Source: a virus. From it: a stretch of DNA of 64,000 nt. The notes beneath the pieces were generated by a model, which was not told the origin of the DNA, ran no database searches, and saw nothing but the letters and a program-made list of their open reading frames with translations. The translations under genes were made by a program, and so were the position numbers. Location of the stretch: positions 1 to 64,000 of IMG/VR virus record IMGVR_UViG_3300044681_000281. One strand, 5' to 3'. This document shows, one piece after another, positions 1 through 64,000 of this stretch (the stretch's first letter is position 1; every line of letters starts with the position of its first letter).

Positions 1-2365
1 CCGTTTCAAATTCAGGGAATACTTTCTGTGTAAACTCATTAGGTACGCACGGTTTGATGTAATCGAATTTTGATCTACCTAACTTGTGATTTTCAATAAT
101 ATTACCACCTGTCCATAATGTTGTGGCGGGGATGAACTGTTCAATAACCTGAACCCAATATGGACTCATTCTATTAATGAACTCACTAACCGTTGGGTTA
201 CTATAAGGGTTTGGTACTTTTTCTAAGTAACCTTTATAGACATCCTCTAACTGAATATAGGATTTTTGATACCTTACTGTGTGAGAATTTCTAATCTGTT
301 CATTAAGAACTTGGTCTAAGAATTCTGCGAAAGTTACTCCTGTTTGTGGAGGTAAGGTGTTTGTACCAAACTCAACTAATAATTTTCTCGATTGTCTGTA
401 AACATCATACTCTAACGCCTGTGCGGAGGAAAGATAAATCTGTATATTTTTTCTGTTAAGGATTCTACTATCCTCATCACCCAACATTTCAATTTTATCG
501 TTGTCAATGGTATTATGTAATTCATAACCATAATCCAAACCATAGAATTGTCTATATAAATCAAAGTAATCCTCACCATAAGTGAAGTCTTTGTTTTTGG
601 TTTTAATTATTTTCGGATTAACCGTAAAATCAGAATTTTCGAGATCTATTTCCAAAGATGATCTATGGTCCAAGGTGATGTCGTACCACCCCGCACCTTT
701 TTGAAAGAAAACATCATTAGTTTCACTCACAATAGGTTTTACATCACCATACTTAGTAACCCCCGTTAATACAATGGGGTATTCAGAATCGGCATATATA
801 GTACTACCTGTTGTGGTTGTATTTGTATAAGAGAAACCCGTAGTAACAAACTCCGCAACATTAAATGTTTTTTCTCCTTGAATCAGATCGTAGATATCCG
901 AATCAATATTCTCATCTAATTTCTTTACAGAATCGTAACGATAAACGTGTTCCTCAATTTTAATTAATGGTTCGGGTGCACCGATGAATCGTAGGAAAAA
1001 TTCCAACGCTTTTCTAGTACCCTTTGATTTGTATATGTGTACAAGGTTTATAACTAACCTACGGTAGAATTCAGTTTCCGCCTCTACCATATTCATACCA
1101 AGACCTACTCCGTCATATTGACTTTCAATCCTACTATATAAGGTGTCCTCTAAAGACTTTTCATCAAATAGATTTACACTGTCTAAACCGAGTGTGTTAG
1201 AGAGATTTTTAAGAAGTACTTCAGGAATATTTTTTATACCATCGTAACTTACATTTCTCATGTAAGCAACATTATCAATGAAGGTTTTAACCTTATCAAA
1301 TGCGGTACCGTATAATTGGAATACAGAAGACATTCTTTGGTCTTCAGTATCAAATTCATTAAGTGAAGCGGTGGTTAAAAATCTTACAATTAAGTTAGAT
1401 TTATAATCATCAATTTCTTCACCAACATCCTTAAGTTTTGTTAAATAATTAGAGTACTCTAAACCTGTAATTTTAATATTCCACCCATCCTTGAATATCG
1501 GCCACTTAACTTTAACTGTAGTAAGTTCTGTTTTAGTACCATCTAAAGAATCTTGGGGTAATCTAAAACTAGCAGTATACTTAGGATTTGTTTCTCTGTT
1601 TATTAAAACAGATTCCAAATCATCTAAATTGTTGTAGAATTCCTCAACAATCGAATCTATGGGTCTAATTAAAAAACTTTCAGAATATGTGGTAGTACTA
1701 AATGGTTTACCTTTTACTTCAACGGTTAATGTTGTTGTATTATCAGTATAACTTAAAATATCGTAAGTCTTACCATTTAATGATAACGTATACTTCGAAA
1801 AATTACTAAAGAAATTTTTAAATTCATTCTCAACAGTTGGTTGAGTATTACTCTTAGGTTTAGTAAAAACAACATCCAGGGGGTTGAATACTTTTGCTGC
1901 CTCGAAACTGAACGTGGTGACATTAGTTCTTCTATTATACGTGATATTGTTGGCACTATAGGGTGTTGAACCCACAGGAGTGTCATTATCAATGTAGAAC
2001 CCCGCAGGGAACTTCTTAATAATTCTTTGTACCGATACTGAAAGTCTTTCCTTTAAAGAACCGTAAAGTGATTTAGAACCATCTTGTTTTGATTCTTTAA
2101 ATACTACTTTGTTACTTCTTTCGGTTGTCTTCTTTGATTGGGTTTTTGGACCTTTAGTTTCTTCATTTAAATCATCTAAGGTTAAAAACTCTGAAAAGGG
2201 AACTGATTTAAATTTTTTAGTGTCTCTCTCAGGAATGGATTTATCGATAGAAAAGTTTGTCGCGGTCAATTGGCTTGACCCATCGGTAATTTGATTACCG
2301 ATCAAGTTGTCGTTAAAGGTTTCCCTTCCACTTGCCGCCTGACTTGGAACTTTTCTTTTTGCCAT
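1..2365 (-). CDS. Baseplate wedge protein, T4 gp7/P2 gpI-like (partial, runs off the window start)
   Basis: Not in the ORF track. ATG at 2365 overlaps the upstream stop (TAATG). My translation MAKRKVPSQAASGRETFNDNLIG... stays open to the window edge and contains IYKSKGTRKALEFFLRFIG, the YxxKGT motif of gpI/gp7 wedge proteins. Lies in the baseplate cluster. Confidence 0.7.
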   Translation of the reverse strand, partial: MAKRKVPSQAASGRETFNDNLIGNQITDGSSQLTATNFSIDKSIPERDTKKFKSVPFSEFLTLDDLNEETKGPKTQSKKTTERSNKVVFKESKQDGSKSLYGSLKERLSVSVQRIIKKFPAGFYIDNDTPVGSTPYSANNITYNRRTNVTTFSFEAAKVFNPLDVVFTKPKSNTQPTVENEFKNFFSNFSKYTLSLNGKTYDILSYTDNTTTLTVEVKGKPFSTTTYSESFLIRPIDSIVEEFYNNLDDLESVLINRETNPKYTASFRLPQDSLDGTKTELTTVKVKWPIFKDGWNIKITGLEYSNYLTKLKDVGEEIDDYKSNLIVRFLTTASLNEFDTEDQRMSSVFQLYGTAFDKVKTFIDNVAYMRNVSYDGIKNIPEVLLKNLSNTLGLDSVNLFDEKSLEDTLYSRIESQYDGVGLGMNMVEAETEFYRRLVINLVHIYKSKGTRKALEFFLRFIGAPEPLIKIEEHVYRYDSVKKLDENIDSDIYDLIQGEKTFNVAEFVTTGFSYTNTTTTGSTIYADSEYPIVLTGVTKYGDVKPIVSETNDVFFQKGAGWYDITLDHRSSLEIDLENSDFTVNPKIIKTKNKDFTYGEDYFDLYRQFYGLDYGYELHNTIDNDKIEMLGDEDSRILNRKNIQIYLSSAQALEYDVYRQSRKLLVEFGTNTLPPQTGVTFAEFLDQVLNEQIRNSHTVRYQKSYIQLEDVYKGYLEKVPNPYSNPTVSEFINRMSPYWVQVIEQFIPATTLWTGGNIIENHKLGRSKFDYIKPCVPNEFTQKVFPEFET

Positions 2366-3282
2366 TATAATTGAGTGATGTCATCAAAATTTTTAGTTTC
2401 ATCGATGGTGTCCCTCTCTTCTCTAACTTCGTAAAGTGTTTCGTTGAACTCATCTTTGATTTCAAATAGGTTGAACTGTTTGTAGATGTTATTATCACCA
2501 GTGTAAATAGTGTAAATACCATCGGATACGGACTTACTTTGATTACCATAAAGTGCGTAGGCCAATGTGGTCTCATCGTGTTCAACCATCTCAACCTCAA
2601 TTGTTGTTGGGTTGAAGAATGTATTTGTTAAAATGATGTTCTGAGATGGTTCACCAATAAAGGGTACTGTGTTTGGTTTATTTGTTGGTGCGGAACTAGG
2701 GGTTACAGTCAAGAACAAAAGGTTTGTAGATTGATCTGTGTATTGATATCTAATCGCCTTCTGTGTGGTGCTTGTTAAATTAGACGTAATTGGGTTACAG
2801 TAAAAAGAAGATGTAACTACTCTATAGAAATTAGGGACTTTAGACCCGTCGGTGTTTAGATATTCAATCCTATAACCAACTAAACCTTGTGGGGTGAATT
2901 TATTTCTATCTTCTGATGGAACATTACTCAAATCAATAATGATACCTCTAACCGATGGAAGTGATGCTAGTACACCACAATCGGTAATTGATGTTCTTAT
3001 TTGTTTAGGACGCAAATGAAGGGTGTATACACCTAACTCATCAAAGTCAGCAGAATCTAATTTTAGATTATATAGTCCACCCAATAACTCAGTATCAACC
3101 GCATTAGTTGCATCCGTTGTTTCCGAATTGTGGTAAACGGGTGTTAAAACGTCTTCTGATGACAGTTTTTTAAACTGAACAGGAGCGTTAGATGTTCTTC
3201 CTGAGACATAATGAAAAAAGATTTCTACATCTGCGGGGGAGACATCTGCGGGTCTTACTGTGCCATAACTTCCTATTGCCAT
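2365..3282 (-). CDS. Conserved hypothetical virion/baseplate protein
   Basis: 305-aa beta-rich ORF, coupled to the downstream gene, preceded by the TATTTAT motif. Confidence 0.55.
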   Translation of the reverse strand: MAIGSYGTVRPADVSPADVEIFFHYVSGRTSNAPVQFKKLSSEDVLTPVYHNSETTDATNAVDTELLGGLYNLKLDSADFDELGVYTLHLRPKQIRTSITDCGVLASLPSVRGIIIDLSNVPSEDRNKFTPQGLVGYRIEYLNTDGSKVPNFYRVVTSSFYCNPITSNLTSTTQKAIRYQYTDQSTNLLFLTVTPSSAPTNKPNTVPFIGEPSQNIILTNTFFNPTTIEVEMVEHDETTLAYALYGNQSKSVSDGIYTIYTGDNNIYKQFNLFEIKDEFNETLYEVREERDTIDETKNFDDITQL

Positions 3283-3307
3283 ATTCTTTTAATTAATAAA
3301 TATTAAT

Positions 3308-4222
3308 CTATTGTTTTTTAACTTTAAAAAATCCGTTTCCGTAGGTATCTATTTCACCAACGCTATCGATTTCACCCAACCTCAAATTCATTTCTAAAAC
3401 ACCTTGTCGACCTCTTTCAACAAAGACATCCGAGTATATTACAGGTTGGTCCATGAATCCGATAAAGTGTTCATTCCTCGTTAACATCTGATTAAACACC
3501 TCTTCTTGATAAAAATTAGTGGTGGAACCTGTTATTGTGGTAGTCCCATTATCATAATCCTTATAAGAAAGATTGTCAATTGTATAACCCGTATACGATC
3601 CATTTTCGTCAGAACCTACTGTGGTTCCCTGATAAGAATTTTCACCATATTTTTTCAATTCACTCACTCTACTTCTTCCAACGGCAGCAAAATAAATCGT
3701 CGCATCAGAATTATTATTTGTATAATCTAAATTCTCAATGTAATCCTGTGTGATTGTGACATTGGTATATGGTATTGTAAACGGTCCAAATTCTCCATTT
3801 GGGTTAGAAACAGAAATGTCTTTCGGTACGGTTATTTTTTTACTTAATTTTCTCTCAGTCCATACATTATTTAGTTCTATAGTAACTTCATATGTACCGG
3901 CCGAAGGAAATGTATGTTGTACGTAAGAGAGATTTGTCCCCGTACTAACACCTATAGTTTGAGTATCACCATCACCCCAATTAATTGTGAAGGTTTCGTT
4001 TTTGATTACCTTTAAAACATCCCTATTAACCGTATTGTAAAAACGTATGGTGTTACCACCAGTGTGTTGATAATGGAAGTTGGTTATTTGTTCTACCTGC
4101 TCAATATCACCATCAAAACCAACCATACCACCCATTTCGTAGGCGGTAGAATCTAAGTAAACAGGTAAATTATATGTTGTACCTGTGGTTGTTTTTAATA
4201 TTTTATGGTAATTCTTTTTCAT
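3308..4222 (-). CDS. PKD/Ig-like domain virion protein
   Basis: FTINWGDGDTQT...QHTFPSAGTYEVTIEL matches the PKD signature (WDFGDG...HTY..GTY.V). Confidence 0.65.
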   Translation of the reverse strand: MKKNYHKILKTTTGTTYNLPVYLDSTAYEMGGMVGFDGDIEQVEQITNFHYQHTGGNTIRFYNTVNRDVLKVIKNETFTINWGDGDTQTIGVSTGTNLSYVQHTFPSAGTYEVTIELNNVWTERKLSKKITVPKDISVSNPNGEFGPFTIPYTNVTITQDYIENLDYTNNNSDATIYFAAVGRSRVSELKKYGENSYQGTTVGSDENGSYTGYTIDNLSYKDYDNGTTTITGSTTNFYQEEVFNQMLTRNEHFIGFMDQPVIYSDVFVERGRQGVLEMNLRLGEIDSVGEIDTYGNGFFKVKKQ

Positions 4223-4223
4223 T

Positions 4224-5468
4224 TTATTGATTACTTACTGAGGTTGAAATGACTCCAAACTGATTAGAACCAGTTATTGTTAATATTGATGTTATAGTGT
4301 ATGTATATGTTCCTGTTGGAACCGTAAGTGTTGATGGTAGACTTGTTGAGCTCTGATTACTCGGAACTGTCTGTGTTGATATGCTACCAACACCATTCAC
4401 CGAAATGGATCCATACCCTATATTGTCAAAACCCGTTTGGTGAGTTACGGTAATATATAGGTTAGCAGGACCGTTAGTTACTGTCAACGTTCCCGTGGTT
4501 GTTCCTGTAGATGGGTTATCACCGGGAAGTGTCTCACTATGATTCATTGAACTACCATTACTCCATGAAAGAGTTGTGGTTGTTGTAGAAGGTGTCGGGG
4601 TTAACACTACGGTAGATGATGGGGTTGGTGTGAGGACTGTTGTTGATGATGGGGTTGGTGTTGGGGTGTTACCACTTCCTACATTACCACCTATTTCATA
4701 GAATTTGATCGGTGATGATGTAGTCCCTCTTATTCCTCCCCTACCAAATGTTGAATATTCAGAAACCGTATAGTTAAAGGATGGAGATGTTGATCTGTCC
4801 ATCACAACCTCAAAATATAGGTCATCCCCTTCATTTAAGGTTGATGACATTACATTTGGTTTATTTACAAATTGAGTAATTGACCCGTCAACCCCATTAT
4901 AGAACTTAGCGGTCATGAAAAAGGTAAGACCCGTTAGAACAGATTCTTCTAAAACAGTATCATCCTCGAACCAAAAAAGATTCATACACTCCTTATTCTT
5001 AAGAGGTGTTCCCTTAAAAACAGGTACATATAATTTTTGTCCCGAATTTATCAATGATCTCTCACCAAAAACAGGGTTTAATGTCTTAGAAAAGACTAAT
5101 CTTCTATTACTCCTATCAGGTATCTCATTATCTGGTGTCTTGTAGAACTCTAACTTAAAAAAACACTTCTTTAAATCAGAAAGATTCTGATTAACGCCAA
5201 TTAGATTATAATCTAATCCATTCGTGTAGGTATTATTACCATCCACAAAATAAAAGTAGTACCATATATCCGACTGAGTTAATCCATTAGATGTGTAGGG
5301 TTTATGTATAAACCTACAAGTCTCATAGTTCTCAATTGGATTTATTAGTTCTTCAAGGATTTCTCTTTCATAGGTTTGGAACGCATTATTCCACCCCGCA
5401 TCAAGTTTGAAATTCTGATCCGAATTAATTGTTAATTGTTTTTCATTTCCGTCAAATCTTAATCTCAT
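4224..5468 (-). CDS. Virion protein with a short Pro-Thr linker and C-terminal beta-rich (Ig/lectin-like) domain
   Basis: 414 aa, with a TPTPTPSSTTVLTPTPSST linker followed by a Thr/Gly/Ser-rich beta domain. Confidence 0.55.
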   Translation of the reverse strand: MRLRFDGNEKQLTINSDQNFKLDAGWNNAFQTYEREILEELINPIENYETCRFIHKPYTSNGLTQSDIWYYFYFVDGNNTYTNGLDYNLIGVNQNLSDLKKCFFKLEFYKTPDNEIPDRSNRRLVFSKTLNPVFGERSLINSGQKLYVPVFKGTPLKNKECMNLFWFEDDTVLEESVLTGLTFFMTAKFYNGVDGSITQFVNKPNVMSSTLNEGDDLYFEVVMDRSTSPSFNYTVSEYSTFGRGGIRGTTSSPIKFYEIGGNVGSGNTPTPTPSSTTVLTPTPSSTVVLTPTPSTTTTTLSWSNGSSMNHSETLPGDNPSTGTTTGTLTVTNGPANLYITVTHQTGFDNIGYGSISVNGVGSISTQTVPSNQSSTSLPSTLTVPTGTYTYTITSILTITGSNQFGVISTSVSNQ

Positions 5469-7235
5469 TTAACATAACGAATTCGGATCTTTTGTAAAGT
5501 TTTTGATACCATCGGTCTTATTCTTAAATGATACCTCATTCTTTAACAAAAAGTTTATGTCATTCTTGACGTAGTGTTGACCATTAGTAAATGGGTGATT
5601 GACACCATACCCATCCGGATCTATATAACCGTGATCGTATAGATCTCTCCATTTCCAAACCTTCTCCACCTCATCATAAATAGTATTTTCAGGTAAATTC
5701 ATGATGTCATTTGTTGGGTTTGTTTCAATATATGGTGATAGTTCTCTTAGTTTTATTTTATGATGTGTTTTATAAAATAAACCACATGGATTTGTTGTGG
5801 AAACCCCACTAAAAGTGTTCGTGTTTGTTTGTCCGTGATTGAATATTGTATATGGTAATGTGATTTTATGGTAGGTATCGGACAAAATTGTCTCTTTAAA
5901 TTCGACATTATTATACTCAACAAAATCCCCAATAATTTCAGTACCTACAGGTATTTCACTACCCACATTAAAATTCATAGAATCCTGAGTAAATGTGGTA
6001 TAAGGTAAGTTTGTGTTTGAGGATGCGAATGAGGTGTTAAATTGTTCATCAACCCACGTGTTGTGGAAGTTGAATCTCCAACCGAGTCTTGGTGGATAAT
6101 TAAAATACCCGTTACCGTTCCTAAAGACGGTTGTCAAATACACTTCTGTTGGTGTGTATCCTAAATTATTAGTTAAACCATTTATGTTTATGGGGGTCTT
6201 AAAGTGGTAAAGAACCGATTCCGGCCTATTCAATTCAACGTATACATTATCTCTAGCATCGGGAGTTTCAAATTGGAGTTTCCTTTCATTCTCAAATATT
6301 GGACTTTCAAATCCCGCACTTTCTAATATATAATCGTCAGCAGAAGTTATTGTCTTGTGTTTTCTTACATAATATATTGATGTAGTATTCTCAATATCAG
6401 TCTTATCCAAACATCTTCGACCAAAGACTACCCCCATGGTAGACATCATAGTTATTTGATTCTGACTAAAATTCGACTTACTTATGTTAATCACATATTT
6501 TTCCGAATTAAATGTTTCATCCCCCACTGAGTTAATTGGGAATACTCTATCCGCTCGACTATTTTGATTCATGGATGACCCTGATAACACAACATACTCT
6601 CCCTGAGACATATTGTGTGGACTTGGGCTAGTTAACTTAAATGAATCTCCATCATCGGTAATTCTAAATGGTATTCCCGTTTCTGCGGTAAAATTGTAAA
6701 CAGTACCACCAGATAACGTATACCTCATATTGTAAGTAGAATCTTTATCAAAAACATAGGTTAGGTAAAAATTCCAATTAACAAAGGGGGCGTCAGACTC
6801 AGTGAAATCAATATGACCACTTCCATTAGGAACAGTAATGTTAGGATTAAATTCCCCTATACTATTTGATGTTGCGTTTGATTGTTCGCCGACATAATCT
6901 CTCCTAATAAATGCAAACTCGTTATACTGCATAAAACCCTCATAATCGTTCGGATCATATGTGTCGGTGGAGAGATAAAGATTATTTAGAAGGGGTTCAT
7001 AAGGTGATGTTCCACCGTAAGTGTTTCTAAACACCATATTGACCTTACCGTATATTTTATATTTGGTACTTTCATTTCTCTCTTTAGAGAACTGTTCCGC
7101 AATATCTAAAATAATTGTCCTATCACCCTCTCTTAGAAGTTGTTCGTTGGAATCAAACCCAATTTTAACTGATAAATCTTCGGACTCCGCTTTTTTGTAT
7201 CTTTTTTCAGGATGAAGAATTTTTTTCTTTATCAT
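5469..7235 (-). CDS. Hypothetical baseplate/tail-associated structural protein
   Basis: 588-aa ORF tightly packed in the structural operon. No catalytic motif recognised. Confidence 0.5.
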   Translation of the reverse strand: MIKKKILHPEKRYKKAESEDLSVKIGFDSNEQLLREGDRTIILDIAEQFSKERNESTKYKIYGKVNMVFRNTYGGTSPYEPLLNNLYLSTDTYDPNDYEGFMQYNEFAFIRRDYVGEQSNATSNSIGEFNPNITVPNGSGHIDFTESDAPFVNWNFYLTYVFDKDSTYNMRYTLSGGTVYNFTAETGIPFRITDDGDSFKLTSPSPHNMSQGEYVVLSGSSMNQNSRADRVFPINSVGDETFNSEKYVINISKSNFSQNQITMMSTMGVVFGRRCLDKTDIENTTSIYYVRKHKTITSADDYILESAGFESPIFENERKLQFETPDARDNVYVELNRPESVLYHFKTPININGLTNNLGYTPTEVYLTTVFRNGNGYFNYPPRLGWRFNFHNTWVDEQFNTSFASSNTNLPYTTFTQDSMNFNVGSEIPVGTEIIGDFVEYNNVEFKETILSDTYHKITLPYTIFNHGQTNTNTFSGVSTTNPCGLFYKTHHKIKLRELSPYIETNPTNDIMNLPENTIYDEVEKVWKWRDLYDHGYIDPDGYGVNHPFTNGQHYVKNDINFLLKNEVSFKNKTDGIKNFTKDPNSLC

Positions 7236-10200
7236 AACGGACCAAAGTTTTTAATGAATTTATTCCACGAAGTCTTACCTGTTCTTAAACCAAAGTAGAA
7301 GAAGAAAGGACCCCCAATCGGGATCTCGGTCGCAGCGTAATTATCATCATTACAGTCCCTAATTGGAGGTAGTAGGGATCCGTCGTAATAATGACTATTA
7401 ATATTGTCTGTTGGACCTCCACCAGCCCCATTGTATGGGTCATTTTCCATTAATCCTACATAATTCCAACCTCCTTGGTATTTTGTAGAATAGATGGTGT
7501 TTAAATTCCAATCTTGATTTTCTGAAAGAGTACCGTTTGGTCCAAAACCATCACCTCTTTTATTCCACCTAAAGTATGGTACCTCTTGTGCCGTTTCGGT
7601 TAAGTTACCCGCCGAATTAATACATAACCTTAATAAAGTCCCATCTTTTTCTTTAATTACGGTATCCTCATCATCTTCAGAAAAAACAAAATCTAAACCA
7701 AGTGGACCCGCACCATCGAATATTGTTGATCCGGATGTGTAATACGGGCTTTCGGGATCTTCATCGTCATATCCGAATAATCCCATTTGTGAATTAAAGT
7801 TTAGTAATTGGGCGATATCACCGTCAATCTTACCCCCACTTCGTCTATCAAAAAGATCTTGTACTTCTAACCTACCCTGTTCTTTAACTTCTTTCGATGC
7901 GATAACATATTCCATTAAATCATTTATGTCTTGGTAGGATGTTGACCCAATACTCTTAGAAATAGAACAATTGACATCTAATTCAGGATCAACACATATT
8001 TCATTAATGTACATATTTCTAGGTCCTAAATCCATTACAGTCGTTGGGAAAAGTATTTCTCCATATGATCTTTCACCTACTTGTCCAATAAAATTACCAT
8101 TGTAATATGGGGTTGATCTGTAGTAGTAATGCACCCCCGTTTGATCCTCATTTCTATAAATTAGATCTTTACAGTATTTGGCGTTACTACCCCCTCTTCG
8201 TCTTCTAAACTGAAAGAAATATAATGAACCGTTTAACCAACTATTACTGAAGGTGTATGATGTAATACCACCACACATAAGTTTTCCAACCAATTTTCTT
8301 CTTGAGTAATTTAATATTAGTTCCCTATTCTTACCTGTGGCAGCAACTAAAGTGTATTGACCATCGCTGAATTCAGAGTACCCTGAAGCAGTTCCATCTG
8401 AGTCCCCATTATTGGCAACCCAACCTGACTTTAGACAAACTCGTCGCGGAAATTCTTTATTATCCTGACCACCCCACGTATTACTTACAAAATGGTTTTC
8501 CGCATATCTACTAAAACTTACTACAATATCTGTTGTAGGGGGTTGATAAGTACATGGGTTTTCACTTCCGGTTTGGAATATGTCGGGATAATCACCATAC
8601 TCATCAACATTATTGGTAAAGTAATTATAATCCTTAGAACCACTATCGTTTATATATGCCTTTAATGCCATGTCCCCGCCGGTCATTGTTGTACCATTTT
8701 GTGTGGCGGTTGAATCATAAATTATGTCATATTTCTCACATCCAGACTCGACATTTTGAACCCCTGAAGAAGTTTGTGTTAATTCTGAAACAAAGTAAAT
8801 TTCATATATTCTTATAGTGGTACTACTCTCTAATGCGGTTCCCGTAACTGATGATGGTAGTGTCCCTCCACCGGTTAGATTATTCGCCTCATAAACATCG
8901 TAATGTATATCCGACGCTATGGCGAGAATCTGACTTCCTGTAATAGGATATGCTGAACCATAACCAACGAATCTATACTCATATGTTTCGGGAGTAATTA
9001 CAATACCTTCCGCATCTAATTCTTCGGCAGTTAACACATATTTTATAATATAATTTCTTTCATCAGTAACATTTGGTATCGTCAATGATATTGTCTCATC
9101 GGGATTAGTATTGTTAGCCGCATTAGGATCATAACTATGTGTTGCGGCAACCATTGTGGCGATTGGTGTTAATGAGTTATTAGTTATATAACTTTCTTCT
9201 TGCCCGTGTGATACTGTTGTATATTCGTAAGTGTTACCGGTGTTACCTCCCGTAGATTCCCCCGTATTAACATCCTGACCACACTCATAACAATCGGGAT
9301 AATTAATCAACCCCAACCTTCTCATAGTTAATATCTGTATGGTTTTAGCGGTTTTAGCCAATCTAGTGGCCGGATCTTTAAATGGTCTCCAATCAATTAT
9401 GTGTTTTATATAAATTCTAAATCCATATAATATTTCTGCGATATCAAACAAAAATTCCGTAATAAAGTCGATTGCGAATTGTGTTACAATTAGATAGATC
9501 CTCTCTAAATAATTAAGAATCACAATAATTAGAAATTTGAATTTGAAATTACTTACAGCATCGTTAATGGGGAAATATTCATTATTATTAGAACAATCTT
9601 CTTCTTGGGAAGGTTGAATTTCTTTAATCCCAATAAAAGATTCGTTTTTATCTTTTACGAATAACGAGAAGTTCTTCTCCGCCCACGACTTGTTATAATA
9701 TTGATTTATAAAAGATGAAACAGTATAAATCCGATTGTATCTAAAGGAGTAAAAATAGTCATTAGCATAACCCCCATTATTGAGTCCGATAATGTCGTCG
9801 ATAGCGTCATCGGGATAATCATCTAAGTTAGTAGAAAACGCATATGATTTAGGGTCAGTATAATTGTTAGGTGCAGTACCTAATTGGTGTTCCTTTATTT
9901 GAGGGATAAGGTATTTTCCTCGATATTGTTTTTTGGCACCATTGTCGTTCTGTAATGATAACCTAAATCTATATGTTCCTCTTGTGGGTATTCCTTTTCT
10001 CGTATCCATTGTCTGAACTAAATCACCAAATTCATTAGTGATGTAGTAATTCATATTCATCGGTACTCTAAAAAAGAAATTACCATCCTCATCAATCTGT
10101 GAATCTAACTGAATCGATTCGAGTATTGGTCTACTGTAATTATCGGAACCGTTGGGGTTTTTTTCGTACCTACCACTGAACCTTATCGCCTCAATATCAC

Positions 10201-11065
10201 CAGTACCAGTGGTTAGATTACACTTCTCACCCATCTGGTTGTCGACATTACATCTTACTCGAACAGAATCTTTTCCCGAATCAGTAAAAGACCCACCCAT
10301 CATTATGGAATAGGGTTCTAACCTAATACCTCTCTCTTTTAAGTCAAAGTCGGTTCTTGTGATACCGATCTCACACAAATCTTCATTGCCCCAAAAAGGG
10401 TATACTTCAATGGTCTTCTCAAAAGATACAATTTGTGGTAATTCCTCTAAATTATTGGATGACCTAAATGTATAATTGTTCTCAAACTTTTCTTCAGAAA
10501 GACCCTCATAGATAAAATCATATGGTACCATAGATTGACAACCCATATCTGACAAATCAACATCGACATGTATTGTTTGGGACCCAACCGGAACCCCCCA
10601 TATCATAAAATCTCCCGAATCGTTGGTCTTAACAGTGTACTTATAATATTTTTCATATACCTCTAAGACCTCCTCTCTTGATAGAATGTCATTTTGGTCA
10701 GGAAATGTTCCTGTAGGAGTGTGTCCCGTATGTTGTTTTCTAGATGGTAGAAGATTATATCTATATCCATCATCATTTCTATCCGTAGTTAATGTATATG
10801 GATAAAGTGCACTAATAACAGGATCTTCACCATCCTCATCAGTTAAGGGTATGAAAATAGATACTCTAGCGTTAGAAACACCATAACCATCATTGACAGA
10901 AATGCGTCCACATACGACACCATAGTCCGCACAAAGGGAGGTATATATCTCCTTCTGAGTGAACTTAAGTGAAAGGATTTCTAAAAGATCATAATCCTGT
11001 TTTAATTCAACAGTTAATCTTTGATCTTTACCAATTTCTGTTCTTATACGATGCTTCTGTATCAT
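7232..11065 (-). CDS. Large baseplate-associated protein with an N-terminal beta-sandwich (carboxypeptidase-regulatory-like) and an internal hydrophobic segment
   Basis: 1277 aa. GVVCGRISVNDGYGVSNARVSIF...VKTNDSGDFMIWGVPVGSQTIHVD resembles a prealbumin-like sandwich. Directly follows the gp6-like gene. Confidence 0.55.
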   Translation of the reverse strand: MIQKHRIRTEIGKDQRLTVELKQDYDLLEILSLKFTQKEIYTSLCADYGVVCGRISVNDGYGVSNARVSIFIPLTDEDGEDPVISALYPYTLTTDRNDDGYRYNLLPSRKQHTGHTPTGTFPDQNDILSREEVLEVYEKYYKYTVKTNDSGDFMIWGVPVGSQTIHVDVDLSDMGCQSMVPYDFIYEGLSEEKFENNYTFRSSNNLEELPQIVSFEKTIEVYPFWGNEDLCEIGITRTDFDLKERGIRLEPYSIMMGGSFTDSGKDSVRVRCNVDNQMGEKCNLTTGTGDIEAIRFSGRYEKNPNGSDNYSRPILESIQLDSQIDEDGNFFFRVPMNMNYYITNEFGDLVQTMDTRKGIPTRGTYRFRLSLQNDNGAKKQYRGKYLIPQIKEHQLGTAPNNYTDPKSYAFSTNLDDYPDDAIDDIIGLNNGGYANDYFYSFRYNRIYTVSSFINQYYNKSWAEKNFSLFVKDKNESFIGIKEIQPSQEEDCSNNNEYFPINDAVSNFKFKFLIIVILNYLERIYLIVTQFAIDFITEFLFDIAEILYGFRIYIKHIIDWRPFKDPATRLAKTAKTIQILTMRRLGLINYPDCYECGQDVNTGESTGGNTGNTYEYTTVSHGQEESYITNNSLTPIATMVAATHSYDPNAANNTNPDETISLTIPNVTDERNYIIKYVLTAEELDAEGIVITPETYEYRFVGYGSAYPITGSQILAIASDIHYDVYEANNLTGGGTLPSSVTGTALESSTTIRIYEIYFVSELTQTSSGVQNVESGCEKYDIIYDSTATQNGTTMTGGDMALKAYINDSGSKDYNYFTNNVDEYGDYPDIFQTGSENPCTYQPPTTDIVVSFSRYAENHFVSNTWGGQDNKEFPRRVCLKSGWVANNGDSDGTASGYSEFSDGQYTLVAATGKNRELILNYSRRKLVGKLMCGGITSYTFSNSWLNGSLYFFQFRRRRGGSNAKYCKDLIYRNEDQTGVHYYYRSTPYYNGNFIGQVGERSYGEILFPTTVMDLGPRNMYINEICVDPELDVNCSISKSIGSTSYQDINDLMEYVIASKEVKEQGRLEVQDLFDRRSGGKIDGDIAQLLNFNSQMGLFGYDDEDPESPYYTSGSTIFDGAGPLGLDFVFSEDDEDTVIKEKDGTLLRLCINSAGNLTETAQEVPYFRWNKRGDGFGPNGTLSENQDWNLNTIYSTKYQGGWNYVGLMENDPYNGAGGGPTDNINSHYYDGSLLPPIRDCNDDNYAATEIPIGGPFFFYFGLRTGKTSWNKFIKNFGPL

Positions 11066-11124
11066 ATCATATAAATAGATTAGAACCTATTTTCCTTAAT
11101 TAATAATAATACAGAAAAGAAAAA

Positions 11125-12957
11125 TTAAAATGTAGTGGAACCGAGAGTTTTGACCCTAACTTTAATATCTTTATTTGGGAATCTTACTTGGAAAATCTGA
11201 TTACTCTTCATAAAAATTGTTGAGTCAGATTGTGTTATTTGTTTTGTGGTTTCATCCGAATATCCTTGAGATACTTCCGCAACGGAATATTCACCACCTG
11301 TTTTACCAAAAACACGTATGTCAACTACGTTTACAATTCCAACAATATCAGATATGGTTTTTTGTAATTCACCAACGAATAGTGGATCGCCCATCTTTCT
11401 TTTACTGATGTCGAAAAATTCACCACTTTGTGTGATAACATCTTTTAGAATCTCAGATTGATTGATGTTCTTATCAACCAATAAATCAATTTCTAATCCA
11501 AAATCAACAACCTCACCACTTTGAATATCGATGTAGTCGTTGATCATTCTATAATTTGTTAGGTATCTTAAAATGTTGTTTTTGAGTGTGTTAGATACTG
11601 TATCGGTTAAATTACCCTGATCATCATAAGACAATAATTTAATCTTAACCTTATTATCTTCTTCCATGACATTAACCTTAGCTGGTGCACCAAATGTCGA
11701 TGGCATCGTCTCAATTAGAGACTTATAGTCGTTTAGGGTTACCGCTCTATTCTGTGCCGCAAAATTGTAACCAACCATATTTCTAATCTCCTCGATAGTG
11801 GGTTGGTCTGATCCACCAACCGCAGGGGTTACGTTTGTTACATTTAGTGATTGAACGACTTGGTTGTTTACGTTTGTAAGTGGTCCACTAACGTTGAATT
11901 CAACATTATCGACACTATTGATTACGTTTACACCTAAGTTTGTGTCTTTACCACCACCAACTCTATATTTTACAAAAAGTGTTGTGTTTGTTTTGGGTGT
12001 TGCACCTAACGAAAGGTTATTTAGATATGTTGCCAAATTAACCTTTAACGACCCATCATTAAATGAATCTAAGTTTTCCATTGGGTCAACCGCACCTGAA
12101 CCAAATGTTACTGACATAAAACCTTCGGGAGTATACTCACTGATAAATTTGTTTGTTACTCTTTTGTAATCTCCCGCAGTAAAGTTGGCAGTATCTGATG
12201 AGGATGTTTTATTTGGAATAAAAACCTTATCCTCCATTAAACTTTTTACTTCATACCATCTATTCGTTTCTGATGAAAACTCTGAAGATGTAGGGTTTGA
12301 TGTAAAATTGGTACCTTCTTTATGAATGATAGATGTTACACCCAAAACATTCTGTTCGGGTAAATAAATCTTAAAGAAAGGTTTCTGATCCTGTGTTGAG
12401 ATTACTCTTCTGAAAATTCTTGACACTCCATTCACCACCGCATCTCTTTTGGTGATTGTATAGGATATTAACTTATTGTTCGTGTCAAAATTTGGGATCT
12501 TTAATCTATTAGGTTCACCCTTGCTATTGAATGGATTTGAGAAGTCAATGTCTTCTATTGTTTCAAATGTTTGTCCTCCACCCGAAACTTGCGCACCCGC
12601 TTTAAGGATACCCAAATATCTTTCATCTTCTTTGTCACCTCTTACAGGGACATTAATAGAAAAATCACATAGAGATACCGAAGGTCTATTACCCGGTATT
12701 CTAATACCATAAGTTTTTGCGATATGGAAAAGAGATCTTCTTTGTTGGGCAAAGTCCAACATAGTTTCTTGCCAAACTCTATCAATATGATAATGTAGGT
12801 TGTCACCAATTGCTGCGTTAAGATCCAATAACACAGAATATATGGATGCGTCATTGGTATTCTTTATTAAATCAGGGTAGTAATCCTTAGTGAGATTAAC
12901 TAACTCTTGTCTTAGTCCCGCAAAATCTCTTTTAGCGTATGAAATCTTTTTTGCCAT
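11125..12957 (-). CDS. Baseplate wedge subunit, T4 gp6/P2 gpJ-like
   Basis: N-terminal RDFAGLRQELVNLTKDYYPD...NDAS, plus YRVGGG and AVGGSDQPTIEEIR...AAQNRAVTLNDY, typical of gp6/baseplate J. Confidence 0.9.
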   Translation of the reverse strand: MAKKISYAKRDFAGLRQELVNLTKDYYPDLIKNTNDASIYSVLLDLNAAIGDNLHYHIDRVWQETMLDFAQQRRSLFHIAKTYGIRIPGNRPSVSLCDFSINVPVRGDKEDERYLGILKAGAQVSGGGQTFETIEDIDFSNPFNSKGEPNRLKIPNFDTNNKLISYTITKRDAVVNGVSRIFRRVISTQDQKPFFKIYLPEQNVLGVTSIIHKEGTNFTSNPTSSEFSSETNRWYEVKSLMEDKVFIPNKTSSSDTANFTAGDYKRVTNKFISEYTPEGFMSVTFGSGAVDPMENLDSFNDGSLKVNLATYLNNLSLGATPKTNTTLFVKYRVGGGKDTNLGVNVINSVDNVEFNVSGPLTNVNNQVVQSLNVTNVTPAVGGSDQPTIEEIRNMVGYNFAAQNRAVTLNDYKSLIETMPSTFGAPAKVNVMEEDNKVKIKLLSYDDQGNLTDTVSNTLKNNILRYLTNYRMINDYIDIQSGEVVDFGLEIDLLVDKNINQSEILKDVITQSGEFFDISKRKMGDPLFVGELQKTISDIVGIVNVVDIRVFGKTGGEYSVAEVSQGYSDETTKQITQSDSTIFMKSNQIFQVRFPNKDIKVRVKTLGSTTF

Positions 12958-12958
12958 C

Positions 12959-13411
12959 TTATATGTTAATTATCACAAAATCCGATGATGAAAACGCACC
13001 GTTATTTACTGTATAGTCAATTTTGACCTTTGCCGTATATGGTTTAGTTGACGGATCGGCTAATCTATATAACCTCTCATCTTCGTCTTCATCAACCTTA
13101 CTCATTGTGTTGGTTTCTTCTTCTGCGGAAATAACCTTTATTGAGTTAATATCTAAGTTTGGGAGGTACTTTCTACAACCTTCTCTGATCTCCTCTTCAA
13201 TTAAATTAAAGGTGATCATATCACTCTGATCAAAGATGTATTCATAGATTCTTGTACCAAAATCTGGTAAGAAAAATCTACTCCCTTTTTTAGTTAAGAT
13301 TAAATGAATAAGATTCGCCCTAACCTCTCTTTCGGGAGTGGTCGTCATCTTCATATAATCTCCTGTTACACTTTCTCTAAATGGAAAGTCAATACCATAG
13401 GTTACTGCCAT
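12959..13411 (-). CDS. Baseplate wedge/sheath initiator, T4 gp25-like
   Basis: GIDFPF...VRANLIHLILTKKGSRFFLPDFGTRIYEYIFD is the gp25/GPW signature. Start moved to the ATG at 13411 (MAVTYG) because the longer ORF runs through a terminator and the TATTTAT motif sits just upstream of this ATG. Confidence 0.88.
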   Translation of the reverse strand: MAVTYGIDFPFRESVTGDYMKMTTTPEREVRANLIHLILTKKGSRFFLPDFGTRIYEYIFDQSDMITFNLIEEEIREGCRKYLPNLDINSIKVISAEEETNTMSKVDEDEDERLYRLADPSTKPYTAKVKIDYTVNNGAFSSSDFVIINI

Positions 13412-13446
13412 ACTAATAAATATATTCATTAGTAAAATGAGTATAA

Positions 13447-13474
13447 ATAAAAAACCCCTCAAAAAAGAGGGGTT
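13447..13474 (-). terminator. Intrinsic terminator after nrdA
   Basis: Minus strand reads AACCCCTC-TTTTTT-GAGGGGTT followed by a T tract. Confidence 0.8.
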
Positions 13475-13498
13475 AAAAAAATAAGTCAAAAAAAACAC

Positions 13499-15952
13499 TT
13501 ATGAACCACAACCTTCACACTCAAATGGTGAGTCGTCAGGTCTTATGGTTGGTTGTGATACCATTTCCAACACACTATTATCACTTAAAAGTGAATTAGA
13601 CGTTGGCATTGGGTTCTCTTTTTGTTCTGTAACCTCCTCAATAACTTGTTCGGGTTTTGGTTGAGATTTACTCGTATTAACACCTAAACCTTTCAGTGGG
13701 TCAACCGCCGAACGTGTTCTTAAGTAATACATACCTGTTTTCAAACCTAATTTCCATCCATGTAAATGTGCTGCCAATAATTTCGCCTTAGTAGCATTAC
13801 TAATGAATAAGTTTAGAGATTGTGATTGATCAATAAATACTGATCTTTTTGCCGCCATATTGAGTAATGTCTTCTGCGACATTTCCCAAACTGTTTTATA
13901 GATTTCTTTAATCTCTGTTGGGATTTCGGGAATGTTCTGAACCGAACCATTTTCCATGATAAGTTTGTCTTTAATCTCATCATTCCATAGTCCTGAATTC
14001 ATCAATTCTTTAACAAGGTGTTTATTAACTACAATAAACTCCCCACCCAATGTTCTTCTCGAATATAAATTAGTTGTGAATGGTTCAAATGCCTCGTTGT
14101 TACCTAAAATTTGTGCCGTAGATGCGGTCGGCATCGGAGCAAATAACAATGAATTTCTCACACCGAAATTAACAACCTCTTTTCTAAGAGACTTCCAATC
14201 CCATCTTCCTGATAAATCACCATCCTTAAGTCCCCACATTTGATATTGAAAAATACCCTTTTCAATTGGTGAACCTGAAATGCTCTCATATGGACCAACT
14301 TCTTTGGATAGGTCTTTTGAAGATGTCATTGCCGCAAAGTAGATAGTCTCAAAAATATCAGTCTGTAGTGTATCCGCCATATCACTTTCAAAAGGAATAC
14401 GTAATGTACAGAATACATCCGCCAATCCTTGAACACCTAAACCAATTGGTCTATGTCTAAAGTTAGATCTCTTAGTTTCTTCTGTTGGATAGAAGTTAAG
14501 GTCAATGACATTATTAAGGTTTCTAACTACTTGATATACATATTCATACAATAGTTGATGGTTGAATTCTCCATCAATGATATACTTAGGTAACGCAATT
14601 GATGCGAGATTACAAACCGCCTGTTCTGTTGGTGAACTGTATTCAATGATCTCAGTACATAAGTTGGACGATTTAATTGTACCCAAATTCTTTTGGTTAG
14701 ATTTAGCGTTAGCTGAATCCTTATACAACATATAAGGTGTACCAGTCTCAATCTGTGCGGTGAGAATCGCATCCATTAACTTTCTCGCCTTAACAACTCG
14801 TCTACCTCGACCCTCACTTTCATACTGTTCGTATAATTGGGTAAAGTCTTTACTCTCAGGTGAATCATATACATCTGATAATCCCGGTGCTTCGTTTGGT
14901 GAGAATAGTGTCCAATCCCCATCCTCTTCGACTCTTTTCATGAAGAGGTCCGGTGTCCACATCGCAAGGAACAAATCTCTTGCCCTCATTTCTTCTTTAC
15001 CGTGATTTTTTCTGAGTTCAATGAAGTCAAATACGTCGGCATGCCATGGTTCCAAATAAATCGCAAAGGAACCCTTTCTTTTACCCCCTTGGTTAATCCA
15101 TCGAGCAACCTCATTATAGGTTTTCATCATAGGGATGAGACCGTCTGATTCCCCTCCCGTACCTTTAATGTACGAACCTTTCGCTCTTACATCGTGAACG
15201 TGAAGTCCAATACCTCCCGCCCATTTAGAGATGTTCGCAACATCTTTAATGGTCTCAAACAAACCATTAATATCGTCACCCTTATTCCCAATTAAGAAAC
15301 AAGATGACATCTGTGCTCTTCTTGTTCCCGCATTAAACAGTGTTGGTGTTGCGTGTGTGTAGAAGTGTTGTGAGAGATCATCATAAATACGTAATCCCAT
15401 TTCAAGATCATTATTACAAATCCCTAATGCGACCCTCATATACATATACTGAGGTCTCTCAACAATATGGTCACTTATTCTAAGTAAGTAAGATCTCTCT
15501 AATGTTTTGAATCCGAAATAATCAAAATCAAAATCTCTTTCTTGTACAATTGCACCGTCAATAGCGGCACGGTTCTTCATAACAAACTCATATAGTTCGT
15601 CAGAAATTAATGAAGACTCAACACCTGTTCTCGGTTCAATAAAAGAATACAATTCCTTGATTCCTTGCGAAAACTTTTTAGGTGTTGTTTTATGTAAGTT
15701 AGTAACGGCAATACGTCCCGCTAATCTTGCATAGTCAGGATGTGTCGTTGTCATTGATGCTGCGGTCTCCGCAGCTAATGTGTCTAACTCTGTAGTTGAT
15801 ATTCCGTCATAGATACCTTGAGTTACTTTCAAAGTAATATATGTTGGGTCTACATATTCTAAATTTAAGTCAGAACACAAGGCAGAAATTCTCCTTGTGA
15901 TCTTATCATATCTCATTTCCTCTAAGGAACCGTCTCTCTTTTTTACCTTCAT
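13499..15952 (-). CDS. nrdA: Ribonucleotide reductase class Ia alpha subunit with ATP cone
   Basis: N-terminal ATP cone (VKKRDG), THATPTLFNAG, SSCF, SNLCTEI, CNLASI, APMPTASTAQ, KTGMYYLRT and C-terminal CEGCGS. Confidence 0.97.
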   Translation of the reverse strand: MKVKKRDGSLEEMRYDKITRRISALCSDLNLEYVDPTYITLKVTQGIYDGISTTELDTLAAETAASMTTTHPDYARLAGRIAVTNLHKTTPKKFSQGIKELYSFIEPRTGVESSLISDELYEFVMKNRAAIDGAIVQERDFDFDYFGFKTLERSYLLRISDHIVERPQYMYMRVALGICNNDLEMGLRIYDDLSQHFYTHATPTLFNAGTRRAQMSSCFLIGNKGDDINGLFETIKDVANISKWAGGIGLHVHDVRAKGSYIKGTGGESDGLIPMMKTYNEVARWINQGGKRKGSFAIYLEPWHADVFDFIELRKNHGKEEMRARDLFLAMWTPDLFMKRVEEDGDWTLFSPNEAPGLSDVYDSPESKDFTQLYEQYESEGRGRRVVKARKLMDAILTAQIETGTPYMLYKDSANAKSNQKNLGTIKSSNLCTEIIEYSSPTEQAVCNLASIALPKYIIDGEFNHQLLYEYVYQVVRNLNNVIDLNFYPTEETKRSNFRHRPIGLGVQGLADVFCTLRIPFESDMADTLQTDIFETIYFAAMTSSKDLSKEVGPYESISGSPIEKGIFQYQMWGLKDGDLSGRWDWKSLRKEVVNFGVRNSLLFAPMPTASTAQILGNNEAFEPFTTNLYSRRTLGGEFIVVNKHLVKELMNSGLWNDEIKDKLIMENGSVQNIPEIPTEIKEIYKTVWEMSQKTLLNMAAKRSVFIDQSQSLNLFISNATKAKLLAAHLHGWKLGLKTGMYYLRTRSAVDPLKGLGVNTSKSQPKPEQVIEEVTEQKENPMPTSNSLLSDNSVLEMVSQPTIRPDDSPFECEGCGS

Positions 15953-15967
15953 CGTTGTTCAAATATT

Positions 15968-16942
15968 TTAAAAGTCCATATCACCGAACGCAGAATCAAG
16001 GTCCTCCTCGGTTTCTTTATTCACACCCGCCTTTTGGTATTCAGCAACTCTCTTTTCAAAGAAGTTGGTTTTACCTTGAAGTGCTATGTTTTGCATGAAA
16101 TCAAATGGGTTCTCAGAATTGAAGTGTTTTGGAACACCTAAAGAATCCAACAATCTATCGGTCACAAACTCTAAGTATTGAGACATTAAATCGGAGTTCA
16201 TTCCAATCAATCTAACAGGTAATGCTTCGAGAATAAACTCTTTTTCGATTTCTAATGCCGATAAGATAATTTCCTTAATTCTCTTATGTGATAATTTTTT
16301 CTCAATGTGACTATTGTAAAGATGACAAGCAAAGTCACAGTGAAGACCCTCATCACGAGAGATAAGTTCATTAGAGAAGGTTAAACCTGGCATTAATCCT
16401 CTTTTCTTTAACCAAAAGATTGAACAGAAAGAACCAGAAAAGAAAATACCTTCAACCGCAGCAAATGCAATTAATCTTTCTGCGAACGAGTCAGACTCGA
16501 TCCAACGAAGTGCCCATGTTGCCTTTTTCTGAATTGCGGGAATCGTTTCAATTGCATTAAACAAATGATTTTGTTCTTCGGGATCTTTAATATAGGTATC
16601 TATCAACAAAGAATATGTCTCACTATGGATGTTCTCCATTGCGATTTGGAAACCATAGAAAAACTTCGCCTCAGTATATTGTACTTCATTTACGAAGTTC
16701 TCTGCGAGATTCTCATTAACAATACCATCAGACGCAGCAAAGAATGCCAAAACATGTTTGACGAAGTGTCTTTCATCGTCATTTAATTTGTTGGCCCAAT
16801 CACTAATGTCTTGCATTAGATCAATTTCTTCTGCGGTCCAAAAGGATGCTTCTTGTTGTTTATAGAACTTCCATATGTCATGGTGTTCGATAGGAAAGAG
16901 GACGAAACGTCCAGGATTTTCTTGTAAAATCTTCTCAGTCAT
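15968..16942 (-). CDS. nrdB: Ribonucleotide reductase class Ia beta subunit
   Basis: [54 protein letters not shown]. Confidence 0.97.
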
Positions 16943-16964
16943 CTTTATAAATTTATTCTATTGA

Positions 16965-18356
16965 TTATTGAATGCCGTGTGTCTTTTTGTAAATGTCGGC
17001 CGCCCTATTTACACCAATCTCTTCTTTTCGTTTTTGGTGACCCAATAGAGTTTCTTGTTCAGTAACATCAATCTCTAAGTACTCATTGTCAAACTTACAA
17101 TTCACGAAGTTGACACCGTCTCTACCTATTCTTGATTTAACTAATGTTACGTTTGCGGTTTTGTTTTCTTTTTGTTCCAAACTTTTTGCGACAGAAATAA
17201 TCACGTGTGCGGATTGTGCCTTCTTGATAGACCCACCCATATCGTCAACATTTACAATATCTGCCGAGATAGAGTTTCTGTTACCTTGTGCTGCTGTCCA
17301 AATTGCGACATTAAGTTCCGCACACATAGACTCAACAGATCTAATAACACTACCTTCTCCTTTCCATTCCTCTCCAAAGACACCTTTATCTGATGAGACA
17401 CAATCAATGTAATCGATTACTATCATGTCAGGTTGAAATCCTTGGGATTCTAATTTCCTAAGTTTTCTTCTAATCTCACCAACCGTAGTTCTATCACTTT
17501 CCATTTTAATTAACTTAAGTGAACCAAAATTTGGTGATGATGTAACTTCCTCAACCTTACTTAATACATAGTCTTTGTTTTCCTGTGATTCTGTTTGCCA
17601 ATCACTTGGTTTACCTGACCAAATCGTATAGTGTTTCTTAATGATTTCAGATTGTCTATCCTCAAAGAAAATATGTACAACCTTAAAACCGCAGTTAGCC
17701 GCGGTATTGGCGAACTTTGTTAAGATTGTAGATTTACCTACACCGGTTGGTGCGATGACCATACCTAACTCTCCGTGACCTAAACCACCTTTTAAGAGGT
17801 CATCTAATCCACGAATACCTGTCGGTATCGGTGTTCTTGTATCCTTTTCTAAAGCGGATGCCATATCCTCTAAAATGTCTTTAATATCGTCATCGGTAGT
17901 ACCAACTTGAAGTGCCTCAACAATCATGTCTTGGATCTTCTCGTAGTTTTGGAACTCACCATTATGGGCGATATCATTAACCTTCTTTAGAGTTTTAATA
18001 AGGTTTTGTTGTTTACAGAAATTAAGTGCGGTGTCCTTCACATATGTTGGACCTACAATCGCATCCTCTAAGTTTTCAATCTCCATCAAAGTATCCGAGT
18101 GAAGTCTGCCCGCTATTGGGTTAGAGGCAGTATCCTCCATGATCTTCTGTTTTACCGTGACGTAATTTGGTATCTTTCTATATGTGTCCGTTAACTCTTT
18201 GATATTTTGTACAATATATTTGAATGAATTATTGTCAAAATACTTACTCTCCAATACCTCAATAATTTGTTCTCCGTACTTGGGATCTTCTATAATGGAC
18301 TTTATTAATACTTGTTGAAATTGATTACCTAGTTTATTAAAATTCTGTTCTGTCAT
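16965..18356 (-). CDS. dnaB: Replicative helicase, DnaB/T4 gp41-like
   Basis: IPTGIRGLDDLLKGGL, Walker A APTGVGKS, Walker B IVIDYID, WTAAQGNR, KSRIG. Confidence 0.9.
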   Translation of the reverse strand: MTEQNFNKLGNQFQQVLIKSIIEDPKYGEQIIEVLESKYFDNNSFKYIVQNIKELTDTYRKIPNYVTVKQKIMEDTASNPIAGRLHSDTLMEIENLEDAIVGPTYVKDTALNFCKQQNLIKTLKKVNDIAHNGEFQNYEKIQDMIVEALQVGTTDDDIKDILEDMASALEKDTRTPIPTGIRGLDDLLKGGLGHGELGMVIAPTGVGKSTILTKFANTAANCGFKVVHIFFEDRQSEIIKKHYTIWSGKPSDWQTESQENKDYVLSKVEEVTSSPNFGSLKLIKMESDRTTVGEIRRKLRKLESQGFQPDMIVIDYIDCVSSDKGVFGEEWKGEGSVIRSVESMCAELNVAIWTAAQGNRNSISADIVNVDDMGGSIKKAQSAHVIISVAKSLEQKENKTANVTLVKSRIGRDGVNFVNCKFDNEYLEIDVTEQETLLGHQKRKEEIGVNRAADIYKKTHGIQ

Positions 18357-18387
18357 TGTTCAATATTTTACTTTCTTTTTGTTTTTT

Positions 18388-18834
18388 TTATAATTCGTAA
18401 TTGAGGTATTTTCTCTCTAATTTTGTTGAAGATAAGGTCTCACTGAGGGTACCTAAAATTCTTCTTAGTTGAGGACGGATGTCCACCGCATATCTAACTT
18501 TCGGATGAAAGATGTGTGCGGGGAATGTCCTTGAAATAAATACATCGTCATTCTGCTTAATCTCTAGTAAGAAGTACTCGTCAGGGTCCGGTCCTTCGTT
18601 GTTCGAAGGGTCGAAAACAGGAAAATAATTTTGATTGTCGTGTAGATATTCCAAAGTTTTTTCTTTCAAATTGAATGAAATTTCTTCACAAATATTTTTA
18701 ACATTGTCGTGAATGTCTAAAGATCGTCTCGCGTCAGGGTTGAAGTTTCTGACATTGAAGAATCTCTGTACAATAATGTTACCCTCGAGGGTTAACAAGA
18801 ATTCGCATTTGGTCGTGTCGTTATTAGTACTCAT
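18388..18834 (-). CDS. Hypothetical protein in the replication block
   Basis: 148-aa ORF overlapping the exonuclease stop. Confidence 0.6.
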   Translation of the reverse strand: MSTNNDTTKCEFLLTLEGNIIVQRFFNVRNFNPDARRSLDIHDNVKNICEEISFNLKEKTLEYLHDNQNYFPVFDPSNNEGPDPDEYFLLEIKQNDDVFISRTFPAHIFHPKVRYAVDIRPQLRRILGTLSETLSSTKLERKYLNYEL

Positions 18835-19843
18835 CGCTTTTAAATTTTATTATTCTTTTATTTTTTTCCTTACGGGTTAATCGTAAGAAAGGGTTTAGGA
18901 AATTAACCCACGCATCATCAGACTTCGGTAGGACAGTAAAGAGTCCATCTTCCATCATCATCTTCATGGTGTTCTTATAGGATCTACCTTCAGGATCTAA
19001 ATCTTCGTGGATTAATGAGGTAATTGTTTCTGTTGCCTCTTCGGTTAAGAATGGGGAATCCAAACTCACTATACTTTCGTTTAATGAAAAAAATTCCTCA
19101 CCAAATACCCCATATTTTGTAACACCTGTTAATAAATTTTTAACCGTATTGTTATGTTTATCTTCTTCGAACATCTCGTTGGACTTATCAATAACATTTT
19201 GAATTGTCATTGGTCTTTCCTTAACCTCAGGGAACATTGAAATGAATTTTTTAATTCCCATGTTTTTTATCCCTGCGATGTTGTCAGAACGATCACCACA
19301 TATCATCTTGACGATTTTAACGTTCTGTATGTGGATATCTTCGTTATCATAAGGTATGATATCGTTTTGTTCATAAAGTCGTCTATGGGAGGGGTTATAG
19401 ACCTTCACATTGTCCGACACTAACTGTGTCAAATCACCATCTGAAGAATAAATTATACAATTCTCTTCTGTGTTTTGGACATAGTATGCAACACAGTCGT
19501 CTGTTTCACAAAATTCAAATTCTCCTTGTCTAACATAGAGTTCCTCCAAGTATTGTTGGACTCTTCTTCTTTGTTTAGTGTAGGATTGTTTTTCGTTATC
19601 AGACCGTACTCTTTCTCTACGATTTTCCTTGTAACGAGAATACATTTTTTTACGAGTAGCGGCACCATCCTCGCCATCCCAAAAAACCACAATCTTATCA
19701 AGTCTGTAGTTTTCAAATGATCTCCTTAGGGTATTAAGGAAGTGGTAGATTCCACCAATGTGTTCTCCCTTATAGAAGTAATTTTTTACCCCAAAAAAAC
19801 CGATAGTAAGTAAGTTATCTCCGTCTACTAATAAAACTGACAT
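18824..19843 (-). CDS. 5'-3' exonuclease / flap endonuclease (T4 RNase H, PolI N-terminal-like)
   Basis: LLVDGDNL, VFWDG, YKENR, ETDDCVA, SSDGDLTQL, GDRSDNIAGIKNMGIK (H3TH motif). Confidence 0.92.
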   Translation of the reverse strand: MSVLLVDGDNLLTIGFFGVKNYFYKGEHIGGIYHFLNTLRRSFENYRLDKIVVFWDGEDGAATRKKMYSRYKENRRERVRSDNEKQSYTKQRRRVQQYLEELYVRQGEFEFCETDDCVAYYVQNTEENCIIYSSDGDLTQLVSDNVKVYNPSHRRLYEQNDIIPYDNEDIHIQNVKIVKMICGDRSDNIAGIKNMGIKKFISMFPEVKERPMTIQNVIDKSNEMFEEDKHNNTVKNLLTGVTKYGVFGEEFFSLNESIVSLDSPFLTEEATETITSLIHEDLDPEGRSYKNTMKMMMEDGLFTVLPKSDDAWVNFLNPFLRLTRKEKNKRIIKFKSDEY

Positions 19844-19872
19844 TATAAACCTTTTAAAGGTTCAACATATTT

Positions 19873-20874
19873 TCAATCTCCGTCTTCCTCACGAATATCA
19901 AAGTCACCACCTTCACCAAGTTGGTTCTTCCAATAATCGGAGTATTCACTCTTGTATTGTTCTAACGATTTCTTCTCATCAGTCGCATCTTTTCCTTTAA
20001 GGAATCCATGTGCGGTGACGATAATTCTACCATCCTCGTAACCAAGACCATTTACGTGGTTTTTCATAATGGAAATCTTACTCTTAGTTGCGAACTTTAC
20101 TTTTCTACCACCTTTAACGGCTGAGATAGGATTAGTACCCGCATTTTTCTGATTCCCAAAACGGAAGACCAATGTAGAATTTAACCAAACCGACTCCCCA
20201 CCTTTTGCTTTAATCTTAGGTTGACCAAATGGATTGTCAGGTAATTCTACCCATGGTTGGTTTACAATAACCAATGTGTTCGTGTAAGGTGAGTCTGTAC
20301 GTCTTGAACCTGAAATTCTTTGGTTTAGACCCATTCCAATCTTATCAGATAATACTGATGCGTTGTGTTGTTTACCCCCTTTACCATCAAATGTCATTTT
20401 ACATGGAACGGAACCAACCGAATCCCACATAAACAACATATCATATTCGATTTCACCTTTCTTTTGTGCATCCAATAATTCATTGATATAATCCGTGATT
20501 TGTTCAATGTATTCGAATTGGTTGTTAAAAAGGAAGAATCCATCGTATTCAATTTCACCTGTTTCTTCATCGACCACTTCTTCAACTTCAAGACCCATCA
20601 ACTTTGCGTGAGGGAAGTCCCATTTTTGTTCTGTGATAATGAATACAGGTAAAATACCTTTCTTTTGTGCGTCGACCGCAGTTTTAACCAGTGCAGTTGT
20701 TTTTCCTGTATCAGAATGTCCTAAGAACATGTTGATGTGACCCATAGCGGGACCGGGTAAACCTGTGGCATCTAAGAACGCATCTCCTAAATCAAAAAAC
20801 TTATCAGACTTAAACTTCGCCTGAACTGAGAATTTTGATTTGATACTTTTAAAATCTTTTTTCTTGATTGCCAT
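19873..20874 (-). CDS. recA: RecA/UvsX-like recombinase
   Basis: Walker A GHSDTGKT, Walker B FMWDSVG, IVNQ, KAKGG, KNHV. Confidence 0.9.
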   Translation of the reverse strand: MAIKKKDFKSIKSKFSVQAKFKSDKFFDLGDAFLDATGLPGPAMGHINMFLGHSDTGKTTALVKTAVDAQKKGILPVFIITEQKWDFPHAKLMGLEVEEVVDEETGEIEYDGFFLFNNQFEYIEQITDYINELLDAQKKGEIEYDMLFMWDSVGSVPCKMTFDGKGGKQHNASVLSDKIGMGLNQRISGSRRTDSPYTNTLVIVNQPWVELPDNPFGQPKIKAKGGESVWLNSTLVFRFGNQKNAGTNPISAVKGGRKVKFATKSKISIMKNHVNGLGYEDGRIIVTAHGFLKGKDATDEKKSLEQYKSEYSDYWKNQLGEGGDFDIREEDGD

Positions 20875-20890
20875 AACTCTTATATAAAAA

Positions 20891-20970
20891 GGGTCCCCAA
20901 CCTCGGGGCCGACTGAGTCGGTTTAACTCCACCAGATGTTTCCATCAAATTTTTTGTGAGGTGGGGACCC
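20891..20970 (-). ncRNA. Candidate 80-nt structured RNA element or terminator between ssb and recA
   Basis: GC-rich island. Outer stem GGGUCCCCACCUC/GAGGUUGGGGACCC encloses the hairpins GAUG-GAAA-CAUC and CCGAC-UCA-GUCGG, followed by UUUUU on the minus strand. Confidence 0.55.
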
Positions 20971-20980
20971 ATAGGTTTAA

Positions 20981-21835
20981 TTAAAATGGTAGATCATCAT
21001 CAACCTCTGAATCTGTTTGTGGGTCTTCTACTTCAACTGTTGGGTTTAACTTAGTTGTAGAACCACCAAAATCATTTTCAGATTCTGAGTTTGACACATA
21101 TTTTTTCGCTTCTGAATCCCAAACAGGTACTTCACCCATTGCGACCATCTCCAAGTACTCTAAAGGTTTAACTGAATAAACTTCTCTCCAAGTATCCTCA
21201 TCGTTGATCCATTCGTTTGCGATTTCAGGATCGGTATGTAAAGGAGACTTATCTTCTTGAATGATAGAGTTAATTGTGGTATACTCTCTACCGTTTGGTG
21301 CTTTGTTAAGAGTCAATGAAAGAATCAAATCACGACCTTCATTCAGATCAGTGATATCACCCTTACTTCTGATGATAGGAATGATTTTATCCAATGGTCC
21401 ATCACCTTTGTAGTTGTGTTTGAATCTCCAAAACTTAGGTCCGTCCGATTCGTTATCTCTATCGATAACTTTTACAATGTAGAACTTACGTGCTCTGTAG
21501 TTTCGTGCCAATACTTTGTCACTTTCTACCCCTGTAGATTCTAAAGATTTACGAACCTCATTTAGTGGAGATCTTTCCCCATCCTGTGCAGGATCGTAAA
21601 TTTTTAACCACTTACCATTCACTTGGATTTCATGGAAATCAACTTCTTTGAAACAAGAAGTCCCGTCGGTAGTTGGGAGGATTCTAATTCTCTTTTGTGC
21701 TGAGGTTGAACCTTTAGGTAAGATAGTTGTGAAGTACTTTTTTAGTCGATCTTCACTCGACATTTTGTTGCCGCTTGCGGCAGGTTGCGTGTTCTTCTGA
21801 TATTGAGAAAGAATCGCATCAATTGAATTTGTCAT
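20981..21835 (-). CDS. ssb: Single-stranded DNA-binding protein, T4 gp32-like
   Basis: RIRILP, FYIVKVIDRD, GPKFWRF, DITDLNEGRDLIL; acidic tail ending DDDLPF; adjacent to recA. Confidence 0.82.
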   Translation of the reverse strand: MTNSIDAILSQYQKNTQPAASGNKMSSEDRLKKYFTTILPKGSTSAQKRIRILPTTDGTSCFKEVDFHEIQVNGKWLKIYDPAQDGERSPLNEVRKSLESTGVESDKVLARNYRARKFYIVKVIDRDNESDGPKFWRFKHNYKGDGPLDKIIPIIRSKGDITDLNEGRDLILSLTLNKAPNGREYTTINSIIQEDKSPLHTDPEIANEWINDEDTWREVYSVKPLEYLEMVAMGEVPVWDSEAKKYVSNSESENDFGGSTTKLNPTVEVEDPQTDSEVDDDLPF

Positions 21836-21873
21836 GATATATAAATTATTTAATTGTGTATATAAATGGTACG

Positions 21874-21907
21874 AAAAAAAAGTCTAAAGGTCAAGGCCCT
21901 TAGACTT
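21874..21907 (-). terminator. Intrinsic terminator overlapping a possible ssb promoter
   Basis: Minus strand reads AAGTCTAAGGG-CCTTGA-CCTTTAGACTT plus a T tract. The TTG in the loop lies 20 nt upstream of TACCATTT, a weak match to the Bacteroidota -7 box. Confidence 0.75.
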
Positions 21908-21933
21908 CTTTAAGTAAAATATTTTGGGGGAAC

Positions 21934-22299
21934 TTACCTAAGTGTAAGTAAATAAGAGAGTTTGTTGATGGTTGCCAACATTTCATCCCTTATGTTTAGT
22001 AAGTCGCTGTCCGTTGGGCTGATCTCCATTCCCTGTAATGTTTGTCTCACAGTTTTGATCATACCTAATAAATCGACATCCGAAAGATTGTTAATCGTAA
22101 GTGTCTTATCCTCATCTTCGAGAATAAACCTACCGTGTAGACCCATACATGTTTCAACATAGGAATCTATGAGTCCATCCAATGATTCGTAAGCATCACC
22201 AATCGCCACGTGTTTTGCATGACTCTTGGTTTGCCAGTGTAATATCCTTAATTGTGATTGTAGTTCTAAAAAGAACTTTACATTACCATTCAACTTCAT
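21934..22299 (-). CDS. Ferritin/Dps-like four-helix protein (DUF5856-like)
   Basis: LRILHWQTKSHAKHVAIGDAYESLDGLIDSYVE...G and NIRDEMLATINKLSYLL resemble the Dps HW...H...D...E pattern. Confidence 0.75.
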   Translation of the reverse strand: MKLNGNVKFFLELQSQLRILHWQTKSHAKHVAIGDAYESLDGLIDSYVETCMGLHGRFILEDEDKTLTINNLSDVDLLGMIKTVRQTLQGMEISPTDSDLLNIRDEMLATINKLSYLLTLR

Positions 22300-22972
22300 T
22301 TTCTGCCTCAGGGTCTATCGTAAACGAACCTCTCATTTCTTTATCGTTATAATCCTCAACATCCTGTTTTGTGATTACATACTCGTTTTTACCACTCGCC
22401 TTCATGTCGAGTTGTTTCTGAGAAAAGAATTCAGATGGTTTTTGATTAAATGGATAAGAATCCAAAGACCTCATCTCTAATTTTTCTTGTGGAGTCGGTT
22501 CTTTCATCGTTTCAATCTTTTGACCTAACATATCGATCTTACCAATGACGTTGTCCATTTGTGAGATCTTAGACTCTAAATCATCTAATTTGGAAAATAG
22601 GTCACCCATTTTACCAACTATCTCGTCGTTCTCCCCTTGTTTATCATCTAACTGATTTTTGATGTTTTGAGTCATAGTCACCAAATCAGTAATGTCAATT
22701 TCTTCAACATCACCACCTGCGTCTGCCGGTGCGTCTCCTTCAGGTGCATCTCCTTCAGGTGCCGGTGCGTCCCCTACAGGTGCATCTCCTTCAGGTGCTG
22801 GTGCATCTCCTTCAGGTGCGTCCATGGGAACATCTTGGAATGGGTCTTCTTCTCCACCCCCACCAGGTAATGCGTCGGGTGCAACTTCTTGCTCCATAAT
22901 AAATGACTTACCGTAGTTATTAATACTACGATGTCTCATTAACTCTTCGTGTAACTTATCCTCTAATTTCAT
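22283..22972 (-). CDS. Acidic low-complexity and coiled-coil protein, candidate internal head/scaffold protein
   Basis: 229 aa, with (E)GDAP(AP) repeats, a heptad region and N-terminal LHEELMRHRSINNY. Confidence 0.55.
   Translation of the reverse strand: MKLEDKLHEELMRHRSINNYGKSFIMEQEVAPDALPGGGGEEDPFQDVPMDAPEGDAPAPEGDAPVGDAPAPEGDAPEGDAPADAGGDVEEIDITDLVTMTQNIKNQLDDKQGENDEIVGKMGDLFSKLDDLESKISQMDNVIGKIDMLGQKIETMKEPTPQEKLEMRSLDSYPFNQKPSEFFSQKQLDMKASGKNEYVITKQDVEDYNDKEMRGSFTIDPEAENEVEW
22720..22825 (-). repeat. Coding tandem repeat (E)GDAP(AP)
   Basis: DAPEGDAPAPEGDAPVGDAPAPEGDAPEGDAPADA; GGTGCATCTCCTTCAGGT recurs on the + strand. Confidence 0.8.
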
Positions 22973-22974
22973 GG

Positions 22975-23178
22975 TTAATCACTTAATAATTGTCTACCGT
23001 CCTCGGTAATGTATTTTTTATTAATTCTTTCAACAAGACCGTCTTTACTACGAATTACGTAGCATTCTCCTGTATTCAAATCACAAACCTCTTGTTCAGT
23101 ACCCTCCTCATTAAGGTTGGTAATTTTCTTTCCTCCTAAGAAGTTATCAATTGCGGAACCTACTTTAATATTATTCAT
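22975..23178 (-). CDS. Small hypothetical protein
   Basis: 67 aa, preceded by TATTTAT; contains CDLNTGEC. Confidence 0.65.
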   Translation of the reverse strand: MNNIKVGSAIDNFLGGKKITNLNEEGTEQEVCDLNTGECYVIRSKDGLVERINKKYITEDGRQLLSD

Positions 23179-23216
23179 ATTCTTCCTTTTTATAATAAAT
23201 ATCTCTTTTTACTTAA

Positions 23217-26200
23217 TTATTCAATTTTAAAGTATACAACGTCACCATCTTTTAATCCTAAGTCTTTCATTAGTAGTTTTGATAGTGTTAAACCGTATAC
23301 CGATGTTTGTCCGTCTTTGTTGATGCTTCGTTCTCCCGAGTCCACCGGCCCATTAACATATCTTGTGCCATTGTCACTATTTAATTGCGAATCTGCGGTT
23401 ACTGTTTTGGACTTATTATTTAATGGGTTTAGAAACTGTGTGTTTGATGAGAACATTAACTCGTCCACAGTATTCGTACCCCATTTATCGACAAGGAATA
23501 GACAAGAATAGAAATACTTATTGCTATTTTTTATTTCTGACCATTCTAATTTAGACGGTTTAACTGTGTGGTTTTTAACTTTAGTGGGTAGGAACATTGA
23601 CATAGTATCTGTCATTCCCTCACCCATAGTAAAAACTCTAGACCTCAACCAAACATTACCCTTATACTTAACCTTTTGGATTGATTTGAAATTGTTATAT
23701 CCATTAAATGGTACCCCAACTCTTGTATATCCAACCTCATTCACCAATTCTTCACCCTCAATTTTAATTCCACCCCTATCTGTTGTGAAAGTACCTTCTG
23801 ATGTGGTGATAGTTTCTTCAGTAGACACCGAAGATGCCGAACTAATCTTAGCAACTGCCGAATTAAGTATTTTATCAAATAATACTCGGTAAGACGCGGT
23901 AAATGACTCTTTAGGGTCAGGTAACGAATCTTTAGGTATCCTAACACCTTTAAATCTTGTACTTACACTATTACCTTCTACTCTGTGTGATACTTCCGTA
24001 ATCCAATACGCACCTTTAAATAATGGAACGTTTTTGAGTTGGAAATACATTGTGGGTTGAATCATGACATTACCCATTGCTTCGACCTCACATGAGTAAG
24101 ATCTAGTTTCATAGATGTCATATAAACTAATATCAATTTGTCCCGTACCTGAACCCGATTCTGATCTACCTAACCTCTCAATCGCCAAATTACTCTCAAA
24201 GGTATTTCTGAATTGAGATTGGTCTAAGGAAACTGATTTGAATAGTCCTTGGTTTTGATCTCCAAATGCAACCTCGAAAGCAACAACTTTATTTGATTTA
24301 GATAATTCTGACGATTCAAAATACTTTGGGTTAGTAACAAGAAGAGGGTTAGACTGTGGGTCTTCAATATTAAATCCATCATCTAAATAGAAATACTCTT
24401 TATTAATGGAGTTTAGATCTAAATGCTTAGATGTTCTACCAACATATTGTAAGATAATTTTTGGTGTGGAGTATTCTAAGTCAACCTCTAAGTATTTTCC
24501 AAACATCACATTAGCAATGTCTTTGGAAGGTTTCACTCTGGTCTTATTATTATTGTTCGCATAGAAATTAACATATGCAGGTAATGCCCTAATATCTACA
24601 TTAGTACGAGCTAAAACCATGGATATGGCACCATATAATTCAAGTCCTTGATTCTCGGGTGCTTCCAATCCAATCAATTTTTTAAGATCGATAAAGAAAT
24701 CATTACCTATGTCTTTATTTGCCTTATCCAAGAACAGGAATTCCTCCATTAGTAATTTTTGACCTAATGAATTTCCCGCCACCCACTGATCATTAAATTG
24801 CTTAAACGTATTGTATAACTGTAACTTTAATGGGGTGTCACCATAATTACCGATAATCGATTGGTTATTATTCTCATCTTGATCTCTCTTAAGACCACTT
24901 AAACTACTCGTTATTTCTCTGAGTAGAAAATCATGTCTTGCTCGATGGGGGGTAATAATGTTAGTAAGCAGGTACTGTTGGAAGGAATCCCTATCGGCAG
25001 TTCCACCATTCTTTCTATACCCACCATAAATTTTAATTATGGATCTAAAATCATAGGCATTATCTTCAGATAACTCAATATCACTTATTTGGAAAAACTC
25101 TCCGTAGTATCCATCTATATCCTCACCAATAAAAAGTTCAATATATTTTGAATTTCCCACAACTTGATTCGGATTAAAACTTCCAAAATCTACCAACCGA
25201 TCTAATTCACGAGCATATGCACTTAAAATATGTGAGTCTAACTCTTTAGGGTTTGATATTGTTAGTTTCAAAAGATTATTTGTACCATATATCTCTTCAG
25301 TAATTTGTTCGTGACTTAGATTTTGTCTATTCGATATGTTTTTAATAACCGTATCTATATTAGTTAGGTCGTCCGAAGTTTCTTTCTTTACTGACGATAA
25401 CGCCCTAAGTAGATCTTGGAATTTATCGTAGGTCACTCCCTCGAATTGTTTATACTCACTGTAGGTCTCAACCTTTTCACTAGCGAAGTTTAAGAATGCA
25501 GTCTCAAAGGAGTCTAATATATCAGGACTAAATGTTCCGATTAAATCGATAACTTTTTTATTGTTGGTCCCCATATCAACGAAGTGTTCTCCGTATTGGG
25601 GTATGGTTTGTCCTGTTAGTGTGTATTCATTAATCTTGAAATTTTTAGAATTTCTAGACCAATTAGTTTTAAAATTAAAAAGAGAGGTATCCGTAAAATC
25701 TGATAGGTAATTAAACCTTAACATTCTATCATGTGACGGGAGGATAGTATACCTCTGGTCATTACTATCCCATCGACTATTATCGACAAATGAGTTATAG
25801 TATGTTCTATCATTACCTCCCGATGGTTTGAAACCATTTACATAAAGGTATTTGTTTGTAATTGCGGATTCAAATGTCCCACCTGTAGTATCGTTGGGGT
25901 CAAAGAATGTATAATCATTTAGTACCTGATGGTAAATGGAACTATAGTATGGGTATAAACCCACATGTTCATTTGACGCATATGTTATACCACTGTAAGA
26001 AACATTATTACTATTATCGAAAAATGTTTGAACATTTATATTTTGATCCGCACCGTCAATGATATCAACACCATCAATTAAAAACGTTTTGTATCTGTGG
26101 TATATGGATCCCCATTTTAGAATTAAATGATATGGAATATAATGAGACGCACCAACCTCGGTAAAGAGACTACTCATTCTGACCTCTTTACCATCTAACT

Positions 26201-28844
26201 TAATGTAGTGGGTTAGGTCTTTAAAATCCATAGAGTTCAATAGTAGGTAAGAAGAACCTTTGTATTTACCCTCTGCATTTGTATTATGAAAATCTTCGAA
26301 AATTTGTTTGTGGAAGTAAGGTGAATTTAGAATGTGTACATCTTCATCACCCACACCGATATTTCTTTCAAATAAATTTAAAAGGTTACCCCACGCCTTT
26401 GGTTCCACAGGTGAAGATATAAACCCTTCATTGGTGTTAATTTTAAATAAACCTCTTATATCGATTTCGTCCTTTGTAAACGACTCTTTAGCGATGTAAC
26501 CCAAATAGGTATCAGAAGTGTACGGGTAAATTTTAGTTCTGTACTCTTCATTTGTATAATTAAGAAGTTCCTCCTGTAATTTAGGGTACTCTTCATTTCT
26601 ATCGGGATTAACCGTAGATCCACCCTTATATGATTCTAATTTAAATGATGTACCTCTAAGGTCTTTTAAATAAGATGTGGTTGGTAGTTTATCCTGATAA
26701 TAAGGATACCTTTCGTAGGGTGAGAATGATCTCATTAAATCTCGTAAGGTATCATTACTATTAACCTGTGCCTTTAGAATATCAACAATGTAATAATCTT
26801 CTTTAACTAACTCTTGTAAAGTATCAAACTCTAACTTACCTAATTCACCTAACGTTCCCTCTGTGAATGTGTCGTATAGAGACACGACCTGTGTTCTCTC
26901 GTATATCTCGTACATAATAGACGCAAGGTTCTTATCCATGTACGGTATTGTACCATGAATCACTTTAGTCGTCGAAATAGGTTTTAGACTTTTCTGATCA
27001 ACATCGTTAGAATCGAACACAAAGACCGTTGAATTAAATGTCTTCTCTTTGTTCACGAGATTATCAACCTTCAACGTACTAACGGCATAATAATTCTCGA
27101 CAAAATCAACTTCGGGCCATAAAACCTTATTGTCTGAGTTTAACTTTCCAATTAAATCTTTCTCCCCCGGATACGCCAAAACCTTTGAGTTACCCTCACT
27201 CACCTTTTTAACTTCGGGCCATGGATAGATTGCATTCTTATTTGGTGTCTCACTCTCGAACCCAACTAATATATCCGCCCTTTCCTTACCTACATTGTGT
27301 GCTTGTAAGTGGGTACTCTTCATTAGTTTAATGTACGTATCCGCATTTGCGAGAATGATACCGAACACATTTCTAATTGTTGGTTCAAAACCAATACCCT
27401 TACTCTTATCTACGTAAAACTCATTCATTTTCTTTTCGACAGCATCTTGTAATTTCAACTTCTGTTCTAAGAATGCTTTGTTTACGTCTAATATTTGTGT
27501 AAGTAGTTTATTGATAGCAACTACGTACTTCCCACTTGATTTTGTATAATAAGGTTCAACTTTCTTTATTGGATTGGTAATACTAATACGTAAATCATTC
27601 TTAGTTTTACGATCCTGACCAGAATTGTTAACCTTATCAGATGCGGTTTTTAACGCTTTGGTTAACTTTTCATCATACGCCTTTATAATAGATTGTAAAG
27701 AACTTCCCGTATCACCAATGAGGAACTTATCAGTTGATCCATCACCTTTAGTCATATGAAAGTATTGTTCTCCGTTGTTCTCAGGAATTGTGGTATACTC
27801 CGCGGTTAGGTAACGTGTTTTCCATGCTTGGACCGCACCCCTATATTCTGTAAGAACATCTTCAATCGCCTTAACCTGTGCAAAAATTGACATGTCGGCA
27901 ACTTCGGAAAATATCATTCTTTCTAATTCAACATCTAAGGATTTTGCTTTGGTAATCAACTCCCTAAGAGTCGGATTTACGTCGTCAGGGATATCGATTA
28001 AACCCTTTCTTCTATATTCTTGATAAACAGATTTAAGTGTTTGATATCCTCGTGATGATTTAGATAGTTTAACTTTAACCTCTCCCGTGGATTCATTAAC
28101 CTCTCTTTTTTCGGGTTTCTCAATACCGAACATATAGGGAGCATTTAACACGGCGGTTAAGGGTATATGATTTAAAAATGCATATGTTGAACCAACGAAT
28201 TTTGTGGTAATCTCAAAATTACCGTTAGAGGCATTGAAGGTTGAATTGAAACTGACTAAATGTAGTCTGTACTTAATCGCCTTACCATAGTAACCCTTAA
28301 TTGTTAAATAGAATATTGGCCATGGTTGATGGAAGAAGGCATTGTATGGTGAACTTTTATGAGATTCAAATAACACCTTCCCTCTTACATCAACAAAATT
28401 TATTGTAACTGAAGGAATGAAGTTTGTACCTCTGACCTCAACCGCAACACTTGTTATCCCAAATGACTGACCACTAGAATCCTGATTAGGTACATATGTG
28501 TCTTTTATGGGTTTACCTTCTTTATTTAATGCATTACTTGGTTGGTTAGTATAGACATCTGTCCAACTTGTATCTAAGTAATCACTATTTTTATTTTGAA
28601 GGAGGTTAAGGACACCACTGGCTACGGAAGTAAGAGTACCTCCACCATCATTTGAACTATTTAGTACTGATCTCGGCACCAAATCTGCCTCTAAATTCAA
28701 ATAAGTAACAAAGTTCTCTGCGTTAGTCCCTCTCGGTTCGACGATACCGTTATTTACAACACTATTGGGGTCGATATAAATAAGATTATTTTGATCGACC
28801 TTAATAAGAATATTTTCGTTGTTATTTAAATCATTCGTCGCCAT
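23217..28844 (-). CDS. Large baseplate hub protein (gp27/GpD/VgrG-like hub fold with large insertions)
   Basis: 1875 aa. The C-terminal YSCEVEAMGNVMIQPTMYFQL.NVPLFKGAYWITEVSHRV...STRFKGVR is typical of late-control-D/hub proteins. Follows the LysM/gp53 gene. Confidence 0.72.
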   Translation of the reverse strand: MATNDLNNNENILIKVDQNNLIYIDPNSVVNNGIVEPRGTNAENFVTYLNLEADLVPRSVLNSSNDGGGTLTSVASGVLNLLQNKNSDYLDTSWTDVYTNQPSNALNKEGKPIKDTYVPNQDSSGQSFGITSVAVEVRGTNFIPSVTINFVDVRGKVLFESHKSSPYNAFFHQPWPIFYLTIKGYYGKAIKYRLHLVSFNSTFNASNGNFEITTKFVGSTYAFLNHIPLTAVLNAPYMFGIEKPEKREVNESTGEVKVKLSKSSRGYQTLKSVYQEYRRKGLIDIPDDVNPTLRELITKAKSLDVELERMIFSEVADMSIFAQVKAIEDVLTEYRGAVQAWKTRYLTAEYTTIPENNGEQYFHMTKGDGSTDKFLIGDTGSSLQSIIKAYDEKLTKALKTASDKVNNSGQDRKTKNDLRISITNPIKKVEPYYTKSSGKYVVAINKLLTQILDVNKAFLEQKLKLQDAVEKKMNEFYVDKSKGIGFEPTIRNVFGIILANADTYIKLMKSTHLQAHNVGKERADILVGFESETPNKNAIYPWPEVKKVSEGNSKVLAYPGEKDLIGKLNSDNKVLWPEVDFVENYYAVSTLKVDNLVNKEKTFNSTVFVFDSNDVDQKSLKPISTTKVIHGTIPYMDKNLASIMYEIYERTQVVSLYDTFTEGTLGELGKLEFDTLQELVKEDYYIVDILKAQVNSNDTLRDLMRSFSPYERYPYYQDKLPTTSYLKDLRGTSFKLESYKGGSTVNPDRNEEYPKLQEELLNYTNEEYRTKIYPYTSDTYLGYIAKESFTKDEIDIRGLFKINTNEGFISSPVEPKAWGNLLNLFERNIGVGDEDVHILNSPYFHKQIFEDFHNTNAEGKYKGSSYLLLNSMDFKDLTHYIKLDGKEVRMSSLFTEVGASHYIPYHLILKWGSIYHRYKTFLIDGVDIIDGADQNINVQTFFDNSNNVSYSGITYASNEHVGLYPYYSSIYHQVLNDYTFFDPNDTTGGTFESAITNKYLYVNGFKPSGGNDRTYYNSFVDNSRWDSNDQRYTILPSHDRMLRFNYLSDFTDTSLFNFKTNWSRNSKNFKINEYTLTGQTIPQYGEHFVDMGTNNKKVIDLIGTFSPDILDSFETAFLNFASEKVETYSEYKQFEGVTYDKFQDLLRALSSVKKETSDDLTNIDTVIKNISNRQNLSHEQITEEIYGTNNLLKLTISNPKELDSHILSAYARELDRLVDFGSFNPNQVVGNSKYIELFIGEDIDGYYGEFFQISDIELSEDNAYDFRSIIKIYGGYRKNGGTADRDSFQQYLLTNIITPHRARHDFLLREITSSLSGLKRDQDENNNQSIIGNYGDTPLKLQLYNTFKQFNDQWVAGNSLGQKLLMEEFLFLDKANKDIGNDFFIDLKKLIGLEAPENQGLELYGAISMVLARTNVDIRALPAYVNFYANNNNKTRVKPSKDIANVMFGKYLEVDLEYSTPKIILQYVGRTSKHLDLNSINKEYFYLDDGFNIEDPQSNPLLVTNPKYFESSELSKSNKVVAFEVAFGDQNQGLFKSVSLDQSQFRNTFESNLAIERLGRSESGSGTGQIDISLYDIYETRSYSCEVEAMGNVMIQPTMYFQLKNVPLFKGAYWITEVSHRVEGNSVSTRFKGVRIPKDSLPDPKESFTASYRVLFDKILNSAVAKISSASSVSTEETITTSEGTFTTDRGGIKIEGEELVNEVGYTRVGVPFNGYNNFKSIQKVKYKGNVWLRSRVFTMGEGMTDTMSMFLPTKVKNHTVKPSKLEWSEIKNSNKYFYSCLFLVDKWGTNTVDELMFSSNTQFLNPLNNKSKTVTADSQLNSDNGTRYVNGPVDSGERSINKDGQTSVYGLTLSKLLMKDLGLKDGDVVYFKIE

Positions 28845-29157
28845 AATACAAGTTGTACAAATCTACCCCTCTCTTATAGTCTTGTAGGGCACTTATCAAA
28901 GGAAATGGTATTCTTAAAATAAAATTATCAGGTATATCAAATTCGAGACTTCCCGCACTTGGATTCGCTTGTAAAATCAACCAACCAAAAACAGGTGTGT
29001 TATAATATTCCTGTGAAATTTTATCTAACCTATCTCTACCTCTTTTGAACTGTACATACTTGTCTGTCGACTTTATTGGAATCTCAATTCCTGGCACTAT
29101 TTTAAAATCTCCATCCTGTTCAAAGAAGTCATACCTATTGAAATATTCTCTACTCAT
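28831..29157 (-). CDS. Baseplate LysM-like protein (T4 gp53/P2 gpX-like)
   Basis: DRLDKISQEYYNTPVFGWLILQANP...LRIP. Confidence 0.85.
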   Translation of the reverse strand: MSREYFNRYDFFEQDGDFKIVPGIEIPIKSTDKYVQFKRGRDRLDKISQEYYNTPVFGWLILQANPSAGSLEFDIPDNFILRIPFPLISALQDYKRGVDLYNLYYGDE

Positions 29158-32100
29158 GGTTTATAGAAATTTAATGTGGTGCCCAATTCAACTTTAGATG
29201 ATTGAACTTTGCTTAATTCATCCAATTGTGATTGATCTGTTATATCGGCCGTTGATAAAATTGTAAATGGATCCATCTTATCTGTTTTTCTAACGGGGTC
29301 CTTAGATATTCTAATTTCCTTTTCCTTAGTTTCTTCAAAGAAGGAATCTACTTTATCATCAATTTTCTTTTTAATTGTTTCATTAAACAATGTCTTATCC
29401 TCCAAGTAGATGTCTTTAATTGCCTGTTTATTTTCATATAATAATACAGATAAAATATCACTAAGTACAGTTAGATCTACAGATAAAGAATTAAAGTTGA
29501 GGGACGTATCTAATTTCTTTGTGAAATTATCAGAGTTTTTATTTATGTATTTAATACACTCGTCATAATGATCGTATAGAGTTTCAGATGTAAATCCTTC
29601 TAAAGTTGCATCTGTACCCGAACCATCCTTCACTTTACCGTCCGCAAAGTATTTTGTTAAGTAGTTTAACTTATCTAACTCTAAAGTTAAAAGGTTTCTT
29701 TTTGATGAAACTTCTTTTATAGAAGAATCACTTATTAATTCGTCTAATTTGTTTTCCACCAATTCTTGTAACTTAGGTCTGAGTATTTTGTTAGATCTAT
29801 CTATGATGTCTGTGGACATAAATCTATCAAACCTCATCATTGTGGAAACATCCTCACTTAAGATAGATGCCACCAATTTTGCTTTAAGGTCGAAGACAAA
29901 CTTATCGAAACTATTCACCTTACTGAATTCACCAAAGAACAATAAATCCGAGGACCCACCACTTGGTCCTTCCACAGTATATGTCGTTACAGTTCTATAC
30001 TGAGGATCAAAAATCAAAGAATGTACTTGTGGTCCATACTTTTTTAGTGTAGTACCATATGTTGATTGTAATGTTCTAAAATAATTTTTGGTGTTTTCGA
30101 AAACAGAATCAATTATCTTATCATAAGTAAGTTGGGTCTTCTCATCATCCGCAAAATCACCGATGTAAGATTCCGATATGGTGTTACCCGCAACTTCACC
30201 TTCAGGTTCTGACGGTTCTGTTGTTCCTGTTTTTTGTAATTGTTCTAAAAACTCCTTAGTAAACTCTTCTGCGGTTTTACCGTCAATGGTAGACGTGTTT
30301 ATAGATCGTGGATCATACATTTCAGTGTTTGCGAAGAAGTTAGATGATAACGCATTCTGTAATCTCTCCACAGGTTTTGAAAGTCCTTGACCACCAATAA
30401 AGTTTACCTGAAGGGTAACATTAGCAATCATGGGTTGTACCCCGATTCCCTCAGGATTTAAATCCCACACCCCTTCATCGTATGTTATGTTAACGTCCCT
30501 AATAACCACCTTAGAGTGATAAAAATCACCCACCCTAATTACACAAATTGGTGGTGGTCCAAATGAGGTGTTCCTTGCTCTAATATCCAAGTCTGAAGAC
30601 ACCCCTTTAATTGGTATGGTATCACCAGGTCTAACACACTGAAGAAGAAACGTCAACCTTGAATTGAGTCCTTCGGGTGTTGTTGAGTGGAACGCAGGTT
30701 GGAAATATCTTAATTTTTCCTTTAAACTACTGAACTGTACAGGAGACTCCTCCTCCAACACCTTAAAGTAATAACACTCAGAAAGGGTCTTCATGATGAT
30801 ACGTTTCATCTCATCAATAGGTGGTTTCTTTACTGTTGGGGGTTGATATGTTCCGTCAGGATCTAAGAAGTATTTGGTATCCGGTTTTGGTTTTTCTGGT
30901 TGTTTATCTACGGGGGTGTGTTTAAACATCACCGTACTTTGTCTACAGTAAAATGTTGCGGGGGCGGTTCTTTTTATTGCCTTACTTGAGAGGAGTTCTC
31001 CTCCATGACAGTCGACATTTACTTCTCCACCACCTAAGGTGTTTGCATCGATTTTATTATTCTCACCAATACTATCTGTTTTTATAATTAATTCACCCTC
31101 AATACCCTCGTACCCCAATTCTTTGAACGTAATTTTATTATCACGAGCAACACTTGTCGTTCCATCAGAAGGTACAGTGGTCGACCAACCTATATCATTC
31201 CTACCACTTTTTGAAATTTTAGTTACTACGTCTAATAATATACTATGGGTTCTTCTTAGAGATAACTTAACGTTATAGTCATCATCGGCAACTGAAGAGG
31301 TACTAGATACTACATTAACTTCTAATTGTTTAATTTCCCCCGCCTCAATTTTAGTTTTCAATTCTTCAATATGATTTTTATAACCCTCAAAGTTTTGTTT
31401 TAATTTTTCAAAACCTTTTTTGGCTCTTTCCATAACCATATCTTTATCTTCTTGGGTACCGGTAACATCTGTCCTGCCGTAGATAACCTGTTTGTCGTTT
31501 TTCTTTGCTGCGGTTTCCGTACCACTAAACAAAATATTCAACCCATCACTCAAATCTTTCATATAGGTCCCATCACTAGGATTAGTGGTAGAACCCGATG
31601 TATCAATATACGTATTGTACAGATCCTCATATAAGTGTTCGGACTGTACCTTTGGATTTACCTTTGGGTAATCGTTTCTAAAATATAATGTTACCGTTTC
31701 AGTAATAGGTTCTTGATTTATTGGGGATGGGTCGGGTTTATCAATTATCTCAGTCTCGGTTCTTATTTTATATTTTTTAATAACCTCAGGATCTGTACCA
31801 CCCTCTAAATAATCTTTAATTCTATCAATATCCTCTCTTGTCAGTGTTGTATATGTTCTAATTAATGAATAGAAGTCGATTTCTTCACAACCCGCGAAAA
31901 ACGCATTAATGTAATTGTCCGCCTCTTCATCTGACATATTTTTGAATGCCTTTTGTACTAAAAGATTTAATACACTTGGGTGGTCAACAACAACCTTAAA
32001 TGATATTTGACCTGATCTAGATGTATTTTGATATGTGTAGATTGGTTCAGGTCTTCCAATGAAGTTGTTTTCATCCCACCTAGCGTTGTTCTGTTCAGAT

Positions 32101-33863
32101 ACTTTCAAATCATACGGTGGGAACCACATAACACGTCCACCGTTATTTCCTCTTTCACAATATGGTAAGTCACTATATGTAAAACCAGGTGTGTTAGATG
32201 TTTTCCACGCCAAATTTTCAATAGAGAACATATATTTTTTTGCGTAGTACCCGTCACCACCTTTAAAGATGTTGGTCGAACCTTCGAATGAACCTTCCCC
32301 ATTAGACATGGGAGCAATATTCAGGTTCCACGGAGTACTCATAACACTGTCGTCGTACTTTCTAATATTACCCGTTCTCTTCATGGTATCGGACATGTTC
32401 ATATAACCTCTGTCCTTAGTCCATACACGACAATATTCCACACCTGTCTCACCACCATACTGATCAACATACTTTATCGCAGAACCTCTCGATAACATAA
32501 CGTCACCCTCTTTAAAGATTCTACTTGTTTGATCAATGGCGTTAGCAACGTGTGTTCTTGATGCACCACCATCGGATGGCATAGATTCTAACAATTCTTG
32601 GGTTTTACCCATTATAGAATCGGATCTAAAATTATATCTATTGGAAAGTGATTCCTCTAACTGTGATCTTTCTGAGTTGTATTCTTGGTTATTTGCACCT
32701 AATTTGTTTTTAGATTGAGTACTATACCACGTAAGTTTACCTCCAATTTGACCACCCTCACTAATATTTCGTTGTTTCTGAAATAGTTCTGTTTGTGCGG
32801 AATCAAACATCAACGACATGTAATATGAACTTCTAACGAGATTATCGTTAAAGTCACCCATCGCATACTTCACATCCTCACCCCTATCGTCACCTATATA
32901 TGCACCTTGAGTCGGTGCCCCTATTCCAAGTACATCATTGATTGCATCTCCAATTACATTAGGGAAATTAAAGAGTTTTGATGATTGTTGTGACCTTGCC
33001 GATTTAGAGTAATCAGGAGCATACTTTGAGTATCTTAGATTATCAAATAACACATCTTTCTGTCCTGACCCCATATAATCGATCATTAGGTCAGATGGTT
33101 TAGCACTCAACTTAGGTCTTCTTTGGATACCTATTAAGGACCCCAATACTCCCGTAACGTCTTGTAATATTTGACCCGCGGTTGTTTGTGCCTCAGGTCT
33201 ATAGTTGATTGGATTCGCAGGATTACTTAAATAATCCCCAGGTATCTCGCTCCATGGAAATTCAACACCCGCAACTGTTTGTATAAAATCAATCGCCTTA
33301 CCTGGAAGGGTTTTGGCGACCGTTATTTTATAATTCTTTTCGATAAGACTTTCCCTACCCGTAACGAGATTAACCGCAGTTGCCAAATTACCCTCTAACG
33401 CATCTATGAGTCTTACTCTACCATAGGTCGCAGCAACTAAATTTTGTGTGATTCTCGATAAAACAGGACCTTGTGGGTTATTCTTAATATGAGATGCAGC
33501 AAACCTCATAAGTCTAGACTCAGAATCGTATTGATCCGTAGTCATAATACTTACAAAATTATTGTAACTGCCTTGTGTAAAATATGGGTATAAACCTAAA
33601 TCCTCTAAACGAGTTAACTGTCTTAAACTTTCTACTGTTTGTAAAATATCAGGGGTGAAAGTGTTTTGTGTGTCAGGTATCGCTAAGTAGGTTGAGAGAT
33701 TTGTTTCAACGTCACCCGGATCCACATTCGATTGATCATTTAGATTCTGTACAGAATAAGATGCATCCGTAAAGGTCTGAGGACCATCAGGATGTTGTAG
33801 GGTTCTCGATATGAGATAATCCCTAAAATGTTGAGTACTATTAAAATCTAAATAACTTGGCAT
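29154..33863 (-). CDS. Tail tube initiator-like protein (gp48/gp54-like) with an inserted OmpA-like domain
   Basis: Tube-like segments IGRPEPIYTYQNTSRSGQISFKVVVD and PPICVIRVGDF...VIRDVNITYD...PMIANVTL flank LYFRND...YNVKLSLRRTHSI. Lies between the tape measure and LysM genes. Confidence 0.62.
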   Translation of the reverse strand: MPSYLDFNSTQHFRDYLISRTLQHPDGPQTFTDASYSVQNLNDQSNVDPGDVETNLSTYLAIPDTQNTFTPDILQTVESLRQLTRLEDLGLYPYFTQGSYNNFVSIMTTDQYDSESRLMRFAASHIKNNPQGPVLSRITQNLVAATYGRVRLIDALEGNLATAVNLVTGRESLIEKNYKITVAKTLPGKAIDFIQTVAGVEFPWSEIPGDYLSNPANPINYRPEAQTTAGQILQDVTGVLGSLIGIQRRPKLSAKPSDLMIDYMGSGQKDVLFDNLRYSKYAPDYSKSARSQQSSKLFNFPNVIGDAINDVLGIGAPTQGAYIGDDRGEDVKYAMGDFNDNLVRSSYYMSLMFDSAQTELFQKQRNISEGGQIGGKLTWYSTQSKNKLGANNQEYNSERSQLEESLSNRYNFRSDSIMGKTQELLESMPSDGGASRTHVANAIDQTSRIFKEGDVMLSRGSAIKYVDQYGGETGVEYCRVWTKDRGYMNMSDTMKRTGNIRKYDDSVMSTPWNLNIAPMSNGEGSFEGSTNIFKGGDGYYAKKYMFSIENLAWKTSNTPGFTYSDLPYCERGNNGGRVMWFPPYDLKVSEQNNARWDENNFIGRPEPIYTYQNTSRSGQISFKVVVDHPSVLNLLVQKAFKNMSDEEADNYINAFFAGCEEIDFYSLIRTYTTLTREDIDRIKDYLEGGTDPEVIKKYKIRTETEIIDKPDPSPINQEPITETVTLYFRNDYPKVNPKVQSEHLYEDLYNTYIDTSGSTTNPSDGTYMKDLSDGLNILFSGTETAAKKNDKQVIYGRTDVTGTQEDKDMVMERAKKGFEKLKQNFEGYKNHIEELKTKIEAGEIKQLEVNVVSSTSSVADDDYNVKLSLRRTHSILLDVVTKISKSGRNDIGWSTTVPSDGTTSVARDNKITFKELGYEGIEGELIIKTDSIGENNKIDANTLGGGEVNVDCHGGELLSSKAIKRTAPATFYCRQSTVMFKHTPVDKQPEKPKPDTKYFLDPDGTYQPPTVKKPPIDEMKRIIMKTLSECYYFKVLEEESPVQFSSLKEKLRYFQPAFHSTTPEGLNSRLTFLLQCVRPGDTIPIKGVSSDLDIRARNTSFGPPPICVIRVGDFYHSKVVIRDVNITYDEGVWDLNPEGIGVQPMIANVTLQVNFIGGQGLSKPVERLQNALSSNFFANTEMYDPRSINTSTIDGKTAEEFTKEFLEQLQKTGTTEPSEPEGEVAGNTISESYIGDFADDEKTQLTYDKIIDSVFENTKNYFRTLQSTYGTTLKKYGPQVHSLIFDPQYRTVTTYTVEGPSGGSSDLLFFGEFSKVNSFDKFVFDLKAKLVASILSEDVSTMMRFDRFMSTDIIDRSNKILRPKLQELVENKLDELISDSSIKEVSSKRNLLTLELDKLNYLTKYFADGKVKDGSGTDATLEGFTSETLYDHYDECIKYINKNSDNFTKKLDTSLNFNSLSVDLTVLSDILSVLLYENKQAIKDIYLEDKTLFNETIKKKIDDKVDSFFEETKEKEIRISKDPVRKTDKMDPFTILSTADITDQSQLDELSKVQSSKVELGTTLNFYKP

Positions 33864-33902
33864 CTTTTATTTATAGATAAATAGATAGTTTATCATTTCT
33901 TA

Positions 33903-35693
33903 TTACAATGTAAATGATGTATTGAGTAAATCTCTTTTACCCAAGTTTAACCCTTCGGACCACGTTTCAGGACTCTTCATCATCGCCTTTTCAACCGCCC
34001 CTAAAACAGAACTATTCGCAGTTAAATTCACATTTACATTACCACTTACATTTTGATTGGTTGTTTGTGTGTTGCTCGTGTTATCATTCTTTTTATTTGC
34101 ATCTGTAAGGGTTTTAATCTGTTCTCTCACCTGACTACCCATATCTTTTGCATAGGCGGCCACTTTTTCTGTCATTTCATCCGCCGATTTACTTAATGAT
34201 TGACCAATACTCTTACTATCCTCCCCAATCGCAGCTTGAACCGCCGCATCGGTAGCCTTACCTGCCTCTAATCTTGCTAGTGTAACAAGATATTGTAAAT
34301 CCCTTTGGATGTTTTCTGTGAGAGTTACCTGTTTTCTAACTAAATCACTCTCTGACATTTCTTTAAAATCGTCTTGGTATTTGAGTAGGGTTTCTGCCGT
34401 GGCGGAATCAATATTCTCAAGTGCGATTGCTGTTGCACCTCCGAACTTCTCTTGTAATTCAGGTGTCATTAATTCGATGGACATCTTACCATCTTTCATT
34501 CTAGCGATGTTGGTTAAAAATTCTTCCTGTTTTTCTGACAAACCAAGACCCTCCATTGCGGTTGCTGCTGCCATTCTTTCTTGAGACGCGACCGCCGCGT
34601 TGGTTAATTCTTTAAGGTCAATACCCATTTGTTTTGCCAACTCCCTTGCCTGTCTAAGATTCGCACCCGTCACTTCAAAACCACCCGTTTCAACGTTGTA
34701 AGTTGCTAAATTTTGTGCCACACCCTCAATTGCTCCTTGGAGTCCTTCAACCTCGTTGGTTGCCATATACATGAGTCGTAATGGGTCGTTAAATTCACCG
34801 AACGCACCACCCAATACTTGTAGGTTAGCCGATAATTCTAATGCCCCTTCAGGATCAAAAACTTTGTCCGCAACTGAGAAAACACTATTAAGACTCATCC
34901 TAACCTCAGTTGCCCTTCTAACCATTTTTTCAAGACCTTCTACCCCATTTTGGAAACCATAGGCATTTAGTTTATCAATGTTTTCGGTGATACCCTTAAT
35001 GGTTGTTTTTGATTGGAGACCGACTTCTAATGATCTTTTACCGGCATCAGCGATCGCCTCTTGTGCTTGTGACGCACCTATACCAACTTTTTCAAATTCC
35101 GCGTATGACCCAACAACTTCTGACATGTCCATTCCGTACGCCTGTGCAATTTCACCCGCACGTACCAACATATCAGATCCAACCAACGCAAATCTACCTG
35201 TGGTGTCAACTAATTTTTTTGCGGAATCAGTTAGTTCATCGAAACTAATACCTAACTTTAAAAGTGCGGGCTGTGCTTCACTAATCTGTTCTCTAAAATC
35301 TTCGGATAGTTCACCTGTTAATCCTAAATCTTCATTGATCGCCTTTAAGAGAAAGGATTGTTCTTTGTAATATGATTCTAAACTATTTTCTGCTATTTGC
35401 CCAACAGTTTTTAATAATGCCATGATTGGACTCGTGTCCTCTTTAGCCCTCTCTGTTCGATAGGTGGCCATGGCATCCTCTAAACTCAACTGTTCTCTCG
35501 GAGCATACTCTTGTCTCGTAGACGCGGCAACTATTTTAGCGATTATACCCGCCTCTGTAGATGGGGGTTTAGGCGCATTCTTATTACTTTCATTCTTCGC
35601 TTGACGCAACTCGTCTTCGTACTTTCTACGCTCCTCAGGACTCGTGGCATTATCGATTTTTTCCTGTAATAACTTTATATAGTTTTCGTTCAT
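33903..35693 (-). CDS. Tail tape measure protein
   Basis: 596-aa Ala/Glu-rich helical protein in the canonical position after tube and chaperone. Confidence 0.78.
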   Translation of the reverse strand: MNENYIKLLQEKIDNATSPEERRKYEDELRQAKNESNKNAPKPPSTEAGIIAKIVAASTRQEYAPREQLSLEDAMATYRTERAKEDTSPIMALLKTVGQIAENSLESYYKEQSFLLKAINEDLGLTGELSEDFREQISEAQPALLKLGISFDELTDSAKKLVDTTGRFALVGSDMLVRAGEIAQAYGMDMSEVVGSYAEFEKVGIGASQAQEAIADAGKRSLEVGLQSKTTIKGITENIDKLNAYGFQNGVEGLEKMVRRATEVRMSLNSVFSVADKVFDPEGALELSANLQVLGGAFGEFNDPLRLMYMATNEVEGLQGAIEGVAQNLATYNVETGGFEVTGANLRQARELAKQMGIDLKELTNAAVASQERMAAATAMEGLGLSEKQEEFLTNIARMKDGKMSIELMTPELQEKFGGATAIALENIDSATAETLLKYQDDFKEMSESDLVRKQVTLTENIQRDLQYLVTLARLEAGKATDAAVQAAIGEDSKSIGQSLSKSADEMTEKVAAYAKDMGSQVREQIKTLTDANKKNDNTSNTQTTNQNVSGNVNVNLTANSSVLGAVEKAMMKSPETWSEGLNLGKRDLLNTSFTL

Positions 35694-35705
35694 ACTATAT
35701 AAATA

Positions 35706-35861
35706 TTATTTCGAGGGGTTTTCTAACTCAATAATTTTCTCGATATAATATCTTCTTAAATAGATGGGCATCTCCAACACATCCCTGTGGGAGAACCCTC
35801 TTTTTACGAGGTAAATCGTTTCTAAGTATTGTGAGGTCTTAGACTCCGTAGAAAGGCCGAA
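35706..35861 (-). CDS. Frameshift extension of the tail assembly chaperone (gpT/gp51-like)
   Basis: The +1 frame after TTT TTT CGG encodes FGLSTESKTSQYLETIYLVKRGFSHRDVLEMPIYLRRYYIEKIIELENPSK*. It fills the gap up to the tape measure promoter. Its first ATG is only about 20 codons from the stop. Confidence 0.7.
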   Translation of the reverse strand, partial: FGLSTESKTSQYLETIYLVKRGFSHRDVLEMPIYLRRYYIEKIIELENPSK

Positions 35862-36576
35862 AAAACTCCACCCCAAAGTCGATATTGAATGTGACTTTTT
35901 CTCCTGATGGGGCGATTGTGGTTTGTGTCAGATCGACACCGGGTTTAACTTTATTGACATATTTTCTGAAATTTTGAGAGTCTACAATTGGTAAAGTCTC
36001 TATAAAATTTCTAATGTTCATTGGATCGGGATTACCTTCCACTGATTTAATTAATTTCTCTAATCTTTTTGTAACGATTGGTGCGGTTCCTATACCATTC
36101 CAACTTTTATTGATTTGGTCGATTTCAATTTCATCTTTCTGTGTTAAAAAGTTGAATGTGATATGTTTCTTAGACTTCTCCATAAAATACGGATAGTTAC
36201 CATTCTCATCTTCTTTTAAATCAAATTCTTTATATGACAATTCTGACAAATCAACCGTATAATCAAAAAATTCATCTGTTTTTGGGTCCACGATCCTCAT
36301 GTTAAGGTCAGAACCAAACGCAGTGTTTCTTAAGAAAATAAGGATTGCTTGTCTATCCTCCAATGTTAAGTCCTCAACGGCTATCTCTTTTGTTAGAATT
36401 TTCCTTTTAAGGAGTTCATCAATTACATTACCACTCGCAACTAAGTTGGGTGAAGTTAGAATATTCTCATCTGATGCCGTTAAGTATGCAACTTTAACCG
36501 CCTTAGTTTTATTTGGGTAAAGAATACCCCTACTTGGTAGTTCTACTACATCATATTGTATTGTTGGATCTATCAT
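35839..36576 (-). CDS. Tail/baseplate hub assembly chaperone (T4 gp26/lambda gpG-like)
   Basis: VELPSRGILYP...YLTASDENIL...LEDRQAILIFLRNTAFG; lies between tube and tape measure; ends FFRP. Confidence 0.78.
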   Translation of the reverse strand: MIDPTIQYDVVELPSRGILYPNKTKAVKVAYLTASDENILTSPNLVASGNVIDELLKRKILTKEIAVEDLTLEDRQAILIFLRNTAFGSDLNMRIVDPKTDEFFDYTVDLSELSYKEFDLKEDENGNYPYFMEKSKKHITFNFLTQKDEIEIDQINKSWNGIGTAPIVTKRLEKLIKSVEGNPDPMNIRNFIETLPIVDSQNFRKYVNKVKPGVDLTQTTIAPSGEKVTFNIDFGVEFFRPFYGV

Positions 36577-36636
36577 ACTTTTTACTATAACATTTAAATT
36601 TAAAGAAATACCATTGGAAAGTAAAGGTTATTTCAT

Positions 36637-36660
36637 AAAAAAAGGGACCACAAGGGTCCC
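36637..36660 (-). terminator. Intrinsic terminator after the tail tube gene
   Basis: Minus strand reads GGGACC-CTTGT-GGTCCC-TTTTTTT. Confidence 0.78.
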
Positions 36661-36686
36661 CTATAAATACTAGACAGATTTTTTTA

Positions 36687-37175
36687 TTAGTAAACTTGGA
36701 TACATCTATCCATTCTCAATGAACAGTCAATAGTTGCCAAGGCATCGTTGTTGTAATCTAATTCGTTGAAGTTCAAATCAGTGATAAATGTTCCTTGTAG
36801 GATCCATTTTTCAACTACAACACCTGTTGGGTCTAACATCTCTAATTCGATATCTTTTTTATATCCCGCGGCGTAACCCATTCTACCTGTTACGGATTCT
36901 GCGTGTAATCTGAACCACTCCATCAACGCTTGTGATGCAGAAGGTCCAATTGGATCTTTGAATTTAACTCTTAGTTCATTCCATGTGAATCTACCAGCAA
37001 CATAAGTTGAAGTGTTCAAGAAAGGAATTTCAACACTGTTAATCTTCGCGCTAGGTCTAGCGGCCGATGTAACATACCACTCATTGATTCCCAATGAAGA
37101 AGGGAATCTAACAATGAATCGGTTAACTCTTTTCGGTTCGTAAGGAACCGGCATTTTCATTAATAAATCTGCCAT
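36687..37175 (-). CDS. Tail tube protein, T4 gp19-like
   Basis: YEPKRVNRF, ARPSAK, YVAGRFTW, YKKDIELEMLDPTGVVVEKWILQGTF, LDY; directly downstream of the sheath gene. Confidence 0.92.
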   Translation of the reverse strand: MADLLMKMPVPYEPKRVNRFIVRFPSSLGINEWYVTSAARPSAKINSVEIPFLNTSTYVAGRFTWNELRVKFKDPIGPSASQALMEWFRLHAESVTGRMGYAAGYKKDIELEMLDPTGVVVEKWILQGTFITDLNFNELDYNNDALATIDCSLRMDRCIQVY

Positions 37176-37258
37176 GTCTGTATATTTGTTATCTCAGTTA
37201 TTCTTTATTATAAATATATCTCTTTGAGAAATATTTTTTTATTTGTTTGGAAACTCGC

Positions 37259-37289
37259 TTGACATTGTCAAAAAATTTCCGTAAGTTTT
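37259..37289 (+). promoter_or_regulatory. Bacteroidota-type promoter (TTG-N20-TAAGTTTT) overlapped by the palindrome TTGACA-T-TGTCAA
   Basis: Same spacing as the promoters upstream of polB and the nuclease gene. Points opposite to the tail operon. Confidence 0.55.
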
Positions 37290-37291
37290 AT

Positions 37292-37424
37292 TTACCCAGT
37301 AAATACTAGAATAAATAATATTAGAAATTAATAATCTAGTATAAAATAACCAGTATAATACTGGGTGTCATCTCAATTTTTACTTTTGGATTGGGGGAGT
37401 CGTGAGACTCCCCTTTTCCTTTTT
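37292..37424 (+). ncRNA. Candidate small RNA (about 125 nt) in antisense orientation between the tube and sheath genes
   Basis: Promoter upstream. Nested stems ACCCAGTA/TACTGGGT and ATACTAGA/TCTAGTAT. No ATG. Ends in a + strand terminator. Confidence 0.5.
37394..37424 (+). terminator. Intrinsic terminator on the + strand
   Basis: GGGGAGTC-GTGA-GACTCCCC-TTTTCCTTTTT. The GNRA loop and U tract occur only on the + strand. Confidence 0.75.
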
Positions 37425-37432
37425 ATCATCTA

Positions 37433-40243
37433 TTAGATATTCTCAAATGATGCTCCTGTTGGAGTAATTAAGAATTCAACATCAATGAATTCCAATGCTC
37501 TTGTTGGTTTGATGTAAATCTTACCTCTTAAAGTATTTGCATCGATATCCTCTGGATCATTAGATACCGTTACACGGAACTCATATAAACCTCTTTCTTT
37601 CTTGATTGATTCCAAAATAGGATTAACCAATCTTAAGAATTCATTTCTTACTTGCTCGTCATTTTGTTCAAATAACAATCTCACGGCAACTGCCGAAATA
37701 AGTTTTCTTGCTCTTAACAACAATCTTCTTACGTTAATTCTATCAAGTGCGGATTCTCTAACCTGTAAGGTCTTGTTACCCCAAATGATTGTACCCGTAT
37801 CAGAGAATGTTGCGATTGGGTTAATTCTTGCTTTGTATAAATCATCTCTGTTATCCAAAGTAAGTTTTTTCTTCGCTTTAATTGCGTTTACTAAACCTCT
37901 TTGGTATCCTGCTACTGCGAACCAAGGATATGATACATTATCGGTCAACGCAATATTCTTAACAACCTCACCTGTTGGTGGAATGTATAATTGAGTTGCG
38001 TTATCCCCATCTCTTACTTGGATCCATGGCCAATATGTTGCGGTATAGTTGGTGTCCAAATCTACAGTATCCAATTGGTCAATGATTTCATCAACATTGT
38101 CAGTGTTAGGTGCGTTTACAATATAAAGTGAATCCGCTCTATCACCCTCAATCATATCGATTGTTTGATTTACCAAAGAACTGTGATTGTAGAAATCAAG
38201 ACCTGGAGTTGCGAAAATGTTAATATCAACCGACTCAGGATTAGAGAATGTCTCAATTGCCTGTAAGAACGCGTAGTAGTCAGAATTTCCAACTGAAGTA
38301 CTGAATACCCCACCATTAGTGGTTGTACCACTCACATATGTATTCTTACCGAAGATATAACCATCTCCATTCGTTCTGGTTCCTCTATAAATGTCCCATC
38401 CGTCAAAACCACCACATACTGCGAATGTGAATTTTCTGAATGATTTACTATCTAATTTTCCTTTATCATTTCCTTCCAAATCATAAGGTGTTGTTTTAAA
38501 CCCTAATGAAGATGCATTTGATGATAAGTGGAATCCGTGTGATGCAACATTTGCACTCACCCCTTTAAATTGGAATAAGTCAGAATCGAAACCAATTTGA
38601 GATGAAAGACCTAAAGAAACCTTTCTAACTTTATCTCCATTGGTTAATTCAGGATTTCCTAATGAGTCAAAGGCAATAGTATCACCCGCATCAAAATATT
38701 GGGTTTTATATAGAACATTACCAATTTTAGAACCGACACCTAAACTATCGGCAGTAAAACCTTTGAATCCCGCAGGAAATGCATCGATTGGGTGTTCTTC
38801 AGCCATGTTCAACATAACATATTTAGAACGTAACTCATATTCACCGTCTGAAGTACCGATTTTTCTTGCGATATAACCAGGTAGGTCAGGGTTCATAGAA
38901 CATCTGGAAAATTTCTCTAAAACAACAACATTATCGTCTGAATCATTAAAGTCTCTAACGATCACATCAAATTCACCCGTTTCAATGTCAATGTTTTGAA
39001 TCATTAACTTAACCTGTGTGTTTGCGGCATTACCATCAGAGATACTAATAACACTAAATAAGTCTGAAACTGCACCACCTCTCACTTCAGATACAACCGT
39101 TGGAGATGCTGGGGTTTCCCACTGACTTAAGAAGTCGTTTGAAACATTATGATATACAAGATCAGTACTTAAACCTCTAACTAAACCTAAAGAATATAAA
39201 GATTTTAATAAGTTAGGGTACTCCTCAAATACGTAGACAGGGAAATCGGATCTTTTCTTATCGAAAACATCCCCACCCAATACCTTGGTGATGTACTTTG
39301 TGGATGTCATATCCATTGTACATGTAAATGATTTAACACCACTAGTTGATCCATTTGCACTTATTACAAATTCACCCATTGGGTTAGAAGCGATAGTAGA
39401 AGAAGAAAGGGTTAAATCACCATTATTAGTTATTTCTAAATCTAAGGTCTCACCACTATACGCACCTCTAGATCTTAGGGCCGCGATAACAATACCATCG
39501 TAATCCTCATTCACTTCGGCAACGTACTCAAATTGAGTGATTGTCCAACCTGTGGAGGTTCCGTCGTAAACGAACAGATATGAATAGACACCGTCGATTA
39601 CACCCAACCCATTTTCTTTAAAGTAGAAATTGTACCAATTATTCTCCACATTGGAACCAATAGGACCTGTTTCTTCTAAAGAATCATTTAAAGGTGCTGT
39701 AGTGTTAGGGTCAACGTAACCAATTGTAAACCACGTTCCATCTTGTACCGTGATTGAATTGATATAGTCAGGAACTGAATTACCGTCAGTTGCGGTTTTA
39801 TTATTTAAATCACCAATGAATGATGATGTTGAGATGTTAGTAGTCGCACCGGTTAACGTTTCAGTGATACCTGTAACCAAATTAGTGGTATCTACAGTGA
39901 TACCCCCCAAAGTCTTTATTGCGAAAGTCTTTAAAGGCTTGTATCCTGTTAAACCTAAAACTCTCGTCACAAAAAGTTGATTTGATTCTTGTAAGTATGA
40001 TTTTGCCACGTAACCTAACTCATACTTAGGATTACCATCCGAGTATTTCGCAGGTGAAGTAGGACCAAAATATGTTTTGAACTCATCAAAATTTCTTATT
40101 AAAATAGGTTCGAATGCGGGACCTTGAATAGTCTCACCCGCCAAACCTAGTGTAGTTACACCCACACTTTGCGCTACGAACGTTAAATCCTTCTCTGATG
40201 TGTAGACACCTGGAGAAACGAATACTCTGTTTGAATTTGCCAT
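37433..40243 (-). CDS. Contractile tail sheath protein, T4 gp18-like
   Basis: FVSPGVYTSEKDLT, YWPW, PWFAVAGYQRG, RINPIATF, IWGNKTLQ, RINVRRLL, IKPTRALEFI. Confidence 0.96.
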   Translation of the reverse strand: MANSNRVFVSPGVYTSEKDLTFVAQSVGVTTLGLAGETIQGPAFEPILIRNFDEFKTYFGPTSPAKYSDGNPKYELGYVAKSYLQESNQLFVTRVLGLTGYKPLKTFAIKTLGGITVDTTNLVTGITETLTGATTNISTSSFIGDLNNKTATDGNSVPDYINSITVQDGTWFTIGYVDPNTTAPLNDSLEETGPIGSNVENNWYNFYFKENGLGVIDGVYSYLFVYDGTSTGWTITQFEYVAEVNEDYDGIVIAALRSRGAYSGETLDLEITNNGDLTLSSSTIASNPMGEFVISANGSTSGVKSFTCTMDMTSTKYITKVLGGDVFDKKRSDFPVYVFEEYPNLLKSLYSLGLVRGLSTDLVYHNVSNDFLSQWETPASPTVVSEVRGGAVSDLFSVISISDGNAANTQVKLMIQNIDIETGEFDVIVRDFNDSDDNVVVLEKFSRCSMNPDLPGYIARKIGTSDGEYELRSKYVMLNMAEEHPIDAFPAGFKGFTADSLGVGSKIGNVLYKTQYFDAGDTIAFDSLGNPELTNGDKVRKVSLGLSSQIGFDSDLFQFKGVSANVASHGFHLSSNASSLGFKTTPYDLEGNDKGKLDSKSFRKFTFAVCGGFDGWDIYRGTRTNGDGYIFGKNTYVSGTTTNGGVFSTSVGNSDYYAFLQAIETFSNPESVDINIFATPGLDFYNHSSLVNQTIDMIEGDRADSLYIVNAPNTDNVDEIIDQLDTVDLDTNYTATYWPWIQVRDGDNATQLYIPPTGEVVKNIALTDNVSYPWFAVAGYQRGLVNAIKAKKKLTLDNRDDLYKARINPIATFSDTGTIIWGNKTLQVRESALDRINVRRLLLRARKLISAVAVRLLFEQNDEQVRNEFLRLVNPILESIKKERGLYEFRVTVSNDPEDIDANTLRGKIYIKPTRALEFIDVEFLITPTGASFENI

Positions 40244-40364
40244 CGATTACTTTAGTTATTATTTTTTTATTGTTTTACTATAAATATCTTTGTTTTTATG
40301 AAAGATTTCGGGACTTTTTTATTTCGGAATATTTAAAGATCTTTTTTTATCCATATTTATCTTT

Positions 40365-40523
40365 ATGGATAATACGAAAACCAAAAACGTTAAAATCAGT
40401 GTTAAACACCATGAAAAGTTGAAATCCTATTGTGATGACAATGGATTTAAATTATATAAGGTGATAGAAAAGTGGATTGATCAGAATTGTACTGACAGAA
40501 AACGTAACCTCTATAATGAATAG
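40365..40523 (+). CDS. Small ribbon-helix-helix DNA-binding protein (52 aa)
   Basis: Below the ORF-track cutoff. MDNTKTKNVKISVKHHEKLKSYCDDNGFKLYKVIEKWIDQNCTDRKRNLYNE* has a beta-strand, helix, G, helix pattern. TATTTAT lies 4 nt upstream. Confidence 0.68.
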   Translation: MDNTKTKNVKISVKHHEKLKSYCDDNGFKLYKVIEKWIDQNCTDRKRNLYNE

Positions 40524-40529
40524 GAAACC

Positions 40530-41762
40530 TTAGAAAAGGTATGTAACACCAATTCTCGCACCGACTCTTGGTGTACCCTCTAGTTTGATTTGTGTACCAC
40601 CTGGAATTGTAAAATCTTGTCCCTCTTGTTGTATAAGACCATTCACATCTAAACTAACAACACTATCGATATTGTTCAAAGTAGTGAAGATTAGACTCGA
40701 ACCATCATATGTGAAGTATTCAGTACCAACCTGTCTAACATTACCTTCAGAATCAATGAAAACGCTTGATCTACCTTTGTAGTAAGTAATAGTTACGGTG
40801 GATCCCTCTCTCGGGGGTTCAACGAACGTAATCTTAGATGTTAGTGATACATGATAGAAATCAACATCTCTTTCTTGTACTAGACCGTTAATCGACACAT
40901 TAAATAAAATACCGATAGTTTCACCAACACTAAATACCGTTTGTAATCCGTCTGCGGTAAATGTTGCGACAGATATCTCTAAATTTTTAGTTAGATACTT
41001 CTTCTCAAAGTTATTACTTTGAATAAATTCATTCATTAAAAAGAACCTACTGACTGCGGGTTTTACTTCAAACTCCTCCTCATCAATTATAAAACCTAGC
41101 AAGGTGAAGTTATAGGTTTGGATATAAAACCTACGATTATCCAAATCCACAGGGGAATTATCAGTTATCGCATCTAAAACAATAGGGACGTAATGTCCTT
41201 TTACAGTTGTATATGCCTGTCTCGAAGAGAATTTCTGCATAACAATCTGATTAAACTTATTTAAATCTCTAAATTTTGTACAGACGATCGTTACCTCATA
41301 CCCAATATCAATTGCCACGGGTTGAGGTATCTTATAGATATCCGCACCCATTTGTGTGCCATCCCATGTTGGAACTGATGCATAGTGAAATTGCTGTCTG
41401 TCAGGTATTGTTCTCTGTAAACTTGGATTTGTTCCTGGTTGAACATCAGGTTTCCTAATGACTCCAATGAAGGGAAGTTTAATATTACCATCTAAATCTG
41501 AGAAGTTCCATGTGTTAGTGAATTCCCCCCAACGTTGCATGGTTAAAATTTTAGGGATCATGGGTACCTGTTCCCCATCTGAAACAATCTTAAAATTATT
41601 TCTAACGAAATCTAACATCCCTAAATCTAAATCGTCATGCAATACAGAGTCAGGAAGATAAGAATCTGACTTAGTAATTCTATCTAAGAGTTCTTGTCTC
41701 CTTTCCACCAATTGATTTCCTTGGTAGACACTAATGTTATTTTTCTTTTTTGGGTAACCCAT
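40530..41762 (-). CDS. Tail terminator/sheath stabiliser (gp15-like) with two C-terminal beta-sandwich repeats
   Basis: PQPVAIDIGYEVTIVC..FRDLNKF and YNFTLLGFI. Two repeats of FT.DG...F......V..NGL.Q...DF......I.....P..G....ITY. Confidence 0.7.
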   Translation of the reverse strand: MGYPKKKNNISVYQGNQLVERRQELLDRITKSDSYLPDSVLHDDLDLGMLDFVRNNFKIVSDGEQVPMIPKILTMQRWGEFTNTWNFSDLDGNIKLPFIGVIRKPDVQPGTNPSLQRTIPDRQQFHYASVPTWDGTQMGADIYKIPQPVAIDIGYEVTIVCTKFRDLNKFNQIVMQKFSSRQAYTTVKGHYVPIVLDAITDNSPVDLDNRRFYIQTYNFTLLGFIIDEEEFEVKPAVSRFFLMNEFIQSNNFEKKYLTKNLEISVATFTADGLQTVFSVGETIGILFNVSINGLVQERDVDFYHVSLTSKITFVEPPREGSTVTITYYKGRSSVFIDSEGNVRQVGTEYFTYDGSSLIFTTLNNIDSVVSLDVNGLIQQEGQDFTIPGGTQIKLEGTPRVGARIGVTYLF

Positions 41763-42274
41763 TATATTCCTCTAAATTCGGTTTCCTGTGCGGGAACACA
41801 AGTTATTGTTCTGTAATATGGTTTATACCCAAACATATTGTGGGTATTATCTGATGTTACTCTACCATCATTACTTACAGTATAGTATCTTATTCTATCC
41901 TCAGTTTCAGGATAACCAATAAAATCACCATACCTAATATCAATGTTTAAATCTTTTAGGTGTTTTAAATAAACAGATAGAATTAAGTTACCTGGTTCGA
42001 GATATCTTACATTTCCTTTTGTATATGAACTATTCTTGGGTTGTTCCACCTTTACTAATGCATTAAACTCTACAGGGGGGAAAAATTTGATCTGATCTTT
42101 ACCAACCTCGGCATAAACTGAATCAGTATCTGTAGATTCCCTATCCACACGATAAAGTACTAATTTCATGTTCAAATCACCATGAAGATATTCCTGACCT
42201 AATTGAACATTAAAATCAAAATCCTCATTAGCGAAGAACTTACTAAGTCTTGTGATAGGTACTTTCTTATTCAT
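41762..42274 (-). CDS. Neck/head-closure protein (gp14-like)
   Basis: LYRVD...DSVYAEV...FFPPVE and DIRYGDFI. Start reassigned to the ATG at 42274 (MNKKVP), just after TATTTAT. Confidence 0.68.
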   Translation of the reverse strand: MNKKVPITRLSKFFANEDFDFNVQLGQEYLHGDLNMKLVLYRVDRESTDTDSVYAEVGKDQIKFFPPVEFNALVKVEQPKNSSYTKGNVRYLEPGNLILSVYLKHLKDLNIDIRYGDFIGYPETEDRIRYYTVSNDGRVTSDNTHNMFGYKPYYRTITCVPAQETEFRGI

Positions 42275-42329
42275 ATACAATAAATAGTTTAAATATTGAT
42301 TTGATTTCTTTATATTTAAAGTATTGAAT

Positions 42330-44081
42330 ATGGGAAATAACATACCTGAAATAGAGGCAAGAGAAATAGTGACAGGTTATACGGGTTTTAATAACCAAAT
42401 CCTTGAATGGAAGAGGAAATTTGAAACTGTCAAAAATTTTGGTCTTACTCGACCACAATCCGATTATGTACTAAAATATTGGCAAACCGAACCTAAAGTT
42501 GCGAGGAAATACCTTTCTATCGCAAAACATTTTGGTGCCAAGTTACAGGAAGAGAGACTCTTAATGAAACCCGTAGAAGAGGTTTGGGTTGAAAAGTTAC
42601 TTTGTGAAAGTGATAAGGCATATCATATATGGGGAAACCTAACTAAAGAGATGAAACCCATCCCTATGTGGTTACCAAAGGCATCCATAATTCAAGAGGA
42701 GAAAACATTAGATAGGGTAATAGATTACACTCCATATTCTAAAAGACCTCCTATGGAGCACCAAAAGATTGCGATCGAAAAATTATTGGCTAACGATAGG
42801 TTTATCCTCGCAGACGACATGGGACTTGGTAAAACAACTAGTACAGTCATTGCATCTATGGAAAGTGGTGCAAAGAAAGTGTTGATTGTTTGTCCTGCGT
42901 CACTTAAAATCAATTGGAAAAGAGAGATTGAGAATTACTCTGATGACTACATTCTCGTAGTTGAAGGTAAGAAATGGGGATCCACCTTCAAATACTACAT
43001 AATTAACTACGATATCCTTAAAAATTTCCATACTACAGAGAATAGTGAGGAAAGTGAAGCGTATCAGATTATAGTCAACGAAGGGTTCGATCTTGCGATT
43101 GTGGATGAGGCACATTATATTTCTAATAGTCAGGCACAAAGAACCAAACTATTAAATGATATACTTGCCAAAATTCCTAAAGTTTGGTTACTCACAGGGA
43201 CACCAATGACTTCGAGACCTATAAACTACTACAACCTTCTTAAAATCGTAAACTCCCCATTAACCCTAAATTGGAAAAGTTATGTAATGAGGTATTGTAA
43301 GGGATACCAATTCAGGGTTGGAGGTAGAAAGATATGGAACACGAGTGGTGCAAGTAATTTGGATGAACTAAGGGAACAAACTAAAGGTATTGTTCTAAGG
43401 AGATTAAAAACCGATATTTTAGATCTTCCTGAAAAAATAATCTCCCCAATATGGTTAGAACTTAAAAACTCATTCTACGATGACGAATTGACCGAATTCT
43501 TAAGGTTAAGTGAAGAAAATAAAGATAAGGAGAGTATAACGGTTACCCTTAATAGATTAATGAAGTTACGTCAATTAATCGCGATCGAAAAGGTTGAACA
43601 CACCTGTGAACTAATTGATAAAGTATTGGAACAAGACAGAAAGGTAATCGTCTTTACTAATTTCACCATGTCTTTAGACATGTTACACGAACGTTACAAG
43701 AAGAAATCCGTTGTCTTAGATGGAAGAATGTCTAAGGACAGAAGACAAGAGTCGGTAGATAGATTTCAAAACGAGGATAAGGTTAAAATATTTATCGGAA
43801 ACATTAAAGCTGCGGGTGTGGGAATCACCTTAACCGCAGCAGATACCGTTATAATGAATGACTTATCATTTGTACCCGCAGATCATTCCCAAGCGGAAGA
43901 TAGGGCATATAGATATGGTCAAAAAAATAGTGTTCTTGTTTACTACCCTGTGTTTGAAAACACAATAGAAATGACAATATATAACATCCTACAAAAGAAG
44001 AAGGATGTGATCGATCAAGTTATGGGTGATGGTGAGTACTCAGAAAGTTTCGCGAGTGAGTTAGTCAAAAGTATTAAGTAA
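42330..44081 (+). CDS. SNF2-family helicase/translocase (SMARCAL1/HepA-like)
   Basis: LADDMGLGKT, VDEAH, LTGTP, GITLTAA, QAEDRAYRYGQ. ATG start at 42330. Confidence 0.92.
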   Translation: MGNNIPEIEAREIVTGYTGFNNQILEWKRKFETVKNFGLTRPQSDYVLKYWQTEPKVARKYLSIAKHFGAKLQEERLLMKPVEEVWVEKLLCESDKAYHIWGNLTKEMKPIPMWLPKASIIQEEKTLDRVIDYTPYSKRPPMEHQKIAIEKLLANDRFILADDMGLGKTTSTVIASMESGAKKVLIVCPASLKINWKREIENYSDDYILVVEGKKWGSTFKYYIINYDILKNFHTTENSEESEAYQIIVNEGFDLAIVDEAHYISNSQAQRTKLLNDILAKIPKVWLLTGTPMTSRPINYYNLLKIVNSPLTLNWKSYVMRYCKGYQFRVGGRKIWNTSGASNLDELREQTKGIVLRRLKTDILDLPEKIISPIWLELKNSFYDDELTEFLRLSEENKDKESITVTLNRLMKLRQLIAIEKVEHTCELIDKVLEQDRKVIVFTNFTMSLDMLHERYKKKSVVLDGRMSKDRRQESVDRFQNEDKVKIFIGNIKAAGVGITLTAADTVIMNDLSFVPADHSQAEDRAYRYGQKNSVLVYYPVFENTIEMTIYNILQKKKDVIDQVMGDGEYSESFASELVKSIK

Positions 44082-45158
44082 CTCTTCCAAACAAGTTCTC
44101 AGTTCCTTTTCAATGGACTCCAAGTCGACATTATTAAAACCAATGAGAACTTCCTTCTTTTCCTTATTAAATTGTACGTAAGGTTCATAAGAATCAAAAA
44201 TCTCAAACGAATACTCCAATTTTATACACCGATAGAATATGGACATTAAAATTTCAGTATTCTCGTCTATAACCTTATCATAAACGTTTTCTAATCTTTC
44301 ATTAGGGATGATTGTCTGAGACCCCTCAACAATTATAGTTTCGTCCTCATTAATACCATCGATATTAAACTCGTAAATCGTCCCGTTATTCTCCACAATT
44401 AAGTAGTTAATAGTCGAGTGTTTACGTTTGTTTATTTCAATAGGTATAATAACCGTATCATTTTCATCATCTAAAACGACTCTTTGGACATAGTCTTTAT
44501 TATCGTTACATCGTTTGTGTTGATACGTGTATTCGATACCGTCCTTTTTTATAATGAAGTCAACACCCTTATTATAGTCGTCACCATCACCCCTATCCTT
44601 ACCATAAAGGGTTTCATAAGGTTTATCCTTAATAACATATCTAACATAGGATAATTCTGAAAAGATTGAACCGTACCATGTCTGTGCCGTTGCGACAGAA
44701 AGTTTACGTGATAATTCTGTCGACTCATAAAGACCAAAAACCCTATCGAAATACTTGTCGATAAAGTCCATAAGTCTATCACAACTTTCATTAAAAAAAT
44801 TACTTAGACTGTGATAGGTCAATAATTCACCCGTTATTCTCCCCTTTTTAATTAAGTCGTTATAGAAATTCAATAAAACTAAAATGGCGCTTTGGTTGGT
44901 TTCAATGGTGTTTATGTAGGACCATTTCCATTCACCATTTATATTTTGCCATACCCCCCATTTAGGTCTCCTATTGTAAAAATCCCAAACACCCTCGTTT
45001 TCATCAAATTTAAAATTCACCCCATCATATTGGTACTTTGAGATGATTTTGTTTAACGATGTGATGAAATAACCCTTATTCGTTTTATCATTAAGGAAAA
45101 TCAATTTAACCTGACCGAGATCTAATTTAATATTTCTTTTTAATTTCTGTATATCCAT
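44061..45158 (-). CDS. Putative PD-(D/E)xK-fold endonuclease
   Basis: E...D-x4-GVDFIIKKDGIEYTYQHK resembles the D-x(n)-Q-x-K variant active site. Has its own host-type promoter. Confidence 0.5.
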   Translation of the reverse strand: MDIQKLKRNIKLDLGQVKLIFLNDKTNKGYFITSLNKIISKYQYDGVNFKFDENEGVWDFYNRRPKWGVWQNINGEWKWSYINTIETNQSAILVLLNFYNDLIKKGRITGELLTYHSLSNFFNESCDRLMDFIDKYFDRVFGLYESTELSRKLSVATAQTWYGSIFSELSYVRYVIKDKPYETLYGKDRGDGDDYNKGVDFIIKKDGIEYTYQHKRCNDNKDYVQRVVLDDENDTVIIPIEINKRKHSTINYLIVENNGTIYEFNIDGINEDETIIVEGSQTIIPNERLENVYDKVIDENTEILMSIFYRCIKLEYSFEIFDSYEPYVQFNKEKKEVLIGFNNVDLESIEKELRTCLEELLNTFD

Positions 45159-45180
45159 GTAAATACATCTTCGGTTTTCC

Positions 45181-45211
45181 CAAATATAAACTATTTATAG
45201 TAATAAATCAA
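45181..45211 (-). promoter_or_regulatory. Bacteroidota sigma-70 promoter TTG-N20-TATATTTG for the nuclease gene
   Basis: Exact TAnnTTTG -7 box with TTG 20 nt upstream. Overlaps the divergent TATTTAT motif of the neck gene. Confidence 0.68.
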
Positions 45212-45213
45212 GT

Positions 45214-46332
45214 ATGGCAAGTACAATCATCACACCAACGAATAAGGATAAGTTATATTCTCAGGTTTATCATCTGTTAGGGATGCCTATTAGGTCAGTT
45301 GAACTGACTGAGGAACAGATGGATACATTCCTCGAGTTAGCCCTCGATGAATATGAACAATATGTAAGTGATTGGTTAATTGAGTCACAATGGTCGTCTT
45401 TAGCTGGGTTAGACGTTGACACCCAATCCCTAACAAGGGCATTCACGACAAGGTCGTTAGACTATGAGACACAATATTCTCACGCTTATTCGAAAATAGT
45501 TGGTTTACAGGCAGGTGGAGATTCAATACTTAAAAAGGATAAGATAGAACTTATACCTAATCAACAAGTTTATGAAATCCCCGCGGGTCGTGAAATCAAT
45601 GAACTACTTTGGTTTACGAGAGCCGAACTTACTGATTCTATTGTTGATCCATTTTTAGGTGGATTTGGTGGTCTTGGTGGTGTAGGTTTTGGTGGTGTGG
45701 GAGGTTTTGCACAGATGGGGACATCTGGTTCATACTTTATGTTACCCGCGTATGATCTTTTAGCACGTATGCAGGATAGAAACATTAAGAACCGATTAAT
45801 CGGTGGTGAGTTGACTTACCGTGTAACGGCAGGTCCTGAAGGTAAAAAATACGTTCACCTTTACAACGTACCCGGAGGTAGATTTGATTTCGGTTCCATC
45901 CAACAACACAACCATTATGTATGGTATTGGTATTATGACACATTGGATAGGGACGATTGTTTAGAAAAAAATAAAGATGTTGTAAAGTTACCTTCAGACA
46001 TTGCTACCGAAGAATTGACATGGGAAACACTTAACAAACCCGCACAGAATTGGGTGAGAAAGTATCTTATTGCTTATTCTAAGGAGGGGTTAGGTAGAAT
46101 CTATTCTAAATTCTCGGGTGACCTACAAGTACCTGATAGTCAGGTTAAATTAGATTATAGTTCCCTTTTAACAGAAGGTAAAGATGAGAAATTAAAACTT
46201 ATTGAGGAGTTAACTCAAAGGTTAGAAAGATTACGTCCTGATAAGATGTTAGAGAGAAAAGGAAACGAGGCCGAAAATTTAAACAAATCTTTAAAGTATC
46301 GACCTATACAGTCACCTTTTAATATGATCTAA
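45214..46332 (+). CDS. Neck/head-tail adaptor protein (T4 gp13-like)
   Basis: LLGMPIRSVELTEEQMDTFLELALDEY...WVRKYLIAYSKEGLGRIYSKF..L..P...LDY..LL.EG..E...L.EEL. Confidence 0.85.
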   Translation: MASTIITPTNKDKLYSQVYHLLGMPIRSVELTEEQMDTFLELALDEYEQYVSDWLIESQWSSLAGLDVDTQSLTRAFTTRSLDYETQYSHAYSKIVGLQAGGDSILKKDKIELIPNQQVYEIPAGREINELLWFTRAELTDSIVDPFLGGFGGLGGVGFGGVGGFAQMGTSGSYFMLPAYDLLARMQDRNIKNRLIGGELTYRVTAGPEGKKYVHLYNVPGGRFDFGSIQQHNHYVWYWYYDTLDRDDCLEKNKDVVKLPSDIATEELTWETLNKPAQNWVRKYLIAYSKEGLGRIYSKFSGDLQVPDSQVKLDYSSLLTEGKDEKLKLIEELTQRLERLRPDKMLERKGNEAENLNKSLKYRPIQSPFNMI

Positions 46333-49223
46333 TAATCTCTATCATCTGTGTGATAGGCAAAATCCCTACCGTTAGTTTCAATTATTTCATCACTATTGGA
46401 TATTGTTGATGGTTTTTTAAATTCCACAACTTCTCTATTGGTTTGGACCCAATAAGGGTCAACATAATTGATACTATCCTCTAAATACATGAAGTAAGGG
46501 TCCCTCTTTACCTTATTCCAAAAAAGAACTTCACTGTCCGATAAGGTCATAACCTCATCATACTTATCTTGTCCATCTTCCTTCATTGGGAAACCCGATA
46601 CCAAATCACACTGACTTTTAGTAAAGAATGGTCTGTTTGCGGGATCCTCAATTAAAATCTCATTACGTATTTCGGGGTGGAACACCACCAACAACGGTTC
46701 AATCCTTTTATTAAAGGTGTTGATGTAACGAGCAACATTATAATCCCCCTTCATATCGGGGTTCTCTTCTAATTCTTTCTCGGTCACCATAAAACAATTG
46801 ATTTTTACATAATCAGGAGGAATGGGTACTCCGTGTTCCTGAAAATACTCTTCTTGTTGTTTTTTGGTTGGTTTGGTGATCTTTTGCACATCACCATCAC
46901 TTTTCTTTTCACCATTATTGACATAGTAGATCGTTTCCCCTAAACCCGCAGGATAATCATTCAACATGATTAATTCCATGTGTGCTTGTCGAGACATAAG
47001 AGAACCACTTTTAGTTCTCTTTTTCATGTGTTTCTTATAGTCCTCAACACTTTGTTTAACCCTCGATTTATTAGCGATCTTAGATAATGGGATTTGTTTG
47101 TTAAAGATGAGGTCGATATATCTATAATATACCTCTAAAAATTCCTGTCCCTTACCATCGAGTAATAATTCTAACCCCTCATCAAAAAAGTCAACAATAT
47201 AACCATGTAAGTTCTTTGATTTAATGGTGTTACCTGTCAACTTTAATCCACCACTTGGTTTTTTAAGGACGTAGTTTTTACGTGCGAAGTTAACCGTCGC
47301 GGGTGCGACGTAATCAATATCTAACCCCATCTCATTTCTCATGAATATGTCGTTAAATTCGGCAGTATCCGCCTCGGCACCCGTGTAAACTTTACCCTCT
47401 TCGACCAACTCATTTAAACCCTTACCGATATATTGACGCTCATCGACATTTTCGGGACACGAGAAATTCACACCATCCGTATCCATAACCAATGGTTTGT
47501 ATCCGCGTTCTTTAAAGAACATGATCATCATACGTAAACATTGTCTACCCACACATGTGATTGTTTCACCCATATCCATATCACCCCATGGAAAGACTTG
47601 TGGTGCGGATAAGGAACCGAAATATGCGTTAATAAAGATTTTAATGGGTAATTGTTTACGATCGTATTTCTCCGATAACTCAGGATCACTTTTCTTGTAT
47701 TGACCCGCCAACTTCTTATACTTAATACGAACATCACGGAAATACTTCAACATCGACTTTTGTACCCCCATAACATCACAATCAGGGAATACATCATAAA
47801 CCAACTGAATGGATGGGTAAAGAGAAGAATAGTCAAACTTAACTACATTAGTCGAATACCCAACAGTAAGAAGTCGTGATAATCCACCTGTAATTGCTCG
47901 TCTATCCTGTTTCTCAGGTACCGCTAAACCGTGTTTATATGACCACGCCAACATAATAAGTTTCCAAAGAGTAGCTGTACCCATGGTGGATATACGTTCG
48001 TAAGTGGTTGGTACCAACTTAGAAAGTAAGAAAGTTGATTGTGAGAATGAATCATCGACAACCATAGTTTCATACAAGTCATCGTCAAGATACTGTTCCA
48101 CAATCTTACGACCTGTCCAAACTTCGAACTTACCCGGATACCTCTCTAATAATCCTTCGGTCCCTTTCTCACCTATTTTTTTATAGTTACCTGTCTTTGG
48201 ATTGACATAATAACTTTCATTCTCGAGATATATTTTAGAAATCCATGCACCATCCACATAAACTCGATTCTCTTTCTCCGCACCTAAGTACTTGGTAATG
48301 TACTTCAACCCCCAAGACTTAATCTCTGAATTGATGGCTTGTGCCCTACGGACGGCATGTGCAATATCGAGAATGTTCATACCCCATATCATGTGTTGAG
48401 TGTAGTCCTCAATTTCATTGGCGAGTTTAAGAATACCCTCTCGTTGTTTCATACCTTGATCTACAAAGACCTTAGTGTGTTCTTCAACATTAATACCTAA
48501 TATTTCGGCACGCTTTAAAATAAATGGGAAGTCAAAGAACGCGGAGTTGTATCCCGCAAAAATCGTTGGTTTTAATTCTTTAACATATTCAAAGAATTCT
48601 ATAATACAATTCTTCTCACCATCCTCCCCAAATGCACTGATAATCTTTATAAAATCACGATTATCCTTCATTCCAATAAGAATAATCTTGTCGGTTTCAG
48701 GATCCAAACCAGTGGTCTCGATATCGAATACTAAACGATGTACATCCTCATATTCTTCAATACCCTTAAAAAGACGTTTTTCTTTTTGGATTAGGTATTG
48801 TTCTTTAGGGTTCAGTAAGATAAAATGATGTTTTACTTTATCATCCCACGGATTTATTCCTCCTTGTCTAAAAAAACCTAAAAGTTCTTTATAACCTTTA
48901 GTACTCTTTACTAGGTAGTTAAAACCATTAGATAAACGTTCATTACCCTGATCTTCTAATTTTTCGATTATAATACCGTACTCCAACATTTTCTTCTTTT
49001 GGAGTGCTTTACTACCGTTATAAAAATTTAATTCTGTAATATCATCAACCCACAGGAATGGGGTTAACTTATCTGACCGAATGATTTTACCCTTCTCGGG
49101 GTGTTGAATAATTTTGTAGATGGTATTAGAACTATATTCGTATTCAATACCTGTTATGTACTCTTCGGGATCCGCACCATTAAGGAACTCCTCAATGACC
49201 TCTTGGGAAATTATTTCTCTCAT
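46329..49223 (-). CDS. Family B DNA polymerase with 3'-5' exonuclease
   Basis: ExoI FDIETTG, ExoII GYNSAFFDFPFI, PolA DYSSLYPS, PolB KIFINAYFG, PolC MDTDG. Confidence 0.95.
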   Translation of the reverse strand: MREIISQEVIEEFLNGADPEEYITGIEYEYSSNTIYKIIQHPEKGKIIRSDKLTPFLWVDDITELNFYNGSKALQKKKMLEYGIIIEKLEDQGNERLSNGFNYLVKSTKGYKELLGFFRQGGINPWDDKVKHHFILLNPKEQYLIQKEKRLFKGIEEYEDVHRLVFDIETTGLDPETDKIILIGMKDNRDFIKIISAFGEDGEKNCIIEFFEYVKELKPTIFAGYNSAFFDFPFILKRAEILGINVEEHTKVFVDQGMKQREGILKLANEIEDYTQHMIWGMNILDIAHAVRRAQAINSEIKSWGLKYITKYLGAEKENRVYVDGAWISKIYLENESYYVNPKTGNYKKIGEKGTEGLLERYPGKFEVWTGRKIVEQYLDDDLYETMVVDDSFSQSTFLLSKLVPTTYERISTMGTATLWKLIMLAWSYKHGLAVPEKQDRRAITGGLSRLLTVGYSTNVVKFDYSSLYPSIQLVYDVFPDCDVMGVQKSMLKYFRDVRIKYKKLAGQYKKSDPELSEKYDRKQLPIKIFINAYFGSLSAPQVFPWGDMDMGETITCVGRQCLRMMIMFFKERGYKPLVMDTDGVNFSCPENVDERQYIGKGLNELVEEGKVYTGAEADTAEFNDIFMRNEMGLDIDYVAPATVNFARKNYVLKKPSGGLKLTGNTIKSKNLHGYIVDFFDEGLELLLDGKGQEFLEVYYRYIDLIFNKQIPLSKIANKSRVKQSVEDYKKHMKKRTKSGSLMSRQAHMELIMLNDYPAGLGETIYYVNNGEKKSDGDVQKITKPTKKQQEEYFQEHGVPIPPDYVKINCFMVTEKELEENPDMKGDYNVARYINTFNKRIEPLLVVFHPEIRNEILIEDPANRPFFTKSQCDLVSGFPMKEDGQDKYDEVMTLSDSEVLFWNKVKRDPYFMYLEDSINYVDPYWVQTNREVVEFKKPSTISNSDEIIETNGRDFAYHTDDRDY

Positions 49224-49287
49224 TATTCATAAAATATAGGTGACACATTAGCTTACCTATTGGATAGGTAGTTAGTCTTAATCTATA

Positions 49288-49319
49288 CAAATATAAGAAA
49301 AAATAATGAAAATATCAAA
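49288..49319 (-). promoter_or_regulatory. Bacteroidota sigma-70 promoter TTTG-N20-TATATTTG for the DNA polymerase
   Basis: Exact match to the Bacteroidota -33 TTTG / -7 TAnnTTTG consensus. Confidence 0.75.
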
Positions 49320-49326
49320 TGACGAG

Positions 49327-49695
49327 TTAGATTATGTTGATGAATAACTTCTCTTTGATAGGTACGATCAATTTGTTCGTGGGTTGTAAGTTAGTGTCTC
49401 TAAACTGAACATTTATAATACCCTCATACTTACCTGATTCCGATGTTTGACTCTCGGTGAACCTATAGGTGATATAATACTCGTCAGTGGTCTGATCGTA
49501 TTTTTTTGTTCTTGTGGTTAGATAACATTGTCCACCTAATATGTGAGGTATTTCGGTTTCTACTTCATACATATCAATCGTGATATCGGCATTTTCTAAT
49601 AAATCATTCAAAGACGATTTATCATTTCTACCATCATCAACCAATCTCATTTTTAACATGGGGTCTGTCGCCCCTTTTCGTATAAAGAATTCCAT
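49327..49695 (-). CDS. BppU N-terminal-like Ig-fold baseplate/fibre adaptor
   Basis: FFIRKGATDPMLKMRL...ITYRFTESQTSESGKYEGIINVQF...LIVP...LFINI. Confidence 0.62.
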   Translation of the reverse strand: MEFFIRKGATDPMLKMRLVDDGRNDKSSLNDLLENADITIDMYEVETEIPHILGGQCYLTTRTKKYDQTTDEYYITYRFTESQTSESGKYEGIINVQFRDTNLQPTNKLIVPIKEKLFINII

Positions 49696-49720
49696 ATTAA
49701 TAAATATCTAACCCATATTT

Positions 49721-51910
49721 TTATAATCCACCTATCGCAATAAAGTGACCCGTAATTGTATGGTTACTATCGGGTAGTAAATAACCTTGGTTATTTGTTC
49801 CTGTAAGTGCTTCCGATGTTGTTCTAGTAACACCATCCACTACCGATCTTACTCTTGTGTCCTCATTCACACATCCTGCACCACCACCACCTTGTGAAAA
49901 TGATTTAACGTAAACAGTGTCTGATTGTGTGAATGTCACGCTTGATGTGTTCCATGATGCTGATGTCTGAGTCTGAGTTTTTGTCATTCTCGCAACTTCA
50001 GTACCATTCTTTTCTATATAGATATAACCTTTAGCACATTCTCCCCCCGTTGCATTTTGTAATGTGAGTGTGTAGGTTGGTGCGGGTGTTGCCGTTGGAA
50101 CCAGACTATTTTCCATTACGATAACAAAATTCGGATTAACACCTTGCTGTACTGTGTACGAATATGTTGCGTAGTTTTGTGTATCAAAATTTGTTGAACC
50201 CACACTCACCCCATTCAACTCTAACCTTGTACTTGGTGCGGTATATGTTTGTGTACATGGGAACGTCAGGTTAAACGGTCTATACTTAATTAAAATTTGA
50301 TCTCCGGGGTAAACCACCGCAACTCTAAGGTTACCATTACCTGTACTTCCTTGAGTTAGGTTCATCGTTGTACCGTCTTGTACACCATTATAATAAATTT
50401 CACTAACCGATGTTGTACAACTATTGGTGTGCTCATAACCGTAAATTAATGTAAATGGTTGTGGTGTTGACGTTGACGTTGGATTTGGAGTGGCGGCCGG
50501 TGTTGACGTTGGGTTAGGTGTCGGATCATTGGTTGGATTAGGGGTTGATGTGGGAACCGGAGTCGCCTGATTGGTGGGAACTGGTGTAGATGTCGGGTAT
50601 TCCGAATCAACCACAAGACCCATCTGCCAATATTTCTCCCCATCAATAATTAAAAATTTATCAGATGAACTTGCCTGAGTAACATAGGTTTTGGCACGAC
50701 TATTATTTGAAAAGGCAATGCCGTTAAGTGTACCATCCCACGCCCTTATGTTTAAAGCATCTGATACATTATCAATCCTATTACAAAGTGTCGCTGTTGG
50801 TATAAATGAATCAGAAACAGGATCATAAGTTGATCTACCACCATATAATAAACCGACAATAACCCACTCGCTTCCTCTATCGGTCTCTAACTCACACAAA
50901 ATTGCCGATCCCGAATCACCCGCATTCGATGGGTAGTAACACCAATCCCCTTGTTGGGTTGTAGAACCACTCGCCTGTAATTCGAACGTATCATCCATAT
51001 AAACACCAACCTGACTACCCTGTTTTTCATATTCAAGGTATGCTGAGGTGGAATATGCGGTACAAAAAAGTTTAGTATCTCCTTCTCCTTTAGCCCCCGT
51101 TGTTCTACCGGCACTATAATAAATCTGTTCAGGATTTTCAAATATGGCATCTAATTCCTCCGTTGTCGCAAATCTTGGAGCACTAGTCATTCCTGTAATA
51201 CCGAACTGATTCCACGAGACTGATATGTCTATAGTTTGTTGTTCTTCGGGATCAATAAATTCAAGGGAGATCGCAGCACAATCTACCTTATTAGATGCCG
51301 GTACATCTAACAAGGGTTGGTACTTTTTAACGATACCAATAGTATTAGATAAACCATAATCACCCACTTCATTAGGCTGTGTAACACTATGACCACTTGG
51401 AGTGAAGACGTTTGTCTTAACACCACTTAAATTTCTTTCTGTGGTAAAAAATGCGTCATCACATAACACGTGATTATTACTAATCGCAACCAAGGAATTC
51501 GTATCATTATCAACAGCAATAAAACCTAATGTACCAACGTAATTACCTAATGCAGTAAAATTCGTCACAGAGATCCCACCTATTAGGGGTCTATGTTTGG
51601 CTCTGTTTTCTGGTGGGGTACTCTGCCAATCATAGAAACTCGGATCACAGTACCCGAAGGCGAAAGGGGAGTTGGTCCCCTCTATAACGTCAGTACTAAA
51701 TGTCTCACCGTCAATTGTTATTTGAGATGGTATTCTCTCATTTTCAGGTATTTCAGACAATGGTTTCTTTCTAATGACAGTAAAAACAATTGTTCTCTCA
51801 TTAGTTGATTTTCCATTAATGGTCTTAAATCCATACCCAACCCCAACAATTTCATCGGAGGTTGACCTATTTAATTCCGCGGTTATTTCTTTTAATCTAT
51901 CGTTCGTCAT
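49721..51910 (-). CDS. Trypsin-like (S1, Nal1-type) serine protease with a Pro-Thr linker and C-terminal beta domains
   Basis: Pro-domain IVGVGYGFK...IVFTVIRKKP...TDV; RPLIGGIS; GTLG; SNNHVL (His); VDCAA (Asp); GRTTG; AGDSGSAI (Ser); VGLLYGG. Confidence 0.85.
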   Translation of the reverse strand: MTNDRLKEITAELNRSTSDEIVGVGYGFKTINGKSTNERTIVFTVIRKKPLSEIPENERIPSQITIDGETFSTDVIEGTNSPFAFGYCDPSFYDWQSTPPENRAKHRPLIGGISVTNFTALGNYVGTLGFIAVDNDTNSLVAISNNHVLCDDAFFTTERNLSGVKTNVFTPSGHSVTQPNEVGDYGLSNTIGIVKKYQPLLDVPASNKVDCAAISLEFIDPEEQQTIDISVSWNQFGITGMTSAPRFATTEELDAIFENPEQIYYSAGRTTGAKGEGDTKLFCTAYSTSAYLEYEKQGSQVGVYMDDTFELQASGSTTQQGDWCYYPSNAGDSGSAILCELETDRGSEWVIVGLLYGGRSTYDPVSDSFIPTATLCNRIDNVSDALNIRAWDGTLNGIAFSNNSRAKTYVTQASSSDKFLIIDGEKYWQMGLVVDSEYPTSTPVPTNQATPVPTSTPNPTNDPTPNPTSTPAATPNPTSTSTPQPFTLIYGYEHTNSCTTSVSEIYYNGVQDGTTMNLTQGSTGNGNLRVAVVYPGDQILIKYRPFNLTFPCTQTYTAPSTRLELNGVSVGSTNFDTQNYATYSYTVQQGVNPNFVIVMENSLVPTATPAPTYTLTLQNATGGECAKGYIYIEKNGTEVARMTKTQTQTSASWNTSSVTFTQSDTVYVKSFSQGGGGAGCVNEDTRVRSVVDGVTRTTSEALTGTNNQGYLLPDSNHTITGHFIAIGGL
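50515..50551. repeat. 37-bp exact direct repeat, copy 1 (copy 2 at 56982-57018)
   Basis: TAGGTGTCGGATCATTGGTTGGATTAGGGGTTGATGT, encoding TSTPNPTNDPTP on the minus strand. Confidence 0.9.
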
Positions 51911-51918
51911 TGTCTTTA

Positions 51919-54612
51919 TTAATTTGGTATATGAACAAATAATGTGTTAGCTGATCCACTTTGAGTTGATGTTGGTGTTGGTTGTGGTGTTGCCGTTGGG
52001 TTTGGTGTCGGGTTAGGCGTTGGATTTGGTGTGGATGATGGCGTTGGTTGTGGTGTTGCCGTTGGGTTTGGAGTTGCCGTAGGATTCTCCGTTGCTGTTG
52101 GATTAGGGGTCGGATCCGGAGTTGCCGTTGGGTTTGGAGTTGCCGTAGGATTCTCCGTTACTGTTGGTTCAGGTGTAGGATTTGGAGTTGCCGTTGGATT
52201 TGGTGTCGCAGTTGGATTCTCCGTTGCCGTTGGGTTTGGCGTTGGATTTGGTGTTGCGGTAGGATTAGGTGTAGCCGTCGGTAATTCTGTGGCAGTTGGT
52301 TGTGGTGTTGGATTTGGTGTGGCGGTAGGATTAGGTGTAGCGGTTGGTAACTCGGTTGCTGTTGGGTTAGGGGTTGGATTAGGGGTAGATGTTGGCACCG
52401 GTGTCGCTGTTGGATTCTCCGTCGCCGTTGGGTTAGGTGTTGCCTGAGGTGTAGATGTTGGATTAGGTGTCGCATCAGGTGTCGGTCCGGGAGTTGCCGT
52501 TGGGTCCGGTGTTGGGTTGGGGGTTGCCGATGGGTTAGGTGTTGCCGTCGGTAATTCAGTTGCCGTTGGGTTTGGGGTTGGCTCTACAGTTGCGGTAGGA
52601 TTAGGAGTACTTGTTGGGTTCTCCGTTGCCGTTGGGTTTGGTGTAGAATCCGGTGTTGCCGATGGATTAGGGGTTGGTGTTGGATTTTCAGTAGCGGTCG
52701 GTTGTGGGGTTGGTTCTGAAGTTGCCGTTGGGTTAGGTGTCGCAGTTGGTAACTCAGTGGCGGTTGGGTTAGGTGTTGCCTGCGGAGTTGCCGATGGGTT
52801 CGGGGTTGACGTTGGGTTTTCCGTGGCGGTTGGTACTGGTGTAGGTTGTTCAGTCGCCGTCGGATTAGGAGTTGCGGTAGGATTTTCTGTCGCAGTTGGA
52901 TTAGGTGTTTCTGTCGGTAATGGTGTTGAACCATCAGTCGGTACAGGTGTTGCCGTTGGATTTGCCGTTGGATTTGGTGTGTTTGTCGGTTCGGGTGAAG
53001 GTGGTGGTGTTGCTGGCAATGTTGAGGTTGCCGTAGGTTCGGGGGTTGGGTTTTGAGTGGCTCCAGGTGTTGATGTCGGATTAGGTGAAGGTGGTGGTGT
53101 CGGAGTCGCAGTTGACTCAGGGGTAGATGGAGGTGTGGCAGGTGGTGTTTGTGTCGGCAATTCAGTTGCGGTCGGTTCAGGTGTACTAGTTCCTGTTGGT
53201 TCGGGTGAAGGTGGTGGTGTTTGTGTTGGTAATTCAGTGGCGGTTGGGTTTGGAGTTGATGGTGGTGTTGCCGATGGATTAGGAGTTGGTTCCGCGGTTG
53301 GTTCTGGTGTAGATGATGGTGTTGGATTTGGTGTGGCCGATGGAGTTGCCGTTGGTAATTCAGTGGCAGTTGGTTCGGGTGAAGGTGGTGGTGTTGCTGT
53401 TGGGAATTGTGTTGCTGTTGGATCAGGTGTTGGATTTGGTGTCGCAGTAGGATTCGGAGTTGCCGTCGGTGGGTAACAACACTCAATTAAACCTGATAAA
53501 ATATTCTCGATCCTTTCATTAAATGATGCGGAGATAATTAAAAACGACGCAGTGAAGTCGTTAAAATCAGATCTTATTGATCCACTCTCAATCTCTAAAG
53601 AATCTAAACGACCTTCAATAGTTGTTAAAACCACTGGTGTCGCGGTTGGTTGTGGTGTTGGGTACGGAGGAATATCACCTAACGTTATCCATGAACCACT
53701 TTTATTATCTAATACTTCCCACCTACCATCATTAGATGATGTGTATGTATTAAAGTCAGTTCTAACACTAACACTCTCAGTTTCTAAAGAACTAACCCTT
53801 CCATTTAATGAAGATGTGGTTAACTCAATTGATTCAAATTTAGAATCTGCTGACGACGTGTGTTGGTTGAAATCGGAACGAATTGATCCTGTCTCCGATT
53901 CAATTGCACCAAATCTATTATTTGATTCCAACACGTATGTCGCAAATGCATTATCATTTTCGGTATCAACACTATTAATTAAATCTACAATTTCTTTAAA
54001 CGAATCTTTATCAGCATCTGATGAGAACAAAATGGCATCTATTCTACCCCTCTCAATCTCAATTTCAGAACTAAGAGAACCTGTAGTTATTTCTATAGAA
54101 TTAAGTCTACCATCAATCGTTTGTATGTCGGTCTCAATACTTGAGGTGGTAATTTCAATAGAATTTAATCTACCATTTACAACATCTAAATCCGTCTCAA
54201 TACTCGCGGTTGCGTTTTCTAATGCGTCTAATCTTCCATTCTGTTCTGTGTTAACATAATTGTTTGAGGAAGTATATGTGTTGAAATACTCTCTTAATTC
54301 TTGAACTTCGTAATCGGTAGCAAATCCATCGTCTAAAGATCCTGTAAATGATTCGATAGAATCAAGTCTTTCCTTAGCGGATGATGAGAAGACATTTAAC
54401 TCACTAATTGAAGATGTAGATGAGTTTAATGAAGACGTAAATGAGTTAAATGAGGAACTCAAAACAAATGCAGATGATAGATCATCCGAAATTTGACCCT
54501 TAATTGTGTCTAATGAAGTTCCATAGGTTTTCCCGTCCTGTGAGATAGGGATAATACCACTCCCACTTGGGGTTAAACTTGAACTTAGATCCGAAATTCT
54601 TCTAAATGCCAT
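51919..54612 (-). CDS. Fibre-like protein: N-terminal anchor, coiled coil, then about 500 aa of Pro-Thr repeats
   Basis: RISDL N-terminus, repeated RL.SIE..T.S[IL] heptads, DSFKEIVDLI, then PTATPN/PTATE repeats and a short C-terminal peptide. Confidence 0.75.
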   Translation of the reverse strand: MAFRRISDLSSSLTPSGSGIIPISQDGKTYGTSLDTIKGQISDDLSSAFVLSSSFNSFTSSLNSSTSSISELNVFSSSAKERLDSIESFTGSLDDGFATDYEVQELREYFNTYTSSNNYVNTEQNGRLDALENATASIETDLDVVNGRLNSIEITTSSIETDIQTIDGRLNSIEITTGSLSSEIEIERGRIDAILFSSDADKDSFKEIVDLINSVDTENDNAFATYVLESNNRFGAIESETGSIRSDFNQHTSSADSKFESIELTTSSLNGRVSSLETESVSVRTDFNTYTSSNDGRWEVLDNKSGSWITLGDIPPYPTPQPTATPVVLTTIEGRLDSLEIESGSIRSDFNDFTASFLIISASFNERIENILSGLIECCYPPTATPNPTATPNPTPDPTATQFPTATPPPSPEPTATELPTATPSATPNPTPSSTPEPTAEPTPNPSATPPSTPNPTATELPTQTPPPSPEPTGTSTPEPTATELPTQTPPATPPSTPESTATPTPPPSPNPTSTPGATQNPTPEPTATSTLPATPPPSPEPTNTPNPTANPTATPVPTDGSTPLPTETPNPTATENPTATPNPTATEQPTPVPTATENPTSTPNPSATPQATPNPTATELPTATPNPTATSEPTPQPTATENPTPTPNPSATPDSTPNPTATENPTSTPNPTATVEPTPNPTATELPTATPNPSATPNPTPDPTATPGPTPDATPNPTSTPQATPNPTATENPTATPVPTSTPNPTPNPTATELPTATPNPTATPNPTPQPTATELPTATPNPTATPNPTPNPTATENPTATPNPTATPNPTPEPTVTENPTATPNPTATPDPTPNPTATENPTATPNPTATPQPTPSSTPNPTPNPTPNPTATPQPTPTSTQSGSANTLFVHIPN
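51960..53472 (-). repeat. About 1.5-kb coding low-complexity repeat (PTATPN / PTATEN / PTATEL / PPPSPE units)
   Basis: Extremely GT-rich on the + strand; degenerate 12-18-bp units. Confidence 0.95.
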
Positions 54613-54625
54613 TCTTATAAATATT

Positions 54626-55648
54626 TTAATAAATTAGTACGTCACCTGTCTCGGTGTAAATAACATCTTTTTGTCCATCCGAATCTATATCACCCTCAAA
54701 AGTGATCGTATTGTCGTTATATGGGACAATATCTTTTTCTTCACACGGACTTGTACACTCGTTTATTAGGAAAAAAGGTTTGGTTGAAACCAAATAATGA
54801 TGTCTTACCTCCAATGCGTTAAGTGGAGATTCAATATATTTTATTCTTTTAAGGTTGAATTGTGTAATTCCTTCATGAATTCCACCCGAACCCGAAGCAC
54901 CACCACCCCACGATTGCACGAAGGGTTGGAAACCTCTTATCGAGGGAATAATTTCCTCCCAATTATCTTTTTTATAAATGGGCCATCCATTAAGATATAT
55001 TTTTAAAATACCTAAACGAGCATACCTCTCATCGTTCCAATCCTTATTAAGTTCTTCCGTATAACTCGTTTGTTCGGTCGCGCCTGATAGAACCACATCC
55101 ATAGGGTTTGTAATAGTATCACCTGTAATTAGATCATTCCAACCCCCCGCATTTTCTATCTCACATTCTGTATGTCTAAGGTGTCTATCAAACACTACCG
55201 TAATGTTAAAATCCTTTGTGGTTCCGTTAAAACATAAAACAGGTGTTCTTCCCGAATCAACATAAAAGGATTCTTGGTAAACCTCGTTTATACATTCACC
55301 TGAATATCTATAGGATTTCCATTCAATACGACCGTCAGGAGTGAAACCAAATGACAAGTTATTGTCTGCGTATAAGTTTGGGTCGTGTTCATCTCGAACA
55401 CCAAAAAAATAAAAGACACTACCTAATGTCCATGGGAGATTTTCCCTATTAAAAACAAAATCTAACGTCCACCCTTTTTCAGGTCTTCGTTTAATTAGGA
55501 AGTCGCAGTTATCTATACCACCGTGAGTATTAAATTGATAGGCCCATGGTCTCACATCTAAAGTGGGATCAATAGGACAACAATCACCCGATAAACTTGA
55601 CTGACATTCAATTAAATTGGTGGTAAAACCTGATATCTCCAATGACAT
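54626..55648 (-). CDS. Concanavalin A/LamG-like beta-sandwich virion protein
   Basis: GWTLDFVF, NITVVFDR, LKIYLNG, SWGGG, IKYIESPLNALEVRHHY follow the LamG-like strand order. Confidence 0.58.
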   Translation of the reverse strand: MSLEISGFTTNLIECQSSLSGDCCPIDPTLDVRPWAYQFNTHGGIDNCDFLIKRRPEKGWTLDFVFNRENLPWTLGSVFYFFGVRDEHDPNLYADNNLSFGFTPDGRIEWKSYRYSGECINEVYQESFYVDSGRTPVLCFNGTTKDFNITVVFDRHLRHTECEIENAGGWNDLITGDTITNPMDVVLSGATEQTSYTEELNKDWNDERYARLGILKIYLNGWPIYKKDNWEEIIPSIRGFQPFVQSWGGGASGSGGIHEGITQFNLKRIKYIESPLNALEVRHHYLVSTKPFFLINECTSPCEEKDIVPYNDNTITFEGDIDSDGQKDVIYTETGDVLIY

Positions 55649-55707
55649 TTTTACTTTTCTATATAAATAGTAAAAACATCAGTTATTTTTGGTCTGGCAG
55701 GTAATTT

Positions 55708-57483
55708 TTAGAACGTACCACTAAATTTATAAACTCTCCCCATTTCTAATCCGTACCCACTGGATTCTACTATAGTAAAATTCCTTATTGTACAAATTGA
55801 ACCATTATATGATGGTGCAGATGTTAATTGTATTTTAACACTGTTTCCTGTAGAGTCATATCCCGCACTTGGGTTGTAAGGGTTAGATGGCATCCCCACT
55901 AATTCGATTGTTGATGACGTTGTCAATGATTGCCATAAACCTTCCCCATCTATTACACCCGCATTATATGGTATTATCCCATAAACGTTTTCACTATTTG
56001 GTCCTAACACCATTTGACGATTAAATTGTAATTCGTAGATATCCTCCCATGCAGTTGACGTTCCAAAAGTGTTCGCGGGACCTTCAACACGGATGACCGA
56101 AAGATCGTAAGCATTATTGTTTACTTGATAGAATGGTATAATTGGTAATGTTACGGTTGGTGTTGGAGTAGGGGTTGGGGTCTCGGTACTTGTAGGTATT
56201 GGTGTGTTTGTTGGTGTAGGTGTACATTGAACGATAAAAGGTTCATATCTTACAACAACACCATTCACATCGGTTTCAATTATATATTCTGTGGAACCAA
56301 CTACCCATAAAAGTCCTTGGGGTGTCCCATAGTACTGATTTGTAACCCAAAATTGATTACTATCTTGACCATTTGGATTTGTAAACTGAGTACCCAAACC
56401 TAATGTGTTACCATAATAAGTTTGAGTTTGGTAATTGGCGGCAAGAGCACTACAAGTTGCATCACCTAATTCACTTGTTGTCATTCCACTAAAAGACAAC
56501 GATCCCATACCAAGACTATAGACATACGCCAATGTAATTGAATTTATAACTTCAGTGGCCGTAGGTGAAGGTGTCTCAGTAGGTGTGGGTAAAGAACTAC
56601 AATCAACGATTTCGGTCACCACACCATCAACGACTTTATATGCCGCGTTTAAGGATGGGTCTGAAATGTTGTAGTTAACAAAGTACGTACCTCCCCACCA
56701 TGTATTTGAATTTGCCTGTATAGTTAATCCGGAATTTAAATAAACTATGTCACCTACTTGAGGTGTTGGGTTATTAAAATAGACGGTGGTAGTGTTGGAT
56801 GCGAAACATGACACACCTAAACAATCCAACGCCTGACACGTTAAATAACTACTATTATAAATGGTTCCAATACCTCCCACACCCCAAACAAACATTGACG
56901 AGTAGGATGATGATGTTGCTGTCGGAGCGGGTGTTGATGTGGGTTCAGGTGTACCTGTAGGTGTTGGAGTTTCTGTTGGGGTAGGTGTCGGATCATTGGT
57001 TGGATTAGGGGTTGATGTTGGTTCTGAAGTTGACGTAGGTTCGGGGGTTGATGTTGGAGGTATAAGAGGGTATTCACATATTCTAAAATAATGAATTTCA
57101 TTTGTATAACCCGTATATGTAAAAACATCATTATTTAAAATGAAATCTTCATAATCATGTAAAATATTACCCTCCTCATCTCTTATATTGAAATGATTGG
57201 TAAACTCATCATAGTCAAAAATTTGTTCTAAACCATAGTATAAGTAATTAGGATCATTTGGTCGGTTATCGATTTCACATAATTTAATTAATGGTCGATC
57301 TGTTCTATCATTACGTAAATCATTTAATACACCCACAGGTAAAACCAATGGGTTACTAAAATCTAAAACTTTGGGGTCAAAATCATTATCAAACCCCGCA
57401 ATTTCATAGTCGTAAGTTTCGGAATTATCCAATTCCAAATCAAACCCTATCCTTAAATTCCTTAAAATGTCCTGACTATTCAT
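55708..57483 (-). CDS. Modular fibre/appendage protein with three Pro-Thr linkers separating small beta domains
   Basis: 591 aa. Pro-Thr linkers flank Cys-containing modules such as TTVYFNNPTPQVGDIVYLNSGLT...YKVVDGVVTEIVDC. Confidence 0.65.
   Translation of the reverse strand: MNSQDILRNLRIGFDLELDNSETYDYEIAGFDNDFDPKVLDFSNPLVLPVGVLNDLRNDRTDRPLIKLCEIDNRPNDPNYLYYGLEQIFDYDEFTNHFNIRDEEGNILHDYEDFILNNDVFTYTGYTNEIHYFRICEYPLIPPTSTPEPTSTSEPTSTPNPTNDPTPTPTETPTPTGTPEPTSTPAPTATSSSYSSMFVWGVGGIGTIYNSSYLTCQALDCLGVSCFASNTTTVYFNNPTPQVGDIVYLNSGLTIQANSNTWWGGTYFVNYNISDPSLNAAYKVVDGVVTEIVDCSSLPTPTETPSPTATEVINSITLAYVYSLGMGSLSFSGMTTSELGDATCSALAANYQTQTYYGNTLGLGTQFTNPNGQDSNQFWVTNQYYGTPQGLLWVVGSTEYIIETDVNGVVVRYEPFIVQCTPTPTNTPIPTSTETPTPTPTPTVTLPIIPFYQVNNNAYDLSVIRVEGPANTFGTSTAWEDIYELQFNRQMVLGPNSENVYGIIPYNAGVIDGEGLWQSLTTSSTIELVGMPSNPYNPSAGYDSTGNSVKIQLTSAPSYNGSICTIRNFTIVESSGYGLEMGRVYKFSGTF
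56982..57018. repeat. 37-bp exact direct repeat, copy 2
   Basis: Identical to 50515-50551. Confidence 0.9.
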
Positions 57484-57485
57484 AC

Positions 57486-57524
57486 TATTATAAATATCTT
57501 TCTTAACATTTGATATTTATAATA
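57486..57524. promoter_or_regulatory. Divergent pair of TATTTAT late-promoter-like motifs forming a 13-bp inverted repeat
   Basis: TATTATAAATATC-N13-GATATTTATAATA between the divergent ATGs at 57483 and 57537. Confidence 0.7.
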
Positions 57525-57536
57525 AAACTAGTTTCT

Positions 57537-58271
57537 ATGAATAATTTCGTAAAACAGGTCATTGAGGAGAAATTTGCGTCAAAAGCACAACAAAGATTCT
57601 TCTATGCGAAGGCCAATGAAAAGGGTTCAAGTAAGAAGGAAAAGAAGAAATGGTCTAAATGGGCTAAGGAGTTTTCTTCTGACACAGATTTCGATGAGAT
57701 TCCCGATAAAGTTGCGTCCGAAGAGAAAGAGGTAGATGAAATTGTCGATTCAAAGGGTAATATTAAAAGAGGTGAAAAACCAACAGACTTACCTAAGAAA
57801 GGAATAACATCAAAAAGTACCTCAGACAAGGCGGCAAAGACATTTGGTGGTTCAATGGGAACACATGGTGTTCACGGTACCCACACTTCTTTAAGATATT
57901 GGGCAGAATCTGACATGAGTAAATCATTAGGGTACGACGACACTTTAGGTGATGACGATTCATTTAAGGAGGCGTATCGTCACTTTACTAAAACTTTAGG
58001 ATTGACACATGATGATGCGATGGAAAGACTCGAATCTATGGGATATGACGAAAAGTTACCCGATGATAAAGTTAGATTGGTTGAAAATCCTAAGAAATTT
58101 ATGAGAGATTACGTTGAGACTGTACTTTCTAAGAAAACCACAGATTCAGAGTTAGTTAAATCGGGGGAAACTAAAGAAATTCCACCAATAATCATGAGAC
58201 AAATTAATTCTCTTAAAAATTCATTGGAGAATAATGGATTATCTCTAAATGATGTGAAAGACTTATTCTAA
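57537..58271 (+). CDS. Hypothetical late protein with a DUF3008-like N-terminal motif
   Basis: FASKAQQRFFYA...WAKEFSSDTDFDEIPDKV resembles the SKAQQ...EFAST...LPEKV motif. Start reassigned to the ATG at 57537. Confidence 0.55.
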   Translation: MNNFVKQVIEEKFASKAQQRFFYAKANEKGSSKKEKKKWSKWAKEFSSDTDFDEIPDKVASEEKEVDEIVDSKGNIKRGEKPTDLPKKGITSKSTSDKAAKTFGGSMGTHGVHGTHTSLRYWAESDMSKSLGYDDTLGDDDSFKEAYRHFTKTLGLTHDDAMERLESMGYDEKLPDDKVRLVENPKKFMRDYVETVLSKKTTDSELVKSGETKEIPPIIMRQINSLKNSLENNGLSLNDVKDLF

Positions 58272-58753
58272 TGAATGGTAGATTAAAAAATAGAGTTTTT
58301 CAGATTCCCCAAAACGTATGTGACTATGTACAAAAAGTCTTTTCGTCTTTGGAGGATAAATCTATTGATGGAACTCAAAGAGCAAAGAATTTACTAAAAA
58401 ATAAGAACGTCACATATGGTCAATTGAAGAGGATTCTTCACGATTTAGAATCAGGTACCCTCCCTCTTATTCAATACAACTTAGCGGGTGGGGATCTCAT
58501 GAAAGAATGGGGTAGGACCTTCTTAGATGGTGAAAGAGACTTAATTGAGAAAAATAAGAAATCACAACAAAGATCAAATAATATTGGTCAAATAGATAGA
58601 AAAAATGCATTCCTTAAAACTCACACAAAAAAATCAAACGATCATAGAATCGGTGGTAATATGTTAAAGTCTAATTCAGATAAAACATCAGTAACCCCAA
58701 TATCGTCTTTAGGTGTTTTTGAGGAAATAAAGAGAATCAAAGAATTATTATAA
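58271..58753 (+). CDS. Hypothetical basic protein
   Basis: GTQRAKNLL...VTYGQLKRI...YNLAGGDLMKEW; ends EEIKRIKELL; TAATG-coupled on both sides. Confidence 0.65.
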   Translation: MNGRLKNRVFQIPQNVCDYVQKVFSSLEDKSIDGTQRAKNLLKNKNVTYGQLKRILHDLESGTLPLIQYNLAGGDLMKEWGRTFLDGERDLIEKNKKSQQRSNNIGQIDRKNAFLKTHTKKSNDHRIGGNMLKSNSDKTSVTPISSLGVFEEIKRIKELL

Positions 58754-59697
58754 TGGCAAGTCAAATAGATTTAATATCCGATAAGTTTAGAGATGAGGCG
58801 TTGGCAAGAAACTCATACAAAACAGATAATAGGTACGATTCAAACCATGTAAACGCAATCTCTAACGGAGATGAAAAAGGTAAAGGTGAGAATGGTTCCT
58901 ATGTTGGTTCTTCTGTGGATATCAATAATCGAATTGACTCCATGGGTAGAAATAAATACGGACCTGATTTTGGTTATGGTGTTGAGAACCCCAATGCGGT
59001 TTCTGATGGTGACGAATACGGAAGAGGTGAAAATATGGGTCAGATTGGGACATTTACCGATCTCAACCAAAGAAGAGAACACCTACTAAGAAATGAGTAT
59101 AACGAAAATAATGGGTATGGTGTAAATCATCCAAACGCATTGTCAGATGGTGATGAAGAAGGAAAGGGCGAAAACAATGGAAAAGTCGGAGGTTTAACCG
59201 ACATCAACACTCGAATTGACAACGTGGGTAGAAACTTTTACAATCCTCAAAATGGTTATGGAGTAACCCATCCAAATGCATTATCTGATGGTGATGAAAA
59301 AGGTAAAGGCGAAAACAGTCAAAGTATTGGTTCACTAACAGATATTAATACAAGAATAGATAGTCTTAATAGAAATATCTATAAAGAGAATAGTGGATAT
59401 GGGGTGAACCACCCTAATGCACTCTCAAGTGGAGACGAACCTGGTAAGGGAGAACTTAGTGGTCAGGTTGGTGGATTAACCGACATTAATTCAAGGACTG
59501 ACAACCAAAGTAGAAACATATATACACCGACAAATGGCTATGGTGTTGTTCACCCAAATGCAATCTCCGATGGAGATGAAAAAGGAAGAGGTGAGGGTAC
59601 CGCCAAAAAAGTGGGTACACGAACCGATATAAATGAACGCAATCAACACATTGGTAGGAACCAATATAGTTCTAATCAAGGATATCCCGACTTTTAA
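58753..59697 (+). CDS. Tandem-repeat protein (six 47-48-aa units plus a partial unit)
   Basis: Unit consensus RNxYxxxNGYGVxHPNA[LI]SDGDExG[KR]GExxxx[VI]GxxTDINxRxDxxx. Confidence 0.85.
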   Translation: MASQIDLISDKFRDEALARNSYKTDNRYDSNHVNAISNGDEKGKGENGSYVGSSVDINNRIDSMGRNKYGPDFGYGVENPNAVSDGDEYGRGENMGQIGTFTDLNQRREHLLRNEYNENNGYGVNHPNALSDGDEEGKGENNGKVGGLTDINTRIDNVGRNFYNPQNGYGVTHPNALSDGDEKGKGENSQSIGSLTDINTRIDSLNRNIYKENSGYGVNHPNALSSGDEPGKGELSGQVGGLTDINSRTDNQSRNIYTPTNGYGVVHPNAISDGDEKGRGEGTAKKVGTRTDINERNQHIGRNQYSSNQGYPDF

Positions 59698-60377
59698 TGA
59701 AACTTTTAAAGGACATATATAACTTTTTATTAGGTGAACAATCTGAACCTAAATTGGCGAGTAGACCAAGATCTCTTGCGGATGCGATAAAAAAGAGACA
59801 CCCTGTTAGTTTTTTTTATAACGGACCAAGAGGAAAGGTACAAGCGGGAAGAAGAGTAAAAGCGGAAATGGTTGCTTTAGGTCTTTCTAAAAAAGGTAAT
59901 ATGATCGTAAGAGCGTGGGTTGAACCACCATCCAGATCTAAGACCGGTTTTGAAAAGGGTCATTGGAGAACTTTTATGGTGGGTAGAATGAATCAAATCG
60001 AAATATTTGATCAGGAGACCTTTGACCAAAAACGTCCAGGATACAAAGAAGGTGATGATAACTCAATGACTGTTACTTACGTTACACCTGATTGGTCATC
60101 GACTCCATCACCACAACAACCTGAAACACAACCACAAGAACCAACCCCACAAGAACCTACCCAACCTGAACCTCAGGACACAACACCCACTGAACCTGAA
60201 CAGTCAATCGAACCTCAGAGTGTGGATTTACCACAACCTGAACCTGAAAATACTCCAAGTATTGAACCACCACAAGTGGATGATAATGAGGATGATGACG
60301 AAACAGAGGATGAACCAAATAATAGTGAGGAGTTAAATGAAACCCTCAAAAGAATAAAGGAATTACTTTATTATTAA
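59697..60377 (+). CDS. Stand-alone WYL-like domain protein with a Pro/Glu/Gln-rich tail
   Basis: AIKKRHPVSFFY...GRRVKAEMVALG...VRAW...WRTFMVGRMNQIEI follows the WYL SH3-like pattern. No HTH. Ends LNETLKRIKELLYY. Confidence 0.68.
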   Translation: MKLLKDIYNFLLGEQSEPKLASRPRSLADAIKKRHPVSFFYNGPRGKVQAGRRVKAEMVALGLSKKGNMIVRAWVEPPSRSKTGFEKGHWRTFMVGRMNQIEIFDQETFDQKRPGYKEGDDNSMTVTYVTPDWSSTPSPQQPETQPQEPTPQEPTQPEPQDTTPTEPEQSIEPQSVDLPQPEPENTPSIEPPQVDDNEDDDETEDEPNNSEELNETLKRIKELLYY

Positions 60378-60413
60378 GAAATAATTTTTTATATTTTATA
60401 AAGTTTAAACAAT

Positions 60414-61019
60414 ATGTCACAGCAAGGTACAGGAACTATTAACGAGAACGATTTAATGAAAAAACTCGTCAACGCAAAGAAAGTAATGAATGCGGTTGAC
60501 GGAGGTAATTATACTACGGGTAATATTAACCCCGCATCCATTATGGAATCACCAGATGAATTAATGTCGTCGAATTCGCCCATTAAACCAAGATCAGTAT
60601 CCACACCTGTTGTGAACGAAGATAGAATTAAAAACTCTAAATTACCCGACTCAATTAAACAGGCAATGATTAACAACCCAATCCCTACAATGGAACAAAT
60701 TTCTTTAAGTGATGGGTTGGATATGAATTTTATTGAAGGTGCTAAGAAGTTAATGGAAAGGGAGGGTTTATCAAAACCCCAACCCGCAACAGTGTCATTA
60801 CCAAAACAGGTTTCTATTCCAACATCGTCATATTCAAATGATGATCTTAAGTCCTTAATTAAAGAAACAATAAAGGATACCTTAGAGGAGATTGTGGAAA
60901 GGAAATTAAATTTAATCCTCACCGCACAACAAACCGCATCAATCAACGAAAATCTCGTACTAAAAGTGGGTGATTCCGTATTCAAAGGAAAGATTACTGG
61001 CGTAAATAAAGCCAAGTAA
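60414..61019 (+). CDS. Hypothetical protein
   Basis: 201 aa; contains IKNSKLPDSIKQAMINNPI and a C-terminal LVLKVGDSVFKGKI. Confidence 0.65.
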   Translation: MSQQGTGTINENDLMKKLVNAKKVMNAVDGGNYTTGNINPASIMESPDELMSSNSPIKPRSVSTPVVNEDRIKNSKLPDSIKQAMINNPIPTMEQISLSDGLDMNFIEGAKKLMEREGLSKPQPATVSLPKQVSIPTSSYSNDDLKSLIKETIKDTLEEIVERKLNLILTAQQTASINENLVLKVGDSVFKGKITGVNKAK

Positions 61020-61022
61020 GGA

Positions 61023-61054
61023 TTGATTTCATCACTTTTTTTTCTTATATTTTG
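61023..61054 (+). promoter_or_regulatory. Bacteroidota-type promoter TTG-N20-TATATTTTG for the glycosyltransferase-to-phoH block
   Basis: Near-consensus, with the same 20-nt spacing as the polB promoter. Confidence 0.55.
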
Positions 61055-61071
61055 ATATATAACAAAAATAT

Positions 61072-62301
61072 ATGTCAAAAGTTAGAGTACTTGCCGTTCC
61101 GTCCGATTCGCACGGTGTCGGTAAATTCAGAATGATAGATCCATTTACCTACATTGGAGATAATTTCTCAGACGAGGTACATGTTGATATCGTTTTTGAT
61201 GTACCTAATGAAGATTCCTATTTCCACAACTACGATATTGTGGTCTTCCATTCTTTCATACATAAATTAAGTCACGAAGAAAATATCGAAAGAATTAAGT
61301 GGTTAAAAACGAATGGAATTAAGGTTGTAGTAGATACCGACGACTTTTGGAAAATTGATCATCGTCACCCCAATTACGAGACATTTAAAAAAATCGAGTT
61401 ACCAAGAAGAAGGGCGGAACTAATTAAGTTGGCCGATTATGTGACAACTACAACCGAAGTTTATTCGAACACAATTAAAACTCTTCTAAATAGAAGTAAT
61501 GTTTTTGTCTTCCCCAATGCAGTTAACGAAAAAGAATCTCAGTTTCAACCCAAACCAATTAAATCGGATAAAATTAGGTTCGGTTGGTTAGGGGGATCCT
61601 CTCATTATCATGATTTGGATCTTATTAGAGGGGGGATAAATTTGATTCAAAATCAGTATCCTGATAAGTCTCAATTTGTTCTATGTGGTTTTGATCTTAG
61701 AGGTAATATGAGAGAGATTAATAAAATTACCGGTGAGATAAAAGAAAGACCAATTAGACCCGAAGAAACCGTATGGGTTAAATACGAGGAGATTTTTACA
61801 CAAAATTACAGATCTTTAGACACTGATTATATTAATCACCTAAAGTCATTCACCCCAAACCCACATCCCGACGAACTTAATAAACCATATGTTCGTAGAT
61901 GGACTATGGATATTAACAAATATGCAACTAACTACAACTATTTTGATGTTTCATTGGCACCATTAGTGAATAGTGATTTCAATAAAAATAAATCACAGTT
62001 AAAGGTTATTGAGGCGGGGTTCCATAAAAAGGCAATAATCGCCACGGCGGAAAATCCTTACCTATTAGATTTGGTTAGTGGGTATGAAAATGGTAAATTC
62101 ACAGATAATGGAAATGGTCTTTTAGTGCAATCATCTAAAAACCATAAACAGTGGCATCAACACATGAAAAGATTAATTGATAATCCTTCATTAATTGAAG
62201 ATTTGGGTAATCGATTATATGAAACGGTAAAAGACAAGTATTCCCTCTCTACCGTTTCCAAAAATAGAGTGGAATTCTTAAAATCAATCATTAATAATTA
62301 A
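61072..62301 (+). CDS. Glycosyltransferase (GT-B fold, GT4-like)
   Basis: GVGKFRMIDP, VVVDTDDFW, ADYVTTTT, FPNAV, FGWLGGSSHYHDL, DVSLAPL..SDFNKNKSQLKVIEAG, NGLLV. Confidence 0.85.
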   Translation: MSKVRVLAVPSDSHGVGKFRMIDPFTYIGDNFSDEVHVDIVFDVPNEDSYFHNYDIVVFHSFIHKLSHEENIERIKWLKTNGIKVVVDTDDFWKIDHRHPNYETFKKIELPRRRAELIKLADYVTTTTEVYSNTIKTLLNRSNVFVFPNAVNEKESQFQPKPIKSDKIRFGWLGGSSHYHDLDLIRGGINLIQNQYPDKSQFVLCGFDLRGNMREINKITGEIKERPIRPEETVWVKYEEIFTQNYRSLDTDYINHLKSFTPNPHPDELNKPYVRRWTMDINKYATNYNYFDVSLAPLVNSDFNKNKSQLKVIEAGFHKKAIIATAENPYLLDLVSGYENGKFTDNGNGLLVQSSKNHKQWHQHMKRLIDNPSLIEDLGNRLYETVKDKYSLSTVSKNRVEFLKSIINN

Positions 62302-62312
62302 AACAAAAAGTT

Positions 62313-62546
62313 ATGTATTATTTAGCAACCGTAGGTTATGAATTGGAACAATTGGATAGAGCAGGTAATCCAAGGGTTCAGAAAGTTAAGTATGTTGTCG
62401 AAGCAGAATCTGTTGAAGAGGCAACGATCGTCCTATCTAGATATCGTGCGGAGGACATGAGGTCAAGCGAAAGTATTTCAATTGCGAAAATGCCAATTGA
62501 GTGTGTACTTGATTCTAAGATCACTCCCGAATATTATAAAGGTTAA
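62313..62546 (+). CDS. Small protein resembling one DUF4494-like domain
   Basis: Y.ATVGYE...G..RVQKVKYVVEAESVEEA pattern. Confidence 0.5.
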   Translation: MYYLATVGYELEQLDRAGNPRVQKVKYVVEAESVEEATIVLSRYRAEDMRSSESISIAKMPIECVLDSKITPEYYKG

Positions 62547-62551
62547 TTATC

Positions 62552-63112
62552 ATGTTAAATAAAGAACAAATAGAAAAAAATAAATCGAAGTTACTTGAGA
62601 CCTCAGAAAAGTATGGGGTCTTAAGTGATTCTCTTTTAGAATTTTTAGGTGACGATCTGTTTGTTGCTCCCGCATCTACTTCGTTAGATATGTACGGTGC
62701 ATATCCAGGTGGTTTGGTTGAACACATCTTTGTTGCATCTAAATACGCGGTGAAGGTCAACAGTCTATTACCTGAGAAACTCCAACAGGACGTTTCATCA
62801 ATCCTAAAATGTACCATTCTCTCTCAGATTGGTAAGGTGTTCTTATTTGTACCTAACGAAAGTGAGTGGCATAGGAATAAATTAGGTAAGATGTACGAAT
62901 TTAATGATCAGTTAGTTTCAATGAAGGTGGGTGAAAGGTCCACATACTACTGTTCAAAATATGGAGTACAATTAAACGAGGAGGAGTATCAAACAATACT
63001 TAACTCTGATAAAGGAGATGATGACTTACAAGCTAAGTATCATTCGACACCATTAGCCCAAGTTGTAAAACAAGGGTTTGAGTTAGCGATTTTTGAACAG
63101 AAACATGGATGA
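62552..63112 (+). CDS. HD-domain-like protein with degenerate metal ligands
   Basis: APAS...GAYPGGLVEH and TILSQIGK align with PAS..HHAY.GGL.EH and ALLHDIGK of YhaM-like HD hydrolases. Confidence 0.68.
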   Translation: MLNKEQIEKNKSKLLETSEKYGVLSDSLLEFLGDDLFVAPASTSLDMYGAYPGGLVEHIFVASKYAVKVNSLLPEKLQQDVSSILKCTILSQIGKVFLFVPNESEWHRNKLGKMYEFNDQLVSMKVGERSTYYCSKYGVQLNEEEYQTILNSDKGDDDLQAKYHSTPLAQVVKQGFELAIFEQKHG

Positions 63113-63713
63113 GAGAACAATAAAAGAATATATTGAAAAATTAGAATCTTTTGAGAAAACATTGTCTGAAAATGAGGACTCTGTTGACGAATCTTACATT
63201 GGTGAAATTGAGTCAGTTTTAAGACAACTATCTTTAGATGCGTCAAATGAGGTTGGTGAGTATCAACCTCAAACTTTTTCTCAGGAGTTTATTTGTAGAC
63301 TGAAACGAACCCACCCTGATGCGGTAGTACCAACTTATTCTAAAGATGGTGATGCGGGAATGGACATCACCGCGGTAAGTATCGTTACAAATACACCAAC
63401 CCAAGTAACCTACGGAACAGGAATATCCGTTGAGATACCAAAAAATTACGTGGGTTTGGTTTTTCCAAGATCATCGATTAGAAAATACGAATTAGAACTA
63501 AGTAATTCCGTTGGAGTAATCGACAGTGGGTATCGTGGGGAAATACAGGCAACATTTAATAAAACAAATGGTTTAGATTCAATCATTTACAATGTGGGTG
63601 ATAGAATTTGCCAAATAATGATTATACCATATCCAAAAATCACTTTTCATGAGGTTGATGAATTATCTGACACAGAAAGAGGTGAAGGTGGTTTTGGGTC
63701 TACAGGTGAATAA
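63105..63713 (+). CDS. dut: Trimeric dUTPase with an acidic N-terminal extension
   Basis: GDAGMD, FPRSS, GVIDSGYRGEI, GDRICQ, RGEGGFGSTG. Likely ATG at 63105. Confidence 0.95.
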   Translation: MDERTIKEYIEKLESFEKTLSENEDSVDESYIGEIESVLRQLSLDASNEVGEYQPQTFSQEFICRLKRTHPDAVVPTYSKDGDAGMDITAVSIVTNTPTQVTYGTGISVEIPKNYVGLVFPRSSIRKYELELSNSVGVIDSGYRGEIQATFNKTNGLDSIIYNVGDRICQIMIIPYPKITFHEVDELSDTERGEGGFGSTGE

Positions 63714-63736
63714 ATTTATAATACACAAAAATATTA

Positions 63737-64000
63737 ATGGCCCAAAGAAGGACTACAGAACGAAGACAAACTCATAAGGAAAGAATTAGAGAGATCTTTA
63801 AAAAACCGAGAGAAAAGTTTTTAACCGAATCCCAAAAAGAATATTGGGATGTCTTAGATAAGAACGAAATAACACTATGTTTTGGACCCGCAGGTGTGGG
63901 TAAATCATATATCGCAATGAAAAAGGCGGTTGATTTACTTCATGATGACGACAACAAATATGAAAAAATTATAATTGTTCGTCCGGCGGTGGAAGCCGAA
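63737..64000 (+). CDS. phoH: PhoH-family ATPase (partial)
   Basis: My translation: ...TESQKEYWDVLDKNEITLCFGPAGVGKSYIA...KIIIVRPAVEAE. Runs off the window end. Confidence 0.92.
   Translation, partial: MAQRRTTERRQTHKERIREIFKKPREKFLTESQKEYWDVLDKNEITLCFGPAGVGKSYIAMKKAVDLLHDDDNKYEKIIIVRPAVEAE

Follow-up and report, generated by a model that had tools for sequence, protein, structure and literature searches.

What is the role of the spacer that separates the tail sheath gene of a large uncultured phage from its tail tube gene? The window analysed here comprises 64,000 nucleotides of IMG/VR record IMGVR_UViG_3300044681_000281, from a phage whose host probably belongs to the Flavobacteriaceae. The sheath-tube gap is 257 bp long; the only longer intergenic gap in the 75-kb contig measures 286 bp and contains a small + strand gene. 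To judge from its sequence, the spacer is a conserved, single-copy control module without a gene. It is very probably functional, and it most likely serves either to start replication or to produce a small antisense RNA. The features on which the argument draws are the following, in window coordinates:

36687-37175, - strand: tail tube gene, 162 aa (phrog_4542, E 2.4e-24)
37209-37217, - strand: tube late promoter ATATTTATA, the module boundary, outside the antisense unit
37259-37289, + strand: promoter-like bipartite motif TTGAC-N16-CGTAAGTTTT (TTG-N20-TAnnTTTT)
37259-37271: palindrome TTGACA-T-TGTCAA (TTGACATTGTCAA), covering the -33 part of the motif
37294-37366, no strand: AT-rich inverted-repeat array with five C[CT]AGTA/TACT[AG]G motifs and a pure A/T core
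37294-37301 and 37359-37366: outer stem of the array, ACCCAGTA/TACTGGGT
37303-37313 and 37332-37342: pairing ATACTAGAATA/TAATCTAGTAT
37350-37364: CCAGTAT-A-ATACTGG
37367-37392, no strand: block GTCATCTCAATTTTTAC(TTTTGGATT), from array to hairpin, predicted unpaired
37393-37424, + strand: predicted intrinsic terminator, GC hairpin GGGGAGTC-GTGA-GACTCCCC (37394-37413) and T-run (37414-37424)
37433-40243, - strand: tail sheath gene, 936 aa (phrog_23, E 2.6e-61; PF04984, PF17482)
40279-40287, - strand: sheath late promoter ATATTTATA
40365-40523, + strand: conserved gene of a candidate operator-binding ribbon-helix-helix protein (PF10723, E 8e-5), 3 kb away
49288-49318, - strand: polB promoter, with the same geometry as the antisense motif

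The earlier note had described the spacer as free of ORFs, and none of at least 30 aa occurs in 37176-37432; the predicted + strand RNA contains no ATG, and a search for tRNA and tmRNA genes gave none. A small gene-strand ORF starting at an ATG in the invariant block (37367-37392) was discarded because a 1-nt indel among relatives shifts its frame. The module is bordered on one side by the sheath stop codon and on the other by the late promoter of the tube gene, whose product also matches PF06841 (T4 gp19) weakly. This late promoter is kept in all relatives, and each of the seven copies of its 9-mer in the 75-kb contig precedes a gene start of its own strand by 3-35 nt. The ATATTTATA late promoters are single A/T-rich 9-mers without a -35 part, like those of T4.

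Relatives of the tube gene were found on more than 590 IMG/VR contigs, and the module is present in 102 distinct sheath-tube spacers from related uncultured phages, none of them shorter than 244 bp. The contigs concerned come from lakes and estuaries. The clade of the window comprises 31 spacers, 11 recovered through the tube protein and 20 through a 17-mer of the invariant block; two longer sequences, the 183-kb contig of a related phage (G001) and a complete relative of 310 kb (G002), served for genome-wide comparisons. A blastn search of 50,697 phage records gave zero DNA matches, the tube protein is only 34-40% identical to those of the closest cultured phages, and the sheath-tube gaps of cultured relatives measure merely 45 bp and 94 bp. 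These short gaps suggest that the module is a lineage-specific add-on. The spacer is prone to insertion and repeat expansion (L077 and L292): in L077, a YkuD gene has been inserted in the antisense direction between array and hairpin.

The promoter-like element that the earlier note placed on the + strand lies at 37259-37289 and reads TTG-N20-TAAGTTTT in the window, with the TTG at 37259-37261, the box at 37282-37289 and 20 nt between them. TTG-N20-TAnnTTT, directed away from the tube gene and with the same 20-nt spacing, recurs in 99 of the 102 distinct spacers, and an alignment of the spacers made independently of the motif gives TTG, TA and TTT as its best-kept columns and the two 'nn' positions as variable ones. 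The palindrome over the -33 box, also pointed out previously, matches TTGAY-N3-RTCAA, a pattern that occurs nowhere else in the 75-kb contig. The inner spacing of the motif is fixed, but the gap between it and the tube late promoter ranges from 25 to 48 nt or more; the palindrome hence belongs to the bipartite motif and not to the late promoter.

The motif has the TTG, the 20-nt spacing and the bases T-12, A-11 and T-8 to T-6 in common with Bacteroidota housekeeping-sigma promoters (-33 TTTG / -7 TAnnTTTG), and the window sequence carries all of these -7 box bases (T-12, A-11, T-8, T-7 and T-6). It differs in mostly having T in place of G-5, in a G at -10 or -9 in many variants and in the lack of a downstream gene. 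Of 99 spacers, 92 end the box in T, 6 in C and 1 in G, and the window box, too, ends in T and hence lacks G-5; the window box TAAGTTTT has G at -9, and 39 relatives have TAGTTTTT or TAGCTTTT. In promoters of Flavobacterium (F. johnsoniae), G-5 is near-invariant and G at -10/-9 is virtually absent (PMC6847099). A promoter of Bacteroidota type is nevertheless in use in these phages, at polB and early genes: the G001 polB promoter, TTGAT-N16-CGTATATTTG, has the same extended pattern as the spacer motif, and the type TTG-N19-21-TAnnTTTG is used by both G001 and G002. In G002, 37 of the 81 sites of this G-ending form fall in intergenic DNA, which makes up 11.5% of the genome, and 25 of those 37 have a gene start within 200 nt; the T-ending form shows no intergenic enrichment there (12/118 sites). 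The chance that the antisense promoter is real is put at somewhat better than even.

Other promoter assignments were rejected. A gene-strand promoter starting from TTGACA was dropped because no conserved -10 element lies 16-18 nt downstream. A generic scan for sigma-70-type sites found them no commoner than in shuffled sequence and is uninformative for the host type, and 'CGTAnnTTTT' was abandoned as a promoter class, having only a few other cases, which include the G001 polB promoter and one gene-proximal site in G001.

The array begins 0-12 nt past the -7 box of the motif in most spacers. Every element of the nested inverted repeats first described in the window, including the alternative CCAGTAT-A-ATACTGG, was recovered in place, with ATACTAGA/TCTAGTAT as the inner stem. 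Five of the 20 C[CT]AGTA/TACT[AG]G sites of the 75-kb contig fall within 70 bp at the array, a clustering beyond chance. The A+T content is 82% in the window array and 79% in those of relatives (median length 113 bp), and the content changes by clade, from CTAG/CCAG inverted repeats to TAGCAA/TTGCTA stems, direct repeats or plain AT-rich DNA; GGTCC/GGACC clades also occur among the array types. Direct repeats include an 8-nt unit present 16 times and, in L292, tandem arrays of 15 nt x12 plus 14 nt x8; eight spacers contain nothing but direct repeats, and in another five motifs are scarce or absent. YYAGWA occurs in both orientations at 24 per kb in the spacers versus 4-5 per kb genome-wide, with 0 to 21 copies per spacer and successive starts mostly 6-9 or 15 nt apart, overlapping hits aside. 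The array opens with the stem base CCCAGTA/TACTGGG, which most clades retain.

Each genome has a single array. In G002, where CTAG is five-fold depleted genome-wide, the array is the sole CTAG cluster, with 7 copies in 150 bp (next best, 3). It is also the least stable 60-bp duplex both in the 75-kb contig (start 37300) and in the 310-kb G002, although the minimum is marginal (-57.5 vs -58.1 kcal/mol for other AT-rich intergenic stretches).

The block between array and hairpin does not vary among the 11 window-clade spacers recovered through the tube protein and the 20 retrieved by its 17-mer. Other clades carry at this position the palindrome GTTCCACGTGGAAC, which occurs only once in the complete G002 and alters without compensation, for example to GCTCCACGTAGAAC. 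The palindromes flanking the array occur nowhere else in the genomes checked.

The hairpin that follows adjoins the sheath stop codon. Its stem of 8-9 bp varies among relatives with pairing kept by compensatory changes (GGGGAGTC, GGGGGTTC, GGAGGAAC, GGGGAGATAC). The earlier note had seen an 8-bp GC stem with a GTGA loop and a U tract that works on the + strand only, and the terminator scan indeed calls the hairpin on that strand alone (37393-37414, tail TTTCCTTTTT); the sequence after the stem is TTTTCCTTTTT on the + strand vs CAATCCAAAAG on the - strand. All 31 window-clade sequences have the T-run on the + strand only: read along the gene strand, the hairpin is preceded by a run of A and is not followed by a T-run. 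Outside this clade it is bidirectional. The gene strand is A-rich on either side of the hairpin, so that the + strand T-run may simply reflect base composition. The window contains three further terminators, all canonical in the direction of the genes. The polarity of the T-run suggests that gene-strand transcripts likely read through into the array and that + strand transcripts alone would meet a canonical terminator. The features whose lack of conservation would have told against the earlier note's proposals (promoter, stems and terminator orientation) are kept in relatives: the motif in 99 of 102 spacers, the stem at its base in most clades and the T-run throughout the window clade.

Anatomy, conservation, uniqueness in the genome and low duplex stability are plain properties of the DNA, from which we infer transcription of the + strand, formation of an R-loop or primer and initiation of replication. 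The reading tentatively favoured is that the module may be a transcription-activated DNA-unwinding site or replication origin, like oriF, oriG and oriE of T4, because what is conserved is a promoter and the AT-rich, meltable, repetitive character of the DNA, and not the sequence and fold of an RNA. A host (Bacteroidota)-type promoter with the geometry of the polB promoter, overlapped by a palindromic operator, would fire away from the tube gene, and transcription would enter the very AT-rich, fast-evolving repeat array directly. The transcript would open or prime the AT-rich element, and would be stopped by the hairpin next to the sheath stop codon before it could run antisense into the sheath gene. 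Support for an origin comes from the retention of the motif in 99 of 102 spacers, from the reality of this promoter type in related phages, and from an array that is single-copy, of low stability and constant in character but not in sequence.

The minimal oriF and oriG of T4 are about 100 bp long and consist of a promoter and an A+T-rich unwinding element that can be replaced by heterologous unwinding sequences (PMC3016281). Like the module, they occupy about 100-200 bp, with a pre-late promoter, a candidate one in the module, followed directly by an A+T-rich element whose exact sequence is unimportant (PMC3016281). However, the T4 promoters depend on MotA, whereas the motif here is of the Bacteroidota -33/-7 type without the final G. 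The module differs further from oriF and oriG by its short repeats, its bounding inverted repeats and its terminator; its R-loop is putative, and neither a composition shift nor transcriptional divergence marks the site. T4 oriE combines an early promoter with iterons at syntenic positions in relatives, the role of the repeats being still undefined (PMC3016281). It shares with the module a promoter that would need no phage factor, adjacent short direct repeats and synteny in relatives (PMC3016281). The repeats of the module, in contrast, are of 6-16 nt, often inverted, present in 0 to 21 copies and different in sequence from clade to clade, and no counterparts of the repE-like genes of oriE were identified adjoining it.

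Several observations weaken the case for an origin. The GC-skew analysis proposed in the earlier note gave no signal: neither the skew profile of the window nor the cumulative skew of G002 shifts at the spacer, skew tracking gene orientation in both, and co-oriented genes left and right of the spacer show no difference in GC3 skew (p = 0.51). The spacer sits inside a co-oriented gene block; T4 origins tend toward points of transcriptional divergence, which is a tendency and not a requirement. The non-canonical -7 box, the T-ending motif without intergenic enrichment (12/118) and the marginal stability minimum likewise count against an origin, and a terminator 130-230 nt downstream together with an invariant unpaired block is more typical of a small-RNA gene. 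The transcription-primed origin, which the earlier note had offered as its alternative, fits the data at least as well as a structured small RNA. A rival origin candidate in G002, a set of 66-bp tandem repeats at a strand switch at 231 kb, was set aside as a CRISPR-like array.

The same anatomy could instead specify a cis-antisense small RNA, which is only slightly less probable. The transcript (about 130 nt in the window, 130-230 nt among relatives) would run from the base of the long hairpin to the terminator and be fully complementary to the 3' region of the sheath mRNA or to read-through transcripts; it would cause their cleavage or termination, or act in trans via the invariant unpaired block. 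Promoter-like motif, hairpin and + strand T-run make up a complete unit without an ORF, the array in most spacers starts directly behind the -7 box (0-12 nt), with its stem base kept in most clades, and the sheath hairpin of the window clade lacks a gene-strand T-run in 31 of 31 cases whereas the other terminators of the window are canonical. The antisense insertion of YkuD in L077 suggests that this strand is in use there. All 31 window-clade sequences have a common predicted fold, in which a long hairpin, an unpaired invariant block of about 20 nt and the terminator follow one another, and the base stem shows three two-sided changes: ACCCGGTA/TACCGGGT (L099 and L006, where the neighbouring CCAGTA copy has not changed), GCCCAG/CTGGGC (L076) and TCCCAG/CTGGGA (L051). 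Nor does fast turnover argue against a cis-antisense RNA, which does not need conservation of its own sequence.

Other observations tell against such an RNA. The fold is not family-wide, given the eight spacers with direct repeats only and the five poor in motifs; the nested stems are kept only at their base, the array interior not being conserved across clades, and the changes in the GTTCCACGTGGAAC palindrome are non-compensatory. Folding of the 134-nt stretch gives z = -5.8, no better than that of its complement (z = -5.9), and across spacers there is no significant strand bias in fold energy (antisense fold stabler in 26, sense in 39). RNAalifold, run on a MAFFT alignment, found no consensus for the array; the structure it recovered was limited to the palindrome and a portion of the terminator. 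A scan of 36000-39000 on both strands against Rfam 15 (E <=10) returned chance-level matches only, the best, on the terminator hairpin, scoring 25 bits vs a threshold of 80 bits, and the invariant block has no convincing trans target in the phage DNA searched (75 kb and 184 kb). The T-run, moreover, may be mere base composition in A-rich flanks, and the -7 box is non-canonical. Thus, of the earlier note's small-RNA reading, the promoter motif (99/102) and the T-run (31/31) stand, whereas the fold is unconserved and without strand bias and the -7 box is atypical.

Lambda OOP and P22 sar are phage cis-antisense RNAs with their own promoter and terminator. The module resembles them as a short ORF-less unit opposed to its flanking genes, with a promoter-like motif and an intrinsic terminator and with complementarity to the end of a neighbouring mRNA. 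OOP and sar, however, overlap coding or ribosome-binding regions of regulatory genes, whereas the module covers only the intergenic 3' region between structural genes; its fold is not conserved family-wide, and its transcription is predicted.

A doubtful third possibility is a control region that acts as DNA, through bound proteins and with no functional antisense transcript; the repeats and palindromes of the spacer would then be operators. Proteins would coat the spacer and thereby block read-through from the sheath gene, or time or boost the late promoter of the tube gene. The enrichment of YYAGWA (24 vs 4-5 per kb), set against a five-fold depletion of CTAG in the rest of the genome, suits such an array, and the occurrence of YYAGWA in both orientations fits recognition of double-stranded DNA. 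The flanking perfect palindromes, unique in the genomes checked and changing without compensation, and the conserved ribbon-helix-helix gene 3 kb off point the same way. Omega of pSM19035 and MetJ are ribbon-helix-helix repressors that act on arrays of 7-8-bp repeats; these arrays and the module share short direct or inverted repeats in variable number near promoters, with a ribbon-helix-helix gene nearby in the present case. Yet binding is here only a candidate property, repeat identity and spacing are irregular, with TAGCAA/TTGCTA, GGTCC/GGACC and motif-free clades, and the DNA-contacting beta-strand of the ribbon-helix-helix protein does not covary with array type. The distance of array and palindrome to the late promoter varies, whereas that to the -7-like box is fixed, and operators leave the TA-nn-TTT promoter profile of the conserved columns unexplained.

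It is improbable that the spacer is an ordinary one, made up of a sheath terminator, a tube late promoter and neutral, slippage-prone AT-rich DNA between them, in which case the resemblance to a promoter would be a coincidence or the remnant of a lost antisense gene. The hot spot for insertion and repeat expansion (L077, L292), the highly variable array content and the gaps of 45-94 bp that suffice in cultured relatives would suit such DNA, but none of the 102 distinct variants is shorter than 244 bp, and the motif, its spacing, the CCCAGTA boundary of the array and the flanking blocks are invariant or nearly so amid diverging surroundings. Very improbable, finally, is an analogy with T4, where a sliding clamp activates late transcription after being loaded at a nearby nick or primer-template junction: antisense promoter and array would form a dedicated site, located between the two most highly expressed tail genes, at which the late-transcription machinery is loaded. 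A primer RNA or R-loop would there serve as a clamp-loading 'enhancer' for the tube promoter and neighbouring late promoters and would, if this were true, tie late gene output to early transcription and local opening of the DNA.

The phage lineage concerned is abundant and uncultured, with genomes of up to about 310 kb, and the module gives it one compact, conserved, single-copy non-coding candidate site for the start of replication or the control of late genes. The roughly 100 natural variants, in which the motif is fixed and the downstream element ranges from a palindrome to a direct-repeat array, form a series that may be useful for the requirements of an unwinding element or an antisense RNA. 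For annotation, the family mixes host-type (TTG-N20-TAnnTTTG) and late (ATATTTATA) promoters in its structural gene region, and the sheath hairpin of one clade is predicted to terminate transcription of the opposite strand.

The phage has a contractile tail, and the window covers its structural gene region, in which the genes lie on the - strand; the IMG/VR record that contains it is a 75-kb fragment with a G+C content of 36.5%. No DNA-level match to cultured phages was found; the nearest cultured tube proteins, those of Microcystis phage Mel-JY01 and Flavobacterium phage immuto, are 34-40% identical. The tube protein is 86-100% identical in more than 590 IMG/VR contigs, and some contigs encoding it exceed 300 kb. 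Among species-representative bacterial genomes the sole match (96% identical tube protein) is CBFHJJ010000001.1, a single contig of 248,233 bp labeled as a Flavobacteriaceae metagenome-assembled genome, which is probably a phage genome binned together with its host. The tail genes, a small antisense gene and the copies of the ATATTTATA motif are located as follows:

35839-36576, -, baseplate hub gene
36687-37175, -, tail tube gene
37433-40243, -, tail sheath gene
40365-40523, +, gene for a 52-aa ribbon-helix-helix protein (PF10723 RepB-RCR_reg, E 8.3e-5, above the Pfam cut-off)
35698-35706, 37209-37217, 40279-40287, 54616-54624 and 57489-57497, -, ATATTTATA
57513-57521 and contig 73265-73273, +, ATATTTATA

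All elements of the antisense transcription unit proposed in the earlier note were found between the sheath and tube genes, in a stretch that indeed has no ORF. On the + strand, TTG-N20-TAAGTTTT (37259-37289) begins with the palindrome TTGACATTGTCAA (37259-37271). The AT-rich array contains the outer repeat pair ACCCAGTA/TACTGGGT (37294-37301 and 37359-37366), the inner stem ATACTAGA/TCTAGTAT between these two and the alternative hairpin CCAGTAT-A-ATACTGG; after an 8-bp GC stem capped by a GTGA loop (37394-37413), a T-run is present only on the + strand. Five of the 20 C[CT]AGTA sites of the 75-kb contig lie within 70 bp here. The contig has seven copies of ATATTTATA, each 3-35 nt upstream of a same-strand gene start and without a -35 part. 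This is the late promoter motif of the phage; it corresponds to the T4 late motif TATAAATA not directly but as its reverse complement. The copy at 37209-37217 serves the tube gene and that at 40279-40287 the sheath gene.

Comparison of 102 distinct sheath-tube spacers (244-1078 bp) identified the elements that are kept: the GC hairpin after the sheath stop codon, the AT-rich array, the tube-gene late promoter and the bipartite TTG-N20-TAnnTTT motif, whose inner spacing is fixed at 20 nt and which in most spacers lies just 0-12 nt from the start of the array. In an alignment built without using the motif, TTG, TA and TTT are the top-conserved columns and 'nn' is variable. Depending on the spacer, motif and late promoter lie 25 to 48 nt or more apart, so the palindrome goes with the -7-like box rather than with the late promoter; L076 and the L340 clade have no palindrome but keep TTG-N20-TAnnTTT. 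The module is a lineage-specific addition, given that the corresponding gaps in cultured relatives measure just 45 bp and 94 bp. The spacer is also an insertion and expansion hot spot among relatives. L077 carries a YkuD L,D-transpeptidase gene (1040-1780, -; E 8.9e-16) antisense between array and hairpin, and L292 a truncated resolvase N-terminal domain (603-893, +; E 1.3e-12) together with tandem repeats, 15 nt x12 and 14 nt x8 (991-1296).

The motif was compared with promoters of related phages in two records, G001 (a 183-kb contig) and G002 (310 kb, complete). The Bacteroidota promoter consensus TTG-N19-21-TAnnTTTG (PMC6847099) is strongly enriched between genes in G002, where 37 of 81 sites are intergenic (intergenic DNA is 11.5% of the genome) and 25 of these 37 lie no more than 200 nt from a gene start; many sites are grouped in one early region on one strand. 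Such promoters agree with a Flavobacteriaceae host. Three host-type sites (TTG-N20-TAnnTTTG/TTTT) also occur within the structural gene region of the window:

49288-49318, -, host-type promoter of polB (46329-49223, -)
45181-45211, -, host-type promoter of the gene at 44061-45158
61023-61053, +, host-type promoter, ending in TTTT, of the glycosyltransferase-like gene at 61072-62301

The spacer motif has the geometry of the window polB promoter and shares the extended pattern TTGAY-N16-CGTA with the G001 polB promoter. It deviates from the consensus at two points: its final base is T, not the near-invariant G, in 92 of 99 relatives, and a G is frequent at -10 or -9. T-ending sites show no intergenic enrichment in G002. 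The motif is promoter-like but non-canonical. Past the window end, a 233-aa protein (L360:7191-7892, contig 67191-67892) matches Sigma70 region 2 weakly (E 0.0018, under the Pfam cut-off) and could be a phage sigma factor. A gene upstream of it (L360:3737-4435, contig 63737-64435), whose start at 63737 falls within the window, encodes a clear PhoH-like protein (E 1.3e-63).

A cis-antisense small RNA from the + strand, the first proposal of the earlier note, is a somewhat doubtful reading. In its favor are the complete promoter-to-terminator unit, a hairpin base at about +1 and an invariant unpaired block before the GC hairpin; all 31 distinct spacers of the window's clade fold into a long hairpin, this block of about 20 nt and the terminator. 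The polarity of the sheath hairpin, which on the gene strand is preceded by an A-run but not followed by a T-run in 31/31 spacers of this clade, suggests that + strand transcripts reach it, with the caveat that the gene strand is A-rich on either side of the hairpin. It is the odd one out in the window, where three other terminators are canonical on the gene strand, and is bidirectional in other clades. The hairpin is exactly inverted between L099 and L006 (GGGAGGGTCTTACGACTCTCCC versus its reverse complement), two otherwise identical spacers that differ by a small DNA inversion at a palindrome; either orientation is thus tolerated, which weakens the polarity argument. Both the module (z = -5.8) and its complement (z = -5.9) fold much more stably than shuffled sequence, so folding is unable to assign the strand, and fold energies across spacers show no strand preference. 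The sole evidence of covariation comes from the stem base CCCAGTA/TACTGGG, which is widely kept and shows three two-sided changes. The hairpin interior alternates between CTAG-type and TAGCAA/TTGCTA-type stems in the window's clade, and elsewhere the array is made up of TCTAGTT in direct repeats, an 8-nt TTAGTA unit copied directly 16 times, tandem repeats as in L292, GGTCC/GGACC units or simply AT-rich DNA. Outside the clade the invariant block is replaced by the palindrome GTTCCACGTGGAAC, which occurs once in G002 and varies among spacers without compensatory changes. The array thus does not look like a conserved RNA fold, nor does the RNA itself appear conserved. Because the promoter of the tube gene itself lies downstream of the module, an mRNA of that gene alone would not overlap with the proposed RNA.

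A protein-bound operator array is unlikely. A candidate binder would be the nearby ribbon-helix-helix protein (40365-40523), which is kept in relatives (56-85% identity); its gene, located just upstream of the sheath gene, runs antisense to the tail genes, and two direct ATTTCGG repeats and a AAAGATCTTT palindrome, read by eye, lie upstream of it. CTAG is five-fold depleted in G002 (0.57 per kb versus 2.7 expected), and the spacer is its only CTAG cluster (7 copies in 150 bp, next best 3); avoidance of restriction or binding by a site-specific protein may be the reason. G002 also contains a CRISPR-like array at a strand-switch point (231,090-231,560; L274:11090-11560), with 7 to 8 copies of the 36-nt repeat GTTGTTACTTATATTAATTCGCAAGGAAATCACAAC, some slightly diverged, and unique spacers of about 30 nt. 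That the sheath-tube spacer is simply neutral is very unlikely.

What is conserved is a promoter-like motif with an easily melted, repetitive, single-copy AT-rich element. The module palindromes were found nowhere else in the genomes checked, and in both the 75-kb contig and G002 the array has the lowest stability of any 60-bp duplex, by a small margin over other AT-rich intergenic stretches. We tentatively favor a transcription-activated unwinding site or origin. The GC-skew shift that might mark an origin is absent at the spacer, where skew tracks gene orientation. T4 oriF and oriG consist of a promoter and an A+T-rich unwinding element replaceable by heterologous sequences, and oriE of an early promoter and iterons syntenic in relatives (PMC3016281); the module resembles the former in its promoter-like motif and easily melted element, and the latter in having this motif next to repeats. 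We infer each functional step: + strand transcription would start at the motif and the AT-rich element would then unwind.
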